64,000 nucleotides of DNA from Guillardia theta CCMP2712 (GCF_000315625.1 NW_005434656.1:872638-936637), one strand, 5' to 3'; shown: positions 1 to 64,000, counted from the stretch's first letter. Made by a program: numbers and translations. Notes: generated by a model not told the origin, from the letters alone.

Positions 1-273
1 GCTTCTCCTATCATACAACGAAGGAAGCTTGACATCCTTCCTTGGTAACAACCCATCTGAATGTTCGACGATAAGTTCTTCAATCAAGTTTATGGAGTTC
101 CATAAACTTGCAAGTTGCTTGCGTTTGGAAGGTCTGATTCGTTTCCAAGTGTCCATCCTCAGTCCAAAAGGGAGCTCTGATTCCGGTTCCGATTCTGCTT
201 CTTGCTCATCACGTTTCTCTGAAGGCTGTATCGAAGCGTCGAAGCTGTCTGATCTCGGCATGTGTGAGCACAT
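1..273 (-). CDS. Small unknown protein, family copy 1 (3' end runs off window)
   Basis: Manual translation of minus strand from ATG at 273: MCSHMPRSDSFDASIQPSEKRDEQEAESEPESELPFGLRMDTWKRIRPSKRKQLASLWNSINLIEELIVEHSDGLLPRKDVKLPSLYDRRS; aligns with ORFs 1086-1379 and 2595-2961. Not in the ORF track. Confidence 0.75.
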   Translation of the reverse strand, partial: MCSHMPRSDSFDASIQPSEKRDEQEAESEPESELPFGLRMDTWKRIRPSKRKQLASLWNSINLIEELIVEHSDGLLPRKDVKLPSLYDRRS

Positions 274-1085
274 TGATTCGTGCTGAATGTTATACTTGTT
301 CGAAGCTGTTACCCTCCAGAGCTGTCAATCGGGTATATATCGTGCTTGGTATAGGCGACCTTCTCCGTTCGACGATGGGATGCGCCCCACCCCCACCCAT
401 GTCTCGAAGAACCCTTACAGGCACGTACCCACCCCACAGTATTCGACGAACTACCCGGTACTATCCTCCTCATGCTATTCATGTCAAGTACCCCTACCCA
501 CCCGTGCTCGAATAGGTCATTCATCCTCGTGACAGTATCTATTGATAGCAACGTTTCGCATCTCAGCAGGAACATTGTGGCGAAACGGTGTCTTTTTCTT
601 GAAGAAGTCGGGGCCCAAAAATCCAAGTAAACCTCCTTCACCAAGACGGTAGAGGGGGACATCCGAGGGGAGCTCGGAACTCGACCATGACTGATCTCTG
701 ACGGTCCAGCGCGTTCCAGCCCGGTCACGCGCAGGCTACGGCCTTGGGACCGCCTGGTCTGCCGCGTGTCATCAGATATCCTCAGCGTGACCGGATACTC
801 GCTCGAGGGCTCTCGAAACGACATCCCAACGACGATGGTCACACGTGCACCGGGGTATGTATCCAGGTGACGCATGTAGTAAAGAAAACGTTCACGCGAC
901 CATGGGCGCGTGTCTCGTGATCAGGGTTGGCCGGCCCCTTGTCGGCCTCATGCTCCGAAGAAGTTTGAAAAATTCATTTTTGGAAAACTTAGAAGAACTG
1001 AAAAGACGTGTTATCAGCTTTACCTGGGTCTGCCCTGTATAAAGTAGACTTGCGAAGGTCTGCGGACCATAACAACGAACCGACC

Positions 1086-1379
1086 ATGCACTGCCACGCG
1101 GGAAACAGCAGCTCTGTAGAGAGCAACAGGAAGATTGAAGCATCATATGTCGACCACCCTTCACAAGCCTCCGCGGTTTTTCCTTTCGGGTTGACAGAAC
1201 AGAAATGGAACAGCCTTTCACCCGAAAAGCGCTGGAAACTGAAGTGTCTGTCGAACTCTATCGCCTTGGTTGAAGAAAGAATCGCGAACAAGGGACATGG
1301 CAACAACATCATTACAGAGGCTGCTCTCCCATCCTTGTACACAAGATATAGAGGTTCACAGAGAAAATCATGCAACTAA
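1086..1379 (+). CDS. Small unknown protein, family copy 2
   Basis: ATG 1086; FPFGLTEQKWNSLSPEKRWKLKCLSNSIALVEERI...LPSLYTR shares PFG/W/NSI.L.E/LPSLY motifs with copies 1 and 3. Confidence 0.75.
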   Translation: MHCHAGNSSSVESNRKIEASYVDHPSQASAVFPFGLTEQKWNSLSPEKRWKLKCLSNSIALVEERIANKGHGNNIITEAALPSLYTRYRGSQRKSCN

Positions 1380-2594
1380 GTTGGCATGCGTGTTATGATA
1401 GTCATGTTTTGTAAATATTTATGTTTGAAATAAATCTTTGTGCTAATGGTTGTTGCATTGAGAATGCCAAGGGTTCACACAACCCTGTAGTCTAGTCATT
1501 CGCGTCTTGCCTTCACTTGCCGACTCTTGTTCGTTGTAAGTTGTGTCGATAAAAAAGGATCATTCACCCCCTATCCCGCAATAACGAAATTTTGAAGTTA
1601 CGTGCCGGAATTCTATCGGACGAGGAAAATCTTAGCCCGAAGGAGGTTCAATGCTTCCCATACATCTTTTCGGTGTGGTAAATTTTCCTGCAGTCGAATC
1701 TCTTTCTTGAAAACATTGATTTCTCACTGAGCTCTGGCAAAACAAGCTCAAATCAGACCAGACTGACTCAAGGCAAGAGTCAGCACTCGTGGATGGGCTA
1801 AGTGATGATCTCATTATCGACATAGTCAGACAAGTGGACTCTCAAACGACTGAAAGCATTCAACGGCTAGATGTGCTCAGGAGGAAACCCAGGGGGCCGA
1901 ATGAGTTACAACCCCAGTTCTTTTCATGAGCATATGTAAGAATCAGGCTCCTCAGCTTGCAGGGTCTGTTCTGGTCTGTTCTGATTTTGTGGTTTGGAAG
2001 GCTTGTCTATTGTCGCTAGTAAAGTATCCATTATTGTTCTTTACCTTGAGGGGTGGTCCAGCGGAGGCGCCTTGAGTTTGAGTCATTCGTTTGGACGTCT
2101 TCAACCCGCAAAGCTACGGGTTATGATATTATGATGTAAGAAGAAGAAAAGAAATTCTTGATCAATCATGATTACGACAAAGCTTGCAAGAGTTGGTGCT
2201 CTTTGTGTGTGATGGTGATGTCTTGTTGATGTTTGAGGCCATGAAAGCGTAATTGGAGGGTCAAGTATTGGCAGAAAACACCAACCTTACGAAAGCTTGT
2301 TGTTTGGGTTCGATCAGTTGGTCGTAATGAAACTCTTTGTTTTGGAAATTGTCGGAGCTCTGACATTACATTAATTCTCATTTCCGCAAGCGACCAGCCT
2401 CCGTTGCATCAGAACTCTGACAGACACATGTTGACGAATCAATGAGGCACCAGTGCCTCGAATCCATACTCCTGTTTCAAGGAAATCTGGAGAAGAAAAG
2501 GGTGTTGTTGAAACTTGAGAATTCCAATCGAAAAACTTTATTATTATGTACAAATAGAACGTGGACGCACGCATATACCTTCAGTGAACTCAAT

Positions 2595-2961
2595 CTACAA
2601 ATGTTCTCGACTACTGCTGCGGCTCATGCTTTTCCTATCATAAAGAGAAGGTAATTTCACGTTCTTCCGGTCTGCAGCACCATGTTGAACTTCAGCCGAA
2701 ATGAGATCTTCCACAAGGCGGATGGAGTTCCACAAGCTCTCCAACTGCCTTCTCCTCAAGGGCTTCAGCTTGTTCCATTCTGCTGTGCTGATTCCGAATG
2801 GACAAGCGAAGGTCTCGCAATCTTCTTCTTCGTCGAGGCTGAAATCTCTTTCTGCCGGTTTGATTTCATGGTTAGCTGTCACATCTTCGTGGAACATGTT
2901 GATCATGGCTGCGTAGGTGTGGAAGGGATCTTGACAAACCTTGCTCACCGTCCAAACTCAT
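2595..2961 (-). CDS. Small unknown protein, family copy 3
   Basis: CPFGISTAEWNKLKPLRRRQLESLWNSIRLVEDLI...KNVKLPSLYDRKS; probable ATG at 2961 with a 40-nt GTGAG...CAG intron (2948-2909) restoring frame. Confidence 0.75.
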
Positions 2962-3996
2962 ATTTTGCCTCCCCCTCACTGGAACTGATCGGTTCGTATC
3001 TCAGCCCTCGAAAACACGTTATTTCATAGCACAATTGGATATGTCACGCGGATGCTTACCGATGTCACATGGCTGGAGCCCTTTTCGAGCGCCAAGAAGG
3101 TGAACCCGTTGATTGTTGTGACGAAACGATTCTTTATCACGTCGTTTCGACCTGGTACTAATGGATCTTTCCCGCCAAAACGTCAGACCGCACCACATAC
3201 CTCCGAGGCGGACTTCTCTGTGCCGGCCCGAAACTTCTGCCCTTCGGAAGTGGAGCCGCCAAGGGGCCCCGGGCTCGGGCGCGGGAACAATGAGGGAACA
3301 ATGAGACGGCCCCCCGCATCCCATCGGTCGACTGGAGGGTCTGAGGGGGCCGATCCGACTGCCGCGCGGTCAAACTGGCCTCCTCTTCTCTAGAGTCACG
3401 GTACCCTATGATCGTTCAACCTTGAAGTCACGATAGTGTACTGAATGATGGCTGATCGGATTCAGGTGACTCGTGACCCATCAGTGCTAGTCACGCAGGG
3501 AATCAGGATCGGACCGGGGCTCAGCAGCACTGGGCACTGACTCGGAGACTGCACACTGAGAGACTCATGAGCATCATGGCCACTGCGCGGCACATCGGAT
3601 CGGCCGGAGCTGGAAGGGCCTCCCGCCGGGGTCCGTCGGACCGTTGGTGGCCCCGCCGAGTGGGTGGGCCGGCCGGGCGCCGCCGTACTAAGCCCAGGCT
3701 GTACGGCCGCGAGGGTCACGTAGTACCCAGTTAGATCAGAGACTCAGGCTCGCCGCGCCGCAGTGTCCATCCGTCGCAGAACTTCACTCCCGAAGCCGCT
3801 AGAAGGTTGCTCAGTAACTTCAGTAACTTTCAGCGTATGAAGTCAATCAGTCGGCCCCAGTGTGGCAGTCGTCGGATGGGCCCATTACTTTGGGTAAACC
3901 GCACAGTACGGCTTCTACAGTTCGATTTAACTACGCAAGCAGCTCGAAGTGTGCATCGCAATGACAACTTAGCATCCTCAACATTGCGTCACACAT

Positions 3997-4560
3997 CATG
4001 AATCCTGGACAGTGTTCTTCAATTCATTGCAACGAGCTAATTGGCAAGTTAGAGGACGTCGAGCTTACCACCTCACCATGTACAAAGCACGGGGAGCTAC
4101 CATCATCTGCAAGACAGGGCTCACAGGGTGTAAATAAAATCAAACAGATGTCAGCACCCTTCCATGGGAGCGCACAGCGTCCTCCTCAGAATCGCATCCA
4201 TCAAAGCTGATCCCCATGGTCTGCAACCAACAGGCGATCAGTCCTCACATCTTCCGGCACAAGTCATACTGACCGATTCAGTGTCAGGAGGGTTCCAAAC
4301 CTGCCATCGGAAACTCAGATGAGGAAGAACCAAGAAATTCTGCTCACGTCGCCAGAGGCCGTGTTGTCAGGCATGTCAAGGAAGGGGCCCATCTGGGGCT
4401 CGCCGTTCCCCTTGAAGAAGGATACGTCTGGATGCAGGTAGTACAGAATTCTCTGAGGGAGGACCTTGAAGAACTGCAACAGCCGTCAACCTCTTGGTCA
4501 CAAAGGATGAGATGTCGTGGCCATCAGGTGGCAATGAGTTCCAAACAGATAAACAGCAAA
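3997..4560 (-). CDS. Possible small multi-exon hypothetical protein
   Basis: Short open segments (FFKVLPQRILYYLHPDVSFFKGNGEPQMAPFLDMPD; VWNPPDTES; TMGISFDGCDSEEDAVRSH) bounded by GT..CAG at ~50-nt spacing; no recognised domain. Confidence 0.3.
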
Positions 4561-5286
4561 CATCGAGAGTGACATGAAACATGCTCAAAGAAATCAGGGT
4601 GTGGGTTTCATGTTTCGGAGAAGATAGGGAGGTGGGAAAGCACTTGAATGAGAGATCATGAAGAAGCCAGGATAGACACATCTATTTCTGCACAAAACCA
4701 AACAAAAACTGAACTGATAAGGACTCGAACTGAACTTGAAAAGGACTCGTTCAGTTTTCAATAATCAAAGCAAGGAATAAGATCTGAAGAAAACTCACGA
4801 AATGATTGCAGCATATCAATCAATAAAGGCCGACAAACAAACAGAACAATTCAAAGATTTCGCTTGAACCAAAAACCAAACGACAAACAAAAATCCCAAT
4901 ACTGAGTAGAGCCCATTATACGAGTCAACAATCGCCCCATTCCTCATTGTTCATCATATTCATTTCGCATTTGTATAGTCACAACGTCAGCGTCAGCAGC
5001 TCCCTGCTACTTCTAGATGCTGCCCCCGTCGCTTCATTCTCACCATGTCGCCAAGTGTCGTGTGAACTACCCCACCGGTCTATGAGCACCGGAAGGGGGA
5101 CAGGGGGGGGTGGGGGTAGGTGCAATTCTCTAGATTATTTTCAGTTCTCAGTAATTTGTCCCTGGCCCGGACATGCCCGGACAAGCACCCGGGGGCCTGA
5201 CCGGCCCGGCGCACCGCAACACTACTGACAGGTTTCGTGCGGCGGGCTCAGTCCTTGCGCCGTGTTACAAAGGGGAACGCGTGGCT

Positions 5287-6816
5287 ATGGCGAACAGGTC
5301 GAGGAGTGAGGAGAAGGGGAGGGAGAAGGGGAGGGGGACAACAAGCAGGTCGAAGGTGCTGCTTCTGACCATGATCTCGATGAGCCTGCTCGACTGGTGC
5401 AGTTGCTTCATGCTTTCTCCTTCCCAGAGCTCGTTCTTGTCTAAGGCCTGCAGTCCTTCCAAGGTTGCAGGCTCCCCATCCTTCCAACCTTCCAACGCGC
5501 GAAAGTTTGTCAGGACAGCGAACCCTCGACCGATGTCTTTGAAAATGAGAGAAGAGGAGGGAAAGAGGGACAACGCGATTGATCGCCGAGATGTCGCCAG
5601 ACTCGTTAGTGGGGCCGTCGGATTGACTGCTTTTCAGCTCTTCGGGTGTGTTGATGTTTGTTGTCTCAATGATGTGTCAACTGACAGTCAGACAAGAAGC
5701 AAACCAGCAGATGCATTCACAATGAAGGCAGTGATGAAAGTCTGGAATGATCCTTCCATCTTCATCAAGGTCTTGGATCCCAAGGTGGAGGACGAGGCAC
5801 TCAGCAGGTGGGCAAGGATTTGTTGGAACAAGATTCAGCAGCTGAGTTGAATCCTTCTACAGGTACAGGAGATCGTTGAGATCCGTGTCTTCTCTCACTA
5901 AAGCAGAAGCGGTCATGCTCCATCTCTCGCTAGCTCCCCTCTCTCTAGAATCCTGACGGGATTTCTTCTCACAGGCTGCGTACACGGTTGAGTTTGACGA
6001 GTTCGTGGAGGCTGTGTCGAAGGTTCCGACTTGACAGTGCTGCCTGCAAGCTCATTGATTTCCTGCTGCTCCTGCCCTCAGGTGAAGAAAGTGAAGATCG
6101 GAGATCAGATCGTCGAGAACCCAACGGAAGAGCAGCTGTTGAAGGTGAGCCTGCTTCGTCTGAGGTTTCGACCCCTTGAATGTTCCCGCCCTGTCGGGTC
6201 TCTGCAGGCCTGGAAGGAGGAGGAGATCAGACGGGCTAAGGAGAGAGAAGAGAAAGGGGACGAGCCGTTGACCAGGCCTGTGAGACTCAAGGAGGAGCAG
6301 TCGGACAAACTGCAGACTTACTTCCTCCCTCCTGTTGTCACCAAAGACTCGACTGCACAGGTCCATGGCCTTGTTGGGCGCTAATGTTGGCTGATGACAT
6401 CGTCGTCAGACCATCGCTCTCGGCAAGCACCTGCAGTCTGTTGGAGCTGTGATGTACGGTGCCTACTGGTGCTCTCACTGCTACAACCAGAAGCAGGTGA
6501 GAGAGAGGAGGCGTGTCGTTGATACTGTTGTTGTTCTGTGACATGTTCTGGGGTAGCTTCTTGGAAGGCAAGTCGCAGATGAGACGTTGAAGTATGTTGA
6601 GTGCGACAAGAAGGGTGCTTACAGCAAGCGCGACATGTGCAAGGAGAAGAAGGTGAGAAACGCATGAACGGGTAAGGGAGGGGGGGCGGGGGTCTGACCT
6701 GGGGACAGGTTCCGGGGTTCCCAACGTGGGAGATCAATGGCGAGCTGTTCCCTGGTGAGAAGAGCCTGGAGGAGCTGGCGAAAATCTCCGGGTTCGATCT
6801 TTCCTCGGTGAAGTGA
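5287..6816 (+). CDS. Plastid (thylakoid-lumen) thioredoxin-like protein, LTO1/VKOR-associated Trx-domain type, multi-exon
   Basis: Spliced C-terminus TIALGKHLQSVGAVMYGAYWCSHCYNQKQ|LLGRQVADETLKYVECDKKG...MCKEKK|VPGFPTWEINGELFPGEKSLEELAKISGF; WCSHC at 6467-6481; N-terminal hydrophobic signal ending SC-F, Ser-rich transit peptide, then RR + hydrophobic stretch ending ADA. Confidence 0.85.
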
Positions 6817-7124
6817 GGAGAGGAGGGAGATGGTGGAACAGGAGGGAAGGGGATGGGATGGGAAAGGAGCTGGAGTGATTGAGAACTGCATTCTTGTTTT
6901 CACCAAGAAGAGATAGTGTTGTTTCAGTTGGTCCCTTCCTCCTGTGTTCCTCCCCTTCAAAGGGCGTCCAGTGCTTGACTGTTAAGATGCTAATCTGCAA
7001 ACCGCCTGCTCCTCAGCAGTCTTGTTGTTCACCTCGAGTACTTCTCATGAAACGTAAGGAACGTTTCGCCCGGCAGCCTGACAGTGGGTGTATCAAGAGT
7101 TTGCTCACAACCAACGATGGGGCG

Positions 7125-7522
7125 TCACCCGTACAGCGACTGAGCGTTCTTGACCAGCAGCTCAACTCGATCGTATTGATGGACTAGAGCAACAACGTTT
7201 CCATCGCACTGGTTCATCCCGTCACTCGAGACCCTCCCGATGCAGCAGCTTCACCTTGTCTCCTTCCAGTTCCCCGCAGCCAGTTAAGACTTCCCCGTCC
7301 TGCATCGTCCAGCAGTCACGGCGGGCAAGTTAGTAAGCGTGTTTGCCCTCCTCCTCCCTTTCCTCGTTTGTGTAAATCTTCTTCATTGTCCCTACGGTAG
7401 CTAGCAAGCTCGTCTCCGCATCATAGCTCGTCACTTCCATCACCTGTGAAATGTCATCATGAGCTTGTTGAGCAGCGTCTCCGGCAATATCATCGTCATC
7501 TTCATTGTTATCATCATCATCA

Positions 7523-7556
<34 letters not shown>

Positions 7557-7595
7557 CATCACGACCACCATTACGACCACCATTACGACCACGAC

Positions 7596-7667
<72 letters not shown>

Positions 7668-9290
7668 CATCTTTCTCATACCTTCTCCAGGTCTCCAGTC
7701 CACAACATCTTGTTGTGCATCCCCTGATCATTGCACCAAGCTTTCCATCTCTTTGCTTCTCGTCATGCTACAGCCTCAAAACTAAAAAGGCGCTCACTGC
7801 TCCATCGAAAGTCGTTATTCTCCCCTCGAATCGTTTTCCCAAATCTTCTTTCACCTCTCGCACCTGCAGCAGCAATCTTCAACTCAAATTGTCATCAAAA
7901 TAAACATCATCATCAACATCATCTCTATCAGCGTCATTATTATTATCATCTACATTGTCTCCATTATCAAGATCATCGGCATCATCGTTTTGTCACCGTC
8001 CGTGCAGCTTCTTCTTCCATCATCGTGCAATATGTCAAGATCGCTTCTTGTGTCCCGATCACAGTTCCAGCGCACGACCTACTACTTCCCGCAATGGCCG
8101 GAAGCACCTTAGAGAAGAAACAAGTCAATGTGAAGAGCGGGGAAAGATTGTGAGCTCACCTTGTCGGCATCATAGTCGGGACATTCAGACGTCAACCAGC
8201 TGAAAGAGGAGAAACGTGAGGAGACAACAAGAATGGCAAGCGTCTTAGGATGATCTGACATGTCTGCAAGGGTTGACCTGACATGATTGCAAGGTTTGAA
8301 GTGAAATCATCTTACCCAACATGGATGGGACAGGCTCCTATCGTCAAGTGCGCCGGCTCGAGCGCAACCCCGATGCCTCGTTGGACTTTCTAGGAGGGAG
8401 AAGTTTGAAAGGACGGGGAGAGATGGCAAACAACTTACGAGGTACAAGAAGGGGTCTCTTTGAAAGAGAACATCTCTGATGTCGCAGAGGAGAACCTTTG
8501 CGGGCACATGTCAAGGAGGCGGAGCAATAAAGTTGCAAGGATTGAGAAGTCATGAAAGTTACGGAGCGCGCAAGAAACGAACAATCTGATAGACAACCTG
8601 ATCGAACTTGGTCGTCGACTTCTCCAGATATTCTCTAAAGAGGGTGAAACGATGAAGGTTCATCGGCCCTCTCTTAAGAGCAGAGTCACCCAGAAACAAA
8701 ATTTCGCAAACAACATCATTAAAGACAACACGACAACACGACAATATCATCAAGGCATGCAAGAGGCATCGTTATGCACGACAACAAGACAATATCATCA
8801 AGGCATGCAAGAGGCATCGTTATGCACGACAACAAGACAAGCAAGATGTCGGCATGAAAGATAGCAAGACCACAACACAGCGTCAGGACACATCAAGATC
8901 CTCTCTACCTCCGCGGACATCGACTTGTCGTCATATTCCACGATCTCGGCATCGAACACGTCCGCCACTTCTTGCAGATCGGCCCTCCCCCTCTCCGCGC
9001 TCATGATAACAACCTGCCTCCTCCTCGCGTCAGACGCTCCTCATCGCGGCAAGTTTCACCTGCGCCATGCACCCCGTGCTCCTTAGAGACGCTAGGAACA
9101 CCCGAACCTCATAGGGCAGAAGGCCCTTCTGCGTGCCGAGGATAACGTTTCTCTGCCCTTCCTCAAGGGAGGAGGAGGAGGAGGAGGAGGAGGAGGAGGA
9201 GGAGGAGGAGGAGGAGGAGGAGGAGGAGGAGGTGTGGTGGTGGTGGTTGGAGGAGGAGGAGGAAGACACGTGTCCCAGGAGGAGAAGCAT
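7125..9290 (-). CDS. Putative GT-A-fold glycosyltransferase-like protein, multi-exon
   Basis: Exonic motifs VFLASLRSTG, HRFTLFREYL, VLLCDIRDVLFQRDPF, CAGTVIGT, NDQGMHN, LVHQYDR, stop at 7125; motif order typical of uncharacterised algal/bacterial nucleotide-sugar transferases; start may lie further upstream near the gap. Confidence 0.65.
7490..7671. repeat. (CAT)n/(CGT)n compound microsatellite in intron
   Basis: Direct reading; produces spurious poly-D/H/I/S/M ORFs. Confidence 0.95.
8730..8840. repeat. 48-bp tandem repeat x2.3 (intronic)
   Basis: ACGACAACA(C/A)GACAATATCATCAAGGCATGCAAGAGGCATCGTTATGC starts at 8730, 8778, partial at 8826. Confidence 0.95.
9168..9232. repeat. (GGA)n microsatellite
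   Basis: Direct reading. Confidence 0.95.
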
Positions 9291-9371
9291 GATAATTTAG
9301 TCCTGGAACAGTCTATCCATCTTTGACCGTCTTGCTCCTGCTCGCTGGCTGGCTATCACACACCTCCCTGG

Positions 9372-9471
9372 NNNNNNNNNNNNNNNNNNNNNNNNNNNNN
9401 NNNNNNNNNNNNNNNNNNNNNNNNNNNNNNNNNNNNNNNNNNNNNNNNNNNNNNNNNNNNNNNNNNNNNNN
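9372..9471. other. Assembly gap (100 N)
   Basis: Run of N. Confidence 1.
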
Positions 9472-9555
9472 CCCCCCTCCCCCTCCCCCGTTCCTCCATG
9501 TCTCCGTCGCTCTCTCTCACTCGTTGATTTCTGTCTGGCTCATTTCTGGCTCTAG

Positions 9556-11776
9556 GCGCTCGACCTCCACCTCCACCAAGAGAAGAGCGTACAAGGAGGC
9601 GCGGAGAGCGGTTCTCTATGCTGCCATGCTCATCGCCATCCTCTCTTTCTCCTACCTCTACCTTGTCAACAAGACCAAGTCGCACGGCTCCAGACACTCT
9701 CCCAAGGCTCAGGGGCGCACACAAGGCAAGCCAGAAGGCAGCAGCGATCCTTTCAGAAGCTGCAGGGCCCTCTACGGCGAGCTGGTCGGGAGTCCCGGCA
9801 CGCCGCAGTATCATGCAAGCTTTGCCAGCTCAATGTCTCAGGTGACGAGCTGCCGAGTGTACGAGGACAGTGACGAGCAGGGTCAAGGTGTTTCGAGGCC
9901 CCGTCCATGCTCTGCTGGAACAGTCAATGAGCGAGAGGGAGGGGGTGGAGGACCAAGACGAGGAGGATGCGGATGAGGAGAGTGGCGCAGGAAACATCCT
10001 GATACAAGTCGACTCACTCTTGCGCAAGTCTGTGCTGCTGGCAGTCTGGGAGAAGTTGAGCATCCTTGCGTCTTCCAGTGGGAGAAAGCAGGGCGAGCAT
10101 GGGAGGATAACGACACAGGAAGCGCTTCGTCTGCAGTCAGATATCTCACCCTTCAACGTCCCCCTCCTCTTCCCTTCTTTTTTTGCTCCGCTCTCCTCCT
10201 CCCACAATACTTTCCTTCTTTCCCTTCCCTCCTCCGACCTCCTCTCCTCCGCCCTCCTCTCCTCCGCCCTCCTCTCCTCCGCCCTCCTCTCCTCCGCCCT
10301 CCTCTCCTCCGCCCTCGTGTCCTCCGCCCTCCTGTCCTCCCAGCTCCTGTCCTCCCTCCATTCTGCGTCATCCTATCGGTCGTGGCGGGACAGGTCCTCG
10401 CTTGTTGATTCGTCAACTGGCTTGGGTTTTCGCTGGAGTGTGCTACATTGGATTCAACTTGGGGCATTCTGCCTGTGCTGTAATGCTCCTCCCTTGTCAA
10501 GTCGACGCTCTCTGATGTTTCCCTGGAGATACTTTTGGGAGCTTCGCATGTCAGCCTCTTGTCTGTGGTCGGTCTTTTGTCTTGTCTGTGTTGAACCTCA
10601 AAAGCGTTGAAGGAGATCAGCGAGGAGTGCTGGGTGGCGACTGCGGAGAAAGTGATGCAGCGACGTCTTTCCCTCTCCTGCTTCTGTTCCACCTCCACCA
10701 ACTCCACCACCTCCTCCTCCACCACCACCACCTCCTCCACCTCCTCCACCACTCGGTGACCTCCTCCTCCACCACCATCACCACCTTTTCTTGCTTCTTC
10801 ACCTGCTCCTCCCATTCTCACTTTGTGCTCCCCCCCCTAATGTTTCTCCTCCTCCTGCTTCTCCAGCTAGAGCTTCTCATGCTTCTCCTTTTCGTCCTCT
10901 CCTTCCTGTCCCCTCTTCCTTACAAGCATCGGCAGGCTGTCCGAGCATTGTTCCATGACAGGTGATGACCATGCCTTTCCCCTCCTCTCCTCCATCTTGT
11001 TCATCCCCTCTGGGAGCAGGTTCCAGCTTCACTACGGAGATTCCTTGAAGATCCTCCCTGAGCTGACCAGGACTGATTCGCTCAGCTGCAACCTGTCTGA
11101 GTCCTCCCTGCTTGCTCCACTCTCACACCCTCTTGCTTGCTCTCAGGTTCAGAGTCGACGGCGACCACAAGCCTCCTGCTCCTGCCCTTGACCTCCGCAA
11201 CGCTCTCACGTCTCGCTCACGCCTCCCGCTGCAGACCTCACGCTCCCACGCAGGGCTCTTAGCGGACCTTCTCTCCTCTGGATGGACGACGTGGGATGTC
11301 CTGGCTGGAACTGTGTGGAGCCAACAAGCACTTGGCGCCGTGCGGTCGAGGAGGGGCAGGTGATGTCCATGGGATGGTGGGAAACACAAGTGAGGGAAGA
11401 GGCAGGTCGAACAGATCGAGTGCCAGGTCGAGGATGAGACGCACGGCTACTGTGTCGGCAGAGCAACAGGTTGGGGAAGGGCGAGCTAGCAGAGCAGAGA
11501 TATGCTCGGGGGAGGGAGCAGGGGGCGGGGAGGAATGGAGAGGGCATCTGGAAAGAATCAGCATATTCATGGTAAGATGACACATTGAAAGAGAGCCATC
11601 TGTCGCTCCCACTGTTGTCCGTCCTCCTGTACAATCCGCACGACCCAGAAGCTAGCTCAAGAAGCCGCAGCAACGATCCTCCAATGGTGTCAAGTTGCAC
11701 TGGTCCCTCAAGGCCAGCATTTCCCTCTGCCCTCGTTGACTACAAAATTTCCCTTGACTCTCTGCCCGTCTCGTAA
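9556..11776 (+). CDS. Type II membrane class I SAM-dependent methyltransferase (Methyltransf_24-like), multi-exon
   Basis: N-terminal basic + TM segment (RRAVLYAAMLIAILSFSYLYLV); motifs IGFNLGHSA, RFQLHYGDSLKILP, VDGDH...LDLRNA; start probably in gap, 3' end uncertain. Confidence 0.65.
10230..10350. repeat. 15-bp minisatellite (CTCCTCCGCCCTCCT)n, intronic
   Basis: About 7 tandem units, giving the SSALL/EEGGG pseudo-ORFs. Confidence 0.9.
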
Positions 11777-11799
11777 CCCCTGCAAAGTTGAGAGGATGC

Positions 11800-13855
11800 T
11801 CATGAAGACTTGATCTTCTTAGCCTTACAGGAAGTGTCAGCAACCGGTGGGGCCCAACGGCTGGTTGTACCTCCTCCTTAGCGTGTCCCTGCGCGAGGTT
11901 GTTGATAACGTCCATCACCTGGCGGGCCCGGTAAGTCTTCAGGAGGAGGAGGAGGAGGAGGAGAGAAAATCTCACGAAGTAGAGAATGAGGCCGGTGACA
12001 AAGTAGTTGAAGAACGACTTAGCAGTGAAATAAGAAGACAACCCCTTGACTTCAGTCTGGTGAACATTCGCTGTCAGTGCTCTCAACAGCACAAGTAAAT
12101 TCCACGAACCTGCGGCTTGGTCTTGTCGCAGAACGCCAACACCTTGTCAAAGCCCTCCTCCATCTTCTGCACGACGTTGAAGTGCTCTTGGAACTCAGAG
12201 ACGATGGTGATGAGAACCAACAAGATGCCGAGGACAAACGTGACCAGCGGGATCAACATCATCCTGGGCATCTTGCGGGTGCGCATGCTCAGGTAGAAGA
12301 AGCAAGATGCGATGGGGATGCCAACAAACCAACGGAGGATGTGGAGGACGCGCTTGGCGATTGCCATGACCTCGTCTCGTCCTGTGTGGGAGAAGATCCA
12401 AACAAACAGCAGCTCCTGCATCGGTGCCTTGATGAAACCTTTGCCGATGGTGGTGGCAAGGAGGAACTCCCACATGGGCATCATCGAGTGACCGCAGCAC
12501 AACCCGCACATGTCAAACATCGCATTGGGGTATGAGGAGAAGAGGAGCACTCCCCAGAACCCATTGTGCCTCAAGAACTCCACCATCCATCTCTCAGTCC
12601 ACTTGAAGGTCTTTACAGCTATCGACCACAGGCTTGCCGAGTCCTCGTCGGAGTCTGCTATGGAGTCCATGATCTCATCGTACTCCTCGTCCTTCTCTCC
12701 TGTTCCCTTCAACGTCAGAATGCCTTTCCTCCGCCTCTCCTGCCGCACCTGCTTTTGCATGCCCATATGCTATGAGATACGGCGGAAGCTCACCCAGGGC
12801 CGTCCCGACCCCCCAGACGATCACCTGACGACAAGGTGAGCGAGGATGGAGTTGGCAAGGTGTTGGTGGCGAGAACAAGAGCACAAGCACACACCGGGAA
12901 GAGCAACGACATGTAGATGTTGTACATCGTCGGCGGAGTGGCTCCAGGTGCTGGGGGACCTGGGGGGATCTCGAACGCGTTGGAAAGAGCCGGAGTGATC
13001 TTGAGCATGTTGTAACTGCCGGTGCGAGGTCAGAGGAGAAGATACTAGCACACAAGTCTCATGACCTCGGATCGAAATCCAAAGCTTTCCTGCTCTCTGC
13101 TGTTCTTACCACCGCACAGATGTGGGGGAAAAGGTACAGGGAGCCTGGCGGGCACGGAGGACGGAAAGGAAGGAAGGGCAAAGAGGAGGAGAAACGGATC
13201 AGGTTGAAAATGTGCTCAGTCAGCACAATCATCAGATCAGAAGATGTCAGAAACAACCTGTGTGCGCTCCCGTTCCTAACCCGACCGAGGAGAGCACCCC
13301 CAGTCCAAACCACCACACAACGTACAGAACGTTATGCCTCACCCTCTGGAGGACAGGTTGATGCGGGCCTTCAATGTAGAAGAGGGATATCGTGATGAGG
13401 ATGGCGGAAACAAGCCCGAGCAGTGTTCCGCGGTGTTGCTCTTCTGTGAGCCATCGAAAGGGCTGCCGAAAGAACTCTAGCACAACACAGTTGAAGTGGT
13501 ACAGGGTCTTCACAGGATGAGTTAAGAGCGAGATCTTCTCGACCCGCTGCATTCTCCCTTTCGTTTCCTGAGACCTGGACGCCCTCCCGTTGCTCGATCT
13601 CTCCCTGCTGCTCCTGCGCGCGGGGGAGCGTCCCGTCGACTTCTTCTGTGCGGACGGGGATCTTGCAGGGGATTTAGCGGTCGATCGAGACCTCCTCGGA
13701 GTCTTGGGGGAGGAGGTCTTGGCGGGTGTTCTCGGCTTCCTGGGGGAGGCTGCGCCTCGCCCACTGGGGGAGGAGGAGGAGGAGGATTTGCTCCGCTTAT
13801 TCGGCGTGGGCGCCATGTCAAGGAAGCTTCTCAGAGAGGACCCCCTTTTTTCCAT
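11800..13855 (-). CDS. VMP1: Vacuole membrane protein 1 (VMP1, DedA/SNARE_assoc family ER scramblase)
   Basis: WWFGLGVLSSVGLGTGAHT, LYLFPHI, WGVGTALGELPPY, GFWGVLLFSSYPNAMFDMCGLCCGH..MPMWEFLLATTIGKGFIKAP; start at ATG 13855 or 13816. Confidence 0.93.
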
Positions 13856-14832
13856 GAGACTAGTTAGGGTGGGGTAGGTCATCTCTCCGGGTGGTGGTAT
13901 AGCTCGTGGTGCTTGTCCAGGTGGGGTGGCACTTCCACCCGTGGTGCAGTCGTACTTCTTCGGACCGGTACTCGACCTGTTGAAAGTGGGTATATTTGTA
14001 CGTTATTGGACGGGTACAAGACGTTTCCGGATCTGAAGGTTGCGGGGTATAGGACAGTGTGGGTAGGGTACTAATTTTTGAAGGGTGGGGTGGTGGAACC
14101 CGCCACTGAGACAAACGGACATCTGAAACTATTCGGTGCAGGCTTTGCAATTTGATGAATTAGTTCAGCGCACAATAAATTTTGAAAATTTCCAACAATT
14201 TTCCCGAGAAATTTGGATACTATCTAATATAATTGGGGATAGATTCAAATTTTTCGGACATTGTGGTAATTCAAGGAAGGATCTGGTCGTTACAAACCGT
14301 TGTAAAATCACCCTACCCATGTGTGTTTTCCTCCTATTCCTTCACCCCACCCTCAATTTAGACGGTCGAAATGTTTCAAATAACCGGGTATTTCACCACC
14401 CCTGTAGACTCACGTACCCTCGCTCCTTCTAGTTACGCCGATTGAGCCAGGGATACGGGGACTCCGGCTCAGCTGGCCGGGCAGCCCGGCTCCGAAGTTC
14501 CTGACACTGCGGCAGTGCGGTCCTGATCGTTGCCTCATTCCGATTACTAGGCTAAGTCACTAAGTTATGCCTGAGTCCGCCGGGCTCAGTCCGAGTCCAG
14601 CGGGCCCATGCCGCGCCTGGCATGCGGCCGCGACCCCACGGCGGCCACCACCGCCCAATGCCTCGGATGCCAGCCGCTAGCGCGGCCGCCGGGCCGCCGG
14701 GCGGCCCCGGGCAGTCACCCGGTGTGTCCGGGGCCTGGTACGGTACGCCTCTAGGTCGAGGAAGGAGTACCCACCTTATTGCTCTTCCGCAAACAATAGT
14801 AGAAACCACCGGTCCACGTTTTGAAGGCATAA

Positions 14833-17800
14833 TAATGATGGATGATAGGAGGAACGACATGGTGGTAGCGGTCTCGGGAGAGGTGGAGCGGGGAGGATCT
14901 AGACAAGATGGAGATGCAGCGGAGGAAGAAGAACCCCATCTACAGCTTGTCGACTAGTGCCGAGGGATAAGATTAAGATTGAGAGGACGAAGCGATCGAG
15001 TAGCTTGTTTTGTTGGATGTGCTCGTCGTTGTTCAGTAGTTCAGCAGCAAGGTTCGCAGGGTTGGAGGGAGAAGGAGCAGAGGCGGACACATGAAAAGGG
15101 AAGACAACGAACATCCGCGTGAAGAGTCAAGACCGAGTTCGAATACAAGTGGGTGTGCCAACTGATAGTCGAGTTGCTGCAGGATTGAACGAAGAGATGT
15201 ACTAGGGGCAAAAGCATGCAGGGAGAGGGAAGCAAGCTGCGAGAGCGAGTCTTCTCCAAGTTTGCGGATTGCAATCCTTCAGCGATGTGGAAGAACACAG
15301 CATGCAGGATCGAGTCGCTCAGCTCAGCATTGTCCAAGCCCTACACCTCTTCGCCCAAGACTTTGTCACACGAGACCATGAGAGTTTCTCCGCAAGAGGT
15401 CACACCCTGAACCCCCCCCCCTCCTCCTCCCTCTTTCCTCCTCTCTTGATCTTTCTCCCTTCTCCCTTCCCTGTCCTGCTTCTTTTCTCCCCCTTCTCCT
15501 TCCTGCCAATCACCTTTCCATTTCCTCCTCCTTCCCCTTCCTCCTGTCCTCTCTCCCTATCCCCTTCTCTTTTTTTTTCAGCAATGTCCTCCGGCACTTG
15601 GTATGATTCGAAGTTTCCTAACGGTTCCCTCAGTGGGGAGTGGACGAGGTGTGCGCTTGGTTACAAGAGGAAGGGCTGCATGAGTTCGTGGCCATCGCTA
15701 GGGATCATATCATCACAGGGGCCGTACTCCTCTCCATACAGGAGGAAGACCTTCGTGTGGACCCTCTAGCTTCTGCCCTCAAGGTTCTAGCACTGCGCTC
15801 CTGCCGCGCTTCCGCTGAGGAGCTTGTTTGTGAGCAGGAGGCAAGAGTAGACAAGTTCGGGAGGGTGCGGCAGTTCGTCCTAAGCATACGAGAGCTTGTG
15901 GATCAGCATCGTCAGACTCTGAACCTCCTCCATGATCAGCCGCAGGATAGGAGGAGCAAGTCTGCTACCAGCGCCTTCGTCGCTTCGTTGTACAAGGTTG
16001 TTGGCATGCAGGAAGGGAGGGGATGCTGATGTTGGGTTGGGTTTGCAGCCTGAGCCGCTGTCATCAGCGCTCCTCCGTCTAGGATGCAGGTAGAGGAGGA
16101 GGAGGGAAAGGTGGAGGAGGAGGATGGAGGGGGATGGGGAGGGGGGGGGGGGGGGGGAGGAGGAGGAAACAGGGGGGAATAAGGGAGTTTGCAGCTTGAC
16201 GTGGGCGGCCTTCGTAATGATGGCGACAGCAAGTGTGATGACATTCGTACATGATCGTGTTCCGGATATGGCAAGGTTAGAGATGGAGGAGGAAGAGGAG
16301 GAGGTGCACGATGGGGAGAAGGAGGGCGAAGGGCAGAAGGGGGGAGGGACCGGGGAGGGATCGGTGTAGGAGATCTAACAGTTGAAGCAGCATCCTCCCC
16401 TTCCTGATGTTGTGCTGGACAATATTCCTGTGATTCCAGGAGCCTTTGAGGTAAGAAGCTTTGGGAATGGAGAAGAAACTCTTCGGATTGACGATGATGA
16501 TGATGATGATGATGAGGAGGAGGAGGAGGAGGAGGAGGAGTGGATTGATGAACTTTACAGCAGTGTGATGCGTTCTTTGCAGGCTTCTGAAGTTTGCATC
16601 ATCCTTTTGGCGTCGATCTTCGCCCTTACGTGCATCTTTCATGTACACAGGTATGATCAACGCTCCGGTTTCTCAGCACTTCTCTTCCCTCCTGCCTCGC
16701 CTCCCTCCTCCTTCCTTCCTCCTTCCTCTTGTCTCCTCCTCCGCCTCCCTCCTCCGCCCTTCCTCCTCCTCCTCCTCTCCATCTCTTCGCCTGTTATCTG
16801 CCGAGCTTTCAGTTTGCTCCTACCAGCCTCTCGCCTGCCTCGTCCTCACTGATACTGTTTGATTCAGATCGCGTCCACTTTTGGATCCACGTTGCAAGTA
16901 ACATTTTCACTCTCTTCACTCCCCTCGCCTACTCCCCCGTCCTCCTATTCCCTTGTCATCTCCTTTCCTGTTCTCCCTCCGTTCTCGCTCCCACTTCCTC
17001 CACTTCCTCCTCGACCACCACTTCCTCCTCCACCTCCTCCGCCTCTCACCTTGTGCAGGGGACCCGCACATGCGGCGACTACATGTTCAGCGGGCATACC
17101 GCAATGCTCACGATCCTCAATCGCTTTGTCTGCGCCTACTCCCCTCGTACCTGGACTCCCCTCCACACCTTCTCTGCAGTTCTCAACGGGTCAGCAATCG
17201 CCTCCTCCTATCTCCCGATGTTCCTCTCTTCTCAACTGATCATCTCCCGTTCCTCTTCTCTTCTTGTTTTCTTATTTCCCGTTCTTCTCTTCTTATCGTC
17301 TGGTGCTGTTCTCTACCTGTCCCGTCAACCAGCAAAAGTCCTTCTGTTTACTTGGTTCGGAGGTTGTTGCCTTGAGTGTCTTTGTTTTTGCAGGTTCGGC
17401 ATGTTTTGCATCCTTGTAAGCATCTTTTGCTTTCTCATCCTCCCCTTTCGTTTCCTTCTCTCCTTGTCCAAGCTCATCAACCTTGCTTCCCCTGGGCCTT
17501 CCAACCCTCCGCTCCCCATCCCCCCTCCCATCTTTCTTGCTTCTCCTCCTACTTCCCCTCGCTCCTGCATTCGTTCTTCTTCCTACTTCCTCACATCTGT
17601 CAGGCCGCCCACGAGCATTACACCCTCGACGTGTTCATGGGCTTCTACATCGCCACCAGGACCTTTCAGTCGTACCACACAGTAGCGCATGCGGTAGGAG
17701 ACATGGGAGGAGATGACGGAAAGATGGCGAGCGAGCGAGCGAGTGCGAGAGGAAGGGAAGGAAGAAGGAGGAAGGGAGTGAGGAAGGGAGCAAGAAAGAG

Positions 17801-18348
17801 CGGGAGCGAGGGAGGGCGCGAAGAAGGGGAGGGAGAAAGAGAGGGAGGAGGAACTGAATATCAACTTGCAGGATGTTTCGGACAACGAGGGTCTCGCGAG
17901 CACAAGGAGATGGTTTCCCATGGTCTCCTTCCTGGAAGAAAACTGCTCCGGTCTCTATCCTCCCCGAAGCCTCCCCCGGCTCCCCCTTGACTCTCCTCCT
18001 CCTCTTGTCGTTGTCTCTCTTCCCGCACCCCTTCGTCTTCCTTCCTCCTGCCCTCCCGCCTTCCCCAATGTCTCTCATGCGCTTCCTAGTGACGGTATGG
18101 CAGGAGTCGTTCCCTTCGAGTATGAAATTCCTTTCAGTCGGCGTCTTCAGAGCCTGCTCTTCAAGAGGGCAAACTCCGCTGCTTCTCCTACCTCACATGC
18201 CAGGCGAGATTCTAGCCAGAGGACAGGGGAGAAGAGACGAGGGAGGGAAGGAGGAACAGAGGGGAGGGAGAGGAGGGAGAGGAGGGAGAGGAGGAGGAAC
18301 AAGAAAGTTGCGCTGACATCAAGACAGGAATCCTTTCAACAGAAGTGA
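14833..18348 (+). CDS. SAM-domain sphingomyelin synthase-related protein (SMSr/SAMD8-like), multi-exon
   Basis: SAM domain ([13 protein letters not shown]...[15 protein letters not shown]), [19 protein letters not shown], catalytic [10 protein letters not shown] and [11 protein letters not shown]-terminal [20 protein letters not shown]; 5' exons uncertain. Confidence 0.85.
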
Positions 18349-18692
18349 CTCCGAGGAGCGATCATACAAAGAGCTGTGAATGGTGTCCTTCAGCTGACGT
18401 CCTTGGACGTTTCCTGGACCTTCTTCACCTGCTTGTTGCATGTCTACCACTCCCTCTCCCCTCCATCCCTTTCCCTGCCCTCTCCACTCCCTTCCCCCTG
18501 TTTCCTCTCTCCCCGCTTCCTCATCCCCTGCCGCTTCTCAACCATCATGTGCATCCTTGTGTGCACAATGTTAAGACAAAGAACAAGAAGTTTAAACGAC
18601 AAGCTGTTTGTAAGCCTTCAAAACTTTGCCTGTACATCACCACTCCCCTGCGGGACAGGGCAGCAAGGTGCAGACGCGGCAAGTCAGCGGGC

Positions 18693-19614
18693 TCAGAGGT
18701 AGGCAGGGAAGAGCTGGAGGAAGAGGAAGAAGATGAAACCGGAACCAACGGGAACGGCAATGTTGTCGTCAAGGTCGATGGGTCCCCCGGTTCCTTCGTG
18801 TATTCTACCGCAGAAGGTCTCGGGAATGGCTCCTGGAGAGAGCGTGAGGAGGAGGAGGAGGAGGAGACTGTAGACGTGGTGGGAGCGAATACGCAGCGGA
18901 ACGAGAGAAGAAGCAAGGCAAGGCAAGGCGGTGCAGCATACGAGGTTTTCTCCCTGACTCACCAGCAATGCCGCCCAAGAGCGAGACGAGGAGGAGAGAC
19001 CCGTTGAAAGGAAAGCCGTGGTAGAGGTAGTACACCGTGGTAGTGAAGGCACAGGCAAAGAGGCCCCCGAGACTTCCTACAAGGGACTTTCCGTTGCTGA
19101 ACTTGGGCCCGAGGTAGCCGTACCGGATGCCGCAAGTGGACGCAAAGGGGTCCCCGAAGGAGAGGTAGAGGATGCTGAGGATCGCAACGTTCCTCGGGAA
19201 CAACGTGATACACGCCAGCACACCTGCTACGAAGAAGACCATGCCGCTGAGCCGAGTGGCCTCGTAGTTGCGGGCAAGGAGGCTCATGACCCGGAACGTT
19301 AGCTTGCTCAGCCAGTGCTCCACGAAGCGAACGCGGGCGTACTCGCCGATGGCCAGCAACACGAAGAGGACGCCGAATCCTCGCAGCGCCTGCTCCCTGG
19401 AGAGGACGAATTCATAGAGGCCGGCAAAGATAGCTCCTGCAGCGACGTGAAAGATTTTCCTGAGAAAGTGAAGGTTGTTCCTCGACATTATCTTCAGCTT
19501 GCTCCCTCCCTTCCCTCCCGTCTGGCTCTTGCCATTCTTGATGTCGCTTTTGCTAGTTTCCTTGTCATACTGTAGAACGCCGGTCATAGATCCTGTTGCT
19601 GTTCTCGCTACCAT
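18693..19614 (-). CDS. CTP-dependent diacylglycerol/polyprenol kinase family (Dgk1-like)
   Basis: HFLRKIFH, SGMVFFVAG, LYLSFGDPFASTCG..G, NGKSLVGSLG, last exon LDDNIAVPVGSG; no plastid presequence. Confidence 0.85.
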
Positions 19615-22600
19615 CAATCCTTGTCACGGTCAATCTGCTATTTCCTTGCTGATCCAGAGATCTGGTGAACGCAACGTCACATCAAAGAAGGGTTCATCTC
19701 TCCATCAAGTTCAAACATGTGATGCTGATCTACGTATATCATCACGTTCGTATCCTTACACAGAGCCTCACACCCCTCACACCCCCATTTCCCTCTCTGG
19801 GCAACGCTTGATAGATATCACAAAAAAAATTCAGAGTTGGCAGTCATTCGAAAGATCCTCCACCCCGATTCTGAGCCAACGCATCGCTTGTCTATATAGA
19901 ACCCACGAGAGAAAACAGACAGCTAACGCAACCGACTTCATCTTCTCTTCCTTGAGAGGGTACTCAAGTCCACTCTCGTGAAACGGCGTAGATGACTGAT
20001 CGCGAGTGATACCAAGTGTACTCTGAAAAACAAGAAACTCTCCTAAGTTTCCCCTTCAGGACACAGAAATGATGCGTACAACGTATCTCAATACTTCTCT
20101 GGAACCTCGCAAATCTTCAATTCCATCATCAGCCGCTTGTTCACGAGTTCACCCTAACCTTGATTTCCTTCATATTCGGCACTAGCAAAAGCAGAGATTC
20201 ATTTCATTTCTCGCTCTCTTCCTCTTCTTCATTCATCTGTATCACTCGCCCTCCCTCGTCATCTTCTTCCTCGTCCTCACCATCCTCCTCCTGACCTATG
20301 CACCTCCACCGGTCCCACCATTGCCATGCGGCTTCAAGAATGACTCACCCTACCTCCTCCGTTTCCAGTCGTCACCTACCCCTCAGACCCTTCCTCCTTA
20401 TGTGTTCTACTACCCGTCATTTTCATTTCAATACAACCGGTACAACAATCAGTATATTTTTGCGGTATTTGCCCTTTTTGCATTGAAAATAAAGCATTGC
20501 CGATATTGTGTTGTTAAGAGTTGAAATGTTACTGTTCAATTATTGAAATTTTATTCAAAACTACTGGTATATCGACATGAAGCGGAAATATTAGTTTCAA
20601 TTCCCAGGGGTAGTGCAGGGGTCAGGGCAACGGGTGAAGGGGGTACGTTGTATACGATGAAGATGCAGTGGAGGGTACAGTGAATCTAAAAGCGGGGTAG
20701 GGGTGGTGTAATAATACCGGGTCATCAAATACGAAATGAGGGGTAGTGATGCAGAGTCATAAAGTAGGGTAGGGAAGGGTCCAGGACGTACAGTTCTAGG
20801 GGTCGTATTGACCCATCAAGGACCGGTACTCTGAAAGTAGGAGACACCCCTTGGGGGAGGAGCCACCTGGGGGTGGTAAAGAAGTGAGAGGTCGTGTGAC
20901 CTGTGGTTTAGAAGGAAAACGGACGGGTCCTGTCTCTAGTCACCCATCATCTCCGGTTCACTCATGGCCCTTGGCCAGATGTAAAAGATATTTTAGGCCT
21001 AGGCCCTGTCACTGCCGGCTGATGGACCGGGCCCGGGGCTTGGCCGGCGGTAGAGTCGACACAATTTTATAACGGAGGTATTTTTGGCCTTTTAACATTA
21101 TTAAAATCATCGAAAAATACCTTTTACAGTTGTTTTGTAGTTATAGGGAGATGTTTGACCTAAATTTAATTCGCAGGATACTTTTATAGTTTTATTTGTT
21201 TTATATTTTTATAAAATAAAAATATCCTGTGAATTAAAAGAACCCCTGGTTACCCTACCCCCCAGCATCAACAAGTACAGACCCTGCACCTTCCTCATTC
21301 CTAGCATCCACCCGTCTTATTGCCAGCCTCTGACCATTTTACTACCCTACCCACCCCCATTTTCCCCAGTAGCCCATCCACCCATTTCTTTGTTTCAACC
21401 CCCCCAACCACCCCCCATTTTCTCATAGACTACCCCCTCGCAACAAGCAAGATTTCCACAGAGAGCAAACAAATACCCACAAGCTCTGCCGAAAACTACC
21501 CTACCCTCCTGACCAAAGAATTATGTGAGGACCACTACCCCCTTCAATCCTGTTTGTACCACAAAAAGTTTCCCATCAACAAATCTCAGGTTTATGACCC
21601 CTACCCACCCCATCCCCTCAAAATCATTTCTTAGCATTACCCGTCCTTGTCCACCACTTGAGTACCCCTACCAACTCGAACCAGGGTTCCCAATATGGCT
21701 AAAATATGTCCAGGGTCCCTACCACCCCATCTATACCACCCCTTCTGGGAACACCCCTCCATTAGGCTATTTTGCAATACAAAACCAAGGTAATAAATTC
21801 GATGCAATTCACCACTACCCCTCAATTTTAGTGCTCATTTCAAAATAACCCCAGTCAAGTAACCCCCACCCCTGTAATCACCCGCAAAGGACCCTCCCTA
21901 GACCCTTGTGTTACCTTCTCTAGCACCCCACCGTACTATACTACCTTACCCCACATTCCTCTTGCTAGTACCCACCCCTGTACAATATCCCCGCTGCTGC
22001 TTCATGCCGGGGCTGTCCTGGCTCGTGCCCTGCAGTGCCGCTAGCACTGCTGCTCCCCTCCTCTCAACGAAATGCTTTCTGTCTTCATGCTGCTAGTCTC
22101 GTGCCCATACGAGGTTGCAGTGCATTCTTGCCTCTTGCTATCCCGTTTCATGTCCTGCAACTCCCCAGTACTTCACGTCGCTGTCTGCATTTCGAGCATT
22201 TCTGTAGTTTCAGTATGACGGATAAGCGTTGTGTGTACGGCATGACCAACAAAACACATCTCTTATCATTCGTTCGCAGAATATGTTTGACGTTGCGATT
22301 TTCCTTCCGTGTAAATGTAAAGGGGGAGGTGTAACAATTCGTAGCTGTTCATAATGGTTGTCGATGGAGGAGGCATTCAGTGTTGTTGCATGGAGATTCG
22401 TCCCTTCCTTTCCCAACAGAAAGCATTTGTCTTGAATCTGATTGAAAGTATATTACTGACTCAGTTATGCATTCAAAGTAACTCATATCCAATGCGATCC
22501 ACTTTGTTCTGCCCTCTGTAAGATTTGTCATTAGTATCAAACTCCTCTTTTTGTTTATTTCCCACCATGGTTTCGATCCTGCTGTCTATCTCATTGATTC

Positions 22601-22704
22601 CTGAATATCCTCTCTGGAGTTTAGCTCTTAGCTATAACCAACCATTTGCATATTTTTGGATTGACAGACGAGTACTGACAGTTTCCCATAGCACACCACA
22701 GCGG

Positions 22705-25502
22705 ATGGCAAATCCGCCTAACTTGGCGCTGGTGCCCGTCGGAGCAGCAGCGACGAATCAAGTGAAGAATGGCTTCCACACCAAGACATGGGGAGATGGA
22801 AGCAAGTGAGTGTTCATATAAGTTTTTCATTGTTTGCTGTAGAATTCCCATCGACTTCCCCTCTTTTGACACTCTTCACGATGCAGGTATCAAGGGGAAT
22901 GGGTGGATGATAAGATGACCGGTCGAGGGTTTATGATTTGGGCAGACGGCAGAAGATATGACGGGGAATGGTTGGAAAACCGTTGCAACGGGCGGGGGGT
23001 CTTGACGTACAAAGACGGTCGGAGGTACGAAGGGGAGTATAAGCTAGACAAGATGCATGGAAGAGGTGAAAACTCTAGATGCCTGAAATCTCACGACCGT
23101 TTTGATTCATTGTCTGCCACACTCAGGCGTCTACTTGTGGGCTGAGGGTGCTCGCTACGAAGGGGAATACAAGGAACACAAGAAACATGGGCGGGGGTTG
23201 CAGACATGGCCAACTGGAGGAAGGTGTGATATTCTTAGTTTTTCGTGAGTTTGACGATTTCTTGGCTAATGAACGATTTTTGGTCAGGTATGAAGGGCAA
23301 TACATCGATGGAACTCAGACTGGAATGGGTATCATGACTTGGGCTGATGGTCGACGGTATGAGGGTGAGTGGTTGGATGGAAAGTGTACCGGACGCGGAA
23401 CTACAACCTTCAAGAGTGGAAGCCGCTATGTTGGCGTTTACCACGAGGACAAAATGAATGGCTATGGCATCTACACCTTTGCGGACGGTCGAAAGTACGA
23501 GGGGGAATACCGCAACAACATGAAAAACGGGTATGGATGGCTCCTCTCCCCTCCCTTGCGATTGTTGTGATGTATGGCATTCTCAGGCATGGTGTCTACA
23601 CCTGGGCTGATGATGTCAAGTTTGATGGACAATGGACGGATGGCAAACCGACCAACGGAATCCTCATCTTCCCAGATGGAACAAGGAGTGACAAAGTCAA
23701 GCCACGAACTGGAATGTCCAACGATGAGACACTACAGAAGTTGCATGAAGATGCGTGGAAGTAAGTCATCCCTCGGATCCATTGAAGTGTGCTTGCTGAT
23801 GCATGCTTGGTACAGGTGGAAGACCAGTGACCAGGAGGCCTGGAAGCACGAAGGAGGCAACGCGTTTCCTCCTCTCAATGGACATCATGTCGTCAAGGAA
23901 GAGGATGGCTCCCGATACGAAGGAATGTTGGTTGATAACAAGAAGACCGGCAAGGGAATCATGTATTGGGCAGACGGAAGGGTGTATGAGGGTGATTGGC
24001 TGGAAAATCGATATCATGGCAGAGGTGTGTTAACCTACAAGGATGGGAGAAGATATGAGGGAGAGTATATTCATGATGCCATGCATGGATACGGGATTTA
24101 CACATGGGCTGATGGCGCTAGATATGAAGGTGAATATCAGCACAATCGCAAACATGGGCGTGGAACGCAGATCTGGTCAACAGGCGGCAAATACGTCGGT
24201 GAGTACAAAGATGGAACGCTGACCGGAAGAGGAGTGATGACCTGGGCCGACGGCAAGCGATATGATGGAGAGTGGAAACATGGAAAATGTACTGGCAAAG
24301 GCGTTCTAACGCACGCTGATGGGAGGAAATATGAAGGAGATTACCTCATGGATAAAATGCACGGACGTGGGGTTTACATTTGGCCAGACGGCGCCATGTA
24401 CGAAGGCGAATATCGCGACCACAAGAAGCATGGATTTGGCATCCAGACCTGGGCCAGTGGAGGCAGATATGAAGGGGAGTACGTCGACGGCCAGCTGACA
24501 GGAAAGGGGAAAATGTCTTGGGCCGATGGAAGGAGATATGAGGGCGAATGGTTGGACGGGAAATGCACAGGGAGGGGGATAACTACCTTCGCAAACGGAA
24601 GTCGCTACGAGGGAATTTACCATGAAGATAAGATGCATGGATATGGTGATGTTTATCAGAAAATTGTGCTGCCGTGACCTTACCCTGCAGGCGTCTACAC
24701 CTTTGCTGATGGGAGGAGATATGAAGGAGAATACCGCAACAACATGAAGAACGGCTATGGCGTGTACACCTGGTCGGAAGGAACAAGATGGGAGGGAGAA
24801 TGGGTAGCATGCTGCGATTCGTTCATCGCATGTTGCTGATTTTGCTCGGTAGGTTGACGGGAAACCGATAAGAGGGTTCGTATCCTTCGCAGACGGAGTC
24901 AGAACCGATGAAGTCAAACCACGAGAAAACCAGCAGCTCTCCAACGACATGACCCTGCAGTGCCTTCATGTTGAGATGAAGTTGTTGGGCGACGGTTTGC
25001 TGAAATCTGTGTGACAGGATGATGCCAAACAATGGAAAGAGCGCTACGATGCGGAGCATGGTATCATCTCTTCGCTGTTAGAGGCTCCAGCAGCTGCTCC
25101 AAGGCTCACAACGCCAGTGGGGACTGCTGATGAAGACCATGACGGCTCCTTTGTTGACCCGGTAAACTTGGCAACTTCATTTCAATGTTTCTGAAGGAAC
25201 TTTGGCAGACTGCGCAAACAGACCAGATGCTGGATCAACCCGCGGCGCTGATTCATGGGCAGACCCACGGGCCGACTGTTGCTGGAGCCGTGGAGGACTT
25301 CTCCATGGGAGACGAGATGCCAGAAGCGAACATGGAGTGCTCAAGGTTGCTGCTACTGCCTGCCTGCCTGCTCACCCTTGACTGCCTTGCGCGCAGTGGA
25401 GAGCCATCGAACGAAATTCCGTGTGGCGAAGAAGGAGGTTGGGAAGAGCGAGCTTGTCCTGCGCAGCCAGGGCAGCAGAGTCACCAGTATGGTGAGTCTT
25501 AA
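22705..25502 (+). CDS. MORN-repeat protein, multi-exon
   Basis: Over 20 repeats of YEG(E/D)(W/Y)..(G/D)K.(H/T)G.G..TW.DG; two repeat blocks each capped by R.D.VKPR..(M/L)SND.TLQ; 3' end approximate. Confidence 0.92.
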
Positions 25503-25609
25503 GTTGCCACAAGCACCATGGGGAGAACTTCGGGTTCCTGTTCACCTTTTTTTTGACGGTGCACCTCTAATTTTTTTGAGTTTGTGACAATAAAGGTCGG
25601 ATGTCGCAG

Positions 25610-27306
25610 TCATGTAGTGACGGACTTGCTGGGCATGGCAAACGGTTGTTGGATCTCAGGGACGAAAGGACATGGTGCATGGAACGTCAGCTCCTGGTCA
25701 GTACTTGGATGCCTGACACCAGAGTGTCAACCAGCCTCTCTGGGGAGCAGGGGACTTGCTGACCTGAAGCAAATCTGAAAAGCGTGCAGCAGCAGACGCT
25801 TTCCTGCGCCAGCTGTCTCGGACATGTCGACGACCCTCTGGGACCCCTGCCCGATGAAATCAACACAACAAGAGGAGGGGGAGGAGGATCAACGTAGATC
25901 TCGTCTCCAAGGATAGGATGTCCCAACTCCTTCATGTGTACCCGCAGCTGGTGCGACCTGCCCGTTACCGGGAACAGAAGCACCTGGAAATAGCTCAAAA
26001 CCTCATCCTCTGCCTTTCTGTGTGTACCAGCGTGCGAGGAGGGTCTGACAAGACCTCCAGGACCCTTTGAATAACATCAGACGGGCAGCGAAGGATGGCA
26101 AGCAAGTGTGTGAAAGCTGGAAGGGGGCAGTGGGAGGGAGCCTGAGTGAGGAGGGGACGGAGCAAGGAGCAAGACCTGTATCTAGACAAGCAGGGTCTTC
26201 CATGCTCGAAGTCAACTTTCATCCTCCTCACCCAGCACTTGTTGTCTATCTGGGAGGCCTCGTCCTAACAATTTTCAGATCAGTGAGCTGCCAGAGCCAC
26301 TATTTTCTCCTCACCTTCCCTATAGGATAGTCTATAGTTCCCCATGTCGGCTCCAAGTCGGACGGGCTGACGGGGGCAGGGACGACGCCTTCCACCATGG
26401 CAATGTACAACTTAGTCACCAGCTTGTCCTCGAACGACCTGGATCTGCCGAGAACCAGGATCAGCAGAGCTTGCTGAGTCGCACAACCCAACTCAACCGC
26501 CCGCCAGAGGAGGTGGAGGAAGGCAAGGGAGGGGAGGCAACGACTAGAGCAAGTACAGTCTCCGATGACTCTCTTTGTGCCTTGCAAACACGAGAACCCC
26601 CGACGTGTCCCTGTCTAGCCGGTGGACGCACGTGACACCGGGGTAGGCCTGTGGAAGGAAGTAAGAGCTCTGACGACGCGGGCCTCTCCTCGACCATCTC
26701 CAGGCGCGTCAGCAGACTGTCTTTGTTCTCTTGCCTCACCCCGGGCACCGTCAGGACTCCTTCAGCTTTGTCAACCACCAGGATCTGCACGCCATATCAT
26801 TCCATGCGCACGGGAACGCTGATACTCACATCATCATCTTCATGCAAGAGCCTCCAACCCTTGGAACCTACTAGCGTGCCGGGAGCATATCAGGCATATC
26901 CTCCAGTCAGTCCAGGTATTTCACGCGTACCTGCTCCCTTCTCAGCCACCACAGGATCCGTAGTTGCTTCTCGACGTACTGCTCCGCTCTTCGTCAGCTT
27001 CCCTTCCTTATACGTGTATCCCATGTCTACCAACTTGCGAAACGATGGGCCGCCAACTTTGATCAACTTGCCATTCACAGGTGACCGTATCCTCTCAGCC
27101 TCGCCCTCCTCAAGAGGGGCAGGATCCGACTCTCGGCTCTTTCCCTTGTAGTGATGCATGTCCCGCCTGTCTCCTTGAGGTCTCCTGCAACGTCTGCCGA
27201 TGACCGCTGGGGTGACAAGGAAACCTTGGGTATTCATGAAGAGGAGGAGGAAGAGGAAGCTGCACAAATGTCGTCGATTTCTGCTTCGAACTCGGAGATC
27301 GCGCAT
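25610..27306 (-). CDS. RluA-family RNA pseudouridine synthase, probably plastid-targeted
   Basis: [82 protein letters not shown]; N-terminal signal [15 protein letters not shown]. Confidence 0.92.
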
Positions 27307-27733
27307 GGTAAATATAGCAGATAGGGTCGATAACAAGGGTGCCGCAATGCTCAGCGCTTAGAAGACTCGAGAGCTCAGAAAGACGATCCCTTGCCTTTCT
27401 TACAGAAAAACAAAGTGGTTTTGGTAGAGTGGAGAGGGGAGGGGAGGAATATGCTGAAGGTGAGAACGAGGGCAAGAACGGGAATTCTTGAAGGGATGGG
27501 TCAGGTGATGGCTGGGAAAAGGAGCACGAGAGGGCTGGATAAGGGAAAGCAGGCAGAACGAGACACTGTACAGGAGGGAAGGGAGGAAGGAGCAACGGGG
27601 TGACTATAGGCAGCTGGGAAGGATAGGATGGAGGGCAGCAGGTAGCAGAAGGCTTGCGGGAGCCCCAGGAGCAAGAGCAGGGAGGGGGCGGATCGAGCCC
27701 AAGGCGGGCCCGCCTGTCGACTCGCAACTTGCA

Positions 27734-27764
27734 CGTACTGATTTTTAACTTAACTTTGAGTAAA
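27734..27764 (+). repeat. Dispersed 31-bp motif CGTACTGATTTTTAACTTAACTTTGAGTAAA, copy 1
   Basis: 30/31 identical to 44223-44253; reverse copy at 47485-47516. Confidence 0.85.
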
Positions 27765-28124
27765 CGCAAGTACGTGTGTTAACTATACTTGTTGGGAAGG
27801 GTGGGACCGAAGAAGCCGTGACTGTGGTGACCTCGTGACCCACCCTCACCGGCCCCACCCCTCACAGGACTACCCGGTGGTTTGTTTTGTAATGACCCTA
27901 CCCTTTCCGCCTATGAGGATCGAATTGTTTGACTGGTCGGAATTACTGTAGTAAAGTCATGTGGATCAAACGAAAAAGAATGAATTCGGTGTGTTCTATC
28001 TCATGCTGACGTCGATCTTTGCTCCTCTAGCCAATATCGCGGCCCATAACATCCTGTCTCCCCTACTCCCTGTGTTCTTCAGTTCTCCTTCCTCCTCCTG
28101 CATTGCGCTCCTGCTCTCCCCTAC

Positions 28125-28650
28125 TTGAACAGCTTCTTCTACCCTCTCCGAGTTGCCAGCACAAGGTCCTTCACTGTCCTACATCTTCCTACTTACAAGG
28201 AGGCGGGTGCAACAGATGACCTTGACAAGCACACCACAGCCGCACATACAGGAGCCACTGGAAAGAATGAGCTCAGATCCCATTCTAGTAAGACGAATGA
28301 GCATGGGATACTGGATTCGAAAGGAGAGATGCTCACACATGAAGGGTGAGTTCCGTCGAAGAGCTTCAGGCTGTCAACAAAACAATCTTCTCAGCGTGTC
28401 ATGCACAGAGTGCATCAAATGCAGCCAAAGTGACGGGATCAACCTGATAGAGGACTTGAAGCGGTTCAAGATCAGGAACGCGCTTTGTGCGTCGATAGAC
28501 CGAGAGGGAAACCTGCACATGAAGGGAAGTCACCAGGTCTATCTTGCTTCGCATACGCTGCTCGAGGCATCTATCGACTGCAATGGCAACTTCAAGCATA
28601 AGGGAGAATCAAAATTTGCTCTAAATTTTCAAACGGGGTGGATCTTGTGA
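28125..28650 (+). CDS. Hypothetical protein with short internal repeat
   Basis: ASIDREGNLHMKG / ASIDCNGNFKHKG / LDSKGEMLTHEG resemble a repeated unit; GTGAG donor near 28347. Confidence 0.3.
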
Positions 28651-28889
28651 CTTCAAATCTTGCTGTCCACCCACACAATGTATGTATGCTAAGTAATAAA
28701 CTGCAACTCAACATGGTTGTGCATGAGATCTTGGTTGCTTTTAATATCATATATGATTATGTTTAATACGATTGAAGTGCAGGAGTCTGCTTCAAAGCAT
28801 TCTATTGTTGATTGGAAGACACACCTTTCAACCCGATAAATCTGATGATACGCTTATCTATCAACTCACAGCTCATCCAGGCTGCAGAC

Positions 28890-29190
28890 CTGCAGTGCCG
28901 TTGCAGGCACCTTTTGAGGTTTCAGCGAGTCTTCTTCTGGCCTTCGGTTCTCTTCAAGCTCTTATGTAAGACTCGGATTCCGCATACTGGAACGCCGCCG
29001 ATGGCCGCAACTTTCAAGGACAGCAGGGAGTCAAGTTGAGCTGACTGAAGACCCTGGACCGGATGCAATTACAACTGGGTCGCCGGATCCTTCAACGACA
29101 GACATCAGATGTTTGTGCTCTTCACAAGATGGTGAAACTAGAGTCGCACAGATTCCCGATAAACAATATACTCTCAGACTCAAAGCTCTT
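28890..29190 (+). mobile_element. Degenerate LINE (non-LTR retrotransposon) RT C-terminal relic
   Basis: Frameshifted peptides LFKLLCKTRI../ILE.., KTLDRMQLQLGRRILQ, ESHRFPI resemble the post-RT region of LINEs; diverged DNA similarity to 29630-29770 and 44056-44192 (inverted). Confidence 0.45.
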
Positions 29191-29629
29191 CACCTGCCCA
29201 TCGCTGGGGGATCAGACAGCATTCCGAATCCTCCGGGCCGACTCTGCTTGTGTCTCGCAAACTCCGACAACTGATACCTGAAACGGTTCACTCATTGCCA
29301 CCGCCGTCACTCCCGGCCGCGCGTCAGTCCCTGAGGCCGACCAGACGGTCCGACGGTCCCTCCAGGGGACCCTCAGCCTTCGATGAGCTCCGGCCGAAAA
29401 AGATCTTCCACTCCCGTCGGATCGCTGCCGATCGCCGTGTGAGAATCTCAGGAACGTTTTCACGGTGTTTTAGTGCAACCGTACCGCATCATCCAGCACT
29501 GGGAGGCCAGTAAAGAGAGACTGTCATGGTACGGCATGAGTGAGGCCCAGACCAGGGCGAAGGATCAGATGCTGTGAACTTTCTGTGGTGGCTGGCGGAT
29601 CGCTCGGCGAACCGTTGAAGGAAACGGCA

Positions 29630-29770
29630 GCGCTGGATGGTCTCTCGGCCACTTTGCCAGACGTCTCAGGTGATCCGACTTGCAAACGCATCCGGTCCAG
29701 ATCTTTCGTCAGCCCAAGGCCTCCCTGTTCTTCGCTGCCATCATCGCGGGTGCGTTCATGTACGGTATGC
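29630..29770 (-). repeat. ~135-bp dispersed repeat (LINE-relic family), copy A
   Basis: Near-identical to 44056-44192 (AGCGCTGGATGGTCTCTCGGCC...GCGGGTGCGTTC). Confidence 0.9.
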
Positions 29771-30031
29771 GTGACGGTACCGAGTGCGTTCAGGTATGCG
29801 TGACGTGGTATCGGACAGTGACCGCATGTCGGCTGCCCGGACTGAAGAGCGGCCACTGCCCGGCCGGTCATAATCGCCCGGCGGGCCGGCTGAGGGTCAG
29901 ATGGGAACTTGGCGTGACTGACTCAGTCAGAAAGCAGAGGACTGAGGAGTCACTTAGAAGTTGACTTAAGTCTGAGCTATTGAAGTCAGCTGATACCTGT
30001 CGGGGCTAATGGTACTAATAACGTGGTACTA

Positions 30032-31000
30032 ATGATGGTACTTATTGTACCATTGTGGTACCATAACGGCCCCTCCGAGTCATCCTCGACTCTTCCTCCC
30101 TCCCCTCCTCAACCTCCTCCTCCTCAAGCGGCAGAGACCGAGGAGGCCTCCCATCGGCCACTATCTTCCATCCCCCCTTTTCCCCCACGGGCCCCTCAGC
30201 TTTTTTTGTCTCTCGTTTCCTCCCCCCCCCCCCCCCTCCTGATCATACCTCTGTCATACGACCCTGGTCGTGTTGCATTCCAAGAAGTCACCAATCTTCC
30301 CGCTATGGAGCATCCAGACCCAAACTCCTTCTCCCTCATCTCAGGTCGCCCTGATACCGTCACATTTGCTGAGAAAGTCATGTGTCGTTTGATCGGATCA
30401 TGCGCCATGGAGGATGAACATGTTGGTCGTTACAACCAGGACAGTTCAGAACCCGACAAACAGCACCATAACCACGGACATCATCACCATCAAGATCATC
30501 GTCATCAAGATCACCATCAAAATCGTCTCCAAGATGAACATCGACAAAATAAACATCGACACCAAGATCACGACAAACACCATCAAGATCAACACCAATG
30601 CCAACATGAACATCACCGTCAACACCATAACCACGGCCAACATGATCACCACCATCACCAAAATCACCACCAACACGATCAGCAAGATCAACACCATCAT
30701 CATCACCCACACCATCTTCACCATCACCACCATCACGAACAAGATCACCATCAGGAAGGAGACAGAGCTGTCAGCTGTGGCTTCTTCATTGATCGCTACG
30801 AGCAATGGACGAAACAGCCCGACGAGTTTCTTTCCCACTCCGAGAGGAAGTATCATTTTCATATCCATCATGATGGAGGGGCGCAACAGCACACTTCCCT
30901 CAACTTCACCCGGTCGAACATGACAGCAACCCGCAATGGAATGATCCCGCTGTTCGATCAGGTGGAGGCTCCGGTGTTCATCAAGCGGGAGGTGGCATAG
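30032..31000 (+). CDS. Hypothetical protein, possibly with His/Gln/Asp-rich tract (tract may be intron)
   Basis: 325-aa open frame; complex sequence on both sides of a CAY/CAA-rich block 30460-30755. Confidence 0.4.
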   Translation: MMVLIVPLWYHNGPSESSSTLPPSPPQPPPPQAAETEEASHRPLSSIPPFPPRAPQLFLSLVSSPPPPLLIIPLSYDPGRVAFQEVTNLPAMEHPDPNSFSLISGRPDTVTFAEKVMCRLIGSCAMEDEHVGRYNQDSSEPDKQHHNHGHHHHQDHRHQDHHQNRLQDEHRQNKHRHQDHDKHHQDQHQCQHEHHRQHHNHGQHDHHHHQNHHQHDQQDQHHHHHPHHLHHHHHHEQDHHQEGDRAVSCGFFIDRYEQWTKQPDEFLSHSERKYHFHIHHDGGAQQHTSLNFTRSNMTATRNGMIPLFDQVEAPVFIKREVA

Positions 31001-31539
31001 ACAAGATGCAGCTTGTTAGACTACAAGGAGATGAGATGTGTGCTCTTGACAGGATGATGAATGAAACTAGTCAGCATTGCCCAAGGTTTGCAAACAGATT
31101 GGCCCTGCCTCATGTCTGAGACTCTTACACTCAAGGCTCTTCATGCCTATTGGTAATAGCAGTCTCTGCATCAGACGGCAAGTTGTTGTATCGACGCTGA
31201 GATGTTCAGAAACGCTGATGAAACCTCTTGTGACATGAGACTTAGTCTTCTTACAGTACCTTCGAACCTTAGATGCTCACCGGCCAAGACAAGGTCTAAG
31301 ACCAGCAGGGCAGAGCGTGCGGACTGTTCCCCGAGCGCTCCAAAATATTTTCCGAGCTCTGCGCGGACAGGAAGAAGATGGATGGCAAAGAGCTCGACCC
31401 ACAGCACTCGATTCTAAATCGGGTAATCCCGATCGTGAAGGTTGAGGGGTCGACATAGTACAGCGAGATGCTTGAATGCTTGTTTACAACAAACTCACAT
31501 CGCTTGCAAGACAAAGGACCGCTACTCTCTTGCTCTCCT

Positions 31540-34448
31540 CTAGTACGTCCTGCCCCACAGCACCCAGCACTTAGCTGGCTTGCCAGAGATGAAGCAGGGG
31601 GTCCCTGCAGGGAGGTCAGGCTGGTCGAAGGGGATGCAGAGGGTCTTGGCAGCGGCGCTGACAGCCGTCCTCTCATCCTCCGTCTCTCCCGCCGAGAGCT
31701 TCTCCTCCTTGGATCGCTTCTTGGCCGTCTCCTCCCACTCAGCCTCGTCGCAGAACGGAGTAAGTGCCATGCATCCCGCGTCGAGAGCTGGCACGAACTC
31801 CTCCCACTTCATCACCGTGCGAGTGCGCGTGCTGTGCTCGTCCTTGGCTCGCTGGAGCATCTTGTGCTGAATCAGCTCGAGCTCGAGCTTGAGCTTGGGG
31901 ACGATGACAGACAGCGGCACATCCTCCTTGCTGTTGTCAAGGCGGCGGACCATCCTCACCTGCTTCTTCTCGAGGTCCTTGGGGCCCAGCTCGAGGCGGA
32001 TGGGAACTCCCTTCTGCTCCCAGTGGTTGTACTTCCATCCCGCCGTGTAGTTGGAGCGCGTGTCGATGTCCACGCGGATGCCGGCGGCTCTCAGCGACTC
32101 CACCAGCTCCTCCGCCTTGCTGTTCAGCTCAGCCGCCGAGTCCTTGTAGACGACGGGGATGACGATGACCTGGACGGGAGCGACGCGGGGAGGGAGGACG
32201 AGGCCTTGGTTGTCGGCATGGATCATCACCATCACACCGATTGTGCGGGTCGTCATGCCCCACGAGTTCTGCCAGGGGATCTGCTTGGAGCCCTTCTCGT
32301 CCTCGTACTCGATCTTGAACATCTTCCCGAAGTTCTGCCCGAGGTTGTGCGACGTGGCCCCCTGGATACCACGGGCAGTGGCGGGGATGAAGGCCTCGAC
32401 GGTGGTGGTGTAGAAACCTCCCGCAAACTTCTCTGTCTCTGTCTTTTTCCCCTTCACCACAGGAACAGCCAGCAGCTCCTCGTACACGCGGCGGTAGAGG
32501 TCGAGGATGTCCAGCACCTCCGTCGCTGCGGACTCGAGGGACGAGTGAGCGGTGTGACCCTCCTGCCAGAGGAACTCGCGGGTGCGGATGAAGGGGGTGG
32601 GGTTCTTGAACTCCCAGCGCACGACGTTGCACCACTGGTTGAGCTTCAGGGGCAGGTCACGATGCGACCGGATCCACTTGGCAAAGGCAGGGTACATGAT
32701 GGTCTCAGAAGTGGGGCGGACGGCGATAGGATTCTCCAGCTCGGACTGACCTGACTTGGTGACCCAGGCGACCTCGGGGGAGAACCCCTCGATGTGATCC
32801 TTCTCGGCCTCTAGAGCCTTCTGAGAAACGAACATGGGGAAATAGCAGCCCTGCACGCCCAGCTTCTTGATCTCCCCGTCGAGAAAGGTCTGGATCTGCT
32901 CCCAGATGGAGAAGGACCAGGGCTTCAGGATGTAGCAGCCGGAGATGTCGTAGTAGTCGATCATGTCACTCCTTGTGATCACCTCCGAGTACCAGTTGGC
33001 AAAGTCCTCCTCCTTCTTGGCAGTGATGGACAGGAGGGTCTCCTTCTGAACATCCTTCTGGCCCTCACCCTTGGCAGCCTTCTTGTCCGCTCCTCCCGCC
33101 TGCTTCGGCTTCGCCGCTGCATCCGACGACGAGGCTTCAGCATCGCTGAAGTCAAGGATCTTGGGAGGGTGGCCAACGGCTTCAAGGAACTTGACAAGGT
33201 TGTCGGCGGAGATGGAGGTGCTCTTATCGTTGTGGAGGGGATGTAGCCACAGTGTCTGCTCCTTCATGAGATCCTTGTCGATCGCAAACGTGCACTTGTT
33301 CTCTGTGTCGTTGATCGCTGCAAAGGGCGTGACCTGTCAAACACCTTCAGTCTCCCTATCGCACGACCCGCCAGGCTCACCGAGCCCTTGATAACTTGGA
33401 GGACACTCGCCAAGTACTCGTCGCCTGCCGCCATCTCTCATCAGATCACTTACATACGTAGACTCCGAAACAGACCAGCAAAACGGCACTCGGGAGCTCC
33501 GAGCTTCTTGGACAAGAGCTTCATGTCGATCTGATCGTACTGTTATCACCAACAAACAACTCCGACCCGCTGCTCACCTTGGATGCCGATTGAGTGGTGA
33601 AGCAGAACAGATCTCCTTTCTTGCTCTACTCAAGCTCACTCTCCATGAAGCACAGCAAAAGTTGTTTCTCACCTTGAGGAACATGTTCTTGCAGCGTCCA
33701 GAGGCCGGCTGAAGTCCGCACTCTTCAGCAACACTATCACGACGTCAGAACGTCGCAGGGGATCAGAGAGGAGAAGAGAAGAGGAGAAGAGGAGAGGAGA
33801 CGATGAGGAGAAGAGGCAGAGAGAAGAAGTACCTCTCAACATCTTCTGCTGTAAAGCATTGCTTGTGTTCTTTGGTCACTGTAGGAATGCCTGAGGAGGC
33901 CACCACCGTCAAAAAGTTGTTTCTCGTGATCAGAAAACGATTGTTATTGCTGCCAAAACGGCAAGACTAAGATATTTCATTCTAATATTTCACAAAATTT
34001 CTCTGGCCATAAACATCGACACGCATGGTGTATTAACAACACCTACAGGTACTGCTCGTTTTTCCAAAGTCACAACTCAAATGCACGTCTCTTCTTCAGA
34101 AACAATCTGCGATCAATCTACTTTCTGTTCACGATGACGTTTCATAAAAGACAAGTGAAAAATATCATTCCTCACACAATCAGTTGCGCACTGTTGTATA
34201 GAGCACTTCTCGTCACAGAGCAGTATCTGTTGTCTACCTAGCCCCACGTAATCTCTTTCATATTTTCCCTTGACTCAACGACAGCATGATGGTTCTCTCA
34301 GAAACATCTCCTCCTACCGTCCTCTTCTCTCCTCCTACTCTTCGATATGATCCTCCTCCTCCTCCTCCTCCTCCTCCTCCTCCTCCTCCTCCTCCTCCTC
34401 CTCACCGAGTTCCTTCAGCTTCGCGAACAGCATTTCTTGCTTCTCCAT
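31540..34448 (-). CDS. proS: Cytosolic (eukaryote/archaeal-type) prolyl-tRNA synthetase with N-terminal ProXp-ala/YbaK-type domain
   Basis: Core: DFANWYSEVI, RPTSETIMYP, WCNVVRWE, FIRTREFLWQEGHT, QGATSHNLGQNF, C-terminal WGRTY. Upstream exons MEKQEMLFAKLKEL|GIP..EH|CKNMFLK|SKKGDLFC|IDMKLLSKKLGAPECRFA|LQVIKGS|VTPFAAIND..HPLHND. Confidence 0.97.
34351..34402. repeat. (CCT)n microsatellite in first ProRS intron
   Basis: Direct reading. Confidence 0.95.
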
Positions 34449-34691
34449 GGCCGCCTATGCCACGCACGCCCACCCCACCCGACCCCACCCCCTTCATTTG
34501 CTAGGCAAACACCCCTACAATGAATATTGAACCACCCCCTACCACCTCACCGAGACAATTGTCAGAGTACGGGTACGTCCTGTTGGGGAAAAGGATCACC
34601 CTACCCCTAAATGTTTTTGGAAAAAAAGGGGGTAATGATGAAAGAGCGTTACTCGCATAACCGTCATGTTGGTCCGTTGCCGGTGATGCCA

Positions 34692-36268
34692 TGATGGAAG
34701 CAAGGAGCAGGGGACGAGGACGAGCACGAGGACGAGCAAGGAAGAGAGGATGGATGTTGATACCTCAAGGACTTGAACGAATACAGCCCAAGTCCCCCCC
34801 TGTCAGGCATGTTGAAGGACCAGCATCGCGCGTTCACATACCCCTGTGAAACCTCAAGCTTGCCTTTGGTGATCAGACCATGAGCGCCTTCTTCAACTTT
34901 CTCAATCAGGAAACAGCCCTCGAGGCAAGGCTGCAGGTTCGCAATGGTCAGCTGAGGCTACGAGCATGCGGGCTGACGAGCGTACCGCCAATGGCGTTCG
35001 AGATCTCGCAGTTGTCTCTGATGGACTTGTCGAGGAACAAACTGACTGTGATCCCCAACGTGCTGGTGCTCACGTGCGAGAGAACTCTCAAGTCACTGTT
35101 CTTGGATCACAACTTCATCGTCTCTCTCCCTCCTGAAGTCTGCAACTGCATCGCTCTCGAAGACCTCAGGATCAACAGCAACCAGATCTCCCTGCTGCCC
35201 CCCGAGCTGGGGAACCTGCGCAGCCTGACGCGGCTTGACGCCTCCATGAACAGGTTGACGAGCATTCCCAGCTCGATATCTCAGCTGGACGAGCTGAGAA
35301 TCCTTGACGTGTCGAGGAACCTCCTCCCCTCCCTCCCTGACGAGTCTCTCGCTTGCCTTACCAGCATGTCTGACCTCTCCCTGTCTTCGAACCGCCTCGA
35401 CCAGCTACCTCTCACCCTCGCGTTCATGCAGGTGGTCAGTCTGCCTCTTGCGCTAGGGGGATGACGCGTCATCACCGCAGGACCTGAAGTTCCTCAGGGC
35501 GAACGGCAATCGTATCTCACAGCTCAAGAGAGACATCGTCCTCCTCCCTGAGCTGACGGAGCTGCATCTATCGGACAACCTGTTGACTTCCCTCCCCTCC
35601 AACTGCTGGCTCAAGGTACCCGATCATCGTCTCGTCTTGCCTCAAGTGACTTGCAGGCCACCAACCTGGAGGCCCTGGACGTTTGCGGCAATCAGCTGTC
35701 GTCCGTGCCCCCTGAGATCGGCGAGCTGACGAGCCTTCAAGTTCTTGGCCTTGCAAGGAACGCAAACCTGTCAGAGGGAATGACAAAGGAAGACTTTGAC
35801 TTGAGCTTGACAGTGAATCTGATAACTCGTGGATTTCTCAGGCTCTGTTCAAAGGCATTCACTCCACCCTCGAATACCTCAGAAGGCAGCAATCAGAAGG
35901 AAGGAAGGTGACTTCCTCCTCCTCCTCCTTCTCCTCCTCCTCCTCCTCCACCACCACCACCACCTCCTCCTCCTCCTCCTCCACCACCACCTCTCCTCGA
36001 CTCCTCCTCCTCCTCCTCCTCCTCCTCCTCCTCCTCCTCCTCCTCCTCCTCCTCCTCCTCCTCCTCCTCCTCCTCCTCCTCCTCCTCCTCCTCCTCCTCC
36101 TCCTCCTCCTCCTCCTCCTCCTCCTCCTCCTCCTCTATAATCCTCATCATCTCAATCATCATATCAATCGCACACAATTCGCCCCCATCTCACTTTTGGT
36201 AAGACGAACAGGCCGGGGGTCAACGATACAACTTCCAACGCCATGGCGATGCAGCAGAAAGAAGCTGA
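34692..36268 (+). CDS. Leucine-rich repeat protein, multi-exon
   Basis: About 10 LxxLxLxxNxLxxLP repeats in 34880-35770; both ends approximate. Confidence 0.85.
35915..36134. repeat. (CCT)n / (CCA)n microsatellite, intronic
   Basis: Direct reading. Confidence 0.95.
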
Positions 36269-36531
36269 GCTCTCCCTTCCCCCCTGCCACATCCACCACT
36301 CCTCTCCTCAGCTCCTCCTCTCCGAACGTGCCCACCTGCTCCGTCGTCAGCACCCACACAGCGGAACTCCATCCACATGCTCTACCAGCCAATCCACGAA
36401 GAGAGCGTCAGACTTGGATCGGGACGCCTTGTCAGCGTGAAGGAAAGGATCGTCGGCATTGATCAAACTCTCTATTGTCCTCATGCTCTCAGACTTGTTC
36501 TTCAATGCTGCCAGCCTGTTACTCGCTGCTG

Positions 36532-37398
36532 CTACAGGAGTCCAGCACTCACCGTCGTACTTGCCCTGCTCGGCTTCATCAAGGAAGAAATGTCTCCTCG
36601 AGCACGTGCCGTCGTCCTTACACGCTCCCCTCCACCACTTGCGAGCATCTCAGACATGAGACGGAACAAGCGCAGGAGGTACCTGCTTGCAGAGAGGCTG
36701 AACATCACAAGAGCGCACGTGCCCTTCACGAGCTATCCTCTCCACCAGAGGATGCTGCCGCACCCCCCCGCTCTCGCTCATCTCTCTGTGTGGAGAATCC
36801 ACAACTCTCAGCCGACGTACGAGCATGCTTCGTAGCCTTGGCTCCTTTTTCATCCTGTCCTGCTCCTGAGATTCAAAGACCCCGCTGCAGTGAACAACAG
36901 CTCCACAGCACAGGGAGAAGTCTCCTTGCACCATCTGCTTCCATCCTTCGTCATGATACAGCAACAGCTGACACTTGCCGTCAAGGCTTTCCTTTTCTCC
37001 GAAGTCTTCTGTACGTTCCCTTGATGTCACTTGTAGAGATTTCGAGCATAAGGTTGCAAAACACATTTTCCTGCTCGACTTTCGAAGCGAAACAACGACC
37101 CCCTCAAGCTCTTCTTCGGTTTGGTTTACAGCAAGTGGCTCAGATTCTGACATCTCACACACGCCTCTGTGTTGGGAAGGTCTTGGTTTCAATCATGAAG
37201 TGAGCCTTACATCCACTCTCAGGCCTTGTTGAAAGATGTTATGTCCTTGTTTTCTTCGTCGCTGATTGATGTTTCCTCCTCCCTTCCTCTCCCCTCCTCT
37301 CCCCCTTCCCCTCTCTTCCTTGCCCTGCTCTCATTCCAGTGTCGGACCAGCAATCGGGCCAATCGTCCTATGGCATGTGCGGGGATGGGGGTCATATC
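36532..37398 (-). CDS. Hypothetical protein, possible OB-fold (anticodon-binding-like)
   Basis: LEGVVVSLRKSSRKMCFATL...CQLLL...LCCGAVVHCSGV...MLVRRLRVV pattern resembles OB-fold strands; divergent from ZDS. Confidence 0.4.
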
Positions 37399-37463
37399 CA
37401 TAGGGATTGGGGGGGTGGGGGTAAAGGGTAGGGTAGAGGGTCTAAAGGGAAGCGGCCCCCACC

Positions 37464-39500
37464 ATGCTGAAGGCGGCGGTAGCAGCAGTAGCGGCATGCG
37501 CGCTGACAGTGCCGAGCTATGGCTTCATGCCGAGCTCTCCTCTGGCAGGCTCCTCCTTCCTCACCTCTCCTCGCTCGATCTCCGTCTCGGCCGGGGCTGG
37601 AAGGAGCAGAGCTCCTGTAGTGAGCAAGCGTGGTGCCATTGCCCTCCGTGCACAGAACAAAGTTGGGGTGGTAGGAGAGCGCAAGGTCGGAGATTCAGTG
37701 CTGGGAAGCGACACCTCTGGACTCCTCAACGATCGTCTCATGCAGAAGGCGTTTCAGGGACCTTCAGTCCGTTTCCCCGAGGAGAAGAAGCTTAAGATCG
37801 GGATAGTCGGCTCCGGTCTTGCCGGGATGGTCACAGCGATGGATCTGGTGGATGCCGGGCACGAGGTCGAGATCTTCGAGGCTCGTAACTTCGTTGGAGG
37901 GAAGGTAGGGAGCTGGGTGGACAAGGACGGGAACCACATCGAGATGGGGCTCCACGTGTTCTTCGGCTGCTACTACAACTTGTTTGGTATCCTCCAGCGC
38001 GTGGGCACGTTTGACAAGTCGCTGCGCCTCAAGGAGCATCGACACATCTTCGTCAACGAGGGAGGATGGACGGGAGAGCTCGACTTCCGTATGGGAGGCA
38101 TCGGCGCTCCCTTCAATGGGCTCAAGGCCTTCGCTACCACCGAGCAGCTCGGCCTCTACGACAAGCTCATGAACGCGGTCAGGCTGGGCACGTCGCCGAT
38201 CGTGCGGGCGCTGGTCGACTTCGATGGCGGGATGGACATGGTGCGATCACTGGACGACATCTCCTTCTCCGAGTGGTTCCTCCGGCTTGGGGGGTCGCGC
38301 GGGAGCATCAAGAGGATGTGGGACCCGATCGCGTACGCGCTCGGCTTCATCGACTGTGACAACATCTCCGCTCGCTGCATGCTCACCATCTTCCAGCTCT
38401 TCGCCGTCCGGTCCGAAGCCTCCGTGCTGCGCATGTGCGAGGGCTCGCCCAACACGTTCATCAGCGGGCCCATCGTGGACTACCTCAAGGAGAGGGGAGT
38501 GAAGTTCAACCTCAACTCTCGCGTAGAGGACATTATGCACGAGGTTGACGCGCAGGGAAAGCCGACGTTTGTCAAGGGGATCGAGGTGGCGCTGGATGGC
38601 GGGGAGCCTGTCAAGAAGAACTTCGACGTTGTTGTGTGCGCGCAGGACGTGCCGGGGATCAAGAAGCTTCTTCCCGAGAGCTTCCGCAAGCACGACATGT
38701 TCGACAGGATCTACAAACTGGAGGGAGTTCCAGTCGCCACCGTTCAGCTGCGATTTGACGGCTGGATCACTGAGATGCAGGACAAGGAGGCGATGAAGAA
38801 GATCAACGAGGACCTCTCCGATGGGAAGGCACCGGGCATCGACAATCTGCTCTACAGTGCCGACGTCGAGTTCTCCTGCTTCGCTGATCTTGCCCTTACC
38901 TCCCCTGCCGAATACTACAAGGAAGGAGAGGGCTCTCTTCTCCAGTGCGTCCTCACTCCTGCTGATCGCTTCATGAGCATGCCCCCTGAGGAGGTCGCTC
39001 GCATCACCTGCGAGCAGGCGTACAAGCTCTTCCCCTCGGCGCGTGAGCAGGGACTCAAGTGCACCTGGAGCAACGTGGTGAAGCTCCGAGAGGTTAATCC
39101 CCTTCCCTTGAAACTCAAACCACCTCCTTCTTCGTCCCTCCTCCTCCTCCCCCTCCCCCTCTCTCCTTCCTGCTCTCTTCTTCCTCCTGCACTCCTCTTT
39201 CTCCTTGTCCCCTCCTCCTCCTCCTCCTCCTCCTCCTCCTCCTCCTCCTCCTCCTCCTCCTGCTCTCTCTCATTTCACTTGCAGTCGCTCTACCGCGAGG
39301 CTCCCGGCATGGACAAGTTTCGACCGGCTCAGAATACTGTGATCCCCAACTTCTTCCTCTCCGGGAGCTACACGTACCAAGACTACATCGACTCCATGGA
39401 GGGCGCAACCAAGAGCGGCCTCTTGTGTGCCGAAGAAGTCATCAAGGCTACCGAGTCGCTGGTGAGCCTGAGGGATTCCAAGATGAAGGCGACGGCATGA
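37464..39500 (+). CDS. ZDS: Zeta-carotene desaturase, plastid-targeted; one intron 39093-39284
   Basis: [83 protein letters not shown]; bipartite presequence ...VPSYG-FMP. Confidence 0.97.
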
Positions 39501-39699
39501 GAGGAGGGGAGGAGCATGTGCAAGAATAAACGAGTAGCTTTTAGGACTGTTGTGCAAGCTCGCGATGATGAGCAAGACTAGTAGAAGACCGGGTCCCAAG
39601 GGACTCTGAGGCTTCCGTTCAACCTCAGGTCCTCTGATCGCCGTCTGAGAGTGAACGGGTCGATGGAGCTGACGGTCAGCGACAGCAGGAAGGCTATGC

Positions 39700-40990
39700 T
39701 CCAGGGCCTGAGTGAGCGATGGAGTCACTTAAAGAAGAGCGAGGATGCGAACTCAGATGAACGCTTACCAGTGAAAGTTCGAGGAGAGAGGAGAGAGAGA
39801 AAAGAACAGGTCTCCGTAGACCACTTGTACACAGGGTAGCACGGCAAGCTCCCAACTGTTGAGCTGCGGTCAAAGGAGCAAGAAACCGCCATCTCTTTCT
39901 TACATGATGATGGAGGAGTAGTATGTAATTATGCTCATGTAGGGCAGCATCATCCCCAACGAAGCAAGCAGCAAGAGAAAGAGAGTGTACATGATCCAAA
40001 AGCTGCGGCGCTGGAGTTACAAGCTTGACAAGATCGCAATTGGTACCTGTGCTGCGGAACTTGTTCAAGCAAGCTGCTCTGCATCGAGAGCGATGCCATG
40101 GTGAAGCTGAGCCGATGAAGGAAGTATGCATTTGACCATGTTCCAACTGCCACGTGACGTTTGAGGCGAAGGAGGACTAGAGCAAGGAAGTACCTCTAGC
40201 TCTCCCGACGCCCTCTAAGCCTTTTGCTACCAACAGACACCACAAGGCAGTGGTTGCTCCATACACTAGCAAGACAAATCAAACTGTTATAGAGGCAAAG
40301 AATCCCGCTGAAACAGCAAGAGGGGGGGGAGGAGGAGGAGCAGGTGAAAGCTACAGCAACTGCTATGGTACGCCGCATGCTGGGTTGAGCATGCGTGTAC
40401 CTATCCCATCGTAGAACAGAGCATACAAGGCAAACTTGAGGCTCAAGAGGGTATGCAGCCATTGCCTTCCCCGTTGCAAGTGAGTAAAGGAATGCTTCCT
40501 CAAGCAGATCGCATGTACATCTCACAAGGCCGAAAGGGAAACTGTAGCTTCCACTTGAGGTACTCCCTAGGCGAGCTTGTCAGCTGTTATGGTGTGACAT
40601 GAGCTCTTACAATAGGGTCAGCAACCCCGCCAGCCGTCTGGACATCTTTGACATTTGAGCTGTGCTGAAGTAAGTTGTTGTCAATTCCGCTGTCTCAACC
40701 TCTGATTTCTGAAGCAAAACCTCAGGACTCGATGTATCAACCTCAAGAGATGGTGGCCTAACGAAGGAAACATTAGCCTTCTGTCGTCCGAAACAAGATT
40801 TACCTTGAGAGAACCTGTCACTAAGTGCGGGAGCCAACTTGTTGAAAGTGACAACACACCTGCTCCTCTTTTGTCTCTTCTTCGTCTTCTTCTCAGAATT
40901 TACTTCTACTCAGCATGTTTTCTTTTTTCTGTCAGAGTTCATTCTGACATCCGAGTCGCCTCTCATTTCTTTCTAGCATCTTCTATCCTG
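39700..40990 (-). CDS. Possible multi-exon hypothetical protein
   Basis: Chain of short minus-strand open segments with GT/AG spacing and a GC-rich island upstream (41050-41340); no recognised domain. Confidence 0.3.
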
Positions 40991-41887
40991 CTCTCCGATC
41001 GTTCCCTTCTCTTCTCCCGCACTCTCAGCAGTCTTCCTCGCTCTCACTCAGTGCTCTAGTTGCCGAGTCGGGCCTACCGTCATGGCCTACCGTCGTAGCC
41101 CTGAGGTAGTACGGTCCGATCAGTGCGGGCGGCCTGCCAGCCACCGGGCGCGGCCGGGCCGCCGGCCGGCCCGAACTTCGGAATCGCCGGGCCGACAAGA
41201 TTCTCATCCTGTGCCTCAGTGAGTAAACAGATTCAAGGCTCAGTCACACCGTCACGGTCCGAGCCCCCCATCAGGCTGAGACGCCGTGAGATCGGACATC
41301 AGTCGGATGCAGCAGGTCGGTGACTGGCCCTGCAGCTGAGAACAAACGGAGGCTGTCCAAGCCTGTTGCCACCGGTTTGTGAGAGAGCATCACAGACAGA
41401 TAATACTAGTCTCGACTCTTGGACGGCAGGACAAATTGCTACTAGGCGAGTATGCCAGGTCAGAAGGCCGCTGAGTCTCAGAATGGATGGCTGATATGAA
41501 ACGTTACAACAAGAATTTCTCATATCTTTCTCACCCACTGAAGGTGTTCATTTAACAAGGAACATAACACTTGTCGAGCTCCCTGACCTTGTCAGTAATT
41601 ATAGGAAGGACGATGATTTGGTTTGATATGCAGGATCCAATCTCATATGGTCGATGACGATTTAATGAACAAAGCTTTCATCAGACGATGTTGAGAGCTA
41701 GTGGCTGCAAATTGTATTTTCATACAGTAAAAAGCGCTCTGAGCAATCAAAACATTAAGGATCAATACCTAGACACAATAGCATAGCAAAAAAGGTAATC
41801 AGCATGACTAAAACACAGTGAAACAAATAGCAATCGGAGAAGTTCTCCTCCAAGATTCTTGAGCTCCTCCATACACAAACAGTTGGA

Positions 41888-42268
41888 CTAAGCTCCCCCC
41901 TGGTGGTGGGTCATGAACCACTCGATCCATCCCGCCTCCAGCGGACTCTCGTCGTCCTCCCACCCCCAGCCCTCCCCTTCTCTCCTGCTGGGACTCTGCC
42001 TGGACCCTTCCTCCGACCCCATCGACATCCCAGCCGATGACGGCGACGGCGACGGAGACGTGCGAGTCCTCGAGTACGGCCACCTGGTGATCCCCGCCCG
42101 TCTGCAGACGCTCTTCATGGCGGTGAGAGAGATGCCGAGGATCTTGGCGGCCTCGCTTTCCTTGTAGCAGAAGAGGGCTTGGAGGCGGGCAGGGTCGATT
42201 CTGATGCAGTTCTTGCGGATGGCTCGGGGCTTCTTGGCGATGACTTGAGCTGCTGTCTGCGCGCTCAT
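41888..42268 (-). CDS. RWP-RK domain transcription factor, copy A (intronless)
   Basis: LQALFCYKESEAAKILGISLTAMKSVCRRAGITRWPYSR. Confidence 0.9.
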   Translation of the reverse strand: MSAQTAAQVIAKKPRAIRKNCIRIDPARLQALFCYKESEAAKILGISLTAMKSVCRRAGITRWPYSRTRTSPSPSPSSAGMSMGSEEGSRQSPSRREGEGWGWEDDESPLEAGWIEWFMTHHQGGA

Positions 42269-44055
42269 GGCTGGTCGGCAGGTGCTCGTGCGTCTGCGAC
42301 TGGATGTCTCTCCGTCCTGTTATAGAGTCGAGCAGTCGCAAAGGATCCGACTGCCGGGAGTATGAAGTAGAGGGTGGGTGGTAAAACTGTGAAAAGCAGA
42401 GGTGGGGGTGCCATGAGACTGGTGTGGGTTTTTGAGGTCGCAGAGAGCCAAACATCATCAGTACGAGGAGTTTTAGTTACCAGAGAAACAATATCGCAGT
42501 AGTACGAGAATGTGAGTAAAACGTTTGGTAGTGACGAAGGGAATCATATCTCGAGAAGTGAGCCTCGGAGTCCGATCGCGGACTTGTCTTGTCGAGCAAG
42601 ACGACGAGACTGACACAACTTGCGGCAGTACTTGACAGACCCACATTCTTGACCTCGTCACCCGTTGATGATTGTCATTGTTGGATCACCCGACATTCCC
42701 ACCGCAGAGTCAGCGTGTTGCTGTCCCTGATTGTTGACTTCCACTTTGGTTGTTAGTTTGTAGGAGCCTGTGTCATTGCGACACTGAAGCCTGGGAGCGG
42801 TCGGCAGATGTAGATACTATGAAGCCTTCATTGAGCCTTGCCAAGAGTGAAGCTGTTCGGATGACTGACCTGAAACATCTTGATTGACAGACTTCTGTGT
42901 AAAGACAAGAAAGCTCCACTTTCGTTTTGCGGCTCCCCTCTCCCTACCGACCTCTTGCCGTTTCAGCCAAACGAAAATCGAAGACATTTTCCGGAAACAG
43001 ATGCCGGCATGAGTCAATGCTCACCGTCCTGATTGGACGAACGAGAATGTAGATGTCAGTTCAAGCTGTTGCCACAGTCATATTTCTGAAGTAAGCATGA
43101 ATCTTCAAAATCGTTTACCCAACTAGATTTCTGAGGCTTGTAATTTTGGTCATGAGACATGGCAAGATTGTATGTCGCCTTCAAAAACTTTGCTCAAAGA
43201 TGCCGGTGGTGGGTGACCCTATCCTCATATTTCCTCATATTTTCGCATCATTCAAGCAGAGCGGCACACGCTGTCTGGCTGACCATTCACTACTGACCTG
43301 GGGGTGAATTGGAATAGGACGGGATCGTCAGTCATGTTGCGACTCGGCTTCTACTTGCTAGAGGGCCTTGAAGCTCGATGACGTGAAGGCTTTGAAGGCG
43401 CGCCGAGCCTCAATGAGTCTCCGAGTAAAGAAATTGTCCTAACAGTCTGAAGTGATAGGATATGTTCACTGACTTTGGTCTTCCTTGAATAGACATCCTA
43501 GGCAGTATCGTTTCTGTTGTATTTTGGACTCATACCGGACGCCCCTTGGACGTAGCGTAGGGTAATAGGATGTGTGCTTAATAAACAGAGATCCTAAGAT
43601 CATCTGAGCTCAACGTCTTACGCAAGGTTGTGTATACAACAGTTTCTTAAGAATTTAGATTGCTTTCTTTCCTTTATATTTTCACGTCAAATAAGAAGCA
43701 GCGTTGGACTGTGCATTGCTTTCGCACACTTGCTCTTTGGTTTCTTGACGGGATCACTTCGTGTGTCAACACTGGATCGCGAGATACTTGTAGGAAGTTT
43801 TCCTAACATTTTGGTACGCTAAGGCCTGGTTTTCCTCTCGGAGTTGTTATGTTGAAAGAAGTTGTTCAAGAAAACATGGATGGGAAGAGCATGCCAACAA
43901 GTGGTGTTGTCTCTGACTTCATGAGTCGAAGCATGTCTCGATTGGGCAGCTTCTTGAAGGAGAGATGATCCCGCTCTCCCCTTGAAAGCCAGTTCTCGCG
44001 ACATCTTGGAGGAAAATGAGCAGCTACATGTTGGGAGCTCAAGTCAGTGAACGTA

Positions 44056-44192
44056 GCGCTGGATGGTCTCTCGGCCACTTTGCCAGATGTCCCAGGTGAT
44101 CCGACTTGCAAACGCATCCGGTCCAGATCTTTCGTCAGCCCAAGGCCTCCCTGTCCTTCGCTGCCATCATCGCGGGTGCGTTCCGGTATGCG
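44056..44192 (-). repeat. ~135-bp dispersed repeat (LINE-relic family), copy B
   Basis: Near-identical to 29630-29770. Confidence 0.9.
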
Positions 44193-44207
44193 TCTCATTC
44201 CTCATAT

Positions 44208-44253
44208 TCTCCTGATTCTCCTCGTACTGATTTTTAACTTACCTTTGAGTAAA
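44208..44253 (+). repeat. Dispersed 31-46-bp motif, copy 2
   Basis: CTCCTGATTCTCCTCGTACTGATTTTTAACTTACCTTTGAGTAAA; matches 27734 and reverse 47485-47529. Confidence 0.85.
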
Positions 44254-45909
44254 GAAGGCCCAACTGGAATCACAAGGTCCTGACCGTTCCCCCTCCCTTG
44301 TGCCGGGCAAACTTGTGATGAGTAGTAAAGATTCTGCTCTGAATGCGCCTCTCGGAGCGTTCGGAGGTGTCGGCAAATTTGACAGGCAGACTGACAGACA
44401 GTCAAACATGTCACGGCTGAACTTTACTCAACAGACTTCGTATCGTGATTGCTGACCCGGAGCCCCGGATATCAATGGACCCCGTGTGATTTTGCCGCCC
44501 CCTCGCTCCCAACTGTTTTCGTACCCACATAGGCATATATCTTTGCGGTCATGTGGCCTCGCCCAGCTCCTCAAAACGGAGGCGGCCGCTCCGCCACCGG
44601 CATGCTACCCTTCGAATTCACCAGTCTGACCACCCCACCCCAATCCGTCTCGGCCAAACCTCCCGCTTTACGCGGAGGTCGTAATTGCCTAAAACCTTAA
44701 TAAAACTGCGCAGGAGCAAAACCGCGTAGTCGTAGGCGAGCTCAAAGGATCGTAGCTGTACTGCAATCCAAGATCGGTACCGTACCGTCAAAAGACTTCA
44801 ATTGACTGCATGACGTGTCCGAATTCTGACGATCACGGGTGCAAAATACAAACAAAAACCGGATCAATTCAGGGTGGGGTGGATCAGAGGAGCAGTGTGT
44901 AAACGGAGCGCCGTACCAGTCAGAAAGTCGTAGCCTAGTAGGGTAGGGTCCGGAACTTCGGAAGGAAAGGGGGCCAACCCCCCAAAATTAAAACGATTGA
45001 ACTTTTGGTTAAAACATTTTTCGAGTACCCTCCCAAGCTACAGTTTTGATACCAAGGGGTAGTTCATGAGATACAAGAGATTGCAACGTTTGAGCGAATA
45101 GACGTATCTCGGACGTTGCTCAGACCAACAAATCTCCGGATTTGTCCAAAGAGGTGTAATGAGAGATCCAAAAGAATACTTTTCACCAAGTAAAGTCAAT
45201 TGCCTTCAAGAGCAATGCATTCTGCTATCTTGGGTCGTACTAGGGCTCCACATATAAGAACGGCGGGGCACTGGAGGTGGAATCGACTTCGAGGCATACG
45301 TGATGACTAGTAAAGATTGCTGGCATGGGGCTAATGGGGGCAGCCAGTCAATGGACCGGTGAAAAGTACACAAGCTCAAGGCTGAGGGAGGGGTGGTTGG
45401 GGAAGTCATGACTCGAAGACAAAAGGATCGAGGGCTCTAAATGCAAAAACACTTTTAGAAATCTAAAATTAAAAACTTCAGTCGTATCCATACCACCCGT
45501 CCCTATTCTTGATAGGCAAACTAGATTGTACCGGTACTTTGCACAGGAAGAAATAGGGTGCTTAAATACCCCTACCCTAAGGGGATATCTTTACAACATG
45601 TACCCCACCCTGCAGCAGAAAGGTTCCAGTCAATGAAGTACCCAACCCATAGATTTGACTGGAAATGTTAGTGTAAATCACGGGTCTGAAGCAGGCGCGT
45701 GGACCCATCACCCCCACACGATAATGCTGACTTCCCCCTTCCCCCTTCCCTTCCCCCTTCATACCTAAAACGCTCTCCGCCTCCCCCTTGCACACCCTTG
45801 CGCTCCTCCTATCGTGACACCACGAGGACTTAGAAGCGACCCTGCTTCATCATCTCCTTTCACTTCTCCTCCAATAAGCTTATCCTTTAGACACACATTA
45901 CAATCAGCC

Positions 45910-46365
45910 ATGAGCGCGCAGACAGCAGCTCAAGTCATCACCAAGAAGCCCCGAGCCATCCGCAAGAACTGCATCAGAATCGACCCTGCCCGCCTCCAAG
46001 CCCTCTTCTGCTACAAGGAAAGCGAGGCCGCCAAGATCCTCGGCATCTCTCTCACCGCCATGAAGAGCGTCTGCAGACGGGCGGGGATCACCAGGTGGCC
46101 GTACTCGAGGACTCGCGCGGGGGCGGGGGACAGTGCATCAGCGTCGGGATCATCTCCTTCGCCGTCGCCGTCATCGGCTGGGATGTCGATGGGGCCGGAG
46201 GAAGGGTCGAGCAGTGTCGAGACTAGTGTATGCGGGAGCCCGGAGGCGGACATGGGGGGAGGGGAGGGCTGGGGGTGGGAGGAGGACGAGAGTCCGCTGG
46301 AGGCGGGATGGATCGAGTGGTACATTCAATCAAAAGACGATTTGGAAGACTTGACTGTCTTCTAA
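45910..46365 (+). CDS. RWP-RK domain transcription factor, copy B (intronless)
   Basis: Same RWP-RK domain as copy A; longer Ser-rich linker; acidic Trp-rich C-terminus. Confidence 0.9.
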   Translation: MSAQTAAQVITKKPRAIRKNCIRIDPARLQALFCYKESEAAKILGISLTAMKSVCRRAGITRWPYSRTRAGAGDSASASGSSPSPSPSSAGMSMGPEEGSSSVETSVCGSPEADMGGGEGWGWEEDESPLEAGWIEWYIQSKDDLEDLTVF

Positions 46366-47484
46366 TTCTTCAATGTGGAAGGTGAATGGTACAGTTGTAA
46401 AATAGTATTGATATGAATTGATTTTGAACAATGTCACTCTATTCTGGTGACAATACGACAAGAATCAATGAGTGATTCAATTTGTAGTGTAACCGGCCAA
46501 TTCCTTGGTCTTTCTTTCTTATCCTTTAATTAATGAAATCTTTGTAAATGATTGATTCAAAGAAACTTCCGGCAAAAGTGCGGTGTATGAGAACTTTAGC
46601 AACCTTGAGAACTTTAGCCACCTTGACTGATTGGATGACTGATGGGGATCAGAGCTGTATTTCTTGCTCATGTATTTTGTTTTTAGACGCGTTGAGTGAC
46701 GGTGATTGATGAGTTGCTGGGCTTGCTGTGACTATGCACACGGCAAGGCAACAAGACCGGCCCGGCCACCTGTTGCTCAGTGCTGTCGGCGCATTCTATA
46801 TGATAGTACTACGGTATCGTTCACGGCTGATCATGGATCGGATACCCGGCGGGGCACTCTGGCACTCCGTCCGGCCCGACTCGTGTGACATGGCTTGAAC
46901 CGTTCAACACGGCGATCGGACGCTGTTACGGATCAGGCGCACACGGTCAGTGACTCAGACGGTCCGACCGCTAGTCGCCGGCCCGCCGTGAGCAAAAACT
47001 GTCACAGGCTTCAGTCACGGTTCAACGGTTGCAACTGAGGTCGATACCAGTGATGTCTGCGTGACTTTGGCACAGTACAAGTCTAACAAACTTGTGCTCC
47101 GTCGCCATGGTTGAAATGGCCCACTGCCACGACCGTGACGGTGGGTTGTAAGGCTGGCCCATGATTGAATTTTGGTTTCACTGACTCGGACTTGCCATGG
47201 TCCGATCACAAGTTTTTGAGCCTGATTCGCGCGGCCGGGAATTCCATAACTGCCGCAGTGCGACGGCCGCGGTCTACTGCGCCCGGTCACCGAGTATTCC
47301 GAATGATTTGAAGTCCCGGTTGAATCACGGCCCGCGGAACTTTAACTAAGTTGGATCCGAGTCAAGCTCCGAGGCCGCGCCGCTCACGGTGCCGGCCCCG
47401 GCGGGGCACCGTCGGCACTTGCAGTGCATATCGTATCCGACCGGGGTCTCATCCGACAAGTTAAAAATCATCAATCCGATCGTC

Positions 47485-47529
47485 TTTACTCAAAGTTAGT
47501 TAAAAAGCAGTACGAGGACAATCAGGAGA
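47485..47529 (-). repeat. Dispersed 31-46-bp motif, copy 3 (reverse)
   Basis: Reverse complement CTCCTGATTGTCCTCGTACTGCTTTTTAACTAACTTTGAGTAAA; partial copies at 47458-47470 and 47716-47742. Confidence 0.8.
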
Positions 47530-48027
47530 GTCGAGGAGGCTCGACCCTGACACTGTCGCACAGGCCAAACGGCGAGAAGAGAAAAGACAGCGAGAACCAA
47601 ACCTAATCCTGCCGACTGCTGTCCCCCAAACTTAACTAATACCTTCACTTAACGGCGCGCAGGACAAGTCCCCCGCGCGGCCATGCCAGCGATGTCGCGG
47701 TGGCCGCTCCGATCGTTTACTCAGTGCCAAAGTTAAGTTAAACGTGACTCTCCCGGCCCGGTCACAGGGGACCGTCCATGTGACCTTCCGGGCTCGGAGG
47801 AAGGCGCATGCCACTGAGATCGGAGATGACAGTCAACGGCAGTGCGGCCCGGAACTCGGAATATCCTCACGGGGCGTCCTCCGCACTCCTTGAGATCGTA
47901 TCTCCTCTTTTCTCCTTCGCGATGTAGTACGGTCCCTCCTGTCCTATCCAAGTTGATCTACGTGGAGCCCTCGCTCCCTTCCTGCCTCTCCTCCCTTTCC
48001 TGGCCGTGTTCGCTTCCTTTCCTCGCC

Positions 48028-48465
48028 ATGTCTGTGGTGCAGACCACCCATCATCTCTCGTCTGTGTCGCTTCCTGTGCAGACAGCAGCTCAAGTCATCG
48101 CCAAGAAGCCCCGAGCCATCCGCAAGAACTGCATCAGAATCGACCCTGCCCGCCTCCAAGCCCTCTTCTGCTACAAGGAAAGCGAGGCCGCCAAGATCCT
48201 CGGCATCTCTCTCACCGCCATGAAGAGCGTCTGCAGACGGGCGGGGATCACCAGGTGGCCGTACTCGAGGACTCGCACGTCGCCGTCGCCGTCGCCGTCA
48301 TCGGCTGGGATGTCGATGGGGTCGGAGGAAGGGTCAAGGCAGAGTCCCAGCAGGAGAGAAGGGGAGGGCTGGGGGTGGGAGGAGGACGAGAGTCCGCTGG
48401 AGGCGGGATGGATCGAGTGGTTCTTGATGCAGGAGGAGGGGCCTATTGAAGTAGGAGTTCCGTAG
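48028..48465 (+). CDS. RWP-RK domain transcription factor, copy C (intronless)
   Basis: Same domain; body nearly identical to copy A, different N-terminus. Confidence 0.9.
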   Translation: MSVVQTTHHLSSVSLPVQTAAQVIAKKPRAIRKNCIRIDPARLQALFCYKESEAAKILGISLTAMKSVCRRAGITRWPYSRTRTSPSPSPSSAGMSMGSEEGSRQSPSRREGEGWGWEEDESPLEAGWIEWFLMQEEGPIEVGVP

Positions 48466-49839
48466 AGAAGGAGGAAATTGCTGAGGCGATGCCGTCTATT
48501 TGTAAGATATAAACTTAGAAATTGTAAGTTATACACACTACGAAAAAGTACAGCCAAGGCTTGCCGATCACTCCATGTCATACCTTTGAAGCGCCCATGT
48601 ATGACGTGAGAAAGAGGTAGTCCTGTAGAGAGTCTCTGCAGACTGCACTCGCCTCGGATGCACAGGGCGGGGGAGCCTGACCGACATGGAGGGTTGAGCT
48701 GTAGAGCATGAAGTACCGAGAAACTTGCAATGCTGAGACTCATGGGAAAGAGTGAAAGCTTCATCTTCATGATCGAACTTAAAAAAATGTTTCCTCGGAA
48801 GGACCATTGCGAACTTTATACATGAATGCTCGTCGGGGAGATCGGGGGGCTAGGTTGCGTCGTTGGCGATCCAGGGAATCTGCTGGGTGATCAGCGAAGA
48901 GTCTCGTTCAGCAGCCGTCTTACTCTCTCGCGAATCACGTCAGGCAGATAGTTGGCGGAGTACTTCAGGGCTAGCAAGCCTCCTGGACATTGGGAGCTCT
49001 CAGTAGACAAGACGTGCTCATGCGCACTGACCAGACAAGAGGATCAACCAGAAGATGAGAGACGGCAGGATCGCGAGAAACCAGTGGACTACAAACAAGA
49101 GTCAGAGATGTTCAACCCCTCTTGGGCCGCCTCACTTATCAGTACTAGGAGGATAAAGATGGTCAGGCAAACGATCTTTGGATGGCTACCCATGCCGGAG
49201 CGAAACGTTTCGAGCAGCTTGTCCTTCAAGCTGCTCTCAGAAAATTGCCCTTCTCTGTAAGAAACCGGATCAGGCCAAGGAGAAGTCAAGATGATGCTTT
49301 TCCTACCTGACGTAATCGCTCTCTTCATCGTCTGCAATCTGATACCCAGACATCGTTTCTTCGGGTCTTGCCAAGTTTGGGCAACCTGATGGCTCTCAAA
49401 GATTGATGCTGCACAACTCGAGTCAGCTGTTCTACAGGGTCCGACTGTTGCGTCCTTGCGAAGGAGCTTGAATGATGACGCGAAGGTGAGGTAGGGAAGA
49501 GGAGGGGAGGAGAGGAGGGAATTGAAGCAGAAAAGGGCGCGACAAGATGGGGAAGAGTGCACTTGATCAGTGACAATAGGAGAAGAGCTCTATGAGAGGC
49601 CAGGGCCAACGCGTGGAAGTGATGGGAAGTGATGGGGCAAGGCGGGCAGGAGTATTCGGAAACCGCAAGTTCAAGTTGCAGAGAGGAAAGGAGAAGTGGC
49701 TGTATCTGGACAAGCGGTAAGATTGAGGGCAAAGGCAAAATGATGAGGGGCTTGGGAGCGCGGGAAGGATGGGGGGGGACGAAAGCGACGGGCGGGCGAA
49801 AAAGGTTTAGGGCAAAGATAGAACAGCGGAGATGGGCTA

Positions 49840-50062
49840 CGTGGGAAGGGAAGGGAAGTGGAGAAGGGAAGATAAGGGAAAGGATGGGATGGGATGGAAT
49901 GGGAAAGGGAGGGGAAGGGAGGGGAGGGGGCTTGGGGGAAGGGACGGGACGGGACGGGACGGGAGGAGATGGGGAAGGGAGGGAGGGGTTGGGACGGGAA
50001 GGGAAGGGAAGGGCAGGGAAGGACAGGGAAGGACAGGGAAGGCAGTTCCTTTTCGGGGAAGG
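49840..50062. repeat. Degenerate GGGA(A/C/T) pentamer low-complexity tract
   Basis: Direct reading; G-quadruplex-prone; just upstream of the TatB-like gene. Confidence 0.85.
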
Positions 50063-50191
50063 GAAGCAAGAAGGACAGTTCAAATTGACAAAGGTATACT
50101 ACTATATAAGAATTTAGTGCCTTGATATTCAGATAAGGTCAAATGTTGAGGGGGGCCGGACAAGGTCGAAGTACGGAGTGCAGGTGCCGCC

Positions 50192-51214
50192 ATGTTTAGT
50201 TGGGGCGAGATCTTTGTGATCTTCGGGGCCTCAGCAATGCTGTAAGTTTGAGCAAGTTGGATGAGATGTGATTGAAGATCAAAGACACAAGTCTTGCTCT
50301 GTTTCATTGCAACAACACATGTCTTAAGATGTTTCTCCTACTCTTTGAGCAAGAGGGTTTGTTGCGTTTTTTGATTGTGATGCCAAACCTTGTTTGTTCC
50401 TTCCACACTTCCTTGCTAACTGCTTCCTAGCTTTGGCAAGAAAGATCTTCCTATCATGTGTCGCAGGCTGGGCAGTCTTGTCGGTAGAGGAGTGGTGTCC
50501 ATGAGACGGGTGATGCATGCTCTGCCGCCTTGCTGAGCTGAGGATTGTTGCGATGCAGATAAAGGATGAATACACCAAGAAAGGACCTCTGTCAGAGTTC
50601 AGCGAGCTACATCATGAGATGAGAACCACTTTGTTTGAAATCAACTCGGTCCATTCAGAAATAAGGTCGAACGTTCAGATCATCCCTCCAATGTATGGCT
50701 CAATGCCATTTTCTCCGGCAAAGCAGCAAAACACGGGCAACACGGTTGCTGCGTATCAAAGTTTGTACAATCAAGAGCCATGTCGTTGAATCTGATGCAA
50801 GTTTTGCTTATCAGGCATACAAAATGCGTATCGGCCTCCGTATGCTCCTCCAGCACAATCAAACGCCACAGCAGAGAAAACAAGCATTCCTCAAACTCCC
50901 CCCGCCAACGCCCCTCATGTACCAACTCATGTCAACCAGACGACGAGCGAGGCAGCTCCCGCTGAAACCTCAGGAGATTCTGTGAGCTCGTCGCAGATCC
51001 TGTGAGTGGGAGGGAGGCTGCTTGCTGCCGCTGACGCCTTATGAGGTTTGGAGCCCCTTCCTCGCACGAGGCAGCCTCGTTTGAGTCCGTGACCAACAAG
51101 ATGCCGGGAGGAGCCGACCACATCCTTGAGATGATCAGGAGAACAGAGCAACTGAGATACGCCGAGTACATTCAAAGCATGTCCAAGCCTTCCAAGCCGC
51201 CCTCTCCCCAATAG
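50192..51214 (+). CDS. tatB: TatB-like twin-arginine translocase subunit (plant mitochondrial mtTatB type), 5 exons
   Basis: GCCGCCATG start; exons 50192-50241, 50431-50509, 50559-~50760, then two more: MFSWGEIFVIFGASAMLFGKKDLPIMCRRLGSLVGRGVVSMRRIKDEY...SELHHEMRTTLFEINSVHSEIR...PGGADHILEMIRRTE; TATA-like TATATAAG at 50103. Confidence 0.8.
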
Positions 51215-51306
51215 ATTCTTCTTCCTCCCTATTTGTTTATTATCTTCTCCTCTTTATCAAACCTTGCCAAGTCTCTTGTGCCATCTCTGACTTCTTGTTT
51301 GCTCCT

Positions 51307-51459
51307 CACCTGTCACTCGAGTCAGTCACGACGCCAAACTTACTCGTCTCCTGCCTCCATGATCCCTCCATGGCGACATGTCTTGTCAATGGGGCGCGCT
51401 TGGCGTAGGAAATGCTCACTTCAGTGCCGAGCTGATTAGGGTAAAACAGCAATGAGAGA

Positions 51460-51500
<41 letters not shown>

Positions 51501-53946
51501 GAGGTATCCTGAGGATCTGAGGGACGAGAGGAAGGAGATACCAATCGATGATCAAGGGGAAGAGAGGAGCGAGGTTTCAAATGAGATGGAGAGGATTTAG
51601 AAACATGGTATGTGATAAGGAGAAAGAAGAAAGGAGGAGTGAGAAATCAGTCGGTAGGTTACCCGTGATTTGAGGAGCTTCAATTCTTCGAAGAGGAGGA
51701 CGTTGGACGCTTACAGTGGCTGTCAGTCTCTTCGTCATTGCTGCCCCTCCCCCTCACTGTGACATTCTTCAAGCGCTTCTGTGCTGGCGTCAAGAGCAGC
51801 TTTGAGCATGTAGCGGTCATCGGAGTAGTGGCCCTGCGGCTTCACGGAGAGACGCTGGTGGAACAGTCAGCATGTCGGGAGCATCGAAATAGGCGTAAAC
51901 AGCTTCTCTGCTCTTCTTCTCTGTTTCCAGCTCAAAAATCTTCTTCTCCAAGAACTTGACCTTGGAGGAGGCGTTCGAGTGTTCTTGTAGCACTGACTCG
52001 CTTCTCTGTCAGGTCAAAGTCACTCAGGTCAATTCTTTCTCTTCGTTGACCTTGTTCTCCTTTATCGTGTCGTGGGCCAGCTTGTCGATCTCAGAACAGG
52101 CAAGACTGATCTCTGACTTGCATTTCTTCACTTCTTTGAACCATCGATGATATTCGGCTTTCAGGTAATTATGCTCTATCCGCTCTATCCCACGCAGTCG
52201 AATGATCTCTTCCAGCTCCTCCTTCACCCTCCTGCCCTCAAACGCCTCACGCTCCATGCCTTGCAGGTCGAAGCGAAGCTGCGAGACGAGCTGCTGCTTG
52301 TCCTTGTCATGTTGGTCAAGAGACTCCCTCAACTCCTTCTCGTGCGTCTCTTTCATCCTCACCATCTCTGCTCGCAGCTCTGCTTGCATCTGCGCTGACT
52401 CGTTTGCCATCGCCTTGAGATTTATCCGCGCCTCCTGAAGCTCCTTCGTCAACTCCCTGTGCTCTGACTGCAGCCATTCAGCTCGCGTGCGCCATCGACT
52501 TGCTTCGGCGTTCCTCTCTTCCGTTTCTTTCCTGATCTCCTCTGCATCCTTCCGCATGTGCTTGGCAGTTTCAATCAAGACCGTCAAATTCCGTTTCATA
52601 TCATCAAATAACACCTCCTGTAGCCTTGACGCCTCCTCCTCCTTTTCTTTCATTGCTTCCTGTAGCCTTGACGCCTCCTCCTCCTTTTCTTTCATTGCTT
52701 CCTGTAGCCTTGACGCCTCCTCCTCCTTGTCTTTCATTGCTTCCTGTAGCCTTGACGCCTCCTCCTCCCTGTCTTGGATCGATGCTTCAGCATTTTTGAG
52801 CTGCTCCAACGTGTCTTTGAATTGTTGTGACATACTTTTCAGTTCTTCTTCTCGTCTTTCCAGTTCTTCTTCACGTTTTCTCCGCAGCCGTGTGCCTTCG
52901 ATGGCATTTTGTTGCAGTTGACGAACCTCAACATTCAGAAGCTCTATGGTCCGATCTGTTTTCGACAAGACTTCTTCCACCTTGGAGATCTGCTCTTCGA
53001 TTTGCTGAAACTCATCTAGAACTAAGAAACACTCGCACTCACTGGCATCGTCATTCGTTTACAAGCAACTACCTTGCTCCTGCATGTCATGGATAAAGCT
53101 ATCTTGCATCTCACTTTTCTGTTGCAATCTGCGGGCAAGTCAGGAGGCAGGCTGTTCGTTGTTGTCTTACCCATCAGACAACTGGTCTACTAGAGCTTGC
53201 AGCTGAATTATCTCACTCTTAAGACTCTGATTGTCTGCCGTACAGAGCTCTAGCTCTTGTTGTGTCGTCTCTTTCAGCCTTACCATCTCCTTGGTCAACT
53301 TTGCGTTGGTAGACATGGCTTCTTGATAGTTGTCTTCTGCTCTCTTCAGAGACTCTTGCAACTTGTCAGTGGCTTCTCGGAAGCTGATCTCCAGGTCGAC
53401 GATGTGCGACCTGTCAGCAAGTGTGAAAGGAATGAGAACAAGCTGACGTTACCTCAGACGATTCTCCGTGTCTTCTCGCACATCATCGATCCTTGCGAGT
53501 TGTTTCTCAACGACGGATATCAACCGGATGTTCTCGTTCAAGTCAGGAGCTTTCCTCTCGGCATTCGCTTTCAACTCAGCCATGGCAAGGAAGAGATCCT
53601 TCAGTTCGATCACTTGCTCCATGCACGCGCGGACGAGCGTCACTTTCTCGACATGATCTGCGCGTCGAAGTTTGACGTCAACGAGAGTTCCGATCTCGTC
53701 GCTTCCTCGCAGCTGCTTCAGCACCACCTCCTTCTTCACTCCCGCCCCGTCGATCTCGACGATCTCGTCGTCTCGCTCCACTCGCTTTCCCTTCCTCGGG
53801 CGATACGCGGGGCTGGCAGGAACGACCATGGAGACGCGGGTGCCCTCGAGGATGATGCCGAGGGTCGTCTTGGCGCCTCGCTCGCTCCCAGCATGCTGCG
53901 GCTTCGCGTGCTTCTCCCGCAGCGCCCGGATGACCTCCTCTGCCAT
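51307..53946 (-). CDS. PDZ-domain + long coiled-coil protein, multi-exon
   Basis: TLGIILEGTRVSMVVPASPA...DDEIVEIDG...LRGSDEIGTLVDVKLRR (PDZ) followed by E/K/Q-rich heptads; 3' end approximate. Confidence 0.75.
52617..52768 (-). repeat. Coding 42-bp tandem repeat x3.6 (EEEASRLQEAMKEK)
   Basis: Units start at 52617, 52659, 52701, 52743. Confidence 0.95.
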
Positions 53947-54014
53947 CCCTCAGGAGTCGGGCAACCGCGGGGATACTACTGGGAGCTAATTAGAGGGAGC
54001 GGTAGGAACAGGGG

Positions 54015-55803
54015 ATGAAGGAAGGTGGGGAGGGGGGAGAGGAGGGCGAGGGGGAGGGCAAGGACCAGGAGGGCAAGGAGAGCGTTGAAGAGTTGATGAG
54101 GCGACTGCGAACGAGCCAGTCATGGCAGGAGAAAAGAGATGCCATCTACCTGCTGCGTGAACGCTCCCGGAAACGCGAAGAGAAGGTCGGAGAGACCCGT
54201 TGAGGCGGCATGGTCCTCAAGGATATGGCAGGTGATGGCTCTGCTGGAAGACATAGCGGACAAGGAAGAGAACGAGAACCTGAGGTCACTAGCAGAAGCA
54301 TCGCTCATCAGCATCGGGTTGAAGGTGACCTCCCTGCCTCTACCTCCTCTTCTCATCCTCCTCCTGCAGGTGGTCGAGACGCAACTCAAACGACTCGATC
54401 ATCCCTCTTGGCGCACCAGATTGGATGCGATCCGAACTTTACAGCATGCGGCAGAACCAGACGATGCGGAGGTGGAGGAGGGAGGAAGGGAGGGGGAGGT
54501 GCTGAGGTAGAGCAGGTGCTGCTGGCGCTAGGGAGCAAGCTCTACGACGAGTCTGTGCAAGTTCGACTGGTGGTCATTCAGGTCGCTCGTCGATCCCCCT
54601 CTGCTGCTCATCGGCTCTCAGGCTCTGCTCAGCATGGCCAAGTCAAGGAAAGACGCACAGGCGTCGCTTCCTCCGCAACTGGTGGAGGAGGAGGAGTGAG
54701 AGAGGAGGCAGTGACGGTGATCAGATGGAGATCTTCTTGCACAAGCTTGATGACTCCGATGCAAAGTTGAGGTGAAGACGAAGAGGGCGGGGGAGATGTG
54801 ATGCGTTCTAGGAACCAAATGGTACAAGCTGTCATCGAGTACTCGAACCCAACAGACCACGAGCTTGTCCGATACGTCGCGCAGAGGTTGACCTGCTTTG
54901 TGTGACTCGAGGATGATTTTGATGCTTATTTCACAAGAATGACAAGTGATCAAGTGATAGTTCGACGAGCAGCAGCAGAGATCATGACGAGCCTGATCAT
55001 CAAATTCGACAAGGTAACTGAGATGTGTTCTCCACTCTTCTTCTTCTTCTTCCTCTTCAATTTCTTCTCACTCTCGTTGGAAATCAGTTGTATGAATCAG
55101 CGGATAGACTCAATGAGGTGAGACTGTTTGAATTAAAAGCCTTGAGACGTCACCTGGGATGCAGAACAGTCCATTGTCCCATCTGAAACGGCTGCTGACC
55201 TACGACAATCAAGTATGCCGAAGACCAAGATGTCGCTTTCATTCTCACTACGTGTGCAGGACATTCAGCGAACAGCTCTGACCGTCATGGAGCAGATCTC
55301 CTCCAGGCAGTGAGAGGCGTGGCATCACTGCCAGCTCACAGTGTTGCCTCTCAGGAGTTTCGTCATGTACACAGAAAACGTTGAGACCTCTGCAGAGGAC
55401 GGTGAGTCAGGTGACGGGGAGGTTGACGCGGTGACGGATTCTTCAAGTCAAGTCGACTCTCGAGGATCAGGTTGACGCTGCAGATCAAGTGCGTCAGCAT
55501 GAGCTCGTGGTAGAGTTTCAACGCTGGCAGTTGACACGTGAATTGAATGCTGTTGGGCAGCTTCCGATGCGATACTGGGAGGAAGATCACCAGCCAACAT
55601 GAGGGGTGGAGGTGTGAATGTTGTAAGGGATCGGACAGACTTTGAGGAGCTGATCCAATCGTGTACAGGCTCGAAACCTTGAAACGCTGACTGTAGAAAT
55701 CGTGAACGGGGTTGATCGCCACTTCACATCTTGACAGGGTTCAAAGAATATTTCACTAATATACACAAGAACGTTCGAAACAATAATGGCTCCGGCCATA
55801 AGC
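54015..55803 (+). CDS. HEAT/ARM-repeat protein, multi-exon
   Basis: SWQEKRDAI, LDHPSWRTRLDAIRTL, LYDESVQVRLVVI, VRRAAAEIM; 3' end approximate. Confidence 0.65.
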
Positions 55804-55824
55804 GAGCACCAACTGATGTTTGAA

Positions 55825-57463
55825 TCACCAGGGTAGCACAACACCTCGCCGTTGGTAGAAGAAGATGTAAGGCTCGGAAGGATCCTATCATTCGGTTAAA
55901 AAAACTTTTTTTGCAAGAATGCATTCATGTACCATTTGTTCCATCAGTGTCTTAGAAACTCTTGAGTCATTGAAATCGTACCAGCAGTTGTTTTCGCTGA
56001 GATTATGGATCACCATACAACCTCAAATATGGAGATGTGAAGTGGGAATGAAAGGTAGAGGGAAGGGGAAAAACTACAGGCTGAGGCAAAGGATTCAAGC
56101 GTCCGCGAGTGAGGTTGGGACAGAGGAATGCAAGACAAAGCAAGTCAAAGCAAGGCTTTCACCTGTTGAGACAAAGGGCATGGTAGTGCCCCCCCGCCAT
56201 CCCTCCCACATGGAGCGCAACAGATTTCAGGTCGTAGATAGGAGGGTATTCCCGCTCGCCTGATCCTGTCTCCACTGCGAAAGGAGACAAGTCGAGCCCT
56301 GCCTTCGGGAACTCAAGCGATGTGACGAGTTTCTCTCGGGAGACTTCCGTGTAAGAGAAGCGCTTGATGTGCAAGACGAGGATAGGAGGGAGGGAGACGA
56401 ACTTAAGTTGCTTGGTGGCACAGCTTCTGCTGTTGCAGTTAGGGCAGCTGTACATGTTTTCTCCTGCGACAACAAAACGTAGGGATCAGGCGATAGAAGA
56501 GACAGTCAGCGCATGGCGATCGATAGAACTACTCTGACCTTCAAGCACTTCTTTCTCGGTGAACAAGTTGAAACAGTCTGTAAGGTGACAGCGGGGTCGA
56601 TGCGCCTGCTCCTGCCCCTCCTTGAACTGACTGGGGGAGGGGATGGGGAGCGATATGTCCAGAAAGGGATCGTAGCAACGGGACTGATGACTGCATGTCC
56701 TGCACTCGATCTGGCTGACTAGCTGCCCCCCAAACGCTGCCGTCACGCAGCTCAGGTTGTCAAGGCAATACATCTCCATGGCCGGCATGGACTCATTGTA
56801 CTTGGAGGCGACTTGGTCATGAGCCATCCTGACCTCCATGAACTGCCGCATCTCATCGTTGTCGCTTGTCTTGAGATCCTCGTGGAGCCCGTCGAGGAGG
56901 AAGCGAAGAAATTCCTGACTGTCATGTTGCCTGCACCCTGTGAACTGAGGGGCGAACTTGCTAACCCGGTCCTTCAAGATCGCTGCTGAGACCGAGGAGT
57001 ATGGTTCGCCCTGCCAGATCTTGTGCAGCAGCTCTCCGAACGAGAGAGCGAGCGTCCCTCGCATGCTGCTCCCCGTGTCGAGCCGAAAGATGTGATGGTT
57101 GCTGAGGAAGAAGTCCCGGAAGGGCGGGACAGCAGCGAGACACTGTATGCATGCATTCAGGAAGCAGGTGTTGCCCAGATTTTGCAGCCCGACCAATCCT
57201 CTTCCTCCCTCCCCGCCTTGCCTCACGGGCACAGCGAACCGTCTCTCTGCTACGGCCGCCTGTGGCAGCATACCCTGTGCTACATCCCCTCGTGTGCGGA
57301 TGAGGAGGCCGTCCCTGTGGAGCTCTTCACGGATGGTCTTGAGGGAGGCCAAGGGATGCATTCGAGCATGCCGCCCTCCACCTGCCCCCCCCTTCTCCTC
57401 TCCTCGGCTCTTCACCTCCATCGTCGCTGACTTGGGGCGCGCTCCCCGCTCGGCCATGGTCAT
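55825..57463 (-). CDS. Ubiquitin-specific protease (peptidase C19, USP2/8/21-like)
   Basis: Cys box GLQNLGNTCFLNACIQCL, QHDSQEFLRFLLDGLHEDL, LPPILVLHIKRF, His box HVGGMAGGHY, WYDFNDS, PYIFFYQR. Confidence 0.95.
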
Positions 57464-58173
57464 GCAACTGATTCAACCGGCTCTGACTACTTCAGCCTCC
57501 GACTTGATTCGATTCGAATCGGTTCAATTGGCCAGGTCGCCCGGGTCGGGCCCGGCGCCGGCCGGGCCTTTACTACACTGTATTCTTTTCAGTGAGCCCA
57601 GTGACCTGGGTCTGATCAGGTCAACCACCCCCTACCCCCCTGTTCCCCCAAGCTCGACAGGACCTGCCGGGGGCAACACGGGTGGGTGAGGCATCATCCG
57701 ACAGCCGCCATGGACCGGAGATTGAATTCTTCGGCATGGCATAGGTAGGGTAGTCGATGCAGGGGTGATCGTGGGGGGGCGCGTACCAGGGGCAAAGGAC
57801 TCCTGACTTCTGGTATTGGTAGCAATCGAGAAAGACTGACAGTAGAGAGGGGGGGGGCTGATAGGCGCCGCGCGCCATGCCGTGATTGATCGGACCTGTT
57901 CTCATATAGGGGTAGGGGGTGGAGGTGTGGGGGGGTGGGGTGGAGGCGGGAGTTGTAGCACCAGGATTTGACCCACCTGTTGTCTATGTACACCGGTGCA
58001 AATGATATCAACTTCGATGAAAATTGGGGGTAGGGGTATCCACCCTACCATGGACGGGCAACCTTGCTGCCCTTCAAGCATCCTCTTAGCTTTAGAGGAC
58101 CCGTCCTTTCTAGATCCTTTGGTATCCACCGGTCTAGCCTGACGCTATTGAGCAGAGGACCCCCGCCCCGGCA

Positions 58174-59682
58174 ATGGCGGCGGGGCGGCTGCGGGAGCTC
58201 CTGATAGCGCTTCCTGAGGAGAAGCAGCGGGAGGAAGCTCTTACTCTGCTGGATGAGATCCTTTGCAGTCAACAGCAACCCCTTCCTCAGCCGCTCCATG
58301 GCGCTCAGCCGACGCCTCCTCACTTTCCATGGCAGGGTGCCTCCCCTCAGTGGGGCATGCACGGGAGTAGGATGGAACGAGGCGACGAGCTCTCAACGCT
58401 GGGCCCAATGCTTCCTCCCAATGCTGCTGTTTCACAGATGTCTCCCTCCTGGGCATCGCTGGATTGGAGTACGAGAGGGAACGGGCGCAATGGAAACTGG
58501 TCGGCCACACCCCCAATAGAGCAAACATCGCTTGCACCAATAGCTGGAGCAGGCAACACTTGGTCGGGTCTTGTGAACGATTTGGAGCTTGAGGATCATG
58601 TTGAAGCTCCTCTCTCGGAGTCCAGGATCCTGTCTTTCGTTCTGCCCACGTGCTCACCGGAGGACAACCAAAGGGATGTAAATACCAGTGTCGCTGAACA
58701 GATTCTTTCTCCTTTGATACAGGGTGCTTCTTCAGGCCTTACGGTGCCAGGGATTGTTGGGTCGATGCCCTCGGCTCCCTTGAGAAACGACTTCCCAAAC
58801 CATCGGATGGACAAGGTGCTGGGAGGGTTGGAGGCAAAAGGTCTTCAGTCAAGTCCAAAGATTGTTTCGTCCGCAGCTCCGATCAACTCAGAGACAAGGG
58901 GTTCGTCATGGACAGACTCATTCTCGGACTCACTAAATTTGGGGGAGAACAATCCAGAACTGCAGCAATCTTTGTCTTCAGGTTCTAACAACAAAGTCAC
59001 CGGGGGGAAGCCACCTATTGTGGCAACAAGCAATGGAGTGCAACAAAGCACTTCAGAATCGCAGCAAGAGGCTTCGATCGGACCCTCTGCTGTCTCGGGG
59101 AACAAGTCGGAGCAGTCATTAAAGAAACAAGGCGAAACTGCCAAACGCTCTGAAACCAGGGGCTGGGAAACTCAGTCGAAAGCTTTGGTGCGTGATCGGT
59201 ACCGCACGTGAGAGTTTGACTTTTTGACAGGCTGCTTCACGTTCATCCGGGGTGGATGGCAAATATCCTGCAACAGTCAAACTCAGAGGGCTTCCTTTTG
59301 GGGCAACATCGCTTGATGTGATGCCTGGAATACTTCATCGCTTCAATGACTCTTCCCCAGGTCATGGGGTTCTTAAAGGGGTACAATGCAGTCGAGTCTT
59401 CCATACGATTTGGCAACAATCAGGTATGGGGTTTGACTCGGGTGACCGCGTTCGAGTGAACGTGACACAGGATGGGCGCCCATCTGGGGAAGCTTGGGTT
59501 TCTTTCAATCGATTGGAGGAGGCGAAGAGAGTGGTTGCTCAGTCACGCCTATGTCTGTGTTGTTTTGACTCGTTTTGGTGCACCAGGTGCGCGAGAAAGA
59601 TAGACATCACCTGGGCAATCGATATGTTGAGCTTTTCTTGCTTAACGAGGGGGGGGGGGTGACCACGCGGACTCATCGGTGA
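58174..59682 (+). CDS. Protein with disordered N-terminus and C-terminal hnRNP H/F-type quasi-RRM
   Basis: VKLRGLPFGATSLD, DGRPSGEAWVSF, RHHLGNRYVELF across short introns. Confidence 0.85.
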
Positions 59683-60683
59683 ACTTGGAGTCCAAACTCT
59701 CGGGGTATTGGAACTGAGGTTGCTGGTTGTGGATTGTTGTGTGAGCTTTCAGCCTGTTCTGATGACGTACATTTACTTGACCTTGAAACCTTTCCAAACA
59801 AATCGAATCAAAACCCTCTCTTGACAATTCCCCCGTGGCTGGGACTTGAGCTACTTGCTGGGCCTCCGTTTCTGACATGCCTCCCTGGTGCTTTTCCTTG
59901 AGCTGTTGCACACTTATTCCATCAGGGTCGAATCTCCCTTCCTCACCTAGGTTGCTGTAAAAAGCTACGTGTGCGAGGTTGATTTTCTCCAGCTGCTGTT
60001 GCATGTTCGTTTGATTCTCAGAGAAGCTCTCTACTGTCATTTCTAGCGCATGTCTCGCCTGTTATCAGAGCATAAGTGGCAATTCACAAGGCTACACCAA
60101 CGCCTGACGTTGTTTGAAACACACCTTTGCGAGCTTCTCGATAGTGATGGCCGCAGGTGCCTTGGCATTGTAGAGCCTTGATTCAAGCCTCGCACACCGC
60201 TTCTGGTCACGTTGTGAGAGAAGACGAGAGACTCGTACAGAACAAGAGTGCAGAACCTCCACATCCTTCCTTTGCTGCGCTTCAATGTCCAGCTTTGCCT
60301 GCAGGTCCTTTATGATCTACCCATACAAAATCAAGTCCTTGACAGGCATTTGCGATGTTGCTCACGTTTTCAAGCATGATGACTTCCTGCAAGTGTCGTG
60401 ATCTTGTTTCTTCAAGATATGCTGCTCTGTCCACATCACGCCTGCGGAACTTCTCTACTTTTTCTCTCAGCTCCAGGATCCTCTGCTCCCTCTCCTCGGC
60501 CAGCTGAACAGCTTCAGCCTCCTTGGCGCGAGCTTTCTGGATGAGCGCATGCAAGTGCTTGGCGTCCTCCTTCCTCAGAGAGATCTCGTTCTTCCTCGCA
60601 TGTCATCGCCAGCGCCAGTCCCTCCCCTCCCTTACCTGCAACTCCTCACACTGCCTCCGCGTTCTCTCCGCACTCCCTGCCAT
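59642..60683 (-). CDS. Hypothetical coiled-coil protein, multi-exon
   Basis: MAGSAERTRRQCEELQ|...LHALIQKARAKEAEAVQLAEEREQRILELREKVEK; last exon 59642-60040. Confidence 0.5.
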
Positions 60684-60740
60684 GGTTCTCAGACCACTGA
60701 CATTTTTTTTAATATTTTTTTTCTTTTACAGCGGCGGGGC

Positions 60741-64000
<3,260 letters not shown>

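What the first reader, a model, noticed from the sequence alone, without database searches (positions are those of the whole stretch)
50192..51214. Hidden nuclear gene for a plant-type mitochondrial TatB: possible full TatABC system in a cryptophyte mitochondrion
Seen: splicing at canonical sites (GTAAG 50242 / branch GCTAAC + CTAG 50430; GT 50510 / CAG 50558) gives M-F-S-W-G-E + short TM helix + FGKKDLP + amphipathic helix, a coiled segment, a P/A/S-rich linker and a C-terminal GGADHILE motif. An in-frame stop at 50147 precedes the ATG, so no plastid presequence is evident. The ORF track misses it. Known: TatB has an N-terminal Glu, a TM helix, a G-x-x-x-LP hinge and an amphipathic helix; land-plant mtTatB lacks a cleavable presequence and, as I recall it, starts GE..LILGA.A.LLGPKDLP and ends GSD..LE; cryptophyte mtDNAs are reported to encode tatA and tatC. 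Inference: this organism may retain a three-subunit bacterial-type Tat translocase split between genomes. The hinge is TatA-like (FG) while the Glu is TatB-like.
Basis: partly seen in the sequence, partly recalled or inferred. Interest (0 to 1): 0.75.

Follow-up and report, generated by a model that had tools for sequence, protein, structure and literature searches.

The report
Known cryptophyte mitochondrial TatB gene
The stretch holds a real five-exon nuclear gene of Guillardia theta for a TatB-type subunit of the folded-protein (Tat) export machine, but it is already in the public annotation as a hypothetical protein, and a 2018 survey lists a nuclear mitochondrial TatB for this alga, very probably this gene.

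Summary
A Hanusia phi transcript protein confirms junctions 1/2, 2/3 and 3/4. It stops at the end of exon 4, so junction 4/5 and the C-terminal motif rest on the annotation alone.

Curated Tat models match only below cut-off. Against a TatB profile I built from 30 evenly drawn alphaproteobacteria, hhalign gives 96.9% probability (score 54.6; best of 200 shuffles 22.6). The matching TatA profile gives noise. So it is TatB-like, though its hinge is G-K, not the Gly-Pro found in all 60 bacterial TatBs sampled.

The protein has no plastid leader. The genome's other Tat gene, on contig 97, has one.

The gene is not hidden, and little here is new. Petru et al. 2018 list "Guillardia theta nTatB: yes". 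Its mtDNA carries tatC, and seven other cryptophyte mtDNAs carry tatA and tatC. A full mitochondrial TatABC set was described in jakobids in 2020.

The parts
50147..50149 (+). In-frame TGA upstream of the start codon. No ATG lies between it and 50192.
   Evidence: A 1-nt indel at 50174 in the relative L002 also argues that this leader is non-coding.
50192..50241 (+). Exon 1. It holds the start codon, the W-G-E motif (Glu6) and the short transmembrane helix (residues about 4-17).
   Evidence: The Hanusia block ends at 50242.
50242..50430 (+). Intron 1 (189 nt): GTAAGT donor, GCTAAC branch, CTAG acceptor.
   Evidence: It is 11.6% diverged with a 6-nt indel against L002. It is absent from P0005 and P0002.
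50431..50509 (+). Exon 2. It holds the hinge F-G-K-K-D-L-P and the Arg-rich amphipathic helix.
   Evidence: hydrophobic moment up to 0.57. The Hanusia block covers 50432-50512.
50510..50558 (+). Intron 2 (49 nt), GT...CAG.
   Evidence: It is 20.4% diverged with a 1-nt indel against L002.
50559..50760 (+). Exon 3. It holds the end of the amphipathic helix, a third predicted helix (residues 55-81) and the conserved IIPPMYGS stretch.
50761..50814 (+). Intron 3 (54 nt, in frame, with two in-frame stops).
   Evidence: The Hanusia protein skips it.
50815..51001 (+). Exon 4, a Pro/Ala/Ser/Gln-rich linker predicted to be disordered.
   Evidence: The Hanusia protein ends at the equivalent of 51002.
51002..51045 (+). 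Intron 4 (44 nt, GTGAGT...CTGAC...AG). If it is retained, the frame stops at TGA 51003-51005.
   Evidence: It is removed in the public model P0005. It is not confirmed by Hanusia.
51046..51214 (+). Exon 5. It holds the C-terminal segment with GGADHILE and the stop codon at 51212-51214.
   Evidence: The first 27 residues are in P0005. The rest is open frame only.

Best explanation
This is the annotated Guillardia theta nuclear gene GUITHDRAFT_151568. It encodes a protein of about 228 residues (173 if intron 4 is retained).

Shown: the protein belongs to the TatA/B family and is closer to TatB than to TatA. It starts directly with a short membrane helix carrying Glu6. A hinge (F-G-K-K-D-L-P) follows exactly 12-13 residues later. 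Then come a long basic amphipathic helix, a further helix and a disordered Pro/Ala/Ser-rich tail.

[quoted passage not shown] It would be made in the cytosol and inserted in the mitochondrial inner membrane with its N-terminus towards the intermembrane space and its helices in the matrix. The helix-plus-basic-amphipathic segment probably acts as an internal targeting signal. There it would pair with the mtDNA-encoded TatC as the receptor for twin-arginine cargo, the Rieske Fe-S protein being the precedent from plants. The mtDNA-encoded TatA, if G. theta has it as other cryptophytes do, would supply the pore-forming subunit.
For: Gene model:
- P0005 equals the exon peptides.
- P0005 maps to this locus only.
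- The Hanusia transcript protein P0002 spans three junctions.
- Introns 1 and 2 diverge far more than the exons in L002.

Family, library scans and look-alike searches:
- The best or near-best hit in each of three libraries is Tat, in register at the N-terminus. PF02416 scores 12.4-14.1 bits; it is the only hit for P0005 and for the Hanusia N-terminus, and ranks third for full-length Hanusia. TIGR01410 tatB scores 16.3-18.6 and TIGR01411 tatAE 14.2-17. The best PDB match is the chloroplast TatA chain 7b7o_A, E 0.2 for the single protein and 0.021 for the profile.
- The protein language-model look-alikes are PF02416 clusters.

Family, my own profiles:
- Profile of 30 TatBs drawn evenly from alphaproteobacteria: Hanusia 22.7 bits and G. 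theta 19.3 bits, against a best of 7.4 for 5000 shuffles and 9.0 for 754 open frames of the window. The TatA profile from the same loci gives 5.4 and 4.9 bits, which is noise.
- hhalign of the two cryptophyte proteins against that TatB profile: probability 96.9%, score 54.6, 78 columns. Against TatA: 47.9% over 23 columns.
- Controls: reversed query 12.0; 200 column shuffles reach at most 22.6.
- A gammaproteobacterial TatB profile agrees (96.2%).

Compartment:
- There is no leader, and an in-frame stop lies upstream.
- The Hanusia transcript adds only 12 non-hydrophobic residues.
- The contig-97 Tat gene has a signal peptide ending ...ACG followed by Phe, the cryptophyte plastid pattern as I know it.

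Literature:
- Nuclear TatB is recorded for G. theta, and mtTatB for cryptophytes generally (PMC6251230; PMC8662606).
- tatC is in the G. theta mtDNA (PMC7871985).
- Arabidopsis mTatB has 232 residues, close to the 228 here (PMC13456617).
Against: - Every curated family model scores below its cut-off.
- Most of the profile signal sits in the hinge. With its seven residues masked, the scores fall to 7.5 and 2.4 bits (alpha profile) or 10.3 and 8.2 bits (gamma profile), at the edge of the decoys.
- The Gly-Pro present in all 60 sampled bacterial TatBs is G-K here and G-T in Hanusia.
- Only one orthologue, Hanusia, turned up among 1.84 billion representatives. My query for that search lacked the membrane helix.
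- No direct comparison with plant or stramenopile mtTatB was possible.
- Mitochondrial location and TatC binding are inferred, not shown.
- The paper that lists G. theta nTatB gives no accession, so its identity with this gene is probable, not proven.
- G. theta keeps three genes with a full BCS1 N-domain, so the Rieske role need not fall to Tat.
Confidence: 0.75

Rival explanations
1. It acts as a TatA-type or bifunctional TatA/B subunit rather than as a dedicated TatB. It would oligomerise to thin the inner membrane, as in TatAC-only systems.
For: The hinge begins F-G as in TatA and lacks the TatB Gly-Pro. TIGR01411 tatAE scores nearly as well as tatB. The best PDB match is a TatA. tatA is not among the genes named for the G. 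theta mtDNA.
Against: The alphaproteobacterial TatA profile gives only noise (4.9-5.4 bits), and hhalign gives 47.9% over 23 columns, against 96.9% over 78 columns for TatB. The long amphipathic helix and a further helix are predicted. All seven other cryptophyte mtDNAs encode their own tatA.
Confidence: 0.1
2. It is a plastid or periplastid Tat subunit (Hcf106- or Tha4-type) whose leader exon has been missed.
For: Only one plastid-type TatA-like nuclear gene was found, so a plastid TatB is unaccounted for in the nuclear assembly.
Against: An in-frame stop lies 15 codons upstream, and a 1-nt indel in the relative falls in that leader. The public model starts at the same ATG. The Hanusia transcript protein has only 12 extra, non-hydrophobic residues. 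The true plastid-type gene on contig 97 shows the expected signal peptide plus Phe.
Confidence: 0.05
3. It is not a Tat protein. It is a lineage-restricted, N-terminally anchored membrane protein whose hinge motif resembles TatB by chance.
For: All curated models are below cut-off. The signal collapses when the hinge is masked. Relatives are seen only in Guillardia and Hanusia. The fold search was uninformative.
Against: The register is exact from W-x-E through the hinge to the M-x-R-x-L-G-x-x-V-G stretch after it, with no gap (alignment). The hhalign score is far above 200 shuffles and the reversed control. Two independent TatB profiles agree. Two libraries (Pfam, NCBIfam), the PDB chain search and the language-model search all point to the same family.
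Confidence: 0.07

Closest known systems
Nucleus-encoded mitochondrial TatB (Arabidopsis At5g43680; Carrie et al. 2016; extended to stramenopiles and Guillardia theta by Petru et al. 2018, PMC6251230)
   Same: Nuclear gene. The N-terminus begins at the membrane helix with a conserved Glu. Hinge plus long amphipathic helix and a long C-terminal extension. Similar length (228 against 232 residues). The organism has mtDNA-encoded TatC. G. theta is listed as nTatB-positive.
   Different: The hinge is G-K, not G-P. G. theta also keeps BCS1 genes with a full N-domain, whereas the plant Bcs1 is described as N-terminally truncated.
Jakobid (Andalucia godoyi) mitochondrial TatABC: nuclear TatB with mtDNA-encoded TatA and TatC (Gray et al. 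2020, PMC7050145)
   Same: Cryptophyte mtDNAs likewise carry tatA and tatC.
   Different: For G. theta itself tatA is not named in the mtDNA report. The jakobid set was called the only complete one described as of 2020.
Alphaproteobacterial TatB (TIGR01410)
   Same: W-x-E in the membrane helix, 12-13 residues to the hinge Gly, K-D-L-P hinge (GPKDLP in 18 of 30 sampled), then M-x-R-x-L-G-x-x-V-G. hhalign probability 96.9%.
   Different: Scores 16-19 bits against a cut-off of 56.5. Gly-Pro is replaced. It has introns and a eukaryote-specific tail. The gammaproteobacterial profile scores about as well, so an alphaproteobacterial origin is not demonstrated.
Plastid Tha4/TatA-type gene of the same genome (G000 contig 97, L001)
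   Same: Same family. G-W-G-E start of the membrane helix and F-G hinge.
   Different: The contig-97 gene passes the Pfam cut-off (29.9 bits). It carries a signal peptide plus Phe leader. It is TatA-like after the hinge. Its intron positions differ.

Membership tests
TatA/B/E family (PF02416) | Score above the curated cut-off of the family model | tested here: not met
   PF02416 scores 12.4 bits (P0005) and 11.5-14.1 bits (P0002) against a cut-off of 21. TIGR01410 scores 16.3-18.6 against 56.5, and TIGR01411 14.2-17 against 53.9.
TatA/B/E family (PF02416) | N-terminal short membrane helix with a polar residue, then a hinge Gly about 12 residues on, then an amphipathic helix | tested here: met
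   Glu6, hydrophobic residues 7-18, Gly19. Hydrophobic moment up to 0.57 over residues 19-45. Predicted helices at 4-17 and 23-49, at low pLDDT.
TatA/B/E family (PF02416) | Profile-profile similarity to bona fide members beyond controls | tested here: met
   hhalign gives 96.9% (score 54.6) against 30 alphaproteobacterial TatBs and 96.2% against 30 gammaproteobacterial TatBs. The reversed query scores 12.0 and 200 shuffles reach at most 22.6.
TatB as against TatA | Better match to TatB than to TatA from the same genomes | tested here: met
   19.3 and 22.7 bits against 4.9 and 5.4 bits. 78 against 23 aligned columns.
TatB as against TatA | Gly-Pro hinge | tested here: not met
   G-K in G. theta and G-T in Hanusia. 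G-P in 30 of 30 alpha and 30 of 30 gamma TatBs. The Pro of L-P is kept.
TatB as against TatA | Glu in the membrane helix | tested here: met
   Glu6 is invariant in both cryptophyte proteins. The feature is also found in plastid Tha4, so it does not discriminate on its own (own knowledge).
Nucleus-encoded mitochondrial TatB | Nuclear gene without a plastid-type or other long leader | tested here: met
   Four spliceosomal introns. A stop lies 15 codons upstream. The public model and the Hanusia transcript agree.
Nucleus-encoded mitochondrial TatB | Co-occurrence with mtDNA-encoded TatC | not testable with these tools
   The mtDNA is not in the assembly: no PF00902 hit in G000. The literature reports tatC in G. 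theta mtDNA MH844545 (PMC7871985).
Nucleus-encoded mitochondrial TatB | Sequence likeness to plant, stramenopile or jakobid nTatB, including the C-terminal region | not tested
   The word searches returned only Guillardia and Hanusia proteins. One lead only: the nearest structure cluster in the Atlas is a Streptophyta 'TatB family' cluster, at TM 0.31.
Nucleus-encoded mitochondrial TatB | Location in the mitochondrial inner membrane in a complex with TatC | not testable with these tools

The most novel reading that the evidence does not exclude
Guillardia theta, and cryptophytes generally, run a complete three-subunit mitochondrial TatABC translocase. TatB would come from this nuclear gene, and TatA and TatC from the mtDNA, with tatA simply unannotated in the published G. 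theta mtDNA. That would make cryptophytes the second lineage after jakobids with the full ancestral set. The K-D-L-P hinge would be a relic of alphaproteobacterial TatB ancestry. Intron-4 retention could give a second, shorter isoform.
Probability: 0.5. Interest if true: 0.35.

Novelty: already known. Interest (0 to 1): 0.2.

Why it matters
Mitochondrial Tat is a patchily retained bacterial export machine. Which lineages keep which subunits bears on how mitochondria lost or repurposed their ancestral translocases.

This gene fills the TatB slot for a cryptophyte, but a 2018 survey already recorded that. A complete TatABC set has since been described in jakobids.

- The likely GenBank identity of the gene (GUITHDRAFT_151568, still named hypothetical), with a checked gene structure.
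- A quantitative TatB-rather-than-TatA call, with the caveat that the hinge lacks Gly-Pro.
- A pointer that the '?' entries for G. theta mtTatA and mtTatC in that survey can now be half filled: tatC yes, tatA still to be looked for in MH844545.

Tried and rejected
Exons were searched by reference, and Pfam found nothing for exons 2, 3 and 5. Exon 1 was too short. Full-length work used the database proteins P0005 and P0002.
- Big protein search: I ran it with an intron-read-through stretch of L002 that lacks the membrane helix. It found Hanusia but no distant kin. With hindsight this was a poor query for reaching plant mtTatB.
- Word searches with P0002 and with P0005 residues 1-75 found nothing beyond Guillardia and Hanusia.
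- Fold search: the AlphaFold2 model had mean pLDDT 49.8. Foldseek against the PDB gave only generic helical hits, best E 0.77.
- Complex prediction with E. coli TatC was not folded because of a eukaryote-plus-microbe rule, so there is no verdict.
- PDB profile search: designer PPR proteins top the list only by summing nine repeats of 3-5 bits each. I treated this as an artefact.
- A weak tatB hit on contig 45 is a low-complexity (LV)n stretch.
- BLASTP of P0005 against the contig-97 exon was not significant.
- My first TatB profile was built from loci selected by a typed 20-letter IUPAC pattern for V-G-P-K-D-L-P. It is biased towards the hinge (30.0 and 26.8 bits), so I replaced it with evenly drawn samples.
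- Alpha against gamma origin: the two profiles score alike, so no donor can be named.
- The look-up of encoding contigs found no record for P0002 or P0005.
- Carrie et al. 2016 is not held in the paper library.

Full report
**What is in the sequence**

The window is G000 contig 18, positions 872638-936637, in an 87.1-Mb, 669-contig assembly. A protein hit names it as Guillardia theta CCMP2712.

At 50192 an ATG opens M-F-S-W-G-E. It follows an in-frame TGA at 50147, and there is no ATG between the two. The splice sites are canonical, each with a CTRAY-like branch:

| Intron | Coordinates | Length |
|---|---|---|
| 1 | 50242-50430 | 189 nt |
| 2 | 50510-50558 | 49 nt |
| 3 | 50761-50814 | 54 nt |
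| 4 | 51002-51045 | 44 nt |

The five exons total 687 nt, which is 228 codons plus a stop.

Exons were handled by reference. Pfam sees nothing in exons 2, 3 and 5 taken alone.

**The gene is real, and it is already annotated**

- A word search with exon 3 found a genomic Logan contig of a close relative (P0001/L002, 93.6% identical in DNA).
- A profile-free search of 1.84 billion representatives, using an intron-read-through stretch of that contig, found P0002. This is a 205-residue protein from the EukProt Hanusia phi transcriptome.
- Searching with P0002 then found P0005, 'hypothetical protein GUITHDRAFT_151568, partial [Guillardia theta CCMP2712]'. It has 200 residues and lies on a 936,637-nt contig.
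- The whole-codon peptides of exons 1-4 occur exactly in P0005, which continues 27 residues into exon 5.
- P0005 maps to these five blocks and nowhere else in the genome.

**Independent support for the splicing**

The Hanusia protein aligns to the window in three blocks. They end at 50242, cover 50432-50512, and start at 50556. There is a gap over intron 3, and the spliced reading is matched.

In L002, introns 1 and 2 are 11.6% and 20.4% diverged, with 6-nt and 1-nt indels. Exons 1-3 are 2-4% diverged with no indel.

The 3' half is nearly identical in L002, so it says nothing about introns 3 and 4.

The Hanusia protein ends at ...HIL. This aligns better with the end of exon 4 (score 40) than with the HIL in exon 5 (score 23). 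Unspliced G. theta RNA would read CTG TGA exactly there. Exon 5 and its GGADHILE motif therefore rest on the public model and an open frame only.

**What family is it?**

Curated models match below cut-off but consistently, and in register at the N-terminus:

| Library | Hit | Score | Cut-off |
|---|---|---|---|
| Pfam | PF02416 | 12.4-14.1 bits | 21 |
| NCBIfam | TIGR01410 tatB | 16.3-18.6 bits | 56.5 |
| NCBIfam | TIGR01411 tatAE | 14.2-17 bits | 53.9 |
| PDB | chloroplast TatA 7b7o_A | E 0.2 (single), 0.021 (profile) | none |

The language-model look-alikes are PF02416 clusters, scoring 0.91 and 0.87.

To get a firmer answer I fetched bacterial tat operons.

- A scan with a typed IUPAC pattern for V-G-P-K-D-L-P returned 120 loci. 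88 held genuine TatB, mostly from alphaproteobacteria. That set is selected on the hinge, so I did not rely on it.
- From one of its genomes I drew 60 alphaproteobacteria evenly and took the 30 best TatB loci, with the adjoining TatA genes.

Results against that unbiased TatB profile:

| Query | TatB profile | TatA profile |
|---|---|---|
| Hanusia | 22.7 bits | 5.4 bits |
| G. theta | 19.3 bits | 4.9 bits |
| Best of 5000 shuffles | 7.4 bits | 10.5 bits |
| Best of 754 open frames of the window | 9.0 bits | not reported |

hhalign of the two cryptophyte N-termini against the TatB profile gives 96.9% probability, score 54.6, over 78 columns. The TatA profile gives 47.9% over 23 columns. The reversed query scores 12.0, and 200 column shuffles reach at most 22.6. 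A gammaproteobacterial TatB profile gives 96.2%.

Caveats:
- Most of the HMM signal is in the hinge. Masking seven residues leaves 7.5 and 2.4 bits (alpha) or 10.3 and 8.2 bits (gamma).
- The hinge reads G-K-K-D-L-P. K-D-L-P is the commonest alphaproteobacterial form (GPKDLP in 18 of 30; none of 30 gammas). The Gly-Pro that all 60 bacterial TatBs share is absent.
- The alpha and gamma profiles score alike, so no ancestry can be claimed.

**Anatomy**

A low-confidence AlphaFold2 model (mean pLDDT 49.8) predicts helices at 4-17, 23-49 and 55-81, then disorder. Residues 19-45 are strongly amphipathic and Arg-rich. This fits TatB's longer helical region. The fold search was uninformative.

**Which compartment?**

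- Neither the G. theta model nor the Hanusia transcript has a signal or transit peptide. Hanusia has at most 12 extra, non-hydrophobic residues.
- The only other Tat-family gene I could detect in the nuclear assembly lies on contig 97 and scores 29.9 bits against PF02416. It has a first exon with a hydrophobic signal peptide ending ...ACG followed by Phe, then a TatA/Tha4-like mature part. That is the expected look of a plastid-targeted cryptophyte protein (own knowledge).
- A weak third hit is low-complexity.

The mitochondrial assignment is thus an inference by exclusion plus literature, not a demonstration.

**What is already known**

- Petru et al. 2018 searched UniProtKB with plant mtTatB. 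They report nuclear homologues in stramenopiles and cryptists. Their Table S1 reads 'Guillardia theta: mtTatA ?, mtTatC ?, nTatB yes', and Fig. S1 aligns a G. theta sequence (PMC6251230). No accession is given. This is the only leaderless Tat gene I find, so it is very probably the same one.
- A 2021 review repeats that cryptophytes with mt TatC have mtTatB and that their mtDNAs encode TatA (PMC8662606).
- The G. theta mtDNA report names tatC but not tatA, among 36 genes (PMC7871985). Seven other cryptophyte mtDNAs share 42 genes, including tatA and tatC (PMC5910586).
- Gray et al. 2020 describe nuclear TatB plus mt TatA and TatC in jakobids, as the only complete set known then (PMC7050145).
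- Plant mTatB has 232 residues and co-migrates with mTatC (PMC13456617).

**Verdict**

The protein is a TatB-type protein and most likely mitochondrial.
- It is neither hidden nor new, and its likeness to the plant protein could not be tested here.
- G. theta also keeps three genes with a full BCS1 N-domain, so the cargo of this Tat system is open.
- The remaining small novelty is the explicit three-subunit reading for cryptophytes, which hinges on finding tatA in the G. theta mtDNA.

Noticed in passing
window 49843-50042: A (GGGAA)n microsatellite of about 39 copies (72% matches) ends about 150 nt upstream of the start codon. The relative L002 diverges strongly here.
   Followed up: no
window 51462-51500: A perfect (AGAC) repeat of 9.8 copies lies about 250 nt downstream of the stop codon.
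   Followed up: no
window 52024-52980 (-): A 318-residue Glu/Lys-rich coiled-coil open frame contains a 42-nt tandem repeat (3.8 copies, 98% matches) that encodes repeated KEEEASRLQEAM units.
   Followed up: no
L001 (G000:C97:44590-47703), exons at L001 1022-1114, 1403-1438, 1501-1596: This is a plastid-type TatA/Tha4 gene. It has a signal peptide ending ...ACG followed by Phe, then G-L-F-G-L-G-W-G-E-L-A / V-I-G-V-I-A-A-L-I-F-G-P-K-N-L. It scores 29.9 bits against PF02416. Its intron position differs from that of the contig-18 gene.
   Followed up: partly
G000:C57:209477-209995, C28:268837-269349, C44:122210-122725: Three nuclear genes have a full-length BCS1 N-terminal domain (92-112 bits). 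The alga therefore seems to keep the Bcs1 route for Rieske insertion beside a mitochondrial Tat system.
   Followed up: no
L002 (Logan contig of run SRR23967302): This 1402-nt genomic contig is 93.6% identical to window 50045-51411, so the run holds a close but distinct relative of G. theta. From about 50850 to 51250 the two are identical but for one base (51079), introns included, while the 5' half differs by 2-20%.
   Followed up: partly
window 50174-50191 and P0002 residues 7-12: The translated leader just upstream of the ATG (R-S-A-G-A-A) resembles the Hanusia N-terminal extension (R-S-W-Q-A-A). In G. theta that frame is closed by a stop and has no ATG. Hanusia may start 12 residues earlier.
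   Followed up: no
window 51002-51005 and the P0002 C-terminus: The Hanusia protein ends exactly where G. theta RNA that retains intron 4 would stop (CTG TGA). This suggests either a retained intron in the Hanusia transcript or a natural short isoform.
   Followed up: partly
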